Virus record (IMG/VR): IMGVR_UViG_3300022218_000004
Location: 1-42,129 of that record
DNA length: 42,129 nucleotides
Reading direction: 5' to 3' (one strand)
From: a virus
Lineage: Duplodnaviria > Caudoviricetes
Shown here: in pieces, positions 1 through 42,129 of the stretch
Position numbering within the stretch: the first letter of the stretch is position 1
Layout of the letters: every line of letters begins with the position of its first letter
Position numbers and translations under genes: made by a program
The notes under the pieces: model-generated
Database searches by the model: none
The model's input: only the letters and a program-made list of their open reading frames with translations
Told to the model about the DNA's origin: nothing

Positions 1-9
1 GAGCGACTG
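1..9. repeat. Terminal duplication GAGCGACTG (left copy); putative cosN/cohesive end
   Basis: Identical to 42121-42129. The joined sequence GTTATG|GAGCGACTGCCC resembles lambda GTTACG|GGGCGGCGACCT. Confidence 0.75.
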
Positions 10-63
10 CCCAATTTTTCACAATTTTCAACTCAAAAATCAAGTTTACAGAGGCTGATTAAA

Positions 64-432
64 ATGAAATATAAATTGAAGATTCCAAAAGAATACAGAG
101 AAGTTTTAGCGCCGTACTTCTTGGATTATGACAATATGATCTTAGTTAAAACAAAGAACAAGGATGAGTATTGTGTGTATCCTGGGAGCGGCGTTGTTCA
201 TGTAACCCTCATCAATATTCCGGAAGTTTTGGTTCCTGTTCTTTTGGAAGAAATCAAAGATGAGCCGGTGAGTGCGTTGGTATGGGTAGACGATAAAGTG
301 ACAGAACATGGTGTTTGTGATAAATGCCAGCGGTTAAATATGAACGCTTTTGATATATTCAGAGCAGGCGAAGCAAACAACGAACTACGCCACAAACCAA
401 AACAGACTCTTGAGGGGGTGTTTTATGAGTGA
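64..432 (+). CDS. Hypothetical phage protein
   Basis: 122-aa ORF with GAGG upstream; no recognisable domain. Confidence 0.65.
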   Translation: MKYKLKIPKEYREVLAPYFLDYDNMILVKTKNKDEYCVYPGSGVVHVTLINIPEVLVPVLLEEIKDEPVSALVWVDDKVTEHGVCDKCQRLNMNAFDIFRAGEANNELRHKPKQTLEGVFYE

Positions 433-526
433 CCATCCCGAAGTAATGGGTGCAATTGAATTCAAGTGGTACAAGATCGGCTTTATCGCATCAGCAAAGA
501 ATCTAGGCCACGAAATCGAATAATTC

Positions 527-620
527 TGTCAACAGTTGACAACTCCAAAAACCAGTTGACAAAAAAACGAACTTTTTGAACCTCAAACCTTTTATTGACA
601 ATATTTAGGATGGTTGACAA
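527..620. repeat. ~20-bp periodic TTGACA array with a palindrome; protein-binding array
   Basis: TTGACA at 536, 556, 595, 614 and TTGAAC at 576; palindrome TGTCAAC-A-GTTGACA at 527-541. Confidence 0.7.
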
Positions 621-822
621 AATGATAATAAAAACGGCAGAAATAACGCAACAGGAATGCCAGAACATGATAAACCTCCCTGGATGTGTTGAGCGCCTTC
701 TTGTTGAGAAAGGATTCGAGAAATCAGGCGGAATTTTATTGCCTAGATTAAAAGGGAAAATTTCAACTTGGCGAAATATGGTTACGGGTTCTTTCCATTA
801 TACCCAGGAGATATCTGATTAA
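595..822 (+). CDS. Hypothetical protein (real start probably ATG 610 or 622)
   Basis: ORF in a tightly packed run of small genes. Confidence 0.55.
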   Translation: MTIFRMVDKMIIKTAEITQQECQNMINLPGCVERLLVEKGFEKSGGILLPRLKGKISTWRNMVTGSFHYTQEISD

Positions 823-823
823 A

Positions 824-991
824 ATGAACGAAGCCCAAGCCGAAGAGCGTTACAGAAACCTTATAATCGCATGGGAGAACTTTATCCGCGACACGGAGAT
901 CAGAGCAGGCGCAAAACTTTTATTCAACCCGGCCCGCTTCGAGACTGCAGCGGAAGCAGAGCAGAGGAAACTTGAAAACGCCGGGTGTTGA
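824..991 (+). CDS. Small hypothetical protein (55 aa, MNEAQAEERY...)
   Basis: Read manually: ATG one base after the previous stop, open to TGA at 989-991. Confidence 0.5.
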   Translation: MNEAQAEERYRNLIIAWENFIRDTEIRAGAKLLFNPARFETAAEAEQRKLENAGC

Positions 992-1036
992 GGCAAATAA
1001 TCAAGCGGCGTGACCGCTTATAATGGAGATTGGAGA

Positions 1037-1474
1037 ATGAATATAATTGAGGTAATTGGGCAAGCGAAACATGGCGATCAATTTAAAAGATCATCGTCAC
1101 CCGGCCTGTCAGGTATAGAAGACATTAGAGAAAACGAAATTTACAACCTGACAGCAGAGGAAATTATGGCGGATGACTGGCAAATCATCAGATCAGAGCC
1201 CGAGGTCTTGACAGACGAAGATTTGATTGCCGGCGTTTATGTCAATCCAGAAAAGAGAGCTGTATTCACAGAAAAAGAGATTATTAGGTTTTCTAAAAAG
1301 TGCGACAAAAACGGCCAAAACAAAGAATGGAAGCGATTGAAGCCGTTGATTGATGCGGCCAAAAATGTAAGGAAGTATTGTGCAACGCTTTTTGAATCAA
1401 ACGACAAATTAAAAACAATGTGCGATTTATCAAAAGCGCTTGAAAACCTAACTCCACCATGGGAGATCGAATGA
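1037..1474 (+). CDS. Protein with DUF2829/Tad2-like N-terminal domain plus an extension
   Basis: GGAG RBS before ATG 1037; MNIIEVIGQAKHGDQFKR...EEIMADDWQII resembles the MN..EA...K.G...R...D..A.DW pattern. Confidence 0.5.
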   Translation: MNIIEVIGQAKHGDQFKRSSSPGLSGIEDIRENEIYNLTAEEIMADDWQIIRSEPEVLTDEDLIAGVYVNPEKRAVFTEKEIIRFSKKCDKNGQNKEWKRLKPLIDAAKNVRKYCATLFESNDKLKTMCDLSKALENLTPPWEIE

Positions 1475-1555
1475 AAGATATAATCAACGCGCTTGTTATA
1501 TCGGCTATGGTTTTAGTTATTTTTATCTTGTTCCAAATCCTTGCCACTTTTTAAA

Positions 1556-2206
1556 ATGAAAGGAACCCAAGCGGAAGTTATCAAAGCCCTGAAAAAAGAT
1601 CACGGCATAACCTGCAGCCGAACCATTATTTCAAGGCTTTCAGGTGAAGATGATGAGCGAATTATCAAATTCAAAAACGGTAAGATCAGGGTAAAAGAAA
1701 CAGTCGCCGCCCTGGTTGAGTCTGGTTTCGGTAGAAAGGCGGGGATTCCGATCACAAGGCCAGATGGAACAAAGGGCGAAACGACTGAAGAGCCGGCCAG
1801 GAACGGGCAAAAACTCAGCAATGAAGATCTTGAAAAGATAATTCAAGAGCATATCGACGGTAAACCTATTACCCTGCAGACGCCTCGGGTGGTCGTAGAA
1901 AAATACAAGGCCATTCAATCCGCTGATAAAGACCGTATCGCTAACGAGATCAAGCTCGGGCTTTATCATCCAAAGGATGAAATAGAGGAGAAATCTTTTG
2001 AGCTTTTCCGCACCATCAGAGACAAGTCAAAGACAGGATTTGAAAAGGCAGCTTTAAAAATGCGCTCGGCTAAATCAACCCACGAAGCCCGCCAAATAGC
2101 AGAGACAGAACACCACAAAATCTTTTCTTCTGTCATTGCCGAATACGATCAGTCAGACGAAACGGTTAAAAAAAAACTTTTACAACTTTTGACAGGGTCA
2201 ACTTAA
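1556..2206 (+). CDS. terS: Terminase small subunit (Nu1-like)
   Basis: N-terminal wHTH-like TQAEVIKALKKDHGITCSRTIISRL; C-terminal helical RIANEIKLGLYHPKDEIEEKSFELFRTIRD; lies directly before TerL. Confidence 0.8.
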   Translation: MKGTQAEVIKALKKDHGITCSRTIISRLSGEDDERIIKFKNGKIRVKETVAALVESGFGRKAGIPITRPDGTKGETTEEPARNGQKLSNEDLEKIIQEHIDGKPITLQTPRVVVEKYKAIQSADKDRIANEIKLGLYHPKDEIEEKSFELFRTIRDKSKTGFEKAALKMRSAKSTHEARQIAETEHHKIFSSVIAEYDQSDETVKKKLLQLLTGST

Positions 2207-4158
2207 GCGCACTCGAACCGGATCCCAATGAACCTGTCGACGTATGGGCGGAAAAGCGCTTTCACCTTCCCGCAAGCTCAGAGATTCAAGGGCTGATTGA
2301 TCTATCCTACAGCCCACATATCATCCAGCCACTTAGGGACCTATCCCCACAAAGCCCGGTCAGGGTTGTTTATTTGGTATGCGGGACTCAAGTGGCCAAG
2401 TCAACTATGAATTTAGTGTTGATTGCCTACCGTATTGACTGCAAAATCAGGGGGCCTGTGCTGGCCATGCACGCCGTGAAAGGTATGGCCACAGATTGGG
2501 CAAAGGATGAGCTTGCCGGAACCATTGCAGCGAACAAATATATTTCGGACGTTCTTCATAGAGCCAAGAAAGGGGATGACAATCACCTCTTTAAAAAGTG
2601 GCCATGGGGCTCATTGATTGTCAGGGGCGGAGATAGCGGAACTTCTTACGCAAAAATATCAGCATCCCTTCTATTGATCGATGATATTGACAGATTTAAA
2701 ATGAATATCGGCGGAACCACTTCCGGAAAACACAAAGACAGGAAAATCGGTGAGGGCTCGCCTTTGGAGTTGCTATTTGATAGGGTTTCAGGTAGATTTG
2801 GAAACTATAAAATATTTGTGAACTCTTCGCCAAGGGCGGAGGGTGAAAGTATTATTTGGCCGGCTTATGAATCAGCGGATCAAAATCATTTTTATGTGAA
2901 GTGCCCACGGTGCGGCCATTATCAAACATGGGAATTTGAAAACCTAAAATTCAAGCACAAAGACTTCACTCTCACAGAAGAGCCCTACATTCTTTGTCAG
3001 AATACCGACTGTCAGAAAGTTGCAACCGGCCCAGGATTCAAGGCAAAAGAAAAACCCCGGGTTTACGAAGATGACAAATACAGGGTTATGCAGAACTGGG
3101 AGTATAGGCCTCATTCAGAAAGTATTGACCCACTATCAAAAAGCTACCGTGTTTCAAGTCTTTACTCCATGCTCGGTTATCCATTCTCACAGTACGCAAC
3201 CGACTGGTTGTCAGCGGACAAGGCATTTAAAGAGCTCGGCGACGAGGCCAAAAAGATCAGGCACCGAAACACTAAACAAGCAATGCCATGGAAACGCAAA
3301 GCAGGAAAAAAAATCCAACACTCAGCCCTTTTTAAAACTATGGAAAATTTGGATCCACTACCAGAAGACTGCGTCATTTTGAGTTGCGGTTTTGATGTTC
3401 AGGAAAACCCCGGAAGGATCGAGGGGCAGGTCAACGGATACGGGCCAAACAATGACAGGTTTTTGATTGATCACAGGATTTTCGGCGGGGATCCCAAAAT
3501 TAAACCAGGTCTTGAGGGAAGCCCCTGGAATGATGTTGCCGACTTTCTCCTGACAAAGCGTTACCGCAATTCATGGGGGCAGGATCAGCCGATTTATTGC
3601 GCTGCAATTGACATAGGGTGGGGAAAAGAAGAGGCATGGATTAAGTATTTTATTCAGAACTTTGAGCCTTTGAACCTGGGAAACATGTATCAGCCTATTT
3701 TTGGAGTGTTTGGAAAGGAAATCACCAAAGGATCAATTAATTTCATGAGCCGAACAGCAACCCAGGACGTTGACGGATTCGAAACATGGGGGATGTATTC
3801 GAATATCAAAAGGGTAGCAATTCGGAACCTTTTGGAAAAACATATTGAGAATAAACAGGCCGGCAATGAAAGCAACTTACATATCGGAAACAAGCCATGT
3901 TTCACAGAGGATTTTTTCAGACAATTGACGATCAGGCAGCCAGATGAAAAGGGGATCATGGTCAAGCCATACGACCACGCCAGAGACGAGCCGGAAAGCT
4001 GCATGTTTATCGCTGACGCCGCCTTTATTCTTTCATTCAAAGACTATGAATTTGGTATTGATTGGGATGATTTTAAAAAATGGAATAGCGAAGGAATCAA
4101 CGACGGAACCAGCGGAAAAAAGGCAAAACGTGTGATTAGTAGGGGTATACAAGTTTAG
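2170..4158 (+). CDS. terL: Terminase large subunit (lambda GpA family); frame open from 2170, no canonical start before the conserved N-terminus
   Basis: LEPDPNEPVDVWAEKRFHL..G..YSPHI N-terminal motif; Walker A-like TQVAKST; Walker B-like LLLIDDID; CPRCGHYQ; nuclease motif GFDVQ. Confidence 0.92.
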   Translation, partial: KKTFTTFDRVNLSALEPDPNEPVDVWAEKRFHLPASSEIQGLIDLSYSPHIIQPLRDLSPQSPVRVVYLVCGTQVAKSTMNLVLIAYRIDCKIRGPVLAMHAVKGMATDWAKDELAGTIAANKYISDVLHRAKKGDDNHLFKKWPWGSLIVRGGDSGTSYAKISASLLLIDDIDRFKMNIGGTTSGKHKDRKIGEGSPLELLFDRVSGRFGNYKIFVNSSPRAEGESIIWPAYESADQNHFYVKCPRCGHYQTWEFENLKFKHKDFTLTEEPYILCQNTDCQKVATGPGFKAKEKPRVYEDDKYRVMQNWEYRPHSESIDPLSKSYRVSSLYSMLGYPFSQYATDWLSADKAFKELGDEAKKIRHRNTKQAMPWKRKAGKKIQHSALFKTMENLDPLPEDCVILSCGFDVQENPGRIEGQVNGYGPNNDRFLIDHRIFGGDPKIKPGLEGSPWNDVADFLLTKRYRNSWGQDQPIYCAAIDIGWGKEEAWIKYFIQNFEPLNLGNMYQPIFGVFGKEITKGSINFMSRTATQDVDGFETWGMYSNIKRVAIRNLLEKHIENKQAGNESNLHIGNKPCFTEDFFRQLTIRQPDEKGIMVKPYDHARDEPESCMFIADAAFILSFKDYEFGIDWDDFKKWNSEGINDGTSGKKAKRVISRGIQV

Positions 4159-4159
4159 A

Positions 4160-4188
4160 TTGACAACCCCCAAAAAAATGAATATCCT
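4160..4188 (+). promoter_or_regulatory. Sigma70-type promoter for the inserted cassette
   Basis: TTGACA (4160-4165), 17-bp spacer, TATCCT (4183-4188). Confidence 0.7.
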
Positions 4189-4212
4189 TAAATTGTTCTT
4201 TTCATAACTCCT

Positions 4213-4272
4213 GCCGGTTCGGGTTTAGCGGCCCAATGTGAGAGATTGCCCTACACAATCTCTCACGCCGGT
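4213..4272 (+). ncRNA. C4-antisense-like three-stem RNA in the leader
   Basis: Closing stem GCCGGT/GCCGGT; hairpin GGGTT-TAGC-GGCCC; perfect 11-bp hairpin GTGAGAGATTG-CCCTACA-CAATCTCTCAC, whose loop is complementary to TGTAGGG at 4283-4289. Confidence 0.6.
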
Positions 4273-4296
4273 TACAACGGTCTGTAGGGGATTGTC

Positions 4297-4746
4297 ATGC
4301 CTGATGTATTCACAAATAACGGAAATGCAGCTTTAGACAATATTGCATTGTTCCGAAAAATCGCACACCTTGATTTAAAAATCAGCTTCAAAAATGATCA
4401 AGGCAAGCTGAAATCACGAACCGCTTTAAAATCTATTCTCTTTGTCCTGGCTACGTTCAGGAATAACACAACTTCACAGTGCAACCCTGATACTAGAACC
4501 ATTGCGGATCTTGCTGGTTGCTCAAGGGATACCGTTAACCGATCTCTGAACACTTTGATTGAACACGGTATTTTGATAAAAATATCATCCCCGGTCGGTA
4601 GCAATGTTAAAAATAAGTATTATTTCTGTTTAGATATGCCAGACTTGATTGGAATATTTGAAGATGACGAACACGAAATACATAATACTCCCGAGGGTGA
4701 AAGTGTTGAGGAGGCAATTGAAATTTATAGATCCCATGTCTTATAG
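4297..4746 (+). CDS. Winged-helix (HTH_36-like) DNA-binding protein, replication-initiator-like N-terminal domain
   Basis: KSILFVLATFRN...CNPDTRTIADLAGCSRDTVNRSLNTLIEHGIL...N.Y. Confidence 0.8.
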   Translation: MPDVFTNNGNAALDNIALFRKIAHLDLKISFKNDQGKLKSRTALKSILFVLATFRNNTTSQCNPDTRTIADLAGCSRDTVNRSLNTLIEHGILIKISSPVGSNVKNKYYFCLDMPDLIGIFEDDEHEIHNTPEGESVEEAIEIYRSHVL

Positions 4747-4860
4747 TAAGACACCGGTGTCTTATGGTGCGTCCCTTCATGTCTTATAGTAAGACATGCT
4801 CGTGTCTTATGGTAAGACACTAACAAGTAATAAACAAATAAAAGAACAAATAAATTGAAT
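4737..4860. repeat. Palindromic iteron-like array followed by an A-rich tract
   Basis: TGTCTTAT(A/G)GTAAGACA at 4737, 4780 and 4803, half site at 4758; then AACAAGTAATAAACAAATAAAAGAACAAATAAA. Confidence 0.85.
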
Positions 4861-4913
4861 AACCCTGTTTTTTTCAAAACAGGACATAAATTTCTTTTTA
4901 AAAAGGGGATTCA

Positions 4914-5528
4914 ATGGAAGATAAAATAATACAAAAGGATTTTAAGAAAGATCGTCAGAGAAAAAGCAAAGGGCGTTTTGTTGGGCATTCAACGCCAAAA
5001 ATTGAAAACAGCTTGCCAGCTTCAGACCTTTTAGAAATGGCAGAACACCAAATGGTTAGAGTTTTTGAATTGATGTCAGAATTTGAATATGAATCCCTAC
5101 CTATTTTGGAGAGTTTAAAAGAAGAGTTTGAAATAGAATATGATCGGGGCATCACCACAGACGCGCTTTATTTTCAAAATTTATTTAAAAGAGTTTTTGA
5201 TTCGTACCGGTCAAAAGTAGGCGAATTGTCATTTTTACAAGAATTAAAGGATTCAGGTTATCCAGATTACCCATACAAGACGCTTGAGGATTCTGGATAT
5301 GTAATGATTTATACACATGATTTAAAGTATTCTAAGGCTGAACACCGGTATATCTATGAAAAATACAGCGGCGAAACACTTAACAAATACACTGTTGTTC
5401 ATCATATCAACAGAAACCGTTCTGATAATCGCTTCGAAAATTTACAAGCCATGACCAGAAGCCAGCACTCAAAACTTCACGGTAAAAAAGAGAACAGAAC
5501 AAAGAAGGAATTGAGGCTCGAAATCTAG
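4914..5528 (+). CDS. HNH endonuclease (HNH_3-like C-terminus)
   Basis: EHRYIYE...VVHHINRNRSDNRFENLQAMTRSQHSKLH. Confidence 0.85.
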   Translation: MEDKIIQKDFKKDRQRKSKGRFVGHSTPKIENSLPASDLLEMAEHQMVRVFELMSEFEYESLPILESLKEEFEIEYDRGITTDALYFQNLFKRVFDSYRSKVGELSFLQELKDSGYPDYPYKTLEDSGYVMIYTHDLKYSKAEHRYIYEKYSGETLNKYTVVHHINRNRSDNRFENLQAMTRSQHSKLHGKKENRTKKELRLEI

Positions 5529-5564
5529 TAAATAACATAGTCGGGCAAAAACCCGACTGTAAAA

Positions 5565-6107
5565 ATGGGGTTTGAAAAGATGAAAAAATCAGGAATGGGA
5601 TCCCATCATAGTGCAAACATGGGAAAAGATGAGTGGCTAACTCCTCCGGCAATTATACGATCGTTTGGAGAATTCGACCTTGATCCGTGTTCACCGATCG
5701 TCAGGCCATGGGATACAGCAAAAGAACACTATACAATAAAAATCGACGGGTTATCAATGCCTTGGTTTGGTCGTGTCTGGATGAATCCCCCTTACGGAAA
5801 ACATACCGGGGCATGGTTAAAAAAACTCTCTGAACATGGCAACGGAATTGCGCTTATATTTGCCAGGACAGAAACAAAAATGTTTTTTGATTGGGTTTGG
5901 AGCAGGGCGAACGCGGTATTTTTTTTAAAAGGCAGACTTTCATTTTTTCACGTTGACGGAAGGCAAGCCAAAGACGACGCCGGGGCCCCGTCTTGTTTGA
6001 TTGCTTATGGTGAAAACAATATTAAGGCGATCGCTAATTCAGGCATTATAGGAAAATTAATAATCTTGGATCCGGAAAAGAACTTTGATGAGCAATATAA
6101 TTTCTAA
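5565..6107 (+). CDS. Phage DNA N6-adenine methyltransferase
   Basis: DEWLTP, FDLDPCS, W.GRVWMNPPYG, ARTET..F, GRLSF motifs. Confidence 0.92.
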   Translation: MGFEKMKKSGMGSHHSANMGKDEWLTPPAIIRSFGEFDLDPCSPIVRPWDTAKEHYTIKIDGLSMPWFGRVWMNPPYGKHTGAWLKKLSEHGNGIALIFARTETKMFFDWVWSRANAVFFLKGRLSFFHVDGRQAKDDAGAPSCLIAYGENNIKAIANSGIIGKLIILDPEKNFDEQYNF

Positions 6108-6133
6108 CCCAAAACCCACCAAAATCAGCCACT

Positions 6134-6197
6134 AATCGAAAACAATCGAATTTAATCGAAAAAAAGCTTGACACATTCTAAAAACCTCGTTTATTAT
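6134..6197 (+). promoter_or_regulatory. Structural-operon promoter with three phased AATCGAA boxes
   Basis: AATCGAA at 6134, 6144 and 6154; TTGACA 6168-6173, 18-bp spacer, TATTAT 6192-6197. Confidence 0.7.
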
Positions 6198-6269
6198 CTA
6201 ATTTCAATGAAACGATAAAAACGCGGGGTAAAATGTTTTCGAAAACACAAAGAACCTCAAAGCACACTC

Positions 6270-6305
6270 AGGGATAGCGGATATAAATCTGTTATCCCTT
6301 TTTTT
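6270..6305 (+). terminator. Intrinsic terminator in the leader of the head operon
   Basis: AGGGATAGCGGAT-ATAA-ATCTGTTATCCCT followed by a T run. Confidence 0.8.
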
Positions 6306-6316
6306 ATGGGCAAAAT

Positions 6317-6547
6317 ATGGCCGGTTGGGATCTGGAAAACTTAACAGAAGAGTTTAACACATGGAAGGCAGCCAGCACAGCCATTGCAACCGGGCAGGAA
6401 TACGAAATTGCAGGACGGCGGCTTGAAAGAGCAAATCTTGAAGAGGTCCGCGAGTATTTGGATTATTTAGACGGAAAAATCAAAGCACTTGAAGAAAATT
6501 CAGCGGGCGGACTGATTACGAGTCAAATTTCATTAACTGACAGATAA
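6317..6547 (+). CDS. Head-tail joining protein, gpW-like (DUF6148-like)
   Basis: AIATGQEYEIAGRRLERANLEEV motif; lies just before the portal. Confidence 0.85.
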   Translation: MAGWDLENLTEEFNTWKAASTAIATGQEYEIAGRRLERANLEEVREYLDYLDGKIKALEENSAGGLITSQISLTDR

Positions 6548-8134
6548 ATGCCACTCCAAAAAATTGAATTACCACAATCAGCCTTAAGGCCGAACGTAAT
6601 CGACAAGGTTGCGCAGTATTTTCCAGGATGGGCGAAGTCGAGGCATGAAAGCCGGATGAAACTTGCGGCCACCGCTGGCGGTTACGAGGCGGCGGCTAAA
6701 TCAAGCGCGGTTTTCGACGGTTACACGACGGCCTTGACTGATGCTGATAGCTCGGTTGATTTCGGGGAAAGGCTGACGATAGTCGAAAGAGACAGGCAGC
6801 TTGTCAGGGATGTTCCGGTTGCTCGGGGTCTGATAAATCGTGTTTGTGACCATGCAATCGGGGCCCGGGGCTTAACCCTTCATCCACAAATTGATGCCCG
6901 TTTGCTCGGATGGGATCAGGAAAGGGCGACGGCTTGGCAAGATGAAGCCGAAAGTTTGTGGCGGATATGGTCAGAATCACAAGAAAGCGACCTGGCAAGA
7001 ATTCAGAACTTTCAAGAAAAGACATATTTAACACTGGAATCGATGCTTGAGGGCGGCGACTGCTTTACGCTTTTCACGAATAAAAAACGGGCCGGCTCTG
7101 ATTTCAAGCTGAAACTTCAAACAATCGAAAGTGAGAGAGTTAGCAATAAAGACTATGAGCAAGACACCGCGGAAAAAGTCGAGGGAGTAATAAAAGGCGA
7201 ATACGGCGAGCCAATACAATATCAAATATCAAATGCTATCGCTGGCGATTACTCCAAAAATATTGAAATCAAGTGGGAAACAAGAAACATTTTCGACAGC
7301 AGGACCGGACGCCGAAACATTCTGCAGCATTATAACCAGATCAGACCGGGGCAAACGCGGGGAATCCCGATCCTGGGAACCGTAACAGATAAATTGGTTC
7401 AGCTCGGCAGATTATCAAACGCTGAATTATTAGCGGCCGTTATCAACAGCTATTACACTTTGGTAATTACCGGCGAGCCAGGCGACACAAAGCAGACGAA
7501 ACAGTCCCCTTCTCAATCCGGGACACAATCGTTAAATGATAAGCTGACGCTTGGATCCGGATCAATTGTGAGGGCTGACGCTGGAACAGGATTTCAATCG
7601 TTCGAAACAAAAAGACCGTACTCAGGATTTGAGCCTTATTTTAATGCAATGGTTGCCGAAATTGGCGCGGCGGTTGGAGTTCCGAGAAGTTTGATTATGA
7701 TGACTTTTGATAAGTCATATTCTGCCAGCCGGGGTGAGGTTCTTTTAGCCTGGGTTTATTTTTTGGCAAAGCGGACCGACATGGCCGTTGGATTATGTCA
7801 GCCAACTTACGAGGCTTTTTTAGATGAGGTTGTTTCAGAGGGGATACTTGACGCGCCTGGATATTTTTCAAATCACAGAATTAAAAAGGCTTTTCAAGGG
7901 TCAGCTTACAACCAATGGACGGGACCGACAAGGCCTGCAATTGACGAGCTAAAAGAATCAAGAGCGAATGCCCTTTATCATAAAATGGGTGTCAAAAGTT
8001 TGACGGGAATCACAACAGAAACAACCGGTAAGGATTGGGTTAAAGTCACCGAACAGCTAAAGCGAGAAAATGAACTGAGAACAAAAGCAGGACTCGAAGA
8101 GCTTGCCGACGTTCCAGGATTGGGGGAAGCATGA
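6548..8134 (+). CDS. Portal protein, lambda family
   Basis: LKLQTIESER, RPGQTRGIP, SYSASR, IDELKE motifs; 528 aa. Confidence 0.95.
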   Translation: MPLQKIELPQSALRPNVIDKVAQYFPGWAKSRHESRMKLAATAGGYEAAAKSSAVFDGYTTALTDADSSVDFGERLTIVERDRQLVRDVPVARGLINRVCDHAIGARGLTLHPQIDARLLGWDQERATAWQDEAESLWRIWSESQESDLARIQNFQEKTYLTLESMLEGGDCFTLFTNKKRAGSDFKLKLQTIESERVSNKDYEQDTAEKVEGVIKGEYGEPIQYQISNAIAGDYSKNIEIKWETRNIFDSRTGRRNILQHYNQIRPGQTRGIPILGTVTDKLVQLGRLSNAELLAAVINSYYTLVITGEPGDTKQTKQSPSQSGTQSLNDKLTLGSGSIVRADAGTGFQSFETKRPYSGFEPYFNAMVAEIGAAVGVPRSLIMMTFDKSYSASRGEVLLAWVYFLAKRTDMAVGLCQPTYEAFLDEVVSEGILDAPGYFSNHRIKKAFQGSAYNQWTGPTRPAIDELKESRANALYHKMGVKSLTGITTETTGKDWVKVTEQLKRENELRTKAGLEELADVPGLGEA

Positions 8135-9450
8135 AAATTTTAGGGCTTTTAAACGCGCCATGGATGATAGACCAGGGCTCTTTGACAGAGATAACGCAGG
8201 AATATATCAACCACATGCAGGGCGAAAAGCTTGATTTTAAAGCTTTGCTGACTGACCAACAGAGAGGGCGGCCGGCTTTCGAGGTTCAGGGCTCTACCGC
8301 AATCATCCCCTTAAAAGGCGTAATGTCTCCGGGAATGTCGTTTTTTACATTCTTTTTTGATGGAACCTCAACCAAAAACGTTCAAAAGAATATCCAGGCC
8401 GCAATTGACAGCGCAGAAATTGACAAAATTATCATTGATGTAAATTCAGGCGGCGGAGCTGTAGAGGGCGCGTTCGAACTTGCTGATTTTATCGCAGAGG
8501 CTGCGACAATAAAAGAGGTGATAGCCTTTTCAGATGGAACAATCGCCAGCGCTGCATATTTGGCTGTCTCGGGCGCGTCTAAAATCTATATCACAGGAAA
8601 ATCAAATCAAGTTGGATCAATCGGAGTTATAGCAAGGCGGCTTGATGTTTCAAAAATGAATGAAATGGAAGGGCTTGCCGTCAATGAGTTCGTGACGGGT
8701 GTTTACAAGAATAGCCTTTCGAGAGATAAGCCGCTGTCAGAAACGGACGCGGCCGAAATACAGTTAATGGTTGATAAGAATTTCGAGCCTATGGTCGCAG
8801 ATATTGCAGCGCGGCGCGGCATGGATCCACAACAAATCATTGACATGCAAGGCCGCATTTTTATCGGTGCGGAATCAATTGAAGTTGGACTTGTGGACGG
8901 TGTTGCCACATTGAATGAATTAATCAATAACGAGGCCGGTGCGCCAATTTTAAACCAAAATCAAAGGGCAAATATGACAAAGGATGAACTCAAGGCTAAT
9001 CATCCGGAGCTATTCGCAGAACTTGAAGCCGAAGCGGAAGCCAAGACTTTGAACGCGGATTTGTCAGCACAAGCAAAAGTTGAAGAAAGGGAAAGAATTC
9101 AAGGCATCAACGCCGCCTGTTTTCCCGGTCAAGAGGCGCTTGCGGCTGAAATGATAGCAGACGGAAAGACAAGCCCAGGGGAAGCCGCGATTCGATTTAA
9201 CGCGGTTGAGAAACAAACCAGGATTGACGCAGGGGCGAAAATTGCAGCCGGAATGCCGGAGCCAGTCGCACAACCCGAGCCGGTTGTCACGGATCCGAAA
9301 CCAGCAGAGCCGGAAGCAAAAACGCCGGAACAGGAATTCGAAGGTTCAAAAGAGCTGCAAGCAGAATTCCAGGATTTTGAAACTTACAAGGCATATCTGG
9401 ACGCAACACAAGCCGGGCATGTTCGTGTATTTCAGGGGAGGGATGAATAA
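8131..9450 (+). CDS. S49 (gpC-like) prohead protease with C-terminal scaffold
   Basis: IDVNSGGG, ASAAY, VGSIGV motifs; MTKDELKANHPEL...ERERIQGI scaffold segment with a possible internal start. Confidence 0.92.
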   Translation: MKILGLLNAPWMIDQGSLTEITQEYINHMQGEKLDFKALLTDQQRGRPAFEVQGSTAIIPLKGVMSPGMSFFTFFFDGTSTKNVQKNIQAAIDSAEIDKIIIDVNSGGGAVEGAFELADFIAEAATIKEVIAFSDGTIASAAYLAVSGASKIYITGKSNQVGSIGVIARRLDVSKMNEMEGLAVNEFVTGVYKNSLSRDKPLSETDAAEIQLMVDKNFEPMVADIAARRGMDPQQIIDMQGRIFIGAESIEVGLVDGVATLNELINNEAGAPILNQNQRANMTKDELKANHPELFAELEAEAEAKTLNADLSAQAKVEERERIQGINAACFPGQEALAAEMIADGKTSPGEAAIRFNAVEKQTRIDAGAKIAAGMPEPVAQPEPVVTDPKPAEPEAKTPEQEFEGSKELQAEFQDFETYKAYLDATQAGHVRVFQGRDE

Positions 9451-10373
9451 TGACAACTTTAGCCAAAGATACACCGAGAAACTACGGCCAGGGTGACATG
9501 AATGACCTTCCCGTTATTGCTTCAGATATCATTTACGAAGGCGCTTTTGTCGGTGAAAATGCGAGCGGATATTCACGGCCCTTGGTGGCTGGCGATCCGT
9601 TTCAGGGTGTTTGTATGCGTCAAGCCGATAATTCAAGCGGAGCCGCCGGTGATATTAACGTAAGGGTTCGCTCAAATGGAATTCTGTCAAATATCGCTGT
9701 AGCTGGCGCAACTGCCATTACTGCAAATGACTTTCCGCCTGTTTACGCTTCAGACGATAATACTTTGACGCTGACAGCCGGAACAAATACCAAAATCGGA
9801 AACGTTTTGCGGTGGATTTCATCTGGTATTTGCGACGTAACGTTTGACACGCCTCGCCCGCCCTCAACAGTTGGAACGGCTGACATTGAAGACGAAGCCG
9901 TGACAGTTGGTAAAATGGCCGATCTTGCACAGGGTTCTATTTATTCAGGACAGGCAAGCAACCGACCGGCGGCGCTGGCAGCGGAGACAGATGCGCAAAT
10001 CCTTATAGGCGACGGCACCGACATTAATAGTGTTGCTGTTTCTGGCGATGTTACAATTGACAACGCCGGAGCCGTTACAATCGGAGCGGCTAAGATTTTG
10101 CTCGCAATGTTGGCGACTGGAATCGCCCCAAGTCACGTTATTAAGTTTGCCGGTGAGGTTACTTGGACCGGCGGCGGCGCAACGTTGGCGCATACCGTAA
10201 CGGGGGCTCTTGCAACTGACATTGTTACCGCAACCTTTCACACACTCGGAAGCGAGGGAACCATTATTCAAGGCGCGGTTGCTTCAGCCGATACTGTGAC
10301 GTTCACTTTGGACGCTGCGAACACTTCAAACGACGCTGTTATTTCCTATGTAGTCTATAGGGCCGCAGCTTAA
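9450..10373 (+). CDS. Capsid decoration/cement protein (DUF2190-like) with a fibre-like C-terminal extension
   Basis: IYEGAFVG...VYASDDNTLTLT..IG N-terminus; IEDEAVTVGKMA and GDVTIDNAGAVTIG repeats; between protease and capsid. Confidence 0.7.
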   Translation: MTTLAKDTPRNYGQGDMNDLPVIASDIIYEGAFVGENASGYSRPLVAGDPFQGVCMRQADNSSGAAGDINVRVRSNGILSNIAVAGATAITANDFPPVYASDDNTLTLTAGTNTKIGNVLRWISSGICDVTFDTPRPPSTVGTADIEDEAVTVGKMADLAQGSIYSGQASNRPAALAAETDAQILIGDGTDINSVAVSGDVTIDNAGAVTIGAAKILLAMLATGIAPSHVIKFAGEVTWTGGGATLAHTVTGALATDIVTATFHTLGSEGTIIQGAVASADTVTFTLDAANTSNDAVISYVVYRAAA

Positions 10374-10379
10374 CAAACA

Positions 10380-10400
10380 GCGGGCGATTTTGCCCGCTTT
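10380..10400 (+). terminator. Stem-loop between decoration and capsid genes
   Basis: AGCGGGCG-ATTT-TGCCCGCT followed by TT; weak terminator or mRNA stabiliser. Confidence 0.45.
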
Positions 10401-10456
10401 AACTATCTTTCGCTTTCCCGGTGTTGGAAATCGAAAACCATAATCGGGAGATAAAA

Positions 10457-11422
10457 ATGGGTGTGAATGCATTAGGATCAAGCCGGGGCTTGATCGGGAC
10501 TTTTTACAAAACTTTGCAACAAGATACGGGTGTAAGCTGGATAAATTCAGTTTCAAAGCTTTTCACCTCGAATCAGTTGACAGAGATTTATCGTTGGCTC
10601 GGAATGGTCCCGCAAATGCGTGAATGGATCGGGGCGAGACAGGCAAAAGGCTTTTACGACAATGAGTATTCAATCACGAACAAGCGGTTTGAAGCTACTC
10701 TGGAAGTTTTGAGGGCTGACGCGCAACGTGACGACACCGGCCAAACCCGCATGAGAATCATGGACCTGGCGCGGCGTACCAATTCGCATTGGGCCAAGCT
10801 TCTTACCGATCTGATTATCGCAGGGGAATCAACGACTTGTTACGATGGTCAATATTTTTTCGACACTGACCACGTCGAAGGCAACAACACAACCAGCCAA
10901 AGCAACGATTTATCAATTGATATTTCAGCTTTGCCGACCCAGGTTCATGGATCAACCACGAATCCAAGTTCTGAGGAAATGTCTCAAGTTATTTTGCAAA
11001 CTGTTGAGGCAATCATAGGGTTCAAAGACAATGAAAACGAGCCGATGGGAGAAGAGGCGAACGAATTTCTCGTTATGTGCCCGATTCCGTTGATGTCTTC
11101 CGTCTCTGCAGCGCTTACAAGCCCGACTTTCGGTGGTGGAGCCACTAACCAGCTTTACGGGTTCAAAGAAGATCAGGACTTTTCAATCTCCTTTGCTCCA
11201 AATGCGCGCTTGACCTGGACAGAGCAGATTGCAACTTTCAGGACTGATTCAGGCGGCGGAAAAGCTTTGATTCGCCAGCAAGAAAAAGAGGTTGAGCTGA
11301 AAACAAAGGCCGAGGGATCAGAATTTGAATTTGACAACGACGCTTGGCAATTTGGTGTTGATGCTCGCAGAAATGTCGGATATGGTTTCTGGCAAGACGT
11401 CTGCATGGCTACCATGACATAA
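10457..11422 (+). CDS. Major capsid protein, Mu gpT-like
   Basis: YRWLGMVPQMREWIGAR, NKRFEAT, CYDGQYFFDTDH, FGVDARRNVGYGFWQ; GGGAG RBS before ATG 10457. Confidence 0.93.
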   Translation: MGVNALGSSRGLIGTFYKTLQQDTGVSWINSVSKLFTSNQLTEIYRWLGMVPQMREWIGARQAKGFYDNEYSITNKRFEATLEVLRADAQRDDTGQTRMRIMDLARRTNSHWAKLLTDLIIAGESTTCYDGQYFFDTDHVEGNNTTSQSNDLSIDISALPTQVHGSTTNPSSEEMSQVILQTVEAIIGFKDNENEPMGEEANEFLVMCPIPLMSSVSAALTSPTFGGGATNQLYGFKEDQDFSISFAPNARLTWTEQIATFRTDSGGGKALIRQQEKEVELKTKAEGSEFEFDNDAWQFGVDARRNVGYGFWQDVCMATMT

Positions 11423-11426
11423 ATTT

Positions 11427-11449
11427 AAGGCGGGGCTCCGGTCCCGCTT
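11427..11449 (+). terminator. Stem-loop after the capsid gene
   Basis: GCGGGGC-TCCG-GTCCCGC with only a short T tail. Confidence 0.5.
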
Positions 11450-11468
11450 AACTCAAAAACGGTTTACA

Positions 11469-11954
11469 ATGGAAAATTATATTGTGACGGCGCCATTTAT
11501 CCAAATAAATCCAGGCGCGATTGTTGGCCTCGATGAAAGCCAGGCTAAAAGCAGAGCTTTTGCCCTAAGGACCGTCAAAAATGGAATTTACGAAGTGACA
11601 AACCCTTTCCATTTGAAAATGGGCGAAAACTTCGGTAGCAAGGATCTGATTGACAAGAAATTTGCCCACGCTATCGTTGAAAAATCTGTATTCGACGAGT
11701 TGCCGGTTTCTGAACAAATCAAGGATTTCAACAGGCCTTTGCTTGTAAAATTCGTCGAAGAAAATTGCGACGGATTGAAACTGAATCTGTCAAAAAAGAA
11801 TGACGAATTGAAAGCTGATATTGTCGAATTTTTGACCGGCGAAGTTATCGAGATCAATGCCGAAGAAACAGTGGAGCAAAAAGAAACACCACAGCTTGAA
11901 GAAAAAAAAGAAACAAAGAAGCGCGGGAGAAAATCAGCACCCGGTAAAAGATAA
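11469..11954 (+). CDS. Post-capsid protein with an acidic/basic tail (unknown function)
   Basis: Position after capsid; KKNDELKADIV helix and KKRGRK tail. Confidence 0.6.
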   Translation: MENYIVTAPFIQINPGAIVGLDESQAKSRAFALRTVKNGIYEVTNPFHLKMGENFGSKDLIDKKFAHAIVEKSVFDELPVSEQIKDFNRPLLVKFVEENCDGLKLNLSKKNDELKADIVEFLTGEVIEINAEETVEQKETPQLEEKKETKKRGRKSAPGKR

Positions 11955-11963
11955 GGGGTAAAT

Positions 11964-12245
11964 GTGCCGACATTTTTTGAGAACCAAACAGAAGACACAG
12001 AAGTTGTCAAAGACTGGAACGGCAACGGCACACCCGGCGGGATTCAGTTGGTTGGTGTTTGGGGTGGCGCAACTATAACCGTAACAGGTTCTTATGATAG
12101 CGGCAAAAACTACACAGACCCGGCTTTGAACACTTTCACGAATGATTATATCGACGACTTTCAGGCGGCTACCGGAAAAATTAAAATTGCGTTATCAGGC
12201 GCAACAGCAACGACAAGTTTAAGCGCTTACATTAGCCCAGGTTAA
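11964..12245 (+). CDS. Small beta-rich virion protein
   Basis: GTG start with AAGGGG RBS; GVWGGATITVTGSYDSG pattern. Confidence 0.6.
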   Translation: MPTFFENQTEDTEVVKDWNGNGTPGGIQLVGVWGGATITVTGSYDSGKNYTDPALNTFTNDYIDDFQAATGKIKIALSGATATTSLSAYISPG

Positions 12246-12247
12246 AA

Positions 12248-13558
12248 ATGAGAATTGGTTACAAAGTTCAGATTTACGATAAGGATACAGGTAAGGCGGT
12301 TGATGTAATCAAGACAAATGGATATTACGGTCTTGTCGCGCTCGCCCCTGGGCATATCAGCACAATCAATTCCACAACCGATACGTTAAATGCCGGTCTA
12401 TCATTCACAGGAGAATGGGAAGATATCACAAATTTCGGGGTCATTGTAATTTCTATAACTTCAAATGTAGCCAGCGCGACAAATGGATTAGTTGTTCAAT
12501 TTTCAACAGACGGAACGGTCGCGGGAATTGTAAGCGATGATGAATTTACACTTGCAGCCGGAGCAAAAAAGACATGGAGTTTTCAGGCGGCGGCTCAATA
12601 TTTTAGGGTTGTTTATACGAATGGCGGAACGAATCAAACAAGTTTCAACCTGCAGACAATTTTAAAACCGTATTATGTAAAACCAAGCTCTCATAGAATT
12701 CAGGATATGATCGTTGATGATGACGACGCTGAACTAATGAAAGCTGTTATAACCGGACAAAGTGAGCTAACGGGGTATTTTGAAAACATTTCATCTTACA
12801 GATCGGCTTTAAATGTTAATTCGGCATGGGTTCATAGGAAAATTGTCAATGAAACATTCCACCAACATGATGGATCGACGACTTTAAACACGGCCGCGAC
12901 CGCTGGCGACACTTCAATATCTGTTGCAGATACAACAGGTTTTGCAGTTGGCAATCAAATTAAGATTGAAGAAACGGTTGCCGGCGTTGGTATTCAGGAA
13001 ATTGGAATAATGACATTGACAGCGGTAACACCTGGGACACCTGGAACATTACAACTTGATAGGCCGCTCGGATTCGATTATACGACAGCCGCTACAGTGT
13101 ATGAAGTTCTGACAAATATGAATGTATCCGGAACCCTGGCAAGCCCTGAAATATTTGAAATTGACCCACCGCCGGGAACGGTTTGGCAATTTACGCGGGT
13201 GATGCTTTCAATTACAGATCAGACGGCAATGGATGATGCCAAATTTGGAGGGATAACGGCGCTAACAAACGGCGTTTCACTGAGAGCAACAACAGAAGCC
13301 GGAAGGACTGTCATTTTTGCAAACTGGAAAAGCAACGCCGATATGAAGCTTGACATGTACGACGTTGATTATTCAACAAAAGCGCCGTCCGGTTTTTTCG
13401 GGTTAAACGGTCGTTGGACATTTACAAAGGCCGAAGTTGTCGCAGAGCTGGACGGGGGCGCTTCACCGATTCAAAAACTAGAGGTTTTGATTCAAGACAA
13501 TCTCACAGCCCTTGATACTTTCTATATGAGAGGCCAGGGGCGCGTTTTTAGTCCGTAA
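12248..13558 (+). CDS. Putative virion accessory/fibre protein
   Basis: 436 aa, Thr/Gly-rich; AQYFRVVYTNG and TTLNTAATAGDTSISVADTTGFAVG motifs typical of virion proteins. Confidence 0.65.
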   Translation: MRIGYKVQIYDKDTGKAVDVIKTNGYYGLVALAPGHISTINSTTDTLNAGLSFTGEWEDITNFGVIVISITSNVASATNGLVVQFSTDGTVAGIVSDDEFTLAAGAKKTWSFQAAAQYFRVVYTNGGTNQTSFNLQTILKPYYVKPSSHRIQDMIVDDDDAELMKAVITGQSELTGYFENISSYRSALNVNSAWVHRKIVNETFHQHDGSTTLNTAATAGDTSISVADTTGFAVGNQIKIEETVAGVGIQEIGIMTLTAVTPGTPGTLQLDRPLGFDYTTAATVYEVLTNMNVSGTLASPEIFEIDPPPGTVWQFTRVMLSITDQTAMDDAKFGGITALTNGVSLRATTEAGRTVIFANWKSNADMKLDMYDVDYSTKAPSGFFGLNGRWTFTKAEVVAELDGGASPIQKLEVLIQDNLTALDTFYMRGQGRVFSP

Positions 13559-13561
13559 AAT

Positions 13562-13909
13562 ATGACTCTAAAAAGCCAAATAATTAGCGATATCTCTGCA
13601 GCCTTTATAAATACAGATGAATTTGGATATTCAGCCGTTTGGACTCCGCAAGACGGCATTGCGCAACCGGCTTTCAATGTGATTTATGATGATATAATTT
13701 TACACGGCGACCCTGAACAAGAAAACCCAGTAATACAGCCAGAAACGACAGTCATGGCAGCCACAACAGACGTCGAGAACGTAAAAGAGTACGACACGAT
13801 ACAAATAAATGGAATCATTTTTGAAGCGATCGGCGCTTCATATGTTGACCCGCATAATAGCGGAATGTCACTTATTGATCTCAGAATGCAGACAGAGACA
13901 AGGATATGA
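13562..13909 (+). CDS. Head closure protein (gpFII-like)
   Basis: MTLKSQIISDISAAFINTDEFG N-terminus; size and position. Confidence 0.7.
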   Translation: MTLKSQIISDISAAFINTDEFGYSAVWTPQDGIAQPAFNVIYDDIILHGDPEQENPVIQPETTVMAATTDVENVKEYDTIQINGIIFEAIGASYVDPHNSGMSLIDLRMQTETRI

Positions 13910-14283
13910 TTAAAACACTAAATCGTTATTCCGGTTTGATTAGCGTTGTTGTTCTGATAGTTGGATTCGCTCTAACTATCCAAACATTTGCTTTTGATAT
14001 TGAAAAAAAAATCGATCTTATCACAACCGATTATTCAAAATATAAAGAGACTTCGCTGGCAAATCATAAGGCGTCGGACGCGGTGTTATTGGGCATTAAA
14101 TCAGAGATTGAGAAAGAAAGGATTCATCAAGAATACATGGTGAAGTTGATAGAAAACTCAACACAAGCAACGCGGGACCTGTCGAGAACAGTGAACAGGC
14201 TCAACATTTTACTTGAAAAGATAGCCGCTACAAATGGGGTGTCTAAATTAAACAGGGGGAATCATGTCGAAGAAAACGGGTAA
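13906..14283 (+). CDS. Membrane-anchored coiled-coil protein
   Basis: One N-terminal TM segment (LISVVVLIVGFALTI) followed by a coiled coil. Confidence 0.6.
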   Translation: MIKTLNRYSGLISVVVLIVGFALTIQTFAFDIEKKIDLITTDYSKYKETSLANHKASDAVLLGIKSEIEKERIHQEYMVKLIENSTQATRDLSRTVNRLNILLEKIAATNGVSKLNRGNHVEENG

Positions 14284-14452
14284 AGATCCATTGGAGCAAA
14301 TCGAAATCAAGGAACCATTGAAAGATCACGAAATACATCACAACGATTTTCACATAATTATCAAAAAGGGTGAATTAGTCTCGGTCCCTCGGCTGTTTCT
14401 CCCTAATCTGGTCACAGAGGGCGTGATTAAAACCATTCCAAAAGAGGGGTAA
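14264..14452 (+). CDS. Small protein preceding the tail tube gene
   Basis: AGGGGG RBS; tight packing. Confidence 0.6.
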   Translation: MSKKTGKDPLEQIEIKEPLKDHEIHHNDFHIIIKKGELVSVPRLFLPNLVTEGVIKTIPKEG

Positions 14453-14455
14453 ATT

Positions 14456-15373
14456 ATGGGCACAACACCAACAAATTTTCCAGCGGTAGGGCGTCAATTA
14501 TTCGGCGTGCATTCAGTTTGTTCAATTGACAGAACCACAAGGCTTCCAACTGGGATAGCTCGGATTCTCGGAGACATAAGCCTTGCATTTGAGGCTTCCA
14601 GTGTTGACAACCGGGGCGGGTCTTCTTTCTACCCATGGGCAACTGAGATCACGGAAGTTGACTCAAACATTAATTTTCAGATCAAGGAATATCCAGACTG
14701 GGTAATGCAAAATTATGCAGCGGCAAAAATAACGACTACCGCTGCTAGCGCCACAGACGGAACAGTTTCCGCGCTGGTGAATAAAGAGGGAACGAGCGTT
14801 TTTGACGCTACAACCGGGATTGCAACGGCCACATTGAAATCAGGTGAAGCCGCCAACATGAAAACCGGCGCATTCAGGGTTGTGGCTGCATCAGCTACGA
14901 CCGTCGATGTTTATGCTGTTTCGAATTTTCAATTTACGCGAGGGACAACTCTTTACGCCGACGACAACACAATGAAGATCACGACAAGCCCGCTGACAAT
15001 TGTGGACGCCGGGGCCTCTCCGGCCGAAGTTCCTGGAACCGGGATTGAATTAACAGGCGGGTCTGGCACGGTTGCCATGACTATCGGTGATGTGGCAGAA
15101 TATCACGTCACACCACCTCACAGTGGGATGTCAAAAGTTGAAATTGGCGTTGAAGGATACATTTTCCCGGAGCATGAACTTTATATTTTTGGAAAGCAAC
15201 GAGCAGATGGGAGATCAATGTACGTGCATTGCCCGAAAGCTGTTTGCACGTCCGGGATGACCTGGAACTTTTCACAAGGGGATTTTTCAACAACGGACAT
15301 TTCCGCCAAATTGCTGAATGATTCAGTGCTCGGAAATGTAGCGACTCTGTATTTTTCAGACAACATTCTATAA
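14456..15373 (+). CDS. Major tail (tube) protein
   Basis: 305 aa, Thr/Ala/Gly-rich; strong RBS; precedes the chaperone and tape measure genes. Confidence 0.7.
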   Translation: MGTTPTNFPAVGRQLFGVHSVCSIDRTTRLPTGIARILGDISLAFEASSVDNRGGSSFYPWATEITEVDSNINFQIKEYPDWVMQNYAAAKITTTAASATDGTVSALVNKEGTSVFDATTGIATATLKSGEAANMKTGAFRVVAASATTVDVYAVSNFQFTRGTTLYADDNTMKITTSPLTIVDAGASPAEVPGTGIELTGGSGTVAMTIGDVAEYHVTPPHSGMSKVEIGVEGYIFPEHELYIFGKQRADGRSMYVHCPKAVCTSGMTWNFSQGDFSTTDISAKLLNDSVLGNVATLYFSDNIL

Positions 15374-16221
15374 TGGGACTGTCTGACTTTTGCCCGTATC
15401 CATTGTCTATAGAATGGAACGGGCTTGATATAACATTGAAACCGTTCGACCTTCGGGCTATGTCCTGGTCTGAGCGGTTTTTTAGTTTGGACGGTCAGTG
15501 TGGATTCGAGCGCATGGGCCAGACATTAAAAAACGAACATGGTGACATTGCGCGAGAAAACGCAATCGTTGAAATTGTTTTTCACTTGGCTGGCGATCAG
15601 TTTAAAAAAATCAAAATCTATAAGGATGGATTCAAGGAAACAACGGTCAAAAGAGATTGGAAAGAGCGCCTTTTTTCAAGACCATGGAAGCCACTTGTTA
15701 AAGAAAAGCCAGGCGAGCCAGAACCATGCATGATTGAAAGCGGCTTTATATCAACACCTGAAATACTCAAAGAAGAGATCAGGAATCACAAAAACAAAGT
15801 CGAGATTTTTAACGGGTTTGTGGACAAGATTAACAAAATTATTAACAGCTCATTCACACCACAAGAGGAAGAGGAAGAGCCGAAGGGCGGCTCAATATTC
15901 AATGCATTAAGGGCGCAGTCCAAAGGCGCAAGGAAACAGGATCAAGTAATAGATTGGAGCCCTATCTATGTTGAGCTTTATTCAGCCGGGGGAATGAGCA
16001 TTGAGCAGTTTTTAAGCCTTACACCGAAACAAGTTGATTTATTGCGGCAAGACATACATTGCAAGAGATTTGATGATAACGAATTTAACGCAAAAATACA
16101 CGGTATGAAAATGAAAGGGGCTCCTGTAAGAAGGGGGCAGCAAATGAAATTCTCGAAAGAAGACATTGCAGAGTTTGAGGAAATACACAGCAGGCTAACT
16201 GAAGAGCGAAGGATCAACTAA
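15373..16221 (+). CDS. Tail assembly chaperone (G- and T-like parts in one frame)
   Basis: Position; C-terminal GMSIEQFLSLTPKQVDLL motif. Confidence 0.6.
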   Translation: MGLSDFCPYPLSIEWNGLDITLKPFDLRAMSWSERFFSLDGQCGFERMGQTLKNEHGDIARENAIVEIVFHLAGDQFKKIKIYKDGFKETTVKRDWKERLFSRPWKPLVKEKPGEPEPCMIESGFISTPEILKEEIRNHKNKVEIFNGFVDKINKIINSSFTPQEEEEEPKGGSIFNALRAQSKGARKQDQVIDWSPIYVELYSAGGMSIEQFLSLTPKQVDLLRQDIHCKRFDDNEFNAKIHGMKMKGAPVRRGQQMKFSKEDIAEFEEIHSRLTEERRIN

Positions 16222-19166
16222 TGCCGACTAAAACAGTTATTGAACAACTAATAATTGAGATTGCGGGCGACAGCAAAAAGTTCAAAGCGACCGTCAAGGA
16301 ACTTAAAAAGCAGAATAAAGACCTTGAAGGCAGTTATAAAAAACTTGGAACCGTCGCGAAAGGTACTTTTGCAGCAATAGGGGCCGCCGCCGTTACGCTC
16401 GGGGTTGTCGCAACGAAAGCCTTTGCAGATTTTGAAACAGGTGTGACAAATGTCGCAAAGACAACCAACCTGGCGGGCAAAGACCTTGAGGATTTCAAAG
16501 ACGAAATTATCAGCATGTCGGAGCGGATCCCGGTTACAACTGATAAGCTCTTAGAAATTGCAACCGCAGCAGGTCAGCTTGGAATCAAAGGAACCGCGAA
16601 CCTTTCCAAGTTCACCGAAACAATTGCCAAGCTCGGAGCCACAACAGACCTTGAAGGCGAACAGGCCGCGCTTGCTATTGCCAGGATTCTCAACCTTACA
16701 AATGAATCAATAAGCAGCGTTGACCTTTTAGGCTCAACCCTAGTCGATTTGGGTAATAATTTCGCCGCCTCTGAATCTGAAATTTTAGAAGTAGCGAAAG
16801 ACGTCGCAAAAGCTACTGTTCAATTCGGCCTCGCCTCTGACGAAATCCTTGGAATATCCGCGTCAATGGCAAGTCTTGGAATCGCGGCTGAAGCGGGCGG
16901 GACTGTAGTTGGAAAAGCGTTTGCAAGTATTGACGCAGCTATAAGAGAACAGGGCGGGCCGGCGTTTGAAAAATTGGTTGAACTAACAGGGATGACCGGC
17001 GACCAATTAACTCAAACTTTTGCAACAGACGCGCCGCTTGTATTCCAAAAGTTTATCGAGGGATTGGGAAGGGCCGGCGCTGAAGGCAAGGACATGACCG
17101 CCGAGCTTGGCGAAATGAACCTTTCCGGGATACGGGTCAATAAAATATTGCCTACGCTCGCAAGCCGGTCTGATATTTTAGCCGAGGCGATGAAACGGGC
17201 GGGCGACGCCTCGAAAGACGCATCAGCTTTAAACGCCGAAGCGGCGACAGCATTTGAAACAAACTCGAGTAAATGGCAGATTGCACAGAATAAAATAGAT
17301 AATGCATTGATTGGACTCGGCGAAGAAATAGCGCCGCAAGTAACCGAAGCAATAACTGAAATTTCTAACGCAATTGCAGACAATAAAGAAGCTATCGGGA
17401 TTCTCGCCTCTGGCATAAAAGGCGCAATTACAATTATTGGCGGAGCCCTCAAAATTATCGGGAAGGTTTTTTCTGCGGCCAAAAAGGTTATTGACTTAAA
17501 GATCGAGAGTCAAAAGAAGTGGAAGAAAGAACAGAAAGACATGATCAAGAATTTGAAATATGTCGATAGTTGGGTCAAAAAAAGCGCGAAATCCGATAAG
17601 GAATACACGGACGGATGGGTAAAAAACGCCAAGACAAGGACAGCCACAAATGAACAATATGTGGATACATGGTTAGTAAAAGAAGACGAGAGAAAGGAGA
17701 AGGCAGAGGAAACTGACGCTGCGGTCGTTCAATCAGCAGAGGACGCAGCAAAGAAAAGAAACGCAGCAATCGAAGCCGAGGCAATGAAACGGGCTGAGAT
17801 AGAAGCCGAGGCAGACGCGGACGAATTTGAAAGAATCGGAGACTTTACCAGCGACGTTGTAGCAGAGATCGAAAAAAGGGAAGCGGAAAAACTAAAAAAA
17901 ATTGAAGACAAGCTATCAGAAGAGGACAAATTATATAGAAAGTACCATAATGGGCAGTTGCTAAGTGAGACCGAGTTCGGTAAAAAAATGACCGAACTAA
18001 AAGAAATACAAGCCAGCTCAGAATATGGGGCAATAAAAAACGGCGCCGATGCCGTTGCAATGCTGATCAATTCAGAAAATAATGAATTAAAAACACTCGG
18101 AAAGGCCGCGACAATTGTTCAGATTACAATGTCAACCATTGAAGCTGCAATGAAGGCTTATAATTCGCTGGCGTGGATTCCTTATGTGGGTGTTGGCCTC
18201 GGGGCAATCGCGGCGGCCGGGGTTGCTGCATATGGAGCCGAGAGGGTTTCAAAAGTTCAGGCCATGAAAACCGGTGGCATTGTTCCGGGAACCGGTGACG
18301 GTGACATAGTTCCAGCCATGCTGGAGCCAGGGGAACTGGTTGTGCCAAAAGATGAAGTCGCCGGAGTCATTGCAATGATGGGCGCCCGCAGAATGAGAGA
18401 GGGCGGCGTAGCAGGTCAGAAAGAAAAAACGGGCTTATATGATACATTCGCCGACATTTTTAAAGTTCCAGGGATATTTAAGGCGCTCCTGGGAATGGAA
18501 GACAAGTCCGACACAAACGCCAGCGGATTCGGTTCAAGTGCTTTTAGTGGCATGGTCGATAAAATGGCTAACCCACTGGATGAAGCCGCAGACGAATTGT
18601 TAAGAACTTATTTGACGGCAGTCCCTGGCGGGGATATTCTTTATGAAGCGATCAGAGCCACAAACAAGACAGAAGAAGAAATTAAGAAATTATTAGGGGA
18701 CAATGCTTTAACCGATATTTTAGACCAGTTTGATTTAAGCGACGAAATCGAAGACGCGATTGAGCAGGCCGGCGGCGCAATAATCGAAACAGGCAAGGAT
18801 GTAGCCGGCGGAGCCATAGGAATAATTGAGGGTGGGATCAGAGGAGCGGGCGGAGCCGTTACAGGTGCAATTGGGACAGTCCTGGGCTTCCAAAAAGGCG
18901 GAATTGTCCCCGGCAACGGATCGGGCGATATTGTACCCGCACTACTTGAGCCCGGAGAAGTGGTAATTCCAAACGGTTTCGCCTCATCAATCGGGGGCCT
19001 GAGAAGTCGAAGCATGTCCCGGCCGTCAATAACAGGATCACGAAACGCAGGGTCAAACGGTAGCGGAGAAAGAACCATAAGAGTTATTAACGAGATTGGC
19101 ATCCAAGATGATTTTATCGATTACATAACTGTAAAACAACGCGAAAAACAAGAGTTGGGGACATGA
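16221..19166 (+). CDS. Tail tape measure protein (TP901-like core)
   Basis: ADFETGVTNVAKT, AGQLGI, LGNNFAASESEI; 981 aa; two GGIVPG..GDIVPA.LEPGE motifs. Confidence 0.93.
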   Translation: MPTKTVIEQLIIEIAGDSKKFKATVKELKKQNKDLEGSYKKLGTVAKGTFAAIGAAAVTLGVVATKAFADFETGVTNVAKTTNLAGKDLEDFKDEIISMSERIPVTTDKLLEIATAAGQLGIKGTANLSKFTETIAKLGATTDLEGEQAALAIARILNLTNESISSVDLLGSTLVDLGNNFAASESEILEVAKDVAKATVQFGLASDEILGISASMASLGIAAEAGGTVVGKAFASIDAAIREQGGPAFEKLVELTGMTGDQLTQTFATDAPLVFQKFIEGLGRAGAEGKDMTAELGEMNLSGIRVNKILPTLASRSDILAEAMKRAGDASKDASALNAEAATAFETNSSKWQIAQNKIDNALIGLGEEIAPQVTEAITEISNAIADNKEAIGILASGIKGAITIIGGALKIIGKVFSAAKKVIDLKIESQKKWKKEQKDMIKNLKYVDSWVKKSAKSDKEYTDGWVKNAKTRTATNEQYVDTWLVKEDERKEKAEETDAAVVQSAEDAAKKRNAAIEAEAMKRAEIEAEADADEFERIGDFTSDVVAEIEKREAEKLKKIEDKLSEEDKLYRKYHNGQLLSETEFGKKMTELKEIQASSEYGAIKNGADAVAMLINSENNELKTLGKAATIVQITMSTIEAAMKAYNSLAWIPYVGVGLGAIAAAGVAAYGAERVSKVQAMKTGGIVPGTGDGDIVPAMLEPGELVVPKDEVAGVIAMMGARRMREGGVAGQKEKTGLYDTFADIFKVPGIFKALLGMEDKSDTNASGFGSSAFSGMVDKMANPLDEAADELLRTYLTAVPGGDILYEAIRATNKTEEEIKKLLGDNALTDILDQFDLSDEIEDAIEQAGGAIIETGKDVAGGAIGIIEGGIRGAGGAVTGAIGTVLGFQKGGIVPGNGSGDIVPALLEPGEVVIPNGFASSIGGLRSRSMSRPSITGSRNAGSNGSGERTIRVINEIGIQDDFIDYITVKQREKQELGT

Positions 19167-19999
19167 CAATAACAGGCGGGATTAAATTTTTTGAAAGATC
19201 ATCGGCACTATTCAACGACGGCACAACGGCTGTTGCAAGCTCGAATAGTTCAGCGGCCAACAACATCCTAACAAATCGCCTTGACCTCGTTTATTGGGAG
19301 TCAATCGGAAGTGATGACCTGACAACTGAAACGATCACTGTCACATACAACACCACAGTAACTATTGACCGGATTATTTTAAACAAAATCAATTTCAAAG
19401 AGTTTACAGTCAAGTATGATTCAGGCGGAATGTGGACGGACTTCACAAGCGTGTTTGGTATTGATGGGGCTTTGGCTGGCGGAATATCAGAGACAGCATT
19501 TGCAGATGAAAGCGCATATTATGAAGTGGCTTCGATCACTACCAGCGAACTACAGATTTCAGTCACAAAAACCCAGGTCGCTGACGCTGAAAAGATCATC
19601 TACAATCTGTTCACGACTGAAGAGCTCGGAACATTTACGGGGTATCCGCAAATAGTTGACATTGATTTTAACCGCAATTCAAGGGAATCACAGGTCTTGT
19701 CAGGGCTCGCACAGATACAAAAATCATACGAGGTCAATAGTTTCGGTCTTGAGTTTGAGAGTTATCCCTCACAGGCTGATATGGATTTAATAAACGTCTT
19801 GTTTGATGAATCAAAAAGTTTTCTGGTTTGGTTGTGCGGTGGTCGGAGGGGGTCTGACTATTTTAGATTTGACATAAAAGGCTTTAGACTTCCGGACATT
19901 TACAACATGCAGACATCAGGGTCAATCAATCCGAGTTATCCACTGACAACCTATGTCAACGCTCCGAATAATACATTAACTTTGGTTGCATCAGTATGA
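19163..19999 (+). CDS. Distal tail/tail tip protein
   Basis: Immediately follows the TMP with an ATGA overlap. Confidence 0.6.
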   Translation: MTITGGIKFFERSSALFNDGTTAVASSNSSAANNILTNRLDLVYWESIGSDDLTTETITVTYNTTVTIDRIILNKINFKEFTVKYDSGGMWTDFTSVFGIDGALAGGISETAFADESAYYEVASITTSELQISVTKTQVADAEKIIYNLFTTEELGTFTGYPQIVDIDFNRNSRESQVLSGLAQIQKSYEVNSFGLEFESYPSQADMDLINVLFDESKSFLVWLCGGRRGSDYFRFDIKGFRLPDIYNMQTSGSINPSYPLTTYVNAPNNTLTLVASV

Positions 20000-21252
20000 C
20001 AGACAAAAACTACAAAGTTTATTTGACGCCCTTGGTTGACGAGGAAACCTACGGAACCGAGATTGAAATATCTGACTATGTCATATCTGATAATCTATCA
20101 TCGATCAAGAAAAACACCGACTCAGAAGATTATAATATCGGAGATTATCGCCTAGGGTCTATCAGCCTGGTATGCACAAATTACTGCGGGGAATTTAACG
20201 ACAACGACCCGCGCTCATTCTTTCAATACAAAAGCCAGCGGGCGAAAGTCAGGGTTGTTTATTATGACAGTCTGACGGATTCGTCATTGAGTTTTAAGGG
20301 GCTCACAAGTGACGACGCTACGGTATTTAATTCAGACGATACCGCAAAAATAAAGGTTCTTGCTAACGATTCAATCATTGACACTGTTCAGGTGCAAGCC
20401 GGGGTTCTGGAAAATGGGGATCTGTTCAGCGAGGCCCTAAAATCAATTCTGAATAATTCAGCAATAACGGCCGTTTTAACTTATGACGCCAGCGAGATCG
20501 AGGTTGATTTAGATTTAGCGATTGACGATGTAACCCCGTTTTCTGGCATCTCAACATGGCAGGCCGTAAGGCAATTATTAATTGCATCGAACAGCGTTTT
20601 ATACGTCGATGATGAAACAATCAAGGTAAAAACCAGAGATGAAAACACTCAAAACGTTTCTTATTTTTACGGCCCGGGCGACACGCTCGACCGGGAAAAC
20701 ATTGTCAGCATTACGGACTATAATAATGGGGCTCAAAGGATTTTCAACAGCATCATAATAAACGACTCAGATCCTTATTCAGACACCGAAAGCGTTGAAT
20801 GGTTTGGGCTCAAACAAAAAAAGTTTACGTTTGATTTTATCACCGACAGCACAAAGGAGTTATTGATTGCAAAACGGCTTGTCAATCAATTCCGTTATCC
20901 ACGGCTTGAGTTTAAACTAACATGCAAAACACAACTTGCTAATCAAATCGGTTTTTTTGATACAATCGGAGTAAGTCACCCGATCAAATCCAGGCCATAC
21001 AGGACAACTAACGCGCCGCTTTGGGATCTGGCAAAGTACGACACAACAGAAGATGTTTACCCAATTGATTTTGGCGGGGTCAATATTGACGGGCGGCTGG
21101 CTTTTCAGATCATTCAGCGGATAGAAAACCCGAGCGAGTTTCAAACTACTTTAAAACTGCGGGGCAGAGGTAAAACTTTTGATGATGGGGTCTTAATTGC
21201 TTGGATCTCAGCTTATGATTTTTCACGATGGGACGTTTCAACATGGGGGTAA
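19996..21252 (+). CDS. Tail tip/hub protein
   Basis: Position; aromatic WD repeats (LWDLAKYD, YDFSRWDVSTWG). Confidence 0.6.
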   Translation: MTDKNYKVYLTPLVDEETYGTEIEISDYVISDNLSSIKKNTDSEDYNIGDYRLGSISLVCTNYCGEFNDNDPRSFFQYKSQRAKVRVVYYDSLTDSSLSFKGLTSDDATVFNSDDTAKIKVLANDSIIDTVQVQAGVLENGDLFSEALKSILNNSAITAVLTYDASEIEVDLDLAIDDVTPFSGISTWQAVRQLLIASNSVLYVDDETIKVKTRDENTQNVSYFYGPGDTLDRENIVSITDYNNGAQRIFNSIIINDSDPYSDTESVEWFGLKQKKFTFDFITDSTKELLIAKRLVNQFRYPRLEFKLTCKTQLANQIGFFDTIGVSHPIKSRPYRTTNAPLWDLAKYDTTEDVYPIDFGGVNIDGRLAFQIIQRIENPSEFQTTLKLRGRGKTFDDGVLIAWISAYDFSRWDVSTWG

Positions 21253-21255
21253 AAA

Positions 21256-23520
21256 ATGGGTATTGGTACTTTACCAGATAGCACAACCGTTGCGGCTGGA
21301 TTAATAGTAAAATCAGCGGATATGCTTTCCGTTATATCAGCGTTAAATGGTTCTTTAGTCGGCCGTAATGCGTCAGGCGTCGCAACTTCCGGCGAAAGTC
21401 TCGGGACCGCTCTTTATCCATGGGGAAACGCTTTTATAACTGATTTGATTGTCGGCGGATCCTCGATTGATGTTTCCGGATTGACGGCAGCACAAAACAG
21501 GGTCATTTCAGGTAAAACCAGATCGACTTCAGGCCAGCCGTTTTTTCTCAATCCAAATGGAGCGGCCGCGACGGTCACCATTCAGGGGGCAGCCACAACC
21601 CTATCAGTTTCAATCAATGGAACAGTGACGGAAGTCACAACGGACATTGACGAGACAGGTTTAACGACCGCACCGGCCACTAACAACACATGCGCGATTA
21701 ACGACACAAGTTTTGTTGATCAGGAGTGGTCTAAGTATTTCGGAGAAGATGACAGCGAAAGGCCGACCATTACCATTGACACGGTAGGGACTGCGATTTC
21801 TAGCCGAGTCGGGCAAATGATCAGCCTGAAAACGACAACGTCCGAGATCATGTTCGGGTTTCTGAAATCCGCTACAGAATTTGTCAATGTCAGGCGGGGT
21901 TATTTCTTCGACAGCTCAAACGCTCCGATAGTCCGGGAAACAATAGCCAACAATGACACGCTGACACTTTTAGAGACTGGATGGATTTTTATCACGAACG
22001 ACGCAACAACCGTTGATGTAACCTACACAACGCCGGTTTATGCCTATACCGCGCCAGGCAGCCCGGCAACCGGGGATTATTGGTTCGACATGGCAAACGA
22101 GACTTGGAAACGTTATTCAGGCGTGGCTTTCGTGGTTATTAATCGGACCCTTTTGGGTGTTTGTGTTCAGGATACTTCAAATTGTATAGGAGCCAGGTCT
22201 TTTGATTTTGACAACTCTTTCGATGATACAAACACGATTGACGCCGAAGTTTTTGACGATGAAAACGTAAGATCAGCCGCCCCTGATAATCTGATCAATA
22301 TTTACGGAACGCTGGTCAATGTCACCAATACCCACATTGAATGGGATAATACAGCCGACATGGAAACCGGAAGCGTGGCGGCTGATACTGAGTATTGTTT
22401 GTATTTGACGACCGAGGGTGAGCCGGTTATTTCATTAGAAAAGCCATATGATCGGCCCGGTGATTTAAAAGGGCGGTATCATCCTTATAATAATTGGCGA
22501 TATGTCGGGAAGGCAAAAACTGACGCTGATTCCGATTGGCTTGCGGTTATGGCTTCGGATGCTTTTGCGGGCCTTGATAGGTCAGCGGACTTTGAAACGT
22601 CAAAGGACTTGATTTTTGATTGGGCGACAACGACCACGGCAACGCTGACTTGCTCAAGCATGAAGTTGTTAAACCGGCAAGGCGCTGGAAAAATGATTTA
22701 CGGTATTGACGACACTTTCAATATTGAGGCGGACAGAATTGACGGGACCGGCACAACTAACGAGCTGGCGTCAACAACTTATCAGTGCTGGCGGGATACA
22801 AACGGAGTCAAAAAAATGGCTCCGGACCTGACAGGGGTCGCGGATGCAAACGTTCTAAACTCTTTGTCAGACAGTACAGCCGCTTTTCAGACTCATTTGG
22901 TTCAAAGATGGGATGAGATTTATCAGACAACGGACTTGACAAAAGGCTACGTCAAGGCGGTAAGCGCGGAGGGTTTGATTACTTGCATGGATAAAGACGG
23001 CCTCGACCTTGATTTGTTTCCGCTTGGAACCGAGGGGTATTTGATCCGTATGCTTTCACCGCCTGGGCTTGGCGAGTTTCGTGGGCGGATTGGGAATGTT
23101 TTTAATAATTCGGGTTCTGCTATAGATGATTCGCATTATACGCAGATTCAAGAGAGAACAGAATATTTTAACCAAACTGCAATAACGGACACAGGCTGGA
23201 CCGTACGCACTAACATATTTGATATTTATCAAGTAAATGATTGGACAGGGCAGGGAAGTTGGCGAACTGTATTAAATTTTAATGGTGATTATGCCGGTCT
23301 TGTCACATCAGGTACGTTAACTATAGCAGGGATTGTATTCAAAACCATAACAGCCGGGCACCAATCAGTTGATGCAACGACAAATGTGAATGTTTCTGTG
23401 TATAATCGTCAGGCTCAAAGTGGGGCAGCCACAATAACATGGGCGTCCAGTGGAAACCTGCAAATACTTTATTTTTCTAGTGACCTAGCATTGGATAAAA
23501 AACCAACATTTCACAAATAA
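21256..23520 (+). CDS. Tail fibre / receptor-binding protein
   Basis: 754 aa, Thr-rich; LGTALYPWGNAFI and TAPGSPATGDYWFD fibre motifs. Confidence 0.75.
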   Translation: MGIGTLPDSTTVAAGLIVKSADMLSVISALNGSLVGRNASGVATSGESLGTALYPWGNAFITDLIVGGSSIDVSGLTAAQNRVISGKTRSTSGQPFFLNPNGAAATVTIQGAATTLSVSINGTVTEVTTDIDETGLTTAPATNNTCAINDTSFVDQEWSKYFGEDDSERPTITIDTVGTAISSRVGQMISLKTTTSEIMFGFLKSATEFVNVRRGYFFDSSNAPIVRETIANNDTLTLLETGWIFITNDATTVDVTYTTPVYAYTAPGSPATGDYWFDMANETWKRYSGVAFVVINRTLLGVCVQDTSNCIGARSFDFDNSFDDTNTIDAEVFDDENVRSAAPDNLINIYGTLVNVTNTHIEWDNTADMETGSVAADTEYCLYLTTEGEPVISLEKPYDRPGDLKGRYHPYNNWRYVGKAKTDADSDWLAVMASDAFAGLDRSADFETSKDLIFDWATTTTATLTCSSMKLLNRQGAGKMIYGIDDTFNIEADRIDGTGTTNELASTTYQCWRDTNGVKKMAPDLTGVADANVLNSLSDSTAAFQTHLVQRWDEIYQTTDLTKGYVKAVSAEGLITCMDKDGLDLDLFPLGTEGYLIRMLSPPGLGEFRGRIGNVFNNSGSAIDDSHYTQIQERTEYFNQTAITDTGWTVRTNIFDIYQVNDWTGQGSWRTVLNFNGDYAGLVTSGTLTIAGIVFKTITAGHQSVDATTNVNVSVYNRQAQSGAATITWASSGNLQILYFSSDLALDKKPTFHK

Positions 23521-23523
23521 AAT

Positions 23524-23898
23524 ATGAAATACAAACACGGAGCAACACCCGGCGAATATCATTTTATTGATGACGCCGGCAATAAATCAGCAAGTTTCAA
23601 CGCCAAAAACAAACCCGGAATGATCGCAGAAATGCAGGCATGGGTTGACGAGGGAAACGAAATTGAAGCGTTTGAGACTCCGGAGGAAATCGCAGAAAAA
23701 CAAGCGGCCGAAGATCAAAAGGCGCTGGATAATCAACCATCAGAATGCATCAGGCTTTTAAATGAATCTGACGCAAAGGTAAATGGTTCTTATCCAAATT
23801 CAGACGCGGATAAACAAAAATGGGAAGTTTACCGGGCAGAGCTCCGCGAGATCATGGGGTCAGACGTTTTAAGAGCAATTCCAGAAAAGCCTTTTTGA
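23524..23898 (+). CDS. Tail fibre assembly chaperone
   Basis: WVDEGNEIE; LLNESD...KWEVYRAELREI...IPEKP. Confidence 0.75.
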   Translation: MKYKHGATPGEYHFIDDAGNKSASFNAKNKPGMIAEMQAWVDEGNEIEAFETPEEIAEKQAAEDQKALDNQPSECIRLLNESDAKVNGSYPNSDADKQKWEVYRAELREIMGSDVLRAIPEKPF

Positions 23899-23924
23899 CA
23901 ATCCCAAAATTAAAGTGATATATT
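23895..23924 (+). promoter_or_regulatory. Promoter of the lipoprotein moron
   Basis: TTGACA 23895-23900, 18-bp spacer, extended -10 TGA-TATATT. Confidence 0.65.
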
Positions 23925-23965
23925 GAAATCTGATCTTATCACTTTAATTCAAAACAGGGGAAAAA

Positions 23966-25375
23966 ATGAAAAGAACATTGATTATAATTCTAGCCGCTAT
24001 TGTTGCGGCTTTTTTTCTTTCGTCTTGCAATTTAAAAGGCAGTGACGGAAAAGACGGCATTGATGGGATTGACGGCAAAGACGGAGTCGAGGGCGGGTGG
24101 ACCGATGCCACCACAGACACGCCGCTCGTCAATACATACAACCTCACAGGAAAACTTCAAAAGGGTCCATGTCCAGAGGGCGGCGAGGTCTTGATTCAAT
24201 CAATCAGCTATTCAGACATGTACCAAACCGGCGATCACTTCATAGGATTCACCCGCGATAATTTCGGGCGCTATTACATCCCTGCAGAATTATCAAATGA
24301 AGATCCGCTCGAAATATGGGCCGAGTCTTTTTTCAAGGGCCAATGTCATAATGAATTGACAGCCGGCTATGATTATCAGGAATTTTCGGCAATCATAAAC
24401 GTAACTGATACCGAAAACAACATAAACCCGCTGACTCATGTTCGCTCATTCGTTGCCCGTTGGCTATTTGGGGATACGTTGATTACTGACGTTTACGGGC
24501 TATCTAACAGCGGAGCCGAGGGAGATATTGCGGCTAGTATAGCGCTTGCTGAAATAGTGATTATTGATTTTCTGCAATTGCCGGCACCTGGAAAGAAATT
24601 CACAGAAATGAACCTCGAAAACGCCGATATCGGTGATGCAATATTGGCGCTTTTTAATTCCATGGTACTCTACAATGGCGTAGATGATCCAGGCGACTAC
24701 ATGACCCGCTTTGCGATCGGTGTTATTCAAAACGACCTGGAAATGAAATCAGCAATACAGGGAACTTTTGACGTCCTGCCATTGTTGCAGATCAAAAATA
24801 ACCTTGAGGCCAGATATTTAGAGCTCGGCATGGATATACCGTCACCGCCAATTTGGAGGTTAGGCGCTCCGGCTTATTACGCTGATTTACTCGAACGCGA
24901 TCAAGTCGAACAAGGCAATTTCAACCTTTCAGATTCAGGAAATTGCAGCATGGACACCACATACAAACGCTATGCAATCCCGCATATTTTCGAATCATGG
25001 ATTGAAACGTCTAAATACTTGGCATCAAACCTGAATCAAGGAAATGTTTCGATCTGGTCAAGGGGCGTGCACGGTGGCGGATATGACGCGCCGGGAATCA
25101 AGCTTTTAGAAGTTCAGCCATTGAGAGAGAATTTACTCGATAGCCCCCTGCCTTTTCACGGCATGATTGACGGTCACAGCTTGTCAGCAGGTGACGAAGT
25201 TTACTTTGTAATCGAAAACGAAACGGCCTTTGTTTTATCCGTTGGCTGTGAGGGCGGGCTCTTACCGTTTGGCCGCAAGATTGCGTCAAACGATGGCGGT
25301 TTGACTTATATCGGGTGGGATAATAACACTGAATTTTTCCGCAAGTCTGGTTTGAAATTAACGGGGATTAACTAA
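23966..25375 (+). CDS. Secreted lipoprotein with a short collagen-like linker
   Basis: Signal peptide II ending FLSS-C21; GSDGKDGIDGIDGKDG; G.LQKGP...QTG..F domain. Confidence 0.75.
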   Translation: MKRTLIIILAAIVAAFFLSSCNLKGSDGKDGIDGIDGKDGVEGGWTDATTDTPLVNTYNLTGKLQKGPCPEGGEVLIQSISYSDMYQTGDHFIGFTRDNFGRYYIPAELSNEDPLEIWAESFFKGQCHNELTAGYDYQEFSAIINVTDTENNINPLTHVRSFVARWLFGDTLITDVYGLSNSGAEGDIAASIALAEIVIIDFLQLPAPGKKFTEMNLENADIGDAILALFNSMVLYNGVDDPGDYMTRFAIGVIQNDLEMKSAIQGTFDVLPLLQIKNNLEARYLELGMDIPSPPIWRLGAPAYYADLLERDQVEQGNFNLSDSGNCSMDTTYKRYAIPHIFESWIETSKYLASNLNQGNVSIWSRGVHGGGYDAPGIKLLEVQPLRENLLDSPLPFHGMIDGHSLSAGDEVYFVIENETAFVLSVGCEGGLLPFGRKIASNDGGLTYIGWDNNTEFFRKSGLKLTGIN

Positions 25376-25779
25376 TGCTAAAACTGAGAAGATCGTATCT
25401 TGATAATTGCACAATCGGAAAGCTGTATTTCAAAGGAGAATTGATTTGTTATACAGTTGAGAGGCCATGGCAGAACAACGAAAAAAACATCAGTTGTGTG
25501 CCAGCTGGGTTGTATTTATTACAGCCCTATAGCTCATCAAAATACGTTGATTGCTATTCTTTGCTTTCAATGAATTTAGGGGTGGGCCTTACTCCGGATT
25601 TTCACAGAACACACATTTTAATCCATCCAGGCAACTTTCCTGATGATGTTCAGGGCTGTATTGCGCCGGGCTTAATGCTTCACTCTTCTGTTTGGGGTGT
25701 GGCGCATAGCAAAGACGCAATGAACAAACTCAGAAGCCTGATCGAATCCGAAAACATTGAACAGATAGAGATAAAATGA
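25375..25779 (+). CDS. DUF5675-family putative endolysin
   Basis: TIGKL..CYTVERPW..N..SCVPAG.Y, RTHILIHPGN...GCIAPG. Confidence 0.85.
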   Translation: MLKLRRSYLDNCTIGKLYFKGELICYTVERPWQNNEKNISCVPAGLYLLQPYSSSKYVDCYSLLSMNLGVGLTPDFHRTHILIHPGNFPDDVQGCIAPGLMLHSSVWGVAHSKDAMNKLRSLIESENIEQIEIK

Positions 25780-26066
25780 TTGAACTAGCAACAGCATGGG
25801 CCATTAATTACGGCCTAATCACAGCCGGCGGAACAATCGCCGCTTTCATCCTGGGTTGGATTTTAAAGAAAATTCCTTTCGACAAGTTTGCGAAATGGGC
25901 GGAAGAAATCGGAAAGGCTCAGGGCTTGGCGGTGACCACTTTTTTCAATGCGAAGTTGCCGAAATTGTGGAACGCTATTATTGAGCCGGTTTTTATCGAT
26001 ACCATAAACGCTGTTTTCTTCGCCTGGATTCGTGGGTTTATAGCGGGGTTGAAATCAGATAATTAA
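25776..26066 (+). CDS. Putative holin
   Basis: Small hydrophobic protein overlapping the endolysin stop. Confidence 0.5.
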   Translation: MIELATAWAINYGLITAGGTIAAFILGWILKKIPFDKFAKWAEEIGKAQGLAVTTFFNAKLPKLWNAIIEPVFIDTINAVFFAWIRGFIAGLKSDN

Positions 26067-26084
26067 AATAAATCAAAAAAGATA

Positions 26085-26142
26085 TTGACAGACATATTCC
26101 GAAATATATAGATTAAGATATCACATTTTGTTAATCTTAATC
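26085..26142 (+). promoter_or_regulatory. Early promoter with an inverted-repeat operator
   Basis: TTGACA 26085-26090, 18-bp spacer, TAGATT; inverted repeat GATTAAGAT (26111-26119) / ATCTTAATC (26134-26142). Confidence 0.65.
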
Positions 26143-26153
26143 GAAAAGGGAAT

Positions 26154-26333
26154 ATGGAAAAAGAAAAAGCACTAAAAACAAATCTACGGGGTGACGTCCT
26201 GTTGCCCCCTACGAACCTCAAGAAAGACCTTTACATCTATCTCAACTCACAGGCAGAAGAGCGCAAACTTTCCAGAACCACAATTCTGAACGAAATCATC
26301 CAAGACCACAAAGACCGGTCTGAAATCCCATAA
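26154..26333 (+). CDS. Ribbon-helix-helix-like regulator (59 aa, not in the ORF track)
   Basis: AAGGG RBS; TNLKKDLYIYLNSQAEERKLSRTTILNEII fits the RHH strand-helix-helix pattern. Confidence 0.65.
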   Translation: MEKEKALKTNLRGDVLLPPTNLKKDLYIYLNSQAEERKLSRTTILNEIIQDHKDRSEIP

Positions 26334-26344
26334 ATAAAAAGAAA

Positions 26345-26731
26345 ATGGACACAATAAGCAAACCTCTTTATCATTTTACGCCGTCATGGATGCTTGATTC
26401 AATTAAAAAAACTGGCATTAGAGAGGGACGCGTAATTGTTCAAGAAAGACCGCCGAAATTCAAGGCCGGTCATCAATGGTTAACTGTAAATCCAGATTTC
26501 AACCAGTCATGGGATGCACTTTCAACGCTTCCATATGATCGGACTGAAAACAGGATAGAGGTTAAAATACCAAGGATTCAGAATCTTTTCAAGTGGTCAC
26601 TATTCGGCAAAAAAATAGCAGGCGAAGAGATGTTTAATGTTTTATCTGCATACGGTGATCCGGAAAACTGGTATATTTACAGGGGGATTATTAGCCCTGG
26701 ATACTTTGTGGAAATCGTTCAAAAATATTAA
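26345..26731 (+). CDS. Putative ADP-ribosyltransferase-fold protein
   Basis: LYHFT...LDSIKKTGI...WLT...WYIYRGII. Confidence 0.5.
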   Translation: MDTISKPLYHFTPSWMLDSIKKTGIREGRVIVQERPPKFKAGHQWLTVNPDFNQSWDALSTLPYDRTENRIEVKIPRIQNLFKWSLFGKKIAGEEMFNVLSAYGDPENWYIYRGIISPGYFVEIVQKY

Positions 26732-26746
26732 CCAATCAAGGAGCTT

Positions 26747-28588
26747 ATGAAAACAACCCTACTATCAATCGATTTCAAAAACTGGCGCGGGCATACCGGC
26801 CTAATTGAATTCAATCCAGACCGAAACGTCTTTTCCGGCCCAAATGGATCAGGAAAAACCCGCATCCCTGATGCCGTTTCATGGTGCCTGACCGGGAAAG
26901 ATACCAAAGGAAAAGCAGACAGCGAAATAAAGTCCATTGTGGATGGTGCGCCGGTTCAAAAGTCTGAACATTTAATAGTTTTGACCTATGATATTGACGG
27001 CCTGCCGCGAGTGTTTAGCCGTTGTTATTACGAGAAGTGGAGCCGGAAACGCGGAGCCGCAGACCAGACAAAAGATGGAAATCAAACCAAGTTTACTGTT
27101 GATGGAATCGAAGTCACGAAAACGAAGTACAACCAGGCAATCGAATCGACTTTCGGCCCGAACTACTTTTTATGTTCTGACCTGTCAGCTGTGACCGGGA
27201 TGGAATGGAAAAAGAGAAGGGAACTGTTGATTTCAATGGTAGGAATTGAAAGCGTTGAATTTGTCATTGAACCCGGTTCAGACTTTGAAAAGCTGTTGAA
27301 TGGCAGGACGGTTGCAGATGCCAAAACCCAAGCCGACCAGCGAAAGAAAACCCTGAAAAAAAGCATTGTGGAAACCAACGCAGCGCTGGAAGAAAGGCAA
27401 GCTGACGTTGATAAAGTTGGGGGGGTTGATTTTGAAAAGGCAAAACTCGACGTTGTGTTGTCTGAACGCGCATTATCCGAGGCGATGGTTGCAATCGAAA
27501 AAGCAAAGGGCGGCGACCAGTCGGGGAACATTGAGAAGTTGAGAAAACTCAATGATGATCTGGTAAAAGCAGAATACAAATTTGAAGATCAAAAGACCGA
27601 GGCCAGCAGGCAAAAATCAAAGAATAAAAACAGGATTATTTCTATTGAAGATGATCTCAAAAACGACCGCGAAAACCTCAAAGATCACCAAGAGGAGCGG
27701 GAAAAGTTGCTTTCTGAGTATCATAGAATCAAGGCGTCAACGGCCGAAAATATCGACGGAATTTGCAAAGAGTGCGGGCAGGCATTGCCGGAGAACACGC
27801 TTCATTTAATGGCTGAGAATTTCAACCGCGACAAGTCTGAAAAGTTAGAGTTCAACATGACACGCGGGAAAGAAATCAAAGCCGAGATTCAGCGCATTGA
27901 GGGGATTATTCAGGCCAAAGAAAAAGAGCTTTCCGAACTGCAAGCCGTCGAACCTGACCCGATTTTAAAGCAGGAATCAACGCCGGAGATTGAAAAAATA
28001 AAAACTGATCTTGGTCGTATAAAAATGTCGATGGATGGGGTGCAGGAAATCCCGGCAGAACTAACAGCAACCCTCGAAGCCTGCGAAACACGTTTAAAAC
28101 AAGCACAGGAAACCCGCGCAGCGGTCAAGGCCAGTGCTGATTCAGTTCAACGTCTTGAAGACCTGAAGACCAAAAAAGCGGAACTGTCAGCGGAAAACGA
28201 CAGGATCGAAAAGTTTCTTTCCCTGCATCAACAGTACGAACAAGCCCTCGCAGACGCAATTGAAAAGCCGGTCAACGATATGTTTCAGACCGCTTATTTC
28301 AAGATGTTCGATACGCTGGAAAAGGCAGATGAAGACGGCAATTTTAAACAGGTCCCGGCTTGTATTGTGATGGATAAGGACCGGCGGCCGTTTGATACTG
28401 CTTTGTCGAATGGTGAGCGCATTCAGCTTCAATTGGATGTTGCCAGAGTAATGCAGAAACATTTTGATATTTACGCGCCGATATTCGTTGATAATGCCGA
28501 GGCGCTCACGCCGTATATTAAAATGGATTGTCAGGTAATTGAATTACGGCATAATGCCGAGCTAGAAACCTTAACAAAAGAGGTATGA
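26747..28588 (+). CDS. SbcC/Rad50-like AAA ATPase
   Basis: Walker A GPNGSGKT; coiled coils with CKECGQ zinc hook; signature LSNGE; Walker B IFVDNAE. Confidence 0.92.
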   Translation: MKTTLLSIDFKNWRGHTGLIEFNPDRNVFSGPNGSGKTRIPDAVSWCLTGKDTKGKADSEIKSIVDGAPVQKSEHLIVLTYDIDGLPRVFSRCYYEKWSRKRGAADQTKDGNQTKFTVDGIEVTKTKYNQAIESTFGPNYFLCSDLSAVTGMEWKKRRELLISMVGIESVEFVIEPGSDFEKLLNGRTVADAKTQADQRKKTLKKSIVETNAALEERQADVDKVGGVDFEKAKLDVVLSERALSEAMVAIEKAKGGDQSGNIEKLRKLNDDLVKAEYKFEDQKTEASRQKSKNKNRIISIEDDLKNDRENLKDHQEEREKLLSEYHRIKASTAENIDGICKECGQALPENTLHLMAENFNRDKSEKLEFNMTRGKEIKAEIQRIEGIIQAKEKELSELQAVEPDPILKQESTPEIEKIKTDLGRIKMSMDGVQEIPAELTATLEACETRLKQAQETRAAVKASADSVQRLEDLKTKKAELSAENDRIEKFLSLHQQYEQALADAIEKPVNDMFQTAYFKMFDTLEKADEDGNFKQVPACIVMDKDRRPFDTALSNGERIQLQLDVARVMQKHFDIYAPIFVDNAEALTPYIKMDCQVIELRHNAELETLTKEV

Positions 28589-28902
28589 TGAAATTTACAA
28601 AAATCAGGCGGCTAATTTCAGACGCGAATGATTGTTCAAATATTCAGCTTGAGGGCGAGATTGAAGAGGGCGAAACGCTTGAAGATGCCGATTTTATTTT
28701 AAGAACCAGATTGTCATCCATGATAAGGGACGACAACGAAAGGCGCTTTTTGTGCTCTGAAACTAATCAACTAAACCGCCAAAAGAAAGAGCTAACCCAC
28801 GATTGCGATAAGCTTAGAGATGCAATCAAGGAGCGCCGGGAATTTTTGGAAAAGAACGGGGTTCAGGTTGATGAATTTTTATATTCGGACATTCCATTTT
28901 AA
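28585..28902 (+). CDS. Coiled-coil protein with an SSB-like C-terminus (SDIPF)
   Basis: ATGA-coupled ORF ending YSDIPF. Confidence 0.65.
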   Translation: MMKFTKIRRLISDANDCSNIQLEGEIEEGETLEDADFILRTRLSSMIRDDNERRFLCSETNQLNRQKKELTHDCDKLRDAIKERREFLEKNGVQVDEFLYSDIPF

Positions 28903-28917
28903 AGGAGATTTAAAACC

Positions 28918-29109
28918 ATGTCACAAAAGACAATCAAGGTTCATGCTGATTTGTCGAAAGAATACATGTATAACACGGCAATCGAAAACGGTCTGTCTGA
29001 AAAGGCCGCCGATTATTTCAAGTATTTTAATGAGGTCGAAGTTACTTTGACCGTTAATCAAGAAACAGGCGAAGTTTTAAGCGCCGAAGGTCCAGGAGAA
29101 TACACATGA
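28918..29109 (+). CDS. Hypothetical protein
   Basis: AAGGAG RBS; overlaps the recT start. Confidence 0.65.
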   Translation: MSQKTIKVHADLSKEYMYNTAIENGLSEKAADYFKYFNEVEVTLTVNQETGEVLSAEGPGEYT

Positions 29110-29939
29110 GCAAAGCATTACAAAAAAACCCAGTCAGCACATTGAAAGAAATCGTTAGCGCCGAATCAGTCAAGAAACGCCTCGACGATGTATGGGGCGA
29201 TAACGCCGGGGCCTTTGCGGTTTCCATCATTGATTTATACTCATCAGACACATATCTTCAAGGCTGCGACCCTGGGTTAGTTGTCGCGGAATGCATGAAG
29301 GCCGCAAGCCTGAAACTTGCCGTTACCAAGTCACTCGGACAGGCTTATGTTGTCCCTTTCAAAAACAAAGGGGTTCTGACTCCGACCTTTATTTTGGGGT
29401 ATCGAGGCATGATTCAACTGGCTTTAAGGTCAAATCAATTTCAGGTTTTGAACGCCGACGTAGTTTATAAAGGCGAGATAGTCGAAGTTGATCGGCTTTC
29501 AGGGTCCGTTAAAATATCAGGCACCAAAACAAGTGACAAGCCAATTGGCTATTTTGCTCACATGGTATTGACAAACGGTTTCACAAAAACGATTTACTGG
29601 ACGCATGGCGAAGTTATCGCCCACGCGAAAAAGTACTCGAAGTCATTTAATAATAAATCGAGCGCGTGGACGACAAACACGCCTGATATGTGCATCAAAA
29701 CCGTCGTTCGTCAGTTGCTTGGAAAGTGGGCACCTATGTCCATCGATTTTATCGGCGGCGAAGGTGACGACGAAATCCAGCCGGATCCGATTGACATCAC
29801 ACCGGATGAGCCCGAAAAGCCAAAGGCCAAAAAGCAACTGAAGCCGGAGCCGAAAAAGGACGACAAAGGGAACGAGATAATTGATGTTGATCCAGAAACC
29901 GGGAAACCGGAAGAGGGCGAAGAGCCTGACCCTTATTAA
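29106..29939 (+). CDS. recT: RecT-family single-strand annealing recombinase
   Basis: LGQAYVVPF, FILGYRGMIQLALRS, IGYFAH, W.T..PDMCIKTVVRQLL.KWAPMS. Confidence 0.93.
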   Translation: MSKALQKNPVSTLKEIVSAESVKKRLDDVWGDNAGAFAVSIIDLYSSDTYLQGCDPGLVVAECMKAASLKLAVTKSLGQAYVVPFKNKGVLTPTFILGYRGMIQLALRSNQFQVLNADVVYKGEIVEVDRLSGSVKISGTKTSDKPIGYFAHMVLTNGFTKTIYWTHGEVIAHAKKYSKSFNNKSSAWTTNTPDMCIKTVVRQLLGKWAPMSIDFIGGEGDDEIQPDPIDITPDEPEKPKAKKQLKPEPKKDDKGNEIIDVDPETGKPEEGEEPDPY

Positions 29940-29946
29940 CCAACCA

Positions 29947-29960
29947 GGGGCGCAAGCCCC
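29947..29960 (+). other. GNRA hairpin between recT and the exonuclease gene
   Basis: GGGGC-GCAA-GCCCC with no T tail. Confidence 0.5.
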
Positions 29961-29976
29961 ATAAAACAGGGAGATT

Positions 29977-30663
29977 ATGAAAAAGATAACATTTTACGAC
30001 ACGGAAACAACCGGCTTGCCAGTTTGGAAAGAGCCGTCAGGCGGCGAAAATCAACCGCACCTTGTCCAGCTTTCAGCGATTCAATGCGATTTTGATACCA
30101 GGGAGATACTGCAAAGGATTGACTTGATTGTCAGGCCGAATGGATGGGAGATCCCGCAAGAGGTCGTTGAGATTCACGGTATATCAACAGAAAAGGCATT
30201 ATCGTGTGGTATTCCTGAAATTGAGGTCTTAAGTATGATGCTGAGAATCTGCGAAGATTCAATTCGGGTCGCCCACAACAGAACATTTGACCAAAGGATT
30301 ATCAGAATCGGACTGAAGAGGTACGAATTTGAAGATTCACTGATTGAGCGTTGGGCCGACAAAGAAACCCACGAATGCACAATGCTGAAAGCCAAGCCTA
30401 TCATGAAGCTACCGCCAAAAGGTAAATGGGGATGGAAAAACCCGAAACTTGAAGAGGCTTACAAGTTCTTTTGCGGCCTGGAATTGGGAGACAAGGCACA
30501 TTCATCCATTTATGACACTGAGGCTTGTATGGCTATTTATTGGGCTATGTTGGATTATGTTGAGCCTGAAAAGGTTGAAAATCCTTGTGTTGAATGTGGC
30601 AAGGAATGGAACACCGCTGACGGTGATTCCTGCCCACATTGCGGAAACGTCATTCCATTTTAA
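29977..30663 (+). CDS. DEDDh 3'-5' exonuclease (DnaQ-like) with C-terminal Zn ribbon
   Basis: YDTETTG, VAHN..FD, PKLEE, AHSSIYD; CVECG...CPHCG; ends IPF. Confidence 0.92.
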   Translation: MKKITFYDTETTGLPVWKEPSGGENQPHLVQLSAIQCDFDTREILQRIDLIVRPNGWEIPQEVVEIHGISTEKALSCGIPEIEVLSMMLRICEDSIRVAHNRTFDQRIIRIGLKRYEFEDSLIERWADKETHECTMLKAKPIMKLPPKGKWGWKNPKLEEAYKFFCGLELGDKAHSSIYDTEACMAIYWAMLDYVEPEKVENPCVECGKEWNTADGDSCPHCGNVIPF

Positions 30664-30666
30664 GCC

Positions 30667-31383
30667 ATGAATATAATTTCGATAAACTCAAGCTCAGAGG
30701 GAAACGCCCACTTAATAGAGAGTGGGGGTTTCCATCTCCTTTTAGATTGCGGCGTCCCTCTATCCAGAATCAGAGAGGCGCTCGACTATAAGCTTGAAAA
30801 TGTGGTCGGGTGTTTGGTGAGTCATTTACATGGTGATCATGCAAGCGGGTTGCCTCAACTGGAAAGGGAAACTTCGATTCCTATTTATTGCACTGAAGGC
30901 ACCTTAAAACGATTTGAATTGTCTGGAAGGTATCAGCGCATAGATCATAAAGTTGTTTTTAATTGTGGCCCTGAATTTCAGGTAGTACCGTTCGAATTAG
31001 AACACGACAAAGAGCCGTTTTGTGAATGTTTTGGTTTTATGGTCTGCAACAGGACACGGCAAAGATATCAAAAGCGGTTGCTTTATATTACAGACGCCGG
31101 TTTTGTTCCAGAAAATTACCGGTTCCCTCATATCCATTACTTAATGATCGAAGCAAACTACTCCTTTGACCGCCTTGTCGATTCAGAAGTCAATGCGGCG
31201 GCCAGGAAAAGGATTGCAGAAACGCACCTTTCAATTTCGCAGGTCTGTGAGTTCGTCTCAAGACATCCTGATCTTAAAGAGATACACCTTTTACATTTAT
31301 CTGATGGGCATAGCGACGCTATGGAGTTTAAAAGGATGGTGCAAGATATCGCTGCGGTGCCTGTTTATATTGCGGGGAAATGA
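30667..31383 (+). CDS. Metallo-beta-lactamase-fold nuclease
   Basis: SSSEGN, LLDCG, SHLHGDH, YITD, IEANY, HLS, LLHLS. Confidence 0.92.
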   Translation: MNIISINSSSEGNAHLIESGGFHLLLDCGVPLSRIREALDYKLENVVGCLVSHLHGDHASGLPQLERETSIPIYCTEGTLKRFELSGRYQRIDHKVVFNCGPEFQVVPFELEHDKEPFCECFGFMVCNRTRQRYQKRLLYITDAGFVPENYRFPHIHYLMIEANYSFDRLVDSEVNAAARKRIAETHLSISQVCEFVSRHPDLKEIHLLHLSDGHSDAMEFKRMVQDIAAVPVYIAGK

Positions 31384-31571
31384 TGATAGACACAAAATAT
31401 ATTGATAAATTTGTGACGGCTAAACTTGCCGGAAGTATTGAACCACGGCAGGGATGGGTTACAAATGCTTTCAAAGATGATATTTTTATTATCAAGGGGC
31501 AATCTGGAAACCTTTATGTGTGCGAAGGGACACCGGTAATCGTTGAGAATCCACCAAAAAGACCATGGTAA
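31380..31571 (+). CDS. Hypothetical protein
   Basis: ATGA-coupled small ORF. Confidence 0.55.
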   Translation: MMIDTKYIDKFVTAKLAGSIEPRQGWVTNAFKDDIFIIKGQSGNLYVCEGTPVIVENPPKRPW

Positions 31572-31875
31572 AATGAAACCCAAACACCACAAAGCAGGCC
31601 CAAATAAATACTGGATCCGTTGCCCCTATTGCGGCCGCTGGTTTAAATGGATCAAGCCAGAGCCACAAATAAGAGTCCCTTCTTATTGCTGGCGCTTAAG
31701 CTGTCAAAAGCAACGAGACAAGGAATATAATCATAGAATTTATTTAGAAAAAATTGAACTTAGAAAAAACTATGCCAAACGAAAAAATGAACTACGGAAT
31801 CAAAAGCTTTCAATATCCACCGGGAAACAGGCCGAGCGATTCGGCTGCGGTGAGAACAAAAAAGCCAAAGTTTGA
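31543..31875 (+). CDS. Small Cys-rich (Zn-finger) basic protein; real start likely a downstream ATG
   Basis: CPYCG...YCWRLSC. Confidence 0.55.
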   Translation: MRIHQKDHGKMKPKHHKAGPNKYWIRCPYCGRWFKWIKPEPQIRVPSYCWRLSCQKQRDKEYNHRIYLEKIELRKNYAKRKNELRNQKLSISTGKQAERFGCGENKKAKV

Positions 31876-31978
31876 CCCTGATCAGGATTATATTGATAGG
31901 GCGAAAGCTGAGTTTAAAAAGCGGGGTGGTAAGATTGTGAAGGTTGAGCGGGCTTTGTGGGATGCTTGGAAAAATTAG
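31772..31978 (+). CDS. SutA-RBD-like small protein, copy 1
   Basis: DQDYIDRAKAEFKKRGGKIVKVE. Confidence 0.55.
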   Translation: MPNEKMNYGIKSFQYPPGNRPSDSAAVRTKKPKFDPDQDYIDRAKAEFKKRGGKIVKVERALWDAWKN

Positions 31979-31989
31979 TAAATTATTTA

Positions 31990-32018
31990 TTGACAATATC
32001 ATTAAAACTATATAGGTT
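31990..32018 (+). promoter_or_regulatory. Promoter of the replication operon (probably a leaderless transcript)
   Basis: TTGACA 31990-31995, 17-bp spacer, TAGGTT 32013-32018; ATG at 32026. Confidence 0.65.
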
Positions 32019-32025
32019 AGTACAC

Positions 32026-32160
32026 ATGAAAACAATTAAACAATTAAAATGTACTCGCTGTGATTGGGAATGGTTTCCCAGGACAACGAAAGAGCCGAAG
32101 CATTGTCCTAAGTGTAATTCTCCATATTGGAACAAGCCGCGAAAGGAAAAGAAAAAATGA
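32026..32160 (+). CDS. 44-aa zinc-finger protein
   Basis: CTRCDWEWFPR...PKHCPKCNSPYW; its stop overlaps the rep ATG. Confidence 0.75.
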   Translation: MKTIKQLKCTRCDWEWFPRTTKEPKHCPKCNSPYWNKPRKEKKK

Positions 32161-32864
32161 CAGAAAAAATTCCAGGCGGTTATTATCTGAAAGCCAGGAT
32201 TATCACAAAAAAGCCGATATCTAAAGCGCCTCCGCATATTAGGGAAATATGGGATTATTGCTTAAGAGAGGCAAACCATAAGGATCAAACTTACGGCCAA
32301 TATACAGTTAAAAGGGGTCAATTGTTTCGGACTTACAAAGATATTTTGGATGGTTTAAGCTGGTTTGTTGGGTGGCGAAAAATGACATACAACGAAAACC
32401 ACATGAAGACCGCAATGGTGTATCTAAGGAAACATCTAATGATCACTACAAAGAAACAACTTGGCGGCGTACTGATAACTGTAATAAATTACGATACTTA
32501 CCAGACTGCAAAAAACTACGAAGCAACTAGCGAAACAACTACGAAAGAACCAACGAAACCACCAAAGAATCAACCATCCCCTCCCGACAATAACAAGAAT
32601 GATAAGAAGAAAGAAAAGAATAATACTATAACAAAACCCGAATCCGTAACCGATCAAACCTGGAGTGATTTTTTAAAACACCGTAAAGACAAAAAAGCGC
32701 CTATCACCAAAACAGTGATTAACACATTTTTAAAAGAGTCCAAAAAGGCTGGAATGTCACTTGAAGATGCTTTAATTGAATCTATATCCAGGGGATGGAG
32801 AGGATTTAAGGCGGAATGGGTTAATAAAAATCAATCAGGTAGTGGAAATTATGACTACCTATAA
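32157..32864 (+). CDS. Replication initiator (lambda O-like architecture)
   Basis: GGYYLKAR..., VKRGQLF, ITVINYDTYQ; low-complexity linker; C-terminal W.DF..HRK.KKAP.T...SISRGWRGFKAEW. Confidence 0.85.
   Translation: MTEKIPGGYYLKARIITKKPISKAPPHIREIWDYCLREANHKDQTYGQYTVKRGQLFRTYKDILDGLSWFVGWRKMTYNENHMKTAMVYLRKHLMITTKKQLGGVLITVINYDTYQTAKNYEATSETTTKEPTKPPKNQPSPPDNNKNDKKKEKNNTITKPESVTDQTWSDFLKHRKDKKAPITKTVINTFLKESKKAGMSLEDALIESISRGWRGFKAEWVNKNQSGSGNYDYL
32514..32630. repeat. Putative origin inside the initiator gene (degenerate iterons plus A-rich tract)
   Basis: AACTACGAA (32514, 32537), AACTAGCGAA (32525) and AACCAACGAA (32548) at ~11-12 bp spacing, then an A-rich strand-asymmetric tract. Confidence 0.6.
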
Positions 32865-34566
32865 ATTTTCTGATTACGGGATCATAGTCGACAATGGAAG
32901 AGATCAGCAAAGAGTTAGTTGTCCTGAGTGTACACCATACAGGCAGAAAAAAAACATTAAAGATTTAGCTGTAAATATCAAAGAGGGGATTTGGCTTTGT
33001 CACCATTGCGGCTGGAAAGGATCTTTAAAACTTAATCGGATTGAACAGGAAATGAAACCACAAAAAAAAGTCTACAAAAAACCTGCAAAGATTCTTTCTT
33101 ATGATCTGCCTGAAAATGTGCTTAAATATTGGGGTACCAGAGGCATTTCCTACAACACGCTTAAAAAGTGCGGGGTAACGTTTGAGCGGTCCTGGATGCC
33201 ACAAACCGAAAAGGAAGAGAATTGCACCGTTTTTAATTACTGGCTAAACGGCGAATTAATCAATAAAAAATACCGCACAGGGAAGAAACACCATAAACTT
33301 GCAAAGGACGCGAAACTTGTTTTTTATGCACCAATGGCAAAACAAAAACATTCGTACTCAGGCGATCTTTATATCACAGAGGGAGAGCCCGACTGTTTAT
33401 CAATGATTGAATTAGGATTTGATAACACAATATCCCCACCGAATGGAGCCCCGCCGGAAAACGTCGACATTAAATCACAAGATTTTTCTTACATGGATTC
33501 ATTAATTGAAATCATGCCGAAATACGACCGGGTTTTTCTTGTAATGGATACCGACGGAGTCGGGGCAAGGTTCAGGGACGAGATAGCCAGGAGAATCGGG
33601 TTAGAGCGTTGTTTTCGTGCTGAATATCCAGAAGGGTGTAAGGATATTAACGACGTTTTGGTTAAGTTTGGAAGCATAAAAGCAACTGAGATTATAAGAA
33701 ATTGCAAGCCGTACCCAATAGAGGGGAAGTTTGATGTTTCAGACTTCATGGATGATATTGGGAACCTGTACGAAAATGGATTCGAAAAAGGTAGTTCAAT
33801 CGGTTGGGATTCAATTGATAAATTATATACGGTAAGGCCGAAAGAATTCACGATTATCACCGGGATCCCTTCACATGGAAAAAGCTCTTTCCTTGATCAC
33901 ACATTGGTTAATTTGGCAAAAAATAAGGGGTGGAAATTTGGGATTTTTAGTCCTGAAAACTTCCCGTTTGCTCGCCACGTTGCAAAACTATCTGAAATCT
34001 ATATCGGCAAGCCATTCGATAAGCACTACTCCGGGTATATGTCAAAAGAGGAGCTAACAAGAGCCGTCGGTTTCTGTAATGATCATTTCCATTTTATCAT
34101 GCCGAATGAAGATGATAACCAAACACTGGATAAAATTCTCGATCTTGCGAAGGCTTCAATATTTAAGGATGGAATTAACGGCCTAATAATAGACCCATGG
34201 AACGAGATCGAGCACAAAATGGGAAAGGGTGAAATGGAAACGAATTATATTTCGAAATCACTTTCGAAGATCAGAAGGTTTTGCCGTGTAAACAATATTC
34301 ATGTCTGGATCGTGGCACACCCTACAAAACTAGTTAAAATCCAAGCAGGGGACAAAAAAGGACAATACCCCGTCCCGACTCCTTATGATATATCAGGCGG
34401 GGCGCACTGGCGGAATAAAGCTGATAATTGCGTCTGCATACATTTGGATTTCGAGACAAAAATAACAACTTTCTTTTCTCAAAAAGTAAGATTCAAAGAG
34501 GTCGGGAAAGTTGGAAACACTGACCTAAAATTCAATATTGCAAACGGTAGATATGCGGAAGTATAA
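32851..34566 (+). CDS. Bifunctional primase-helicase (T7 gp4/Twinkle-like)
   Basis: Zn finger CPEC...CHHCGWKG; TOPRIM ITEGEPD, MDTDGVG, KDIND; helicase TGIPSHGKS, IIDPWN, VAHP, ISGGAHW. Confidence 0.95.
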   Translation: MTTYKFSDYGIIVDNGRDQQRVSCPECTPYRQKKNIKDLAVNIKEGIWLCHHCGWKGSLKLNRIEQEMKPQKKVYKKPAKILSYDLPENVLKYWGTRGISYNTLKKCGVTFERSWMPQTEKEENCTVFNYWLNGELINKKYRTGKKHHKLAKDAKLVFYAPMAKQKHSYSGDLYITEGEPDCLSMIELGFDNTISPPNGAPPENVDIKSQDFSYMDSLIEIMPKYDRVFLVMDTDGVGARFRDEIARRIGLERCFRAEYPEGCKDINDVLVKFGSIKATEIIRNCKPYPIEGKFDVSDFMDDIGNLYENGFEKGSSIGWDSIDKLYTVRPKEFTIITGIPSHGKSSFLDHTLVNLAKNKGWKFGIFSPENFPFARHVAKLSEIYIGKPFDKHYSGYMSKEELTRAVGFCNDHFHFIMPNEDDNQTLDKILDLAKASIFKDGINGLIIDPWNEIEHKMGKGEMETNYISKSLSKIRRFCRVNNIHVWIVAHPTKLVKIQAGDKKGQYPVPTPYDISGGAHWRNKADNCVCIHLDFETKITTFFSQKVRFKEVGKVGNTDLKFNIANGRYAEV

Positions 34567-34888
34567 CGAAAAGTTAAAGGATCCGCGCTGGCAGAAAAAG
34601 CGGTTAAAGATTCTTAAAAGGGACGGCTTCAAGTGTATGTGTTGTCTTAATAAAAAAGGAATGCTTCATGTTCATCACTTGTATTATATAAAGAATTACG
34701 AGCCGTGGGAAGCTCCTAACAATTCTTTATTGACGTTGTGTTCTGAATGTCACTGTAAGGCCGGGTTGATTGACTTCAAAAATCTATGGAAACGGCGCTT
34801 AAAATTAAGGCTGATGAAAAACCAAGCATGGATACCAAACCCTGTTTTATGGGTGTTTTTTGTAGTTTTTAAACTGAAACATATTTAA
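34553..34888 (+). CDS. HNH endonuclease
   Basis: LKDPRWQKKRLKILKRDGFKC..C...LHVHH..Y...LTLCSECH. Confidence 0.88.
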   Translation: MRKYNEKLKDPRWQKKRLKILKRDGFKCMCCLNKKGMLHVHHLYYIKNYEPWEAPNNSLLTLCSECHCKAGLIDFKNLWKRRLKLRLMKNQAWIPNPVLWVFFVVFKLKHI

Positions 34889-34898
34889 AAGGAGAAAC

Positions 34899-35534
34899 AT
34901 GATTTTAGACAGATTAGAAACATTATCAGCAATTTCATTCATCGAACCGGCTATCCCCAAAGGATCGGACAGCGGGAAAAACTGTCTCTTTGTCCGGGTT
35001 GATGGTGATAAACTGATTTTCACAGGCGGCGGCCAATTTGTGACAAAGAAAGCGGTTATGATTCGACCAACCACTACCGAAGAGTCAGCCAGGCCAGCGA
35101 AGGGCAAAAACCCGCCTGAAACTTTCATGATTCCCAGGGCCGATCTTTTCGCCTTCAAGGAGATGATGAAAGAACACAAGGCCGATTGCAAAAAGCTGGC
35201 AAAGAATGACGCCTCTTATCTTTTCGTTGAAATGGACGACACCGAGCTGATTTCATACGATGGGAAAATTGTTTATGAACAGCCGAAATATGAGTTTAAA
35301 GAACTGGAATCAGCTTTCGATATTGTGAAAGGTGGCGTTTCTGAAATTCCGGTTATATCTGCGGACGTCATTGCGGCTATGTCTGGATTTGGAAAATCGG
35401 AAGCGGTCGAGGTCACTTTCACCGGTCCTGGATCCATCATTCATTTTCAGCAAGGCGACTATGAAGCTGTAGTTATCCCGCCGGTTGAAACGATTGAAGA
35501 AAATGAAGGGGAACAGCTTGAAATTGAAGAATAA
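34899..35534 (+). CDS. Possible sliding-clamp (DNA pol III beta)-like protein
   Basis: VRVDGDKLIFTG, FMIPR..L, VEVTFTGPGSII..., AVVIP resemble beta-clamp domain strands. Confidence 0.4.
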   Translation: MILDRLETLSAISFIEPAIPKGSDSGKNCLFVRVDGDKLIFTGGGQFVTKKAVMIRPTTTEESARPAKGKNPPETFMIPRADLFAFKEMMKEHKADCKKLAKNDASYLFVEMDDTELISYDGKIVYEQPKYEFKELESAFDIVKGGVSEIPVISADVIAAMSGFGKSEAVEVTFTGPGSIIHFQQGDYEAVVIPPVETIEENEGEQLEIEE

Positions 35535-35994
35535 GGCCGGAAAACGGATAACATTTGATGATCTGATTCCAAGCACTCGGAACGAAGATCATTTTATGTT
35601 ATCCCAGGATAAAAAGACCGGACGGCCAAAGATCCGGAAAAAGAAATCGGCAGAGCCGAAACCCTATGAACTTCAATATCCGATGTTTTGGAGGTTGATT
35701 AGAGATAATCCGTCTATTCCGGACCCGGTCGAAGAGTTCAAGTTTCATCCCGTCAGAAAATGGCGGGTTGATATTTGTTGGCCTGATCAAAAATTAGCCC
35801 TTGAAATTGAGGGCGGTACTTTTATGAAGAAAGGCGGGCACCGGGGAAGCATTGGCGGTTATTTAAAGGATGTTGAAAAATACAACGCTCTTTCAATCCA
35901 GGGTTACAGCCTTTTAAGATTCACACCACAGCAAATGGAAAGCTGCGAGGCTTACGACTTTTTAAGAGAGTGGTTTAAAAATCGATCATTTTAA
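35485..35994 (+). CDS. PD-(D/E)XK endonuclease (Vsr/DUF559-like); start uncertain
   Basis: EFKFHPVRKWRVDICWPDQKLALEIEGG...D.EKYN...GYSLLRFT. Confidence 0.88.
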   Translation: MKRLKKMKGNSLKLKNKAGKRITFDDLIPSTRNEDHFMLSQDKKTGRPKIRKKKSAEPKPYELQYPMFWRLIRDNPSIPDPVEEFKFHPVRKWRVDICWPDQKLALEIEGGTFMKKGGHRGSIGGYLKDVEKYNALSIQGYSLLRFTPQQMESCEAYDFLREWFKNRSF

Positions 35995-36027
35995 CCGCCC
36001 ATTTACCAAAATCGATTAAAAAAACGC

Positions 36028-36060
36028 CGTTTTCAACCACGTTTTCAACCACGTTTTCAC
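36028..36060. repeat. 12-bp tandem repeat CGTTTTCAACCA (~2.8 copies)
   Basis: Units start at 36028, 36040 and 36052. Confidence 0.8.
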
Positions 36061-36187
36061 CATATTCGGCCATGAATCAGCCAGAATCAAATACACATAT
36101 CAAAATCGATTATTGTTCGATTATGGACGATAGGCTCGGGGCTCAATGTTTTAGGGGGTTTGAGGGTTATTTATTTTTGTTTGTTTT

Positions 36188-36203
36188 TGGCATGGAAAGC
36201 GCA
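36188..36203 (+). promoter_or_regulatory. Putative sigma54 (-24/-12) promoter
   Basis: TGGCATGGAAAGCGCA: GG at 36189-36190 and GC at 36201-36202, the canonical spacing. Confidence 0.55.
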
Positions 36204-36264
36204 ATAGTCCCTTGGTAAGACGGTTCAATCAGAACCCGAATAACTCAAACGAGGAGAAAACAAG

Positions 36265-36663
36265 ATGAACGAACTCATAAAACAAAATCTAAAAAACAAC
36301 GCAATCGCTGATTTTCTTGGAATGAACTGGACGCAATTAAAAGCCACGAACAAAGGAGCTGGAAAAGTTGCGGGCGTCATGACTCCGAGTGGCGATATTT
36401 TTATCATAAAGATTCAGTCGGAACTTGAAAGAATGAAGCCAGAAAGCGACGTTGTAACTCATTTTCATCATGGGTGGCACTGGTTTCAAATTGAGAGAGT
36501 AAGGCGATTATGGGAAGTCTGGAAAGACGACTTTAATAAAAAAGAACAATGGAAAGTAAAATTCCCAAACGGCTTGATTGGGTTCAGAACAAAAAAACAA
36601 GCCATTCAGGTTTCAAGGGATTGGGAAGAGGCTGAAAATAAAAAAATGTCAGCGACAAACTAA
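36265..36663 (+). CDS. Hypothetical protein
   Basis: GAGGAG RBS; 132 aa. Confidence 0.7.
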   Translation: MNELIKQNLKNNAIADFLGMNWTQLKATNKGAGKVAGVMTPSGDIFIIKIQSELERMKPESDVVTHFHHGWHWFQIERVRRLWEVWKDDFNKKEQWKVKFPNGLIGFRTKKQAIQVSRDWEEAENKKMSATN

Positions 36664-37056
36664 TCACATAGCCGGGGCAGCCCGGCACAACCACACCACA
36701 AAATGAAAAAACTCACTCTTTTAATGAAAAACTTCGACACAAAGCCGGAGCCCATCAAGATCCCGCCCGGCACTTATTCGGCTGCAAAATTTGCAAAACT
36801 TTATCCAATGGAGTACAAAAGACTCGTAAGGGCAGGAATGCCCCACGCGGTTAATTCTCTCATAACGATCAGATGACTGAGAACAAACAATTCTGGAAAC
36901 AGGTCGAAAAAGAGCAACAGGCGCTTGAGATATACAGGGAGAAAGCGCAGAAAAGGCGGTTTCAAGCTGATCCCGTTCGTTGCTCTAATTGTGGCACAGG
37001 CGTCGAACCTGGCGAGCTTTGCCCTTCATGTAAGAAACTCAATCGAGGTTAAAGCC

Positions 37057-37251
37057 ATGAAAAATAATAAAAGAAACTACAAAAGAAAAAACAACGCATT
37101 TGTGTTAGATCAAGACTATATCGATTCAGCCGTTGAAGAGTTTTTGAACAATGGCGGCCAGATAACCAGAATCGAATTTGTTGAAAAATCAGAAGCGGAG
37201 ATTTACGCCGATAAATATTGCGGAGCTGACGAATTTTTGATGGGGAATTGA
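37057..37251 (+). CDS. SutA-RBD-like small protein, copy 2
   Basis: GAGG RBS before ATG 37057; DQDYIDSAVEEFLNNGGQITRIE. Confidence 0.65.
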   Translation: MKNNKRNYKRKNNAFVLDQDYIDSAVEEFLNNGGQITRIEFVEKSEAEIYADKYCGADEFLMGN

Positions 37252-37523
37252 TGAAAGTAATCCTTTTAATTATTGTTATCTCCTTGGCCGCCTTGCTTAT
37301 TCCAATGCAAATAGAACTTGAACAACTGCAGGAATTAGCAGCAGAAAACAAAGTCAGGCTTGATGATTATAAAATGCACTCGAAAGAGCCTTGCATGTCT
37401 TTACCTGATAGTGCGAAGTGTTGGGATAAGACTGTCCATTTCCGGATGCCTGGCGGGTCACTTCGAAAGGAATTAAGGCGGATTTGTGCATTTACATCGC
37501 CTAATGCGCAGGTATGGGAATGA
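37248..37523 (+). CDS. Small membrane-anchored/secreted protein
   Basis: Hydrophobic N-terminus. Confidence 0.55.
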   Translation: MMKVILLIIVISLAALLIPMQIELEQLQELAAENKVRLDDYKMHSKEPCMSLPDSAKCWDKTVHFRMPGGSLRKELRRICAFTSPNAQVWE

Positions 37524-37525
37524 CA

Positions 37526-37553
37526 TGTGAACATAATGTAAATTATAACCACA
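37526..37553 (+). other. dif-like tyrosine recombinase site 1 (11-6-11)
   Basis: TGTGAACATAA-TGTAAA-TTATAACCACA versus E. coli dif GGTGCGCATAA-TGTATA-TTATGTTAAAT. Confidence 0.65.
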
Positions 37554-37566
37554 CTTGGAGAGAAAG

Positions 37567-37710
37567 ATGGAAGAATTAACAAGCCTTAAAGAGATTGCAG
37601 ATTATATGCGAAATAAGGCGCAAGAAATTGGAGATGCTTATCTTCTGGAGTCACTAAAATTACTACAAGCCGCTGATATTCTCGACCCAAATGAAAGTGT
37701 CGAATCTTAA
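37567..37710 (+). CDS. 47-aa cargo gene between the dif-like sites
   Basis: GGAG RBS; MEELTSLKEIADYMRNKAQEIGDAYLLESLKLLQAADILDPNESVES*. Confidence 0.65.
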   Translation: MEELTSLKEIADYMRNKAQEIGDAYLLESLKLLQAADILDPNESVES

Positions 37711-37715
37711 CCAAG

Positions 37716-37743
37716 TGTGGTTATAATAAACCTTATCAACACA
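37716..37743 (-). other. dif-like site 2, inverted relative to site 1
   Basis: Minus strand reads TGTGTTGATAA-GGTTTA-TTATAACCACA followed by the same CTTGG flank. Confidence 0.65.
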
Positions 37744-37750
37744 ACAAAAA

Positions 37751-37978
37751 ATGAACTGTGAAACCTGCCCGACAAAAGACTTTGTTCATGCTGATCTATA
37801 CTGCCAAGGATGCAAAGAAAATCCGACAGTCACCGGCATTGCTTACTTGTTTCAGAAAGACAAATCAGAGCCCAGGGGGTCGGTATCAATTGAAGCGCCC
37901 GAGGGTCAAGAATATTTATATGCAGCTCATGAGTTAATGCAGAAATATAAAATTGAATTTATAGGGGATGAGGGATGA
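37751..37978 (+). CDS. Small Cys-rich protein
   Basis: CETCP...CQGC. Confidence 0.55.
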   Translation: MNCETCPTKDFVHADLYCQGCKENPTVTGIAYLFQKDKSEPRGSVSIEAPEGQEYLYAAHELMQKYKIEFIGDEG

Positions 37979-38196
37979 GCAAAGAATACAAACTTGCTAA
38001 AAGTGTTGTTGTGAATTACAGAGAAATAAAACAATATATTAGCGAATACAGATGCCCGCGTTGTAAAACAATAATAATAGGCGGTGGAATCAGCGAGAAT
38101 GTGACAAGATTCAATTGCCAGCATTGCAAAAGCCCGCTGATAGTTTCAGAACATGCGTACAATCCAAATTTTGAAAAGCTGAAAGGTAAGGTATAA
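37975..38196 (+). CDS. Zn-ribbon protein
   Basis: CPRC...CQHC. Confidence 0.6.
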   Translation: MSKEYKLAKSVVVNYREIKQYISEYRCPRCKTIIIGGGISENVTRFNCQHCKSPLIVSEHAYNPNFEKLKGKV

Positions 38197-38197
38197 A

Positions 38198-38416
38198 ATG
38201 AAAACCCTAATCAAAAAAGTCCGCGAAATAGACGAAGCCGCGGCCAATTACATCGAATCGGAAGTTTTGCCACGTTGGGAAGTTATTCCATGATCAATTG
38301 AAAAGGTTGAAAAGTTTTCCTTGTCTGATCAGCTTTCAACTTTTATTATCTGGTCAGAGACGCCGCAGGGTAATACTTATTGGCGGGATATTTATTTAAA
38401 ACTTAAGGGGGGTTGA
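38198..38416 (+). pseudogene. Small phage protein (W..TPQG..YW motif) interrupted by an in-frame TGA
   Basis: MKTLIKKVREIDEAAANYIESEVLPRWEVIP*SIEKVEKFSLSDQLSTFIIWSETPQGNTYWRDIYLKLKGG*; internal stop at 38291-38293. Confidence 0.55.
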
Positions 38417-38805
38417 TGCAGACAATCGAACAACAGACAGGATGGTCAAGAGGTTATCCAAAGATGATTTGTCAAAATGTTGATGTTCTATCGGCTGTCA
38501 ATGATTACTCATTTGATGTTAATAACCACGAATTTATTGAGTATTTCAGGTGCAGAACTGGTATTGTTTGGGATGACCACAAGGTATTTTTAACAACGTC
38601 AGATCAAGCCGAACACTGGTTACTAAACAGCCCTGATTTTAGATATATGGCATCTCAAGAGCCTGTCGAGTTTGGGCATGCCAGAGATCAAGAGGTCTTT
38701 TTGAATAGAATTTTAAAGGGCAAGCTGCAGGATTGTTGGGAGCTTTTTATCACTGTTGAAAATTCAACATGGAAACATAAATATATTAATCTTATGGAGA
38801 ACTAA
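38413..38805 (+). CDS. Hypothetical protein
   Basis: 130-aa ORF coupled to the previous stop. Confidence 0.6.
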   Translation: MMQTIEQQTGWSRGYPKMICQNVDVLSAVNDYSFDVNNHEFIEYFRCRTGIVWDDHKVFLTTSDQAEHWLLNSPDFRYMASQEPVEFGHARDQEVFLNRILKGKLQDCWELFITVENSTWKHKYINLMEN

Positions 38806-38807
38806 AA

Positions 38808-39443
38808 ATGGCGTCCGTAAATGTGATTGATGTTTCAAAAATAACAAGGGACCTTTTGGTGATTCAAAAAAGGATCGACAAAGCCGAGGATGTTGCCACA
38901 ACCAGGGCCTTGAATATTATTTTGAACAAAGAAGAAAAGCGGATTTCCGCCGAAATCTCCAAGGAGTACGGAATCAGCCAAGCCAGCGTCAGAGCAAAAA
39001 TCAAGAAACGAAAGGCCACTAAAACAAATAAGCTCATTGCCTTGAATTTTAGGTCACTCCGGGCCAACGTTATCAGCCCGCGACAGCTTAAAAAAGGGAT
39101 CTCATTCAGGAAAAAAGGCGGTGGCCGCATTAAGATTACGACTCGGGTTACGGCTGGATCCTCAAAGCCATTTATGATCAATGCGAAAGCTGGCGGGTAC
39201 ACTGGCGGGGCAAACATTAAAGTTCCAGGCGGAAATAAAAAGATTCCTGTTTATATTGGGAAGAGAGAAAACCCCAAAAGAGGCCCGGCCAGAAAAGTGA
39301 CAACCATGAAAGGATCGAGTATCCCGCACATGGCCGCAGCTCTGCAGATTCAAAATAACAGGCTTGAAAATGCCGTTCGCCGGGATTTTCCTGGGGAATA
39401 TCGAAATCAATTAAAAAAGGCTCGATTTACCGGGAGGTTTTAA
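38808..39443 (+). CDS. Lambda gpZ-like tail completion protein, displaced from the tail module
   Basis: ATTRALN...ISKEYGISQASVRAKIK..KAT...PFM...GSSIPHM; very basic. Confidence 0.65.
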   Translation: MASVNVIDVSKITRDLLVIQKRIDKAEDVATTRALNIILNKEEKRISAEISKEYGISQASVRAKIKKRKATKTNKLIALNFRSLRANVISPRQLKKGISFRKKGGGRIKITTRVTAGSSKPFMINAKAGGYTGGANIKVPGGNKKIPVYIGKRENPKRGPARKVTTMKGSSIPHMAAALQIQNNRLENAVRRDFPGEYRNQLKKARFTGRF

Positions 39444-39583
39444 AATGGATTACAAACTATATTTATTTTGCTTAATCGCTTTTATTATTGGCAGGGCATC
39501 AAAAGGCTTCAATATTTACATTGGCCCTGACGCCGAAAAATACGAAAATGCAACGATAGGAATTCAAACAAGGAGTAAACAAA

Positions 39584-39886
39584 ATGGCTGAAGAAACCCC
39601 AAAAGAAGCACAACCGGAACCAGTACAACAGAACCTATCCGAAATCGTTGGAAGGCTGGTTGAAGCTCATGAACTGTCAAAAACCGCTACAAAGTACACT
39701 CGGGGAAGCGCTGATTCTCCTGTGAATATCGTAAGCGGATCAAGTGCAAAACCGAATCCGACTCTTTATCAATACATTCAAAAAGCTGAAAAAATCGTTA
39801 TCCAGGAAATGCAACAGTTGATTATTGATAAGGCTCGGGGCTTGATCGGGATTGAGCTGGATAAAATACGGGGGATGGTGGGATGA
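39584..39886 (+). CDS. Hypothetical protein
   Basis: AAGGAG RBS. Confidence 0.65.
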   Translation: MAEETPKEAQPEPVQQNLSEIVGRLVEAHELSKTATKYTRGSADSPVNIVSGSSAKPNPTLYQYIQKAEKIVIQEMQQLIIDKARGLIGIELDKIRGMVG

Positions 39887-40203
39887 AAATAAAACTCAGG
39901 GCATGGGATAAGACAGAAAACAGAATGATAGAATGGGATGATTTTGACGACTATCCATGGCTGTATGATATCCTGTCACAGATAAAATACAATTCTGATT
40001 CTGTTGAATTTCTTCTATTCACCGGCATCAAAGATAAAAATGGCGTGGAGATTTACGAGGGGGATATTATCTTTATTCCGTATAATAGGCTTGGACATCA
40101 TGCTGTTGTGTTCAAAAATGGTAAGTTTTCTGCGACTAATTTTGACATTAAGCAAATCGAAGTAAAAGGCAACATCCACCAAAACCCGGAGCTATTAAAA
40201 TGA
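39883..40203 (+). CDS. YopX family protein
   Basis: IKLRAWDK, FTGIKDKNGVEIYEGDI, EVKGNIHQNPELL. Confidence 0.93.
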   Translation: MKIKLRAWDKTENRMIEWDDFDDYPWLYDILSQIKYNSDSVEFLLFTGIKDKNGVEIYEGDIIFIPYNRLGHHAVVFKNGKFSATNFDIKQIEVKGNIHQNPELLK

Positions 40204-40534
40204 AAAAATGCAGATGCGGTGCCGAAATGGTGCAACTTGAAACAGAAAACAATGTAATTAAAACCTACGTTTGCCCTAAATGCAGGGTGCTTGATAATTA
40301 TTTCGAGAAAGGGCCGTTGGAGGCTTTGCTTGAAAAGGCTGTGAAGGTGGGGGAAAATGGAAGAGCTTAATTTTACGACTGAGCCAACATTATCAAGAGT
40401 TGTTTGCGAAATTGAAAAACAAAGAGAATGGTTTCGTAAAAACGTAATCGGCCCACTATTTATTGAACCGGTATATAGAGAATGGGTTGCTCTTGTAATC
40501 TATCAACGGCCTTTTCGCCATATGTGGGAATAAT

Positions 40535-40726
40535 ATGAAAGCAACCTGTAAATTCTGCAAAAGAGAGATCGAGCTCGAAACCTGGGCGCCAATGACACAA
40601 GGTTATGTCTGTGGCGAATGTCAAGTCAGGTTTGAGGGGTCATTTTTACGGCATCTTATTCAGAAACGGATTGAGAGAAAGGAGATTGAGAAGGATGGGA
40701 AACGAATGGAAGGTATGCACACTTGA
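40535..40726 (+). CDS. Small Zn-finger protein
   Basis: CKFC...CGEC. Confidence 0.5.
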   Translation: MKATCKFCKREIELETWAPMTQGYVCGECQVRFEGSFLRHLIQKRIERKEIEKDGKRMEGMHT

Positions 40727-41120
40727 TCAGGCTAAGCGGTTGGTTGGGTTGGGGGTTGTGTTGGATACGTCACAATTTTGGGTATGTGCCGGAGGACACT
40801 GGCAACTTGGTATGGGTAAAGGTTTTCTCAATGAGTTAGGTCCGGCAATAATTCCAGCCCCTGACGTTGCAGAGCTTGGTGTTTTGTTGCCTCAATTCAT
40901 AACAGTCGGGATGAATGAGCATGGCGGGATAAAGATTCCTGATATGTATTTTGTAAAGTTCTCACATGGAAAAGGAATATTTTTCTGCAATTACGGGAAA
41001 ATAGCTGGCAACAACACAATTTGCGAATTTGATGGAGAAACAGAAGCGCAAGCCCGTTGCGCTGCATTGATCTGGCTGATTGAGAGCGGGCATTTAAAAG
41101 CTGAAGATATTAAGCTGTGA
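40605..41120 (+). CDS. Phage hypothetical protein (real start probably MGNEWKVC)
   Basis: VCTLDQAKRL..LG, PAPDVAELGVLLP, TEAQARCAALIWLIE pattern. Confidence 0.7.
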   Translation: MSVANVKSGLRGHFYGILFRNGLRERRLRRMGNEWKVCTLDQAKRLVGLGVVLDTSQFWVCAGGHWQLGMGKGFLNELGPAIIPAPDVAELGVLLPQFITVGMNEHGGIKIPDMYFVKFSHGKGIFFCNYGKIAGNNTICEFDGETEAQARCAALIWLIESGHLKAEDIKL

Positions 41121-41125
41121 ATATG

Positions 41126-41191
41126 TGGGGCGGTGGCGTTGTCATCGGTGAAGGCTGCCAGCGAAAGCAAAAGCACAAACGCGCCGCTCCA
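41126..41191 (+). ncRNA. Candidate structured intergenic RNA
   Basis: 14-bp closing stem TGGGGCGGT-G-GCGTT / AACGC-GCCGCTCCA enclosing GCGAAAGC. Confidence 0.4.
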
Positions 41192-41208
41192 TTAACTAAG
41201 GGGGAATT

Positions 41209-41469
41209 GTGGGAATGACAGTTAATAAACTCTATAAAGAGTTAGGTAAATTGATTGCAAATGGTGATGGACGAAAGTTAGTTGAGGTACACAAAGCAAC
41301 CTTTCATCACCCATTGGAATCGGACGGTTGCGTGATTATACCACTTGAGTCCATCGGGATTGATACATTCAATATCATTGATGACAATGGCGGGCACGCT
41401 GAAAATAAGGACGGTAGCGAAAGACTAAGGACATCATGCGTTCTATATGGAGGTAATACAGATGAATAA
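41209..41469 (+). CDS. Hypothetical protein
   Basis: AAGGGGG RBS; MTVNKLYKELGKLI. Confidence 0.65.
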   Translation: MGMTVNKLYKELGKLIANGDGRKLVEVHKATFHHPLESDGCVIIPLESIGIDTFNIIDDNGGHAENKDGSERLRTSCVLYGGNTDE

Positions 41470-41776
41470 GGAAAAGATTAAACAGGAATTGCAAGAGAAG
41501 TATCCAGGCATGACACCGGCGGTTATTGCTATGGTTAATATAATGCTTGATGCAATTGAGTTGAGCAGGCAGGATGATTGGATGTGTGAGGGTGGAGTTA
41601 TTAGGCATGGTAGCGGGTACACAGTACAGGTGCATAGCGGTAGCTTGGTTGTGTGTCCTGAGTGTGGGGGCAAGGGGCAGGTACACGGCAAAGATGGGTC
41701 AGGGCTGGCCGTGTACTGTGACAGGTGTAACGGGTACGGCTCTGTTAAGGCTGAATGTAATACTCCATCTGCATAG
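41447..41776 (+). CDS. Protein with a DnaJ-type CxxCxGxG zinc finger
   Basis: CPECGGKG...CDRCNGYG. Confidence 0.7.
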   Translation: MEVIQMNKEKIKQELQEKYPGMTPAVIAMVNIMLDAIELSRQDDWMCEGGVIRHGSGYTVQVHSGSLVVCPECGGKGQVHGKDGSGLAVYCDRCNGYGSVKAECNTPSA

Positions 41777-41801
41777 GTGGGTAATCTATTGGGGTAATGC
41801 T

Positions 41802-41993
41802 ATGAGAAAGACACACTATCAAGCGCCATGGGTTGATAAGCCAGAGAGCAGGGCGGTATGCAATGAGATTGTTAATCATCTAACTACGTCCATCTATACC
41901 GATAAGGTGGACTGCAAGCGGTGCCTTAAGATAATGGCTACGTACAAAGGCAGGCGCAAGCGTCCCGGGCTACTGCGTAGGCTGTTTGGGTAA
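41802..41993 (+). CDS. Small protein with a CKRC motif
   Basis: GGGG RBS; MRKTHY...C...VDCKRCLK. Confidence 0.5.
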   Translation: MRKTHYQAPWVDKPESRAVCNEIVNHLTTSIYTDKVDCKRCLKIMATYKGRRKRPGLLRRLFG

Positions 41994-42088
41994 TAGTGCT
42001 GTGGCTTGTGGATGCCTTGTGTTAGGGGGTAGGCGCATGATGTTTGTTATTTGATAGGTAGTCTATCGGGCTGTAAGTCAATGGTGGC

Positions 42089-42129
42089 GGGTCCTCTGAG
42101 GGGTTTGGGTGCCCGTTATGGAGCGACTG
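42089..42129 (+). other. cosQ-like heptamer plus the right copy of the terminal duplication
   Basis: GGGTCCT at 42089-42095, 25 nt before GAGCGACTG. Confidence 0.7.

Follow-up and report, generated by a model that had tools for sequence, protein, structure and literature searches.

How does a phage produce the large subunit of its terminase when the gene for that subunit has no start codon of its own? Terminase is generally taken to be an enzyme of two subunits that are made separately, and in lambda, where the protomer is TerS2:TerL1, the genes for the small (TerS) and large (TerL) subunits are each independently started. By contrast, in the window analysed here, which is the whole stretch of a 42,129-base phage record, the terL frame behind terS is closed by a stop codon and then open for 662 codons, within which the TTG of codon 69 is the earliest ATG, GTG or TTG (Table 1). 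At a run of nine adenines (A9), read by terS as GTT AAA AAA AAA CTT and followed by eight further sense codons and a TAA at 2204-2206, terL sits in the -1 frame relative to terS, such that the predicted products are a free TerS and, through a -1 shift, a fusion of 207 + 660 = 867 codons.

An initial annotation of this sequence had proposed that TerL is produced solely in a form fused to TerS, by way of a ribosomal or transcriptional -1 shift at the A9. The anatomy that it described, an A9 within terS and a terL frame without a start, is reproduced from the sequence and its open reading frames. A second A9, at 14003-14011, lies in frame within another gene, giving two + strand A9 runs in 42 kb. 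A promoter scan of positions 900-2500 returned four weak sites, with 1.9 expected, and no exact terminal repeat of at least 16 nt was found in the window.

Table 1. Features of the terS-terL junction, with positions in the window
Feature	Positions	Strand	Basis
terS, small terminase subunit, 216 aa	1556..2206	+	phrog_57 match; ATG at 1556 agrees with the N-termini of relatives
TAA closing the terL frame upstream	2167..2169	+	Stop-to-stop open reading frames; terL-frame stop at or before the run in 10/10 members
Nine As that terS reads as three AAA (Lys) codons; candidate shift site, on which RNA polymerase likely slips	2168..2176	+	A9 in 10/10 members
terL reading frame, lambda GpA type, start-less until codon 69	2170..4158	+	PF05876, PF20454, phrog_15
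Predicted N-terminal helix of the terL frame (residues 2-14), with codons that overlap the 3' end of terS; would be the linker in the fusion	2173..2211	+	AlphaFold model, alignment
Candidate stem of the initial annotation, which the present data do not support as part of the signal	2189..2240	+	Folding, shuffles, conservation
Landmark codon for Trp26, in the N-terminal motif of GpA proteins	2245..2247	+	W26 at least 90% conserved in the TerL alignment
First TTG (codon 69) and the stretch G72-T79, which we take to be Walker A-like	2374..2406	+	Start scan; Q74 invariant

Proteins encoded at the junction

The product of the terL frame matches two Pfam families above their cut-offs, PF05876 across residues 38-284 (E = 2e-39; 136 bits, cut-off 25.6) and PF20454 across residues 324-590 (E = 5e-22; 79 bits, cut-off 22.5), as well as phrog_15 from residue 7 (E = 8e-92). 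By these profiles it is a large terminase of the lambda GpA type, with predicted ATPase and nuclease domains; the missing start argues against an ordinary two-gene terminase and leaves the family assignment intact. An AlphaFold model of residues 1-310, based on a 52-row alignment, has a mean pLDDT of 87 and a pTM of 0.85, and places a helix at residues 2-14, with pLDDT of 65 for residues 1-10 and 81 for residues 11-20. In the alignment rows examined, residues 2-14 of the terL frame pair gaplessly with the N-terminal segments of GpA proteins of the ordinary kind. Because residues 21-70 are modelled confidently (pLDDT 86-97 per block), initiation at the TTG of codon 69, with the loss of 68 residues, would remove part of the ATPase fold.

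The phrog_57 profile (terminase small subunit) matches TerS in all ten aligned members of the clade described below, with a best E value of 1.4e-17 and one of 7.8e-4 for the window, and the HTH_17 profile matches three of the ten. The position of the gene directly upstream of terL and the helical N-terminal domain of its AlphaFold model (mean pLDDT 74, pTM 0.35) are likewise those of a small terminase. The model suggests an N-terminal helix-turn-helix-like domain, a disordered linker and long helices, with a C-terminal helix carrying Lys205-207. When this model was compared with the PDB using Foldseek, no match at E <= 0.001 was found; searches with TerS gave no match among annotated phages, and a word search with the single sequence returned only TerS itself.

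Predictions of a complex between two copies of TerS(87-216) and TerL(1-310) reached a score of 0.53, against 0.02 for the best control, with at least 65% of contacts in agreement between runs and a partner pLDDT of at least 61. Of 157 solved complexes, 116 attain the mark applied to such scores, as do two of 215 mismatches, and since 18 of the solved complexes and both mismatches lie at the mark but no higher than 0.60, the prediction is a weak indication of binding, which may be driven by likeness to lambda terminase.

Conservation of the A9 run and the start-less frame

Three collection scans with the TerL alignment returned 19 loci; setting aside the window's own record, four repeats, two loci without the junction and three distant GpA loci left nine distinct relatives, with TerL 50-72% and TerS 19-37% identical. 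TerS could not be used to seed a locus scan, its alignment being too divergent. A viral scan with the single TerL protein gave seven pattern matches, none of which was confirmed, and a terL N-terminal DNA pattern that omitted the A run found nothing beyond four viral contigs already identified. In a FastTree phylogeny, the 57 rows belonging to the clade are separated from all others by a long branch, the support of which is 100.

Exactly nine As are found at the same place of terS in the window and all nine relatives, and in each of the ten the -1 frame that follows the run is the open terL frame. The distance from the first A of the run to the conserved Trp codon is 77-78 nt (26 codons). The stop of the terL frame overlaps the start of the run in two members, its end lying 3-21 nt upstream of the run in the other eight, and terS stops 18-37 nt past the run. 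As the run is kept in 10/10 members although the pairwise identity of the junction DNA is just 48-68%, its conservation exceeds that expected by chance. The junction A9 is the sole + strand A9 in each of the nine related loci, one of which (L013) also has one T9. At the level of sequence, a start-less terL behind an A9 is thus a real feature of the whole clade.

Database proteins lead to a similar picture. Among 48 TerL matches, one was the window's own and one was distant; none of the 46 homologues counted, which are 423-655 aa long, begins before query residue 15, with starts instead lying at residues 15, 23, 39, 51, 55, 80, 93 and 97-106 (Met15 in eight and Met23 in 13). No fused TerS-TerL homologue was present among the 46, though lengths of 364-1159 aa were searched. 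Likewise, 33 TerS proteins were gathered, eight being those of the window or of the loci themselves, and in 23 of the 25 further homologues the C-terminus consists of a KKK followed by 6-12 residues.

These comparisons bear on whether the sequence itself might mislead. Homopolymers are error-prone in sequence data, and the initial annotation had raised the alternative that an A is missing from the assembly; a true A10 would make a single fused gene, and a true A8 would allow terL to be read from a TTG at 2136-2138 in the third frame, which in the window alone is open through the run. With the same run length in 10/10 assemblies from different records, and because no homologue begins before residue 15 and none is fused, an assembly error of either kind is rejected as scarcely credible. 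The start at TTG 2136 is separately ruled out by a third-frame stop just before the run in eight of the ten members.

A very improbable alternative is that the run varies at the level of DNA, through replication slippage or phase variation, with a minority of A10 genomes encoding a constitutive single-chain terminase. Replication readily introduces indels into poly-A tracts (PMC3711429; PMC1088944), yet the ten assemblies uniformly carry A9 and no homologue is of fusion length over the range searched. The terL frame is intact downstream of the run, at 628-662 codons, in the nine members with a full-length frame, and terL is a gene essential for packaging.

Comparison with other GpA loci

Other GpA loci were drawn from two phylum samples, each comprising 401 genomes, and from the best 80 of 596 viral matches, bringing the total to 164 loci; removal of 13 duplicates or junction-less fragments and of 17 that could not be aligned to the Trp landmark left the ten clade loci and 124 others. 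An ATG, GTG or TTG is found 10-60 codons before the conserved Trp in 124/124 of these others and in 0/10 of the clade, by a criterion that is lax. In some ordinary GpA genes, the distance from the start to the Trp is just 15-22 codons. A start codon at exactly 26 codons is present in 25 of the 124 controls, the commonest position besides an internal one at 11, and as this is where the A9 lies in the clade, the shift is likely to have taken over the role of an ancestral terL start codon.

Runs of at least eight As or Ts in the 150 nt before the Trp occur in one of the 124 controls, a weak comparison given that the controls are mostly GC-rich (median GC 0.62, with 10/124 below 0.48). The single exception is the distant locus L006, for which one close relative, lacking the junction, and two distant relatives with ordinary starts were found; it may represent a second, independent origin.

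The proposal that a -1 shift supplies TerL solely in fusion with TerS is therefore strengthened both by the nine of nine readable relatives, which share the slippery A9 and the missing terL start that the initial annotation suggested looking for in homologous phages, and by the 124-locus control. From sequence comparison, TerL is very probably made as such a fusion, alongside free TerS, by a programmed shift at the A9, whichever the route.

Selection on the run and the reading frames

Given the TerS residues and the codon usage of each locus, the chance of at least nine As in all ten members is 4.9e-6, and that of exactly nine is 4.5e-10; both values treat the members as independent and, as these are related, overstate the case. 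The run is placed in two codon registers, NNA-AAA-AAA-AA(G/C) in eight members and NTT-AAA-AAA-AAA in two, the window and L019, which fall on separate branches of the tree such that two changes are forced. Mixed forms, which would yield an A8 or A10 in the same frame with little or no change to the protein, were absent from all ten members (Fisher p 0.022). The length of the run therefore appears to have been kept across the two registers by compensating changes, a pattern that, while depending on two members, favours slippage by RNA polymerase over ribosomal -1 shifting. Slippage has been described as efficient at nine As or Ts (PMC5009743), and a run of 9A or 9T that is length-conserved in homologues has been considered very likely to signify purposeful slippage (PMC1088944); a length-conserved run of this kind lies at the frame transition in 10/10 members, in both registers.

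Downstream of the run, the fifth terS codon begins with T in nine of the ten members, with all eight of the Leu codons at this position being TTR (the TTR share of Leu codons being 0.27-0.88), and the TerL residue at the same place is hydrophobic or aromatic in 10/10. This codon pattern indicates that the -1 frame is constrained five codons past the run. The third frame is shut within six codons in all ten members.

That constraint is relevant to the suggestion that TerL initiates independently, whether through ribosomes that reinitiate on an ATA overlapping the terS stop or from an internal Met around residue 15-23, with the Lys run being kept for reasons of protein function. An ATA overlaps the terS stop or the codon after it in 8/10 members, the Met15 and Met23 of the database homologues (the former known from protein alone) could mark genuine starts, and the ordinary GpA genes with starts 15-22 codons before the Trp show such a length to occur. 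However, an N-T-A codon arises automatically over a TAA or TAG stop in the -1 frame, and the terS stops of the window and L013 instead overlap a TTA; the sole near-cognate codon before the Trp in the window is one AGG without Shine-Dalgarno pairing. Reinitiation would also leave unexplained the exact A9, the constraint on the frame at codon five, which is upstream of the ATA, and the presence of an ATG there in 0/10 members, making independent initiation of TerL quite unlikely.

Stimulatory signals and the route of the shift

Programmed -1 ribosomal frameshifting would give the same fusion from an unaltered mRNA, and might act together with polymerase slippage. In the terS frame, the heptamer A_AAA_AAA is found in 10/10 members and A_AAA_AAG in 7/10, both conforming to the X_XXY_YYZ pattern; the latter is the site of Escherichia coli dnaX and the most shift-prone in that species (PMC5009743), and either route is used among orthologous dnaX genes (PMC3711429). 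Against a ribosomal route, a 7-nt site would be enough, yet nine As are preserved, and A_AAA_AAG is missing from three of the ten members, with the window and L019 lacking the AAG and L013 having AAC in its place.

Stimulators of -1 frameshifting, in the form of a 3' stem or an upstream Shine-Dalgarno sequence, are common, though not obligatory, and neither is conserved here. The initial annotation had put forward a stimulatory stem pairing 2189-2200 with 2229-2240; this does form in the minimum-energy fold of the window (-12.2 kcal/mol), but 147 of 200 shuffled sequences were as stable (z +0.68), and across the members it is paired in 49% of cells, a value equalled in 111 of 500 shuffles, such that the stem is neither significant nor conserved. 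No consensus structure was detected in the ten downstream regions (-0.43 kcal/mol), nor any conserved upstream or internal Shine-Dalgarno sequence among the ten members. Individual loci have stable folds that are not common to the other members: L004, in one of two downstream window sizes (z -2.4), and L019, upstream of the run (z -2.6).

Both of the routes named by the initial annotation hence fit the existence of a -1 shift, with transcriptional slippage favoured by the constant length of the run in both registers, the absence of a conserved stimulator and the lack of A_AAA_AAG in 3/10 members. Ribosomal frameshifting as the route is consequently regarded as possible but somewhat doubtful, and on balance it seems likely that RNA-polymerase slippage on the A9 yields TerL, exclusively as an 867-aa TerS-TerL fusion, with unslipped transcripts giving free TerS.

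A model for terminase production

From the anatomy of the junction and its conservation, we infer the shift, its transcriptional nature and the arrangement of the subunits as follows. RNA polymerase would slip on the A9 and add one A in part of the transcripts, from which the 867-aa TerS-TerL, as the only form of TerL, would be translated; the unslipped remainder would encode the 216-aa TerS. In the fusion, the N-terminal helix of TerL would stand in place of the final nine residues of TerS. By analogy with the lambda TerS2:TerL1 protomer, one free TerS may then pair with one fusion. In lambda terminase (gpNu1/gpA), the large subunit of which is of the same family as that of the window (PF05876, PF20454), the C-terminal helical bundle of TerS is modelled to bind the N-terminal helix of TerL (PMC10810279), and these are the ends that would be joined in the TerS-TerL fusion; free TerS and fusion could thus rebuild the protomer if around half of the products shift. 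It may tentatively be proposed that the clade possesses a recoded one-gene holoenzyme, in which slippage of the host RNA polymerase on a length-tuned A9 sets the TerS2:TerL1 ratio and keeps the DNA-recognition domains on the motor throughout packaging.

The closest parallels are found among IS elements. In the IS3, IS1 and IS630 families, a similar junction provides a DNA-binding protein alone (OrfA) and its -1 fusion to a catalytic ORF (OrfAB), with A9 runs and transcriptional slippage in some IS, such as the 9A slippage of elements in Deinococcus and Nostoc (PMC5009743; PMC1088944). Unlike these transposases, the enzyme here is an essential virion-packaging motor, the parts of which are separately started in 124/124 other GpA loci. 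The dnaX gene of Thermus thermophilus likewise has nine As and two products that enter one complex at about 1:1 (PMC5009743; PMC3711429), but its slippage truncates the long product, whereas slippage in the phage would be required for the long, catalytic one. Similarly, the lambda gpG and gpGT proteins are a phage morphogenesis pair of a short protein and its -1 fusion (PMC5009743); these are tail assembly chaperones rather than an enzyme, however, and the shift is ribosomal, at around 3.5% (cited in PMC9965538).

Recoding has also been proposed to be needed for terminase synthesis in the Streptomyces phage Hau3, although that case involves UUA-triggered bypass of short inserts within terL, in 3/100 genes, with neither a TerS fusion nor an A run (PMC10732093). 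This bypassing was the only terminase recoding found in the literature searched, which was largely the openly available part (including PMC8008677, PMC4066793 and PMC10299305), and no recoded terS-terL fusion was found there. A review of small terminases (PMC9611059) makes no mention of 'frameshift' or 'fused', with 'fusion' appearing only in the title of a reference, and terminase is absent from two of the three supplementary files of PMC3711429 and from the accessible supplement of PMC1088944. Relative to annotated phage records, the identity of the window's TerL is about 25% in the best 30 of 359 matches and under 60% in all. The recoding logic is therefore that of OrfA/OrfAB in IS elements and of G/GT in lambda, and apparently new for terminases.

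Holoenzymes outside lambda and P22 have been found hard to assemble for study (PMC10810279). If the model is correct, a fusion of TerS and TerL that is both natural and obligate would demonstrate that TerS is able to stay tethered to the motor, and would supply a ready construct both for holoenzyme structure and for testing whether TerS departs or rearranges between cutting and translocation. The few genes that rely on slippage would also be joined by an essential one from a phage. At the level of annotation, gene callers truncate TerL across the clade, all 46 of the database homologues starting at residue 15 or later, which matters in practice, TerL being a standard phage marker.

A further A9 run at the end of terS

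Among the 124 control loci (other GpA loci, all of which have an ATG, GTG or TTG 10-60 codons before the conserved Trp of the GpA N-terminal motif), only L006 has an A or T run of at least 8 in the 150 nt before the Trp codon. This locus, found twice as the same site (L006:2813-2824 and L084:1499-1510), belongs to a distant GpA phage (TerL identity 23%, GC 54%), in which the last three codons of terS are AAA, forming an A9 run followed immediately by the stop codon, with terL in the -1 frame. As an ATG is present 26 codons ahead of the Trp, this terL may start normally; an independent origin is possible. At another locus, L076 (G753), a GpA terL has its frame interrupted some five codons upstream of the profile match (position 16), representing either a broken gene or an assembly error.

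Gene content and possible hosts

Chaperones of the G/GT type are usually encoded between the tail tube and tape measure genes, where the window has one ORF, which may be a constitutive G-T fusion.

Features of the window
Position	Feature	Context
4297-6107	HTH replication-initiator-like gene, HNH endonuclease, Dam-type methyltransferase	Three genes between terL and head-tail adaptor plus portal
6317-11422	Lambda-type portal, S49 protease and Mu gpT-like major capsid protein (PF10124)	Portal and protease combined with a capsid protein of another (Mu gpT-like) type
13906-14283	125-aa ORF	
14003-14011	Second A9, in frame within the 125-aa ORF	Other two frames both close shortly downstream
15373-16221	282-aa ORF	Flanked by probable tail tube gene and tape measure gene
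32776-34566	Primase-helicase fusion (Toprim + DnaB-like)	
32947; 33062	A8 runs	Within the primase-helicase fusion

Among bacterial genome contigs the clade is matched only by L018 and L019, both on short contigs; the metagenome-assembled genomes concerned are one of Desulfobacteraceae and one of Victivallales, which hints weakly at the host.

Follow-up and report, generated by a model that had tools for sequence, protein, structure and literature searches.

Why should a tailed phage that encodes no integrase carry two inverted, dif-shaped palindromes with a single small gene between them? The window analysed here, G000, spans an entire virus record of 42,129 bases, which CheckV rates as 100% complete. 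Its gene set includes a terminase and a portal of the lambda type, a tape measure protein, RecT, an SbcC-like ATPase and a primase-helicase. All long ORFs of the window lie on one strand, and small unassigned ORFs form a run from about 36,000 to 42,000. The features on which the question turns are as follows.

29106..29939, + strand: RecT single-strand annealing protein, a homology-dependent recombinase (PF03837, E 2.7e-36), absent from the preliminary description of this DNA
37251..37523, + strand: upstream 90-aa ORF, a singleton cluster, whose stop ends 2 nt before W1
37520..37531, + strand: orphan start that reads MTCE into W1 and overlaps the upstream stop; repeated directly, at 10/12 positions, in 37751-37762, where the 75-aa gene begins
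37526..37553, no strand: site W1, 11-6-11, core TGTAAA, of the form TGTG-N3-ATAA-N6-TTAT-N3-CACA with zero mismatches; the conserved arm is the right one, toward the cargo gene
37542..37558, + strand: left copy of a 17-bp perfect inverted repeat, consisting of the last core base, the conserved arm and the 5-bp extension CTTGG
37567..37710, + strand: 47-aa orphan ORF (the cargo), starting 13 nt after W1 and stopping 5 nt before W2
37711..37727, - strand: right copy of the 17-bp perfect inverted repeat, pairing with 37542..37558
37716..37743, no strand: site W2, 11-6-11, core TAAACC, of the same form TGTG-N3-ATAA-N6-TTAT-N3-CACA with zero mismatches; the conserved arm is the left one, toward the cargo gene
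37751..37978, + strand: downstream 75-aa cysteine-rich protein of a small family, starting 7 nt after W2

The full site sequences are TGTGAACATAA TGTAAA TTATAACCACA for W1 and TGTGGTTATAA TAAACC TTATCAACACA for W2. The preliminary description had claimed a perfect 17-bp inverted repeat, two 28-bp 11-6-11 sites containing its copies and an exact fit of the 47-aa gene between them, and each of these observations holds: the repeat is perfect, neither site departs from the form, the GGAG ribosome-binding motif of the gene overlaps the end of the left repeat, and its stop adjoins the right repeat. Its count of 18 matches in 28 positions between W1 and the E. coli dif site is likewise reproduced with the sequence in the accessible table of PMC3025954, and rises to 19/28 when W1 is read backwards. 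Further, its statement that no recombinase is encoded is borne out for site-specific enzymes, as no tyrosine or serine recombinase was found among the 63 ORFs of the window with Pfam and PHROGs, and six-frame searches of the window with PF00589 and PF00239 gave no match, the control genomes being positive in 14/14 and 12/14 cases. The same 63 ORFs, searched with the same two collections, include neither a partition protein nor a clear repressor.

A scan of the window allowing up to two mismatches to the pattern returns W1 and W2 only, and two such matches were seen in 0 of 100 shuffles (mean 0.01). On its own, the occurrence somewhere in the window of a perfectly inverted 17-mer pair is less unusual (6 of 100 shuffles), and the signal therefore rests on the two-site form. 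Simpler identities for these elements were considered and rejected: transposon ends (TG...CA with a 3-bp repeat), given that each end is palindromic by itself and recurs singly; an RNA hairpin, in the case of the window sites, given that the middle three bases of the arms are unpaired; and promoter -10 elements, given the missing -35 partner and the many sites oriented against transcription. No promoter or terminator call, including any sigma-70-type promoter, overlaps W1 or W2.

The enclosed gene has a GC3 of 0.25, as against 0.35-0.41 in three neighbours. A search for relatives of its 47-aa product returned one candidate, the protein itself; Atlas scores were 0.75, and no Pfam or PHROG family was assigned to it; loci of the 75-aa neighbour were sought in viral contigs and none was found. 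Directly upstream of the locus, the ORF at 37057-37251 has a weak match to the SutA RNA-polymerase-binding domain (E 7e-5, below the cut-off; Atlas 0.85). Elsewhere in the window, a gene for a gpZ-like tail-completion protein (38808-39443) belongs to the accessory region and is separated by about 25 kb from the remaining head-tail genes, and a metallo-beta-lactamase-fold protein (30667-31383) shows a weak match, below the cut-off, to the anti-Pycsar protein Apyc1. An HTH_36 gene (4297-4746) is grouped with HNH and Dam methylase genes between the terminase and head genes, and an internally palindromic 19-nt repeat, operator- or iteron-like, occurs in three copies at its end (4735-4819). Nine bases are common to both ends of the record (1-9 and 42121-42129) and may represent the cohesive end of the lambda-type terminase.

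W1 and W2 are members of a family of Xer/dif-shaped palindromes which recurs in dissimilar phages. A pattern scan of viral contigs yielded 44 loci, from which long perfect hairpins, a match at a contig end (G008), matches inside ORFs and a second symmetric family were excluded. Pairs of what we take to be DnaA-box-like elements among these loci were also left out of the counts. The second symmetric family comprises 11-6-11 palindromes whose arms end in GACACA and which occur once each in G003, G005, G007, G009 and G011 (L006, L011, L022, L033 and L041), several of them at gene junctions. Additionally, a set of related viral contigs (L008, L016-L018, L020, L027, L028, L030, L032, L034 and L043) carries a perfect palindrome of about 50 bp that matches the pattern and is possibly a hairpin end or cruciform. 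A metagenome scan gave seven loci, of which one was the window's own contig and four (L104, L105, L106 and L109) were treated as chance, as were, in other scans, most of 48 loci and 25 of 26 loci which had one good arm only.

The richest array is in G001, a 52.6-kb record of a myovirus-like phage with baseplate and sheath-type structural genes, in which four full sites and a half site are confined to 2 kb, with none elsewhere in the record. YopX is the only protein that it shares with the window, and W2 is 82% identical over 50 nt to a G001 site with its flank. Two of the G001 sites (G001a and G001b) lie 6 bp apart with their conserved arms inward, which is the W1/W2 arrangement without cargo. 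A Tad2-like anti-defence gene is found among the head genes of the same phage (L100:5382-5594). In L103, a contig of 1,456 bases, three full sites and a decayed fourth are each placed between small genes, and the three full sites all point in one direction. L107, a bacterial-looking contig, has at 2893-2920 a site whose arms are exactly those of W1, followed by a ribosome-binding site, within a small island of short genes between an EamA gene and an amidohydrolase gene; a decayed second copy at about 3260-3290 is one gene upstream, and the pair brackets an 84-aa gene. The two arms of W1 thus occur with other cores in L107 and also in L099 (discussed below), and G024 has a single site with a decayed left arm.

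A fully symmetric form, TGTGTGTATAA N6 TTATACACACA, is present once or twice each in G002, G004, G006, G010 and G012. It may be separate from the window form, and was pooled with it because the CTTGG extension is common to both, following the sites of G002, G004 and G012, and because the L103 array holds both arm types. With the family in hand, the 17-bp inverted repeat of the window is therefore explained as the conserved arm and its usual extension, present once per orientation. The inverted pair is not a general rule, because each site is near-palindromic and the three full sites of L103 share one orientation. All 17 full sites in the alignment carry ATAA-N6-TTAT without deviation, and a profile built with one record left out in turn recovers the sites with 0-1 control matches per record. 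In one tally, 19 of 20 site-bearing records held a single site. PF00589 was found in 0 of 13 site-bearing records, five of which are at least 90% complete. Two further phages, G175 and G176, were examined for sites and had none. G175 (L180), a complete 36.7-kb phage and the closest relative of the window by capsid (88%), has 11 proteins in common with it, no site and a different accessory region; its portal, protease and capsid are 71-90% identical to those of the window and most of its other genes are unrelated, constituting a sharp mosaic.

The position of the sites relative to genes was examined with a strict junction test, which required a stop upstream and a start within 40 nt and which rejected any position enclosed by a long frame on either strand. 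Of 18 selected sites, 11 passed, as compared with 1.0-4.5% of 600 random positions per record in eight records; this figure is biased upward because the 18 sites were chosen by the analyst. The distance from the site end to the start codon is 7-16 nt in 10 of the 18. In the related phages G002, G004 and G012 the site sits between the YopX and SSB genes, and together with a few flanking bases it forms a 54-61-bp island of similarity, the genes on either side being non-matching; the cores of G002 and G012 (AATCAA and AATGAA) are retained. Similarly, one site of G001 (G001e) and one of L103 (L103c) are 92.5% identical over 40 nt and agree fully in the core, and have different genes on both sides. 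Hence, in both sets, a conserved element lies between otherwise unrelated genes. A YopX gene (39883-40203 in the window) is located within about 2 kb of sites in five records, namely the window, G001, G002, G004 and G012, which may be coincidence because YopX is common in such regions.

The preliminary description had proposed to look in related phages for the same arms around different cargo or as an empty single site. Sites do recur at junctions with differing neighbours; a second context for the 47-aa gene was not found, and no empty allele of its locus was obtained at the DNA level. At the protein level there is a hint of one. P0132, a 92% identical relative of the 75-aa protein, begins MTCETC, in agreement with the orphan start that reads MTCE into W1, and might represent an allele without the site-gene-site unit, a correspondence noticed after the fact. 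Among 11 aligned members of the 75-aa family, the start methionine is followed by N-C in five, including that of the window, and by T-C in two, and the N-to-T difference at the start of P0132 could be a point change. If P0132 is indeed an empty allele, the junction would fall in the 12-bp repeat, outside the cores, and would therefore suit RecT-mediated homology better than Xer.

The arms and cores set limits on what the sites could do. The conserved arm matches the E. coli XerD arm at 5-6 of 11 positions; the other arm of W1 reaches at best 8/11 (read backwards) and that of W2 5/11. By this comparison of letters, no arm is a canonical XerD arm. In the accessible part of the published dif table (PMC3025954), all five occurrences of CCACA are in cores and none is in an arm. 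The cores of W1 and W2 match at 2/6 positions in direct and 3/6 in inverted alignment, and inversion or excision of the 47-aa cassette is therefore unlikely. Across the 136 pairs of 17 sites, one pair of cores is identical (reached by 16% of column shuffles) and six match in at least 5/6 positions (shuffle mean 2.7; 4.3% of shuffles reach six). Core sharing is accordingly weak, and common descent alone would be expected to give the same.

A scan of 185,579 species genomes with the exact pattern, a strict one with the outer bases fixed, gave two matches (L098 and L099), neither of them clade-wide. Of 151 genomes from the family to which one of these belongs, seven had a match, similar to the control count and hence at background. 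The match in L099 (4001-4028, a Sulfurimonas MAG) is viewed as chance or a local element because its family shows such background counts; it has the arms of W1 and lies in an island about 900 bp from genes for a Xer-like tyrosine recombinase and a HerA-like ATPase. Thus, a chromosomal dif site with these arms was found neither in the exact-pattern scan of the 185,579 genomes nor in the accessible published dif table (PMC3025954). Assignment by proteins gave no host either, the primase matches being 31-35% identical. A few SAR324 names among the relatives of the G012 SSB and deltaproteobacterial names among the relatives of one L107 protein are weak hints that the host lineage of the site-bearing phages may be SAR324 or related deltaproteobacteria.

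These results bear unequally on the proposals made in the preliminary description. Integration at a host dif, or through a CTX-like attP, is not supported, there being no chromosomal dif with these arms in the genomes scanned; and matching of the arms to chromosomal dif sites, put forward there as a route to the host, pointed to neither a host dif nor a host Xer. Its suggestion of gene cassettes shuffled by host Xer proteins survives in part: the sites do look like dif, the phage has no site-specific recombinase that could be found, and the link to variable accessory genes remains, whereas inversion or excision of the 47-aa cassette by W1 and W2 is unlikely.

A mechanism that could reconcile these observations may be framed with reference to plasmid dif modules. 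In the accessible text of PMC11705084, the ATAA-core-TTAT motif determines XerC/D binding and cutting, sites flanking genes on plasmids do not excise their cargo, and plasmid-to-plasmid recombination takes place only between closely related cores. With this rule, the dissimilar cores of W1 and W2 would preclude inversion or excision, but would permit exchange with matching sites elsewhere. The favoured reading, on which our confidence is evenly divided, is that the sites at accessory-gene junctions are crossover points through which two phage genomes present in the same cell exchange DNA by means of a tyrosine recombinase of the host. An Xer-type enzyme, presumably supplied by the host, would bind the two arms, and strand exchange would require closely matching 6-bp cores, as in the Acinetobacter plasmid sites. 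Between W1 and W2 themselves there would be no recombination, but each could recombine with a matching site on another phage genome; a single crossover would leave a mosaic, and a pair of crossovers would substitute the enclosed gene. The exact ATAA-N6-TTAT form, the recurrence and junction placement of the sites, the turnover of genes around a retained site and the lack of PF00589 in the site-bearing records speak for this reading. Speaking against it are the non-canonical arms, the weak sharing of cores, the prevalence of single-site records, the failure to find a host dif, a host Xer or a second context for the 47-aa gene, the absence of sites from G175 and the hint from P0132. A wider version is offered tentatively: phages of different virion types infecting one host lineage might carry addressed joints for an Xer-like enzyme with a new, near-symmetric, CACA-ended target, the core serving as the address, and might thereby trade single genes across families in what would be a dif-module system of lytic tailed phages.

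The geometry and placement of the sites also admit other explanations. Operators of a dimeric DNA-binding regulator, of host or phage origin, that tune or block the downstream accessory genes in the manner of mycobacteriophage stoperators, an alternative already named in the preliminary description, are a less likely candidate, under which the sites would survive gene turnover because the regulation itself is selected. Operators typically have palindromic arms around a free centre, which counts in favour of this possibility, as do the location of 10/18 site ends 7-16 nt ahead of a start codon and the fact that cores seldom match. The fully symmetric arms of the G002 group, which contain a 9-mer that may resemble a DnaA box, count in the same direction. 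However, neither window site overlaps a sigma-70-type promoter, and no candidate regulator is common to the window and G001, G002, G004, G010 and G012, the sole shared protein being YopX, with two of them. Moreover, dif sites have precisely this ATAA-N6-TTAT geometry, and the 6-bp spacing of G001a and G001b, with no gene between them, is unneeded for regulation. Stoperators themselves, in the accessible portion of PMC9283540, are numerous and bind a monomeric repressor on asymmetric DNA.

Boundary homology is in our view improbable: here, 40-60 bp of shared sequence would let RecT (in the window) or ERF (in G001) exchange the flanking genes in a PeSL-like fashion, the palindrome being kept for some other binding function. 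The window and G001 do encode RecT and ERF, respectively, the shared islands reach past the 28 bp into the flank and ribosome-binding site, and the 10/12 direct repeat at 37520/37751, considered alongside P0132, suggests that the complete site-gene-site unit was gained or lost at short homology. Nevertheless, P0132 is known from protein and its N-to-T difference could be a point change, the sites are without the promoter-terminator anatomy of PeSLs, and the combination of fixed arms and variable cores is left unexplained; indeed, variable cores are at odds with this account because homology would favour conserved ones. A low probability is given to an attachment site at the host dif (IMEX, with a CTX-like hairpin) or a dimer-resolution site of a circular episome. 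The missing integrase, the long stem that W1 and W2 can form by pairing within a single strand (z -3.5), the several complete phages with exactly one site and the bacterial-looking L107 with the W1 arms in a small island of short genes all speak for it. Yet, there were only two matches in 185,579 species genomes and background counts in the 151-genome family check, the window has no partition protein or clear repressor and its long ORFs are all on one strand, and arrays of 3-5 sites with different cores are needed for neither job. Further, the IMEX phages described in the accessible text of PMC12715192 are non-tailed.

Exchange between phage genomes at matching cores, if correct, would have consequences beyond this locus. 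The usual account of phage mosaicism invokes illegitimate or short-homology recombination. If accessory genes were separated by defined joints of recombinase-site form, distant phages would have a site-specific route of gene exchange; the biology of dif modules would then reach beyond plasmids into tailed phages, and an Xer-type enzyme whose target has yet to be described would be implied. With sites of 28 bp and a sharp prediction, namely that only matching cores recombine, the claim lends itself to direct testing. In the accessible literature, no account of sites like these in a tailed phage was found, and the arm sequences gave unrelated primer matches only, among the matches listed.

Among known systems, the stoperators (accessible parts of PMC9283540) resemble the present sites in being protein-binding sites within phage operons, a role that is putative here. 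They are asymmetric, numerous and bound by a phage repressor, whereas the sites described here are palindromic and number 1-5 per record with no shared phage regulator found; the window itself has two near-palindromic sites in 42 kb and no clear repressor. The PeSL elements of T4-like phages, proposed in the accessible text of PMC4122927 as short-homology boundaries of gene exchange, are similarly short conserved elements between variable small genes that mark exchange points. Unlike W1 and W2, which match neither a promoter nor a terminator, PeSLs are promoter-terminator composites, and the present sites instead combine the geometry of a recombinase site with variable cores. The IMEX phages (CTXphi, TLCphi and the dif-type double jelly-roll phages; accessible text of PMC12715192) share the want of an integrase, the dif-like sites and the two inverted sites foldable into a stem. 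In contrast to them, the carrier here is a tailed dsDNA phage, the sites recur as arrays at gene junctions, and an attP-like match to a chromosomal dif was not found in 185,579 genomes with the strict exact pattern.

The pdif/xrs modules of Acinetobacter plasmids (PMC11705084 and bioRxiv 10.1101/2022.01.12.475240, as far as their accessible text goes) offer the closest parallel: 28-bp 11-6-11 ATAA-N6-TTAT sites flank accessory genes, are often inverted and differ in their cores, no recombinase is encoded by the element, and exchange is proposed between molecules at matching cores. A gene flanked by two inverted sites is likewise present in the window, the sites of L103 being direct. The differences are that the carriers are tailed phages, that each arm terminates in CACA and is neither canonical for XerD nor close to it, that many of the sites are fully symmetric, and that it is the sites, not the modules, which are common to different phages, no module having been seen in two contexts. 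On account of the XerD arm the sites are therefore not filed as members of the pdif class, which is nonetheless the known system that they work most like.
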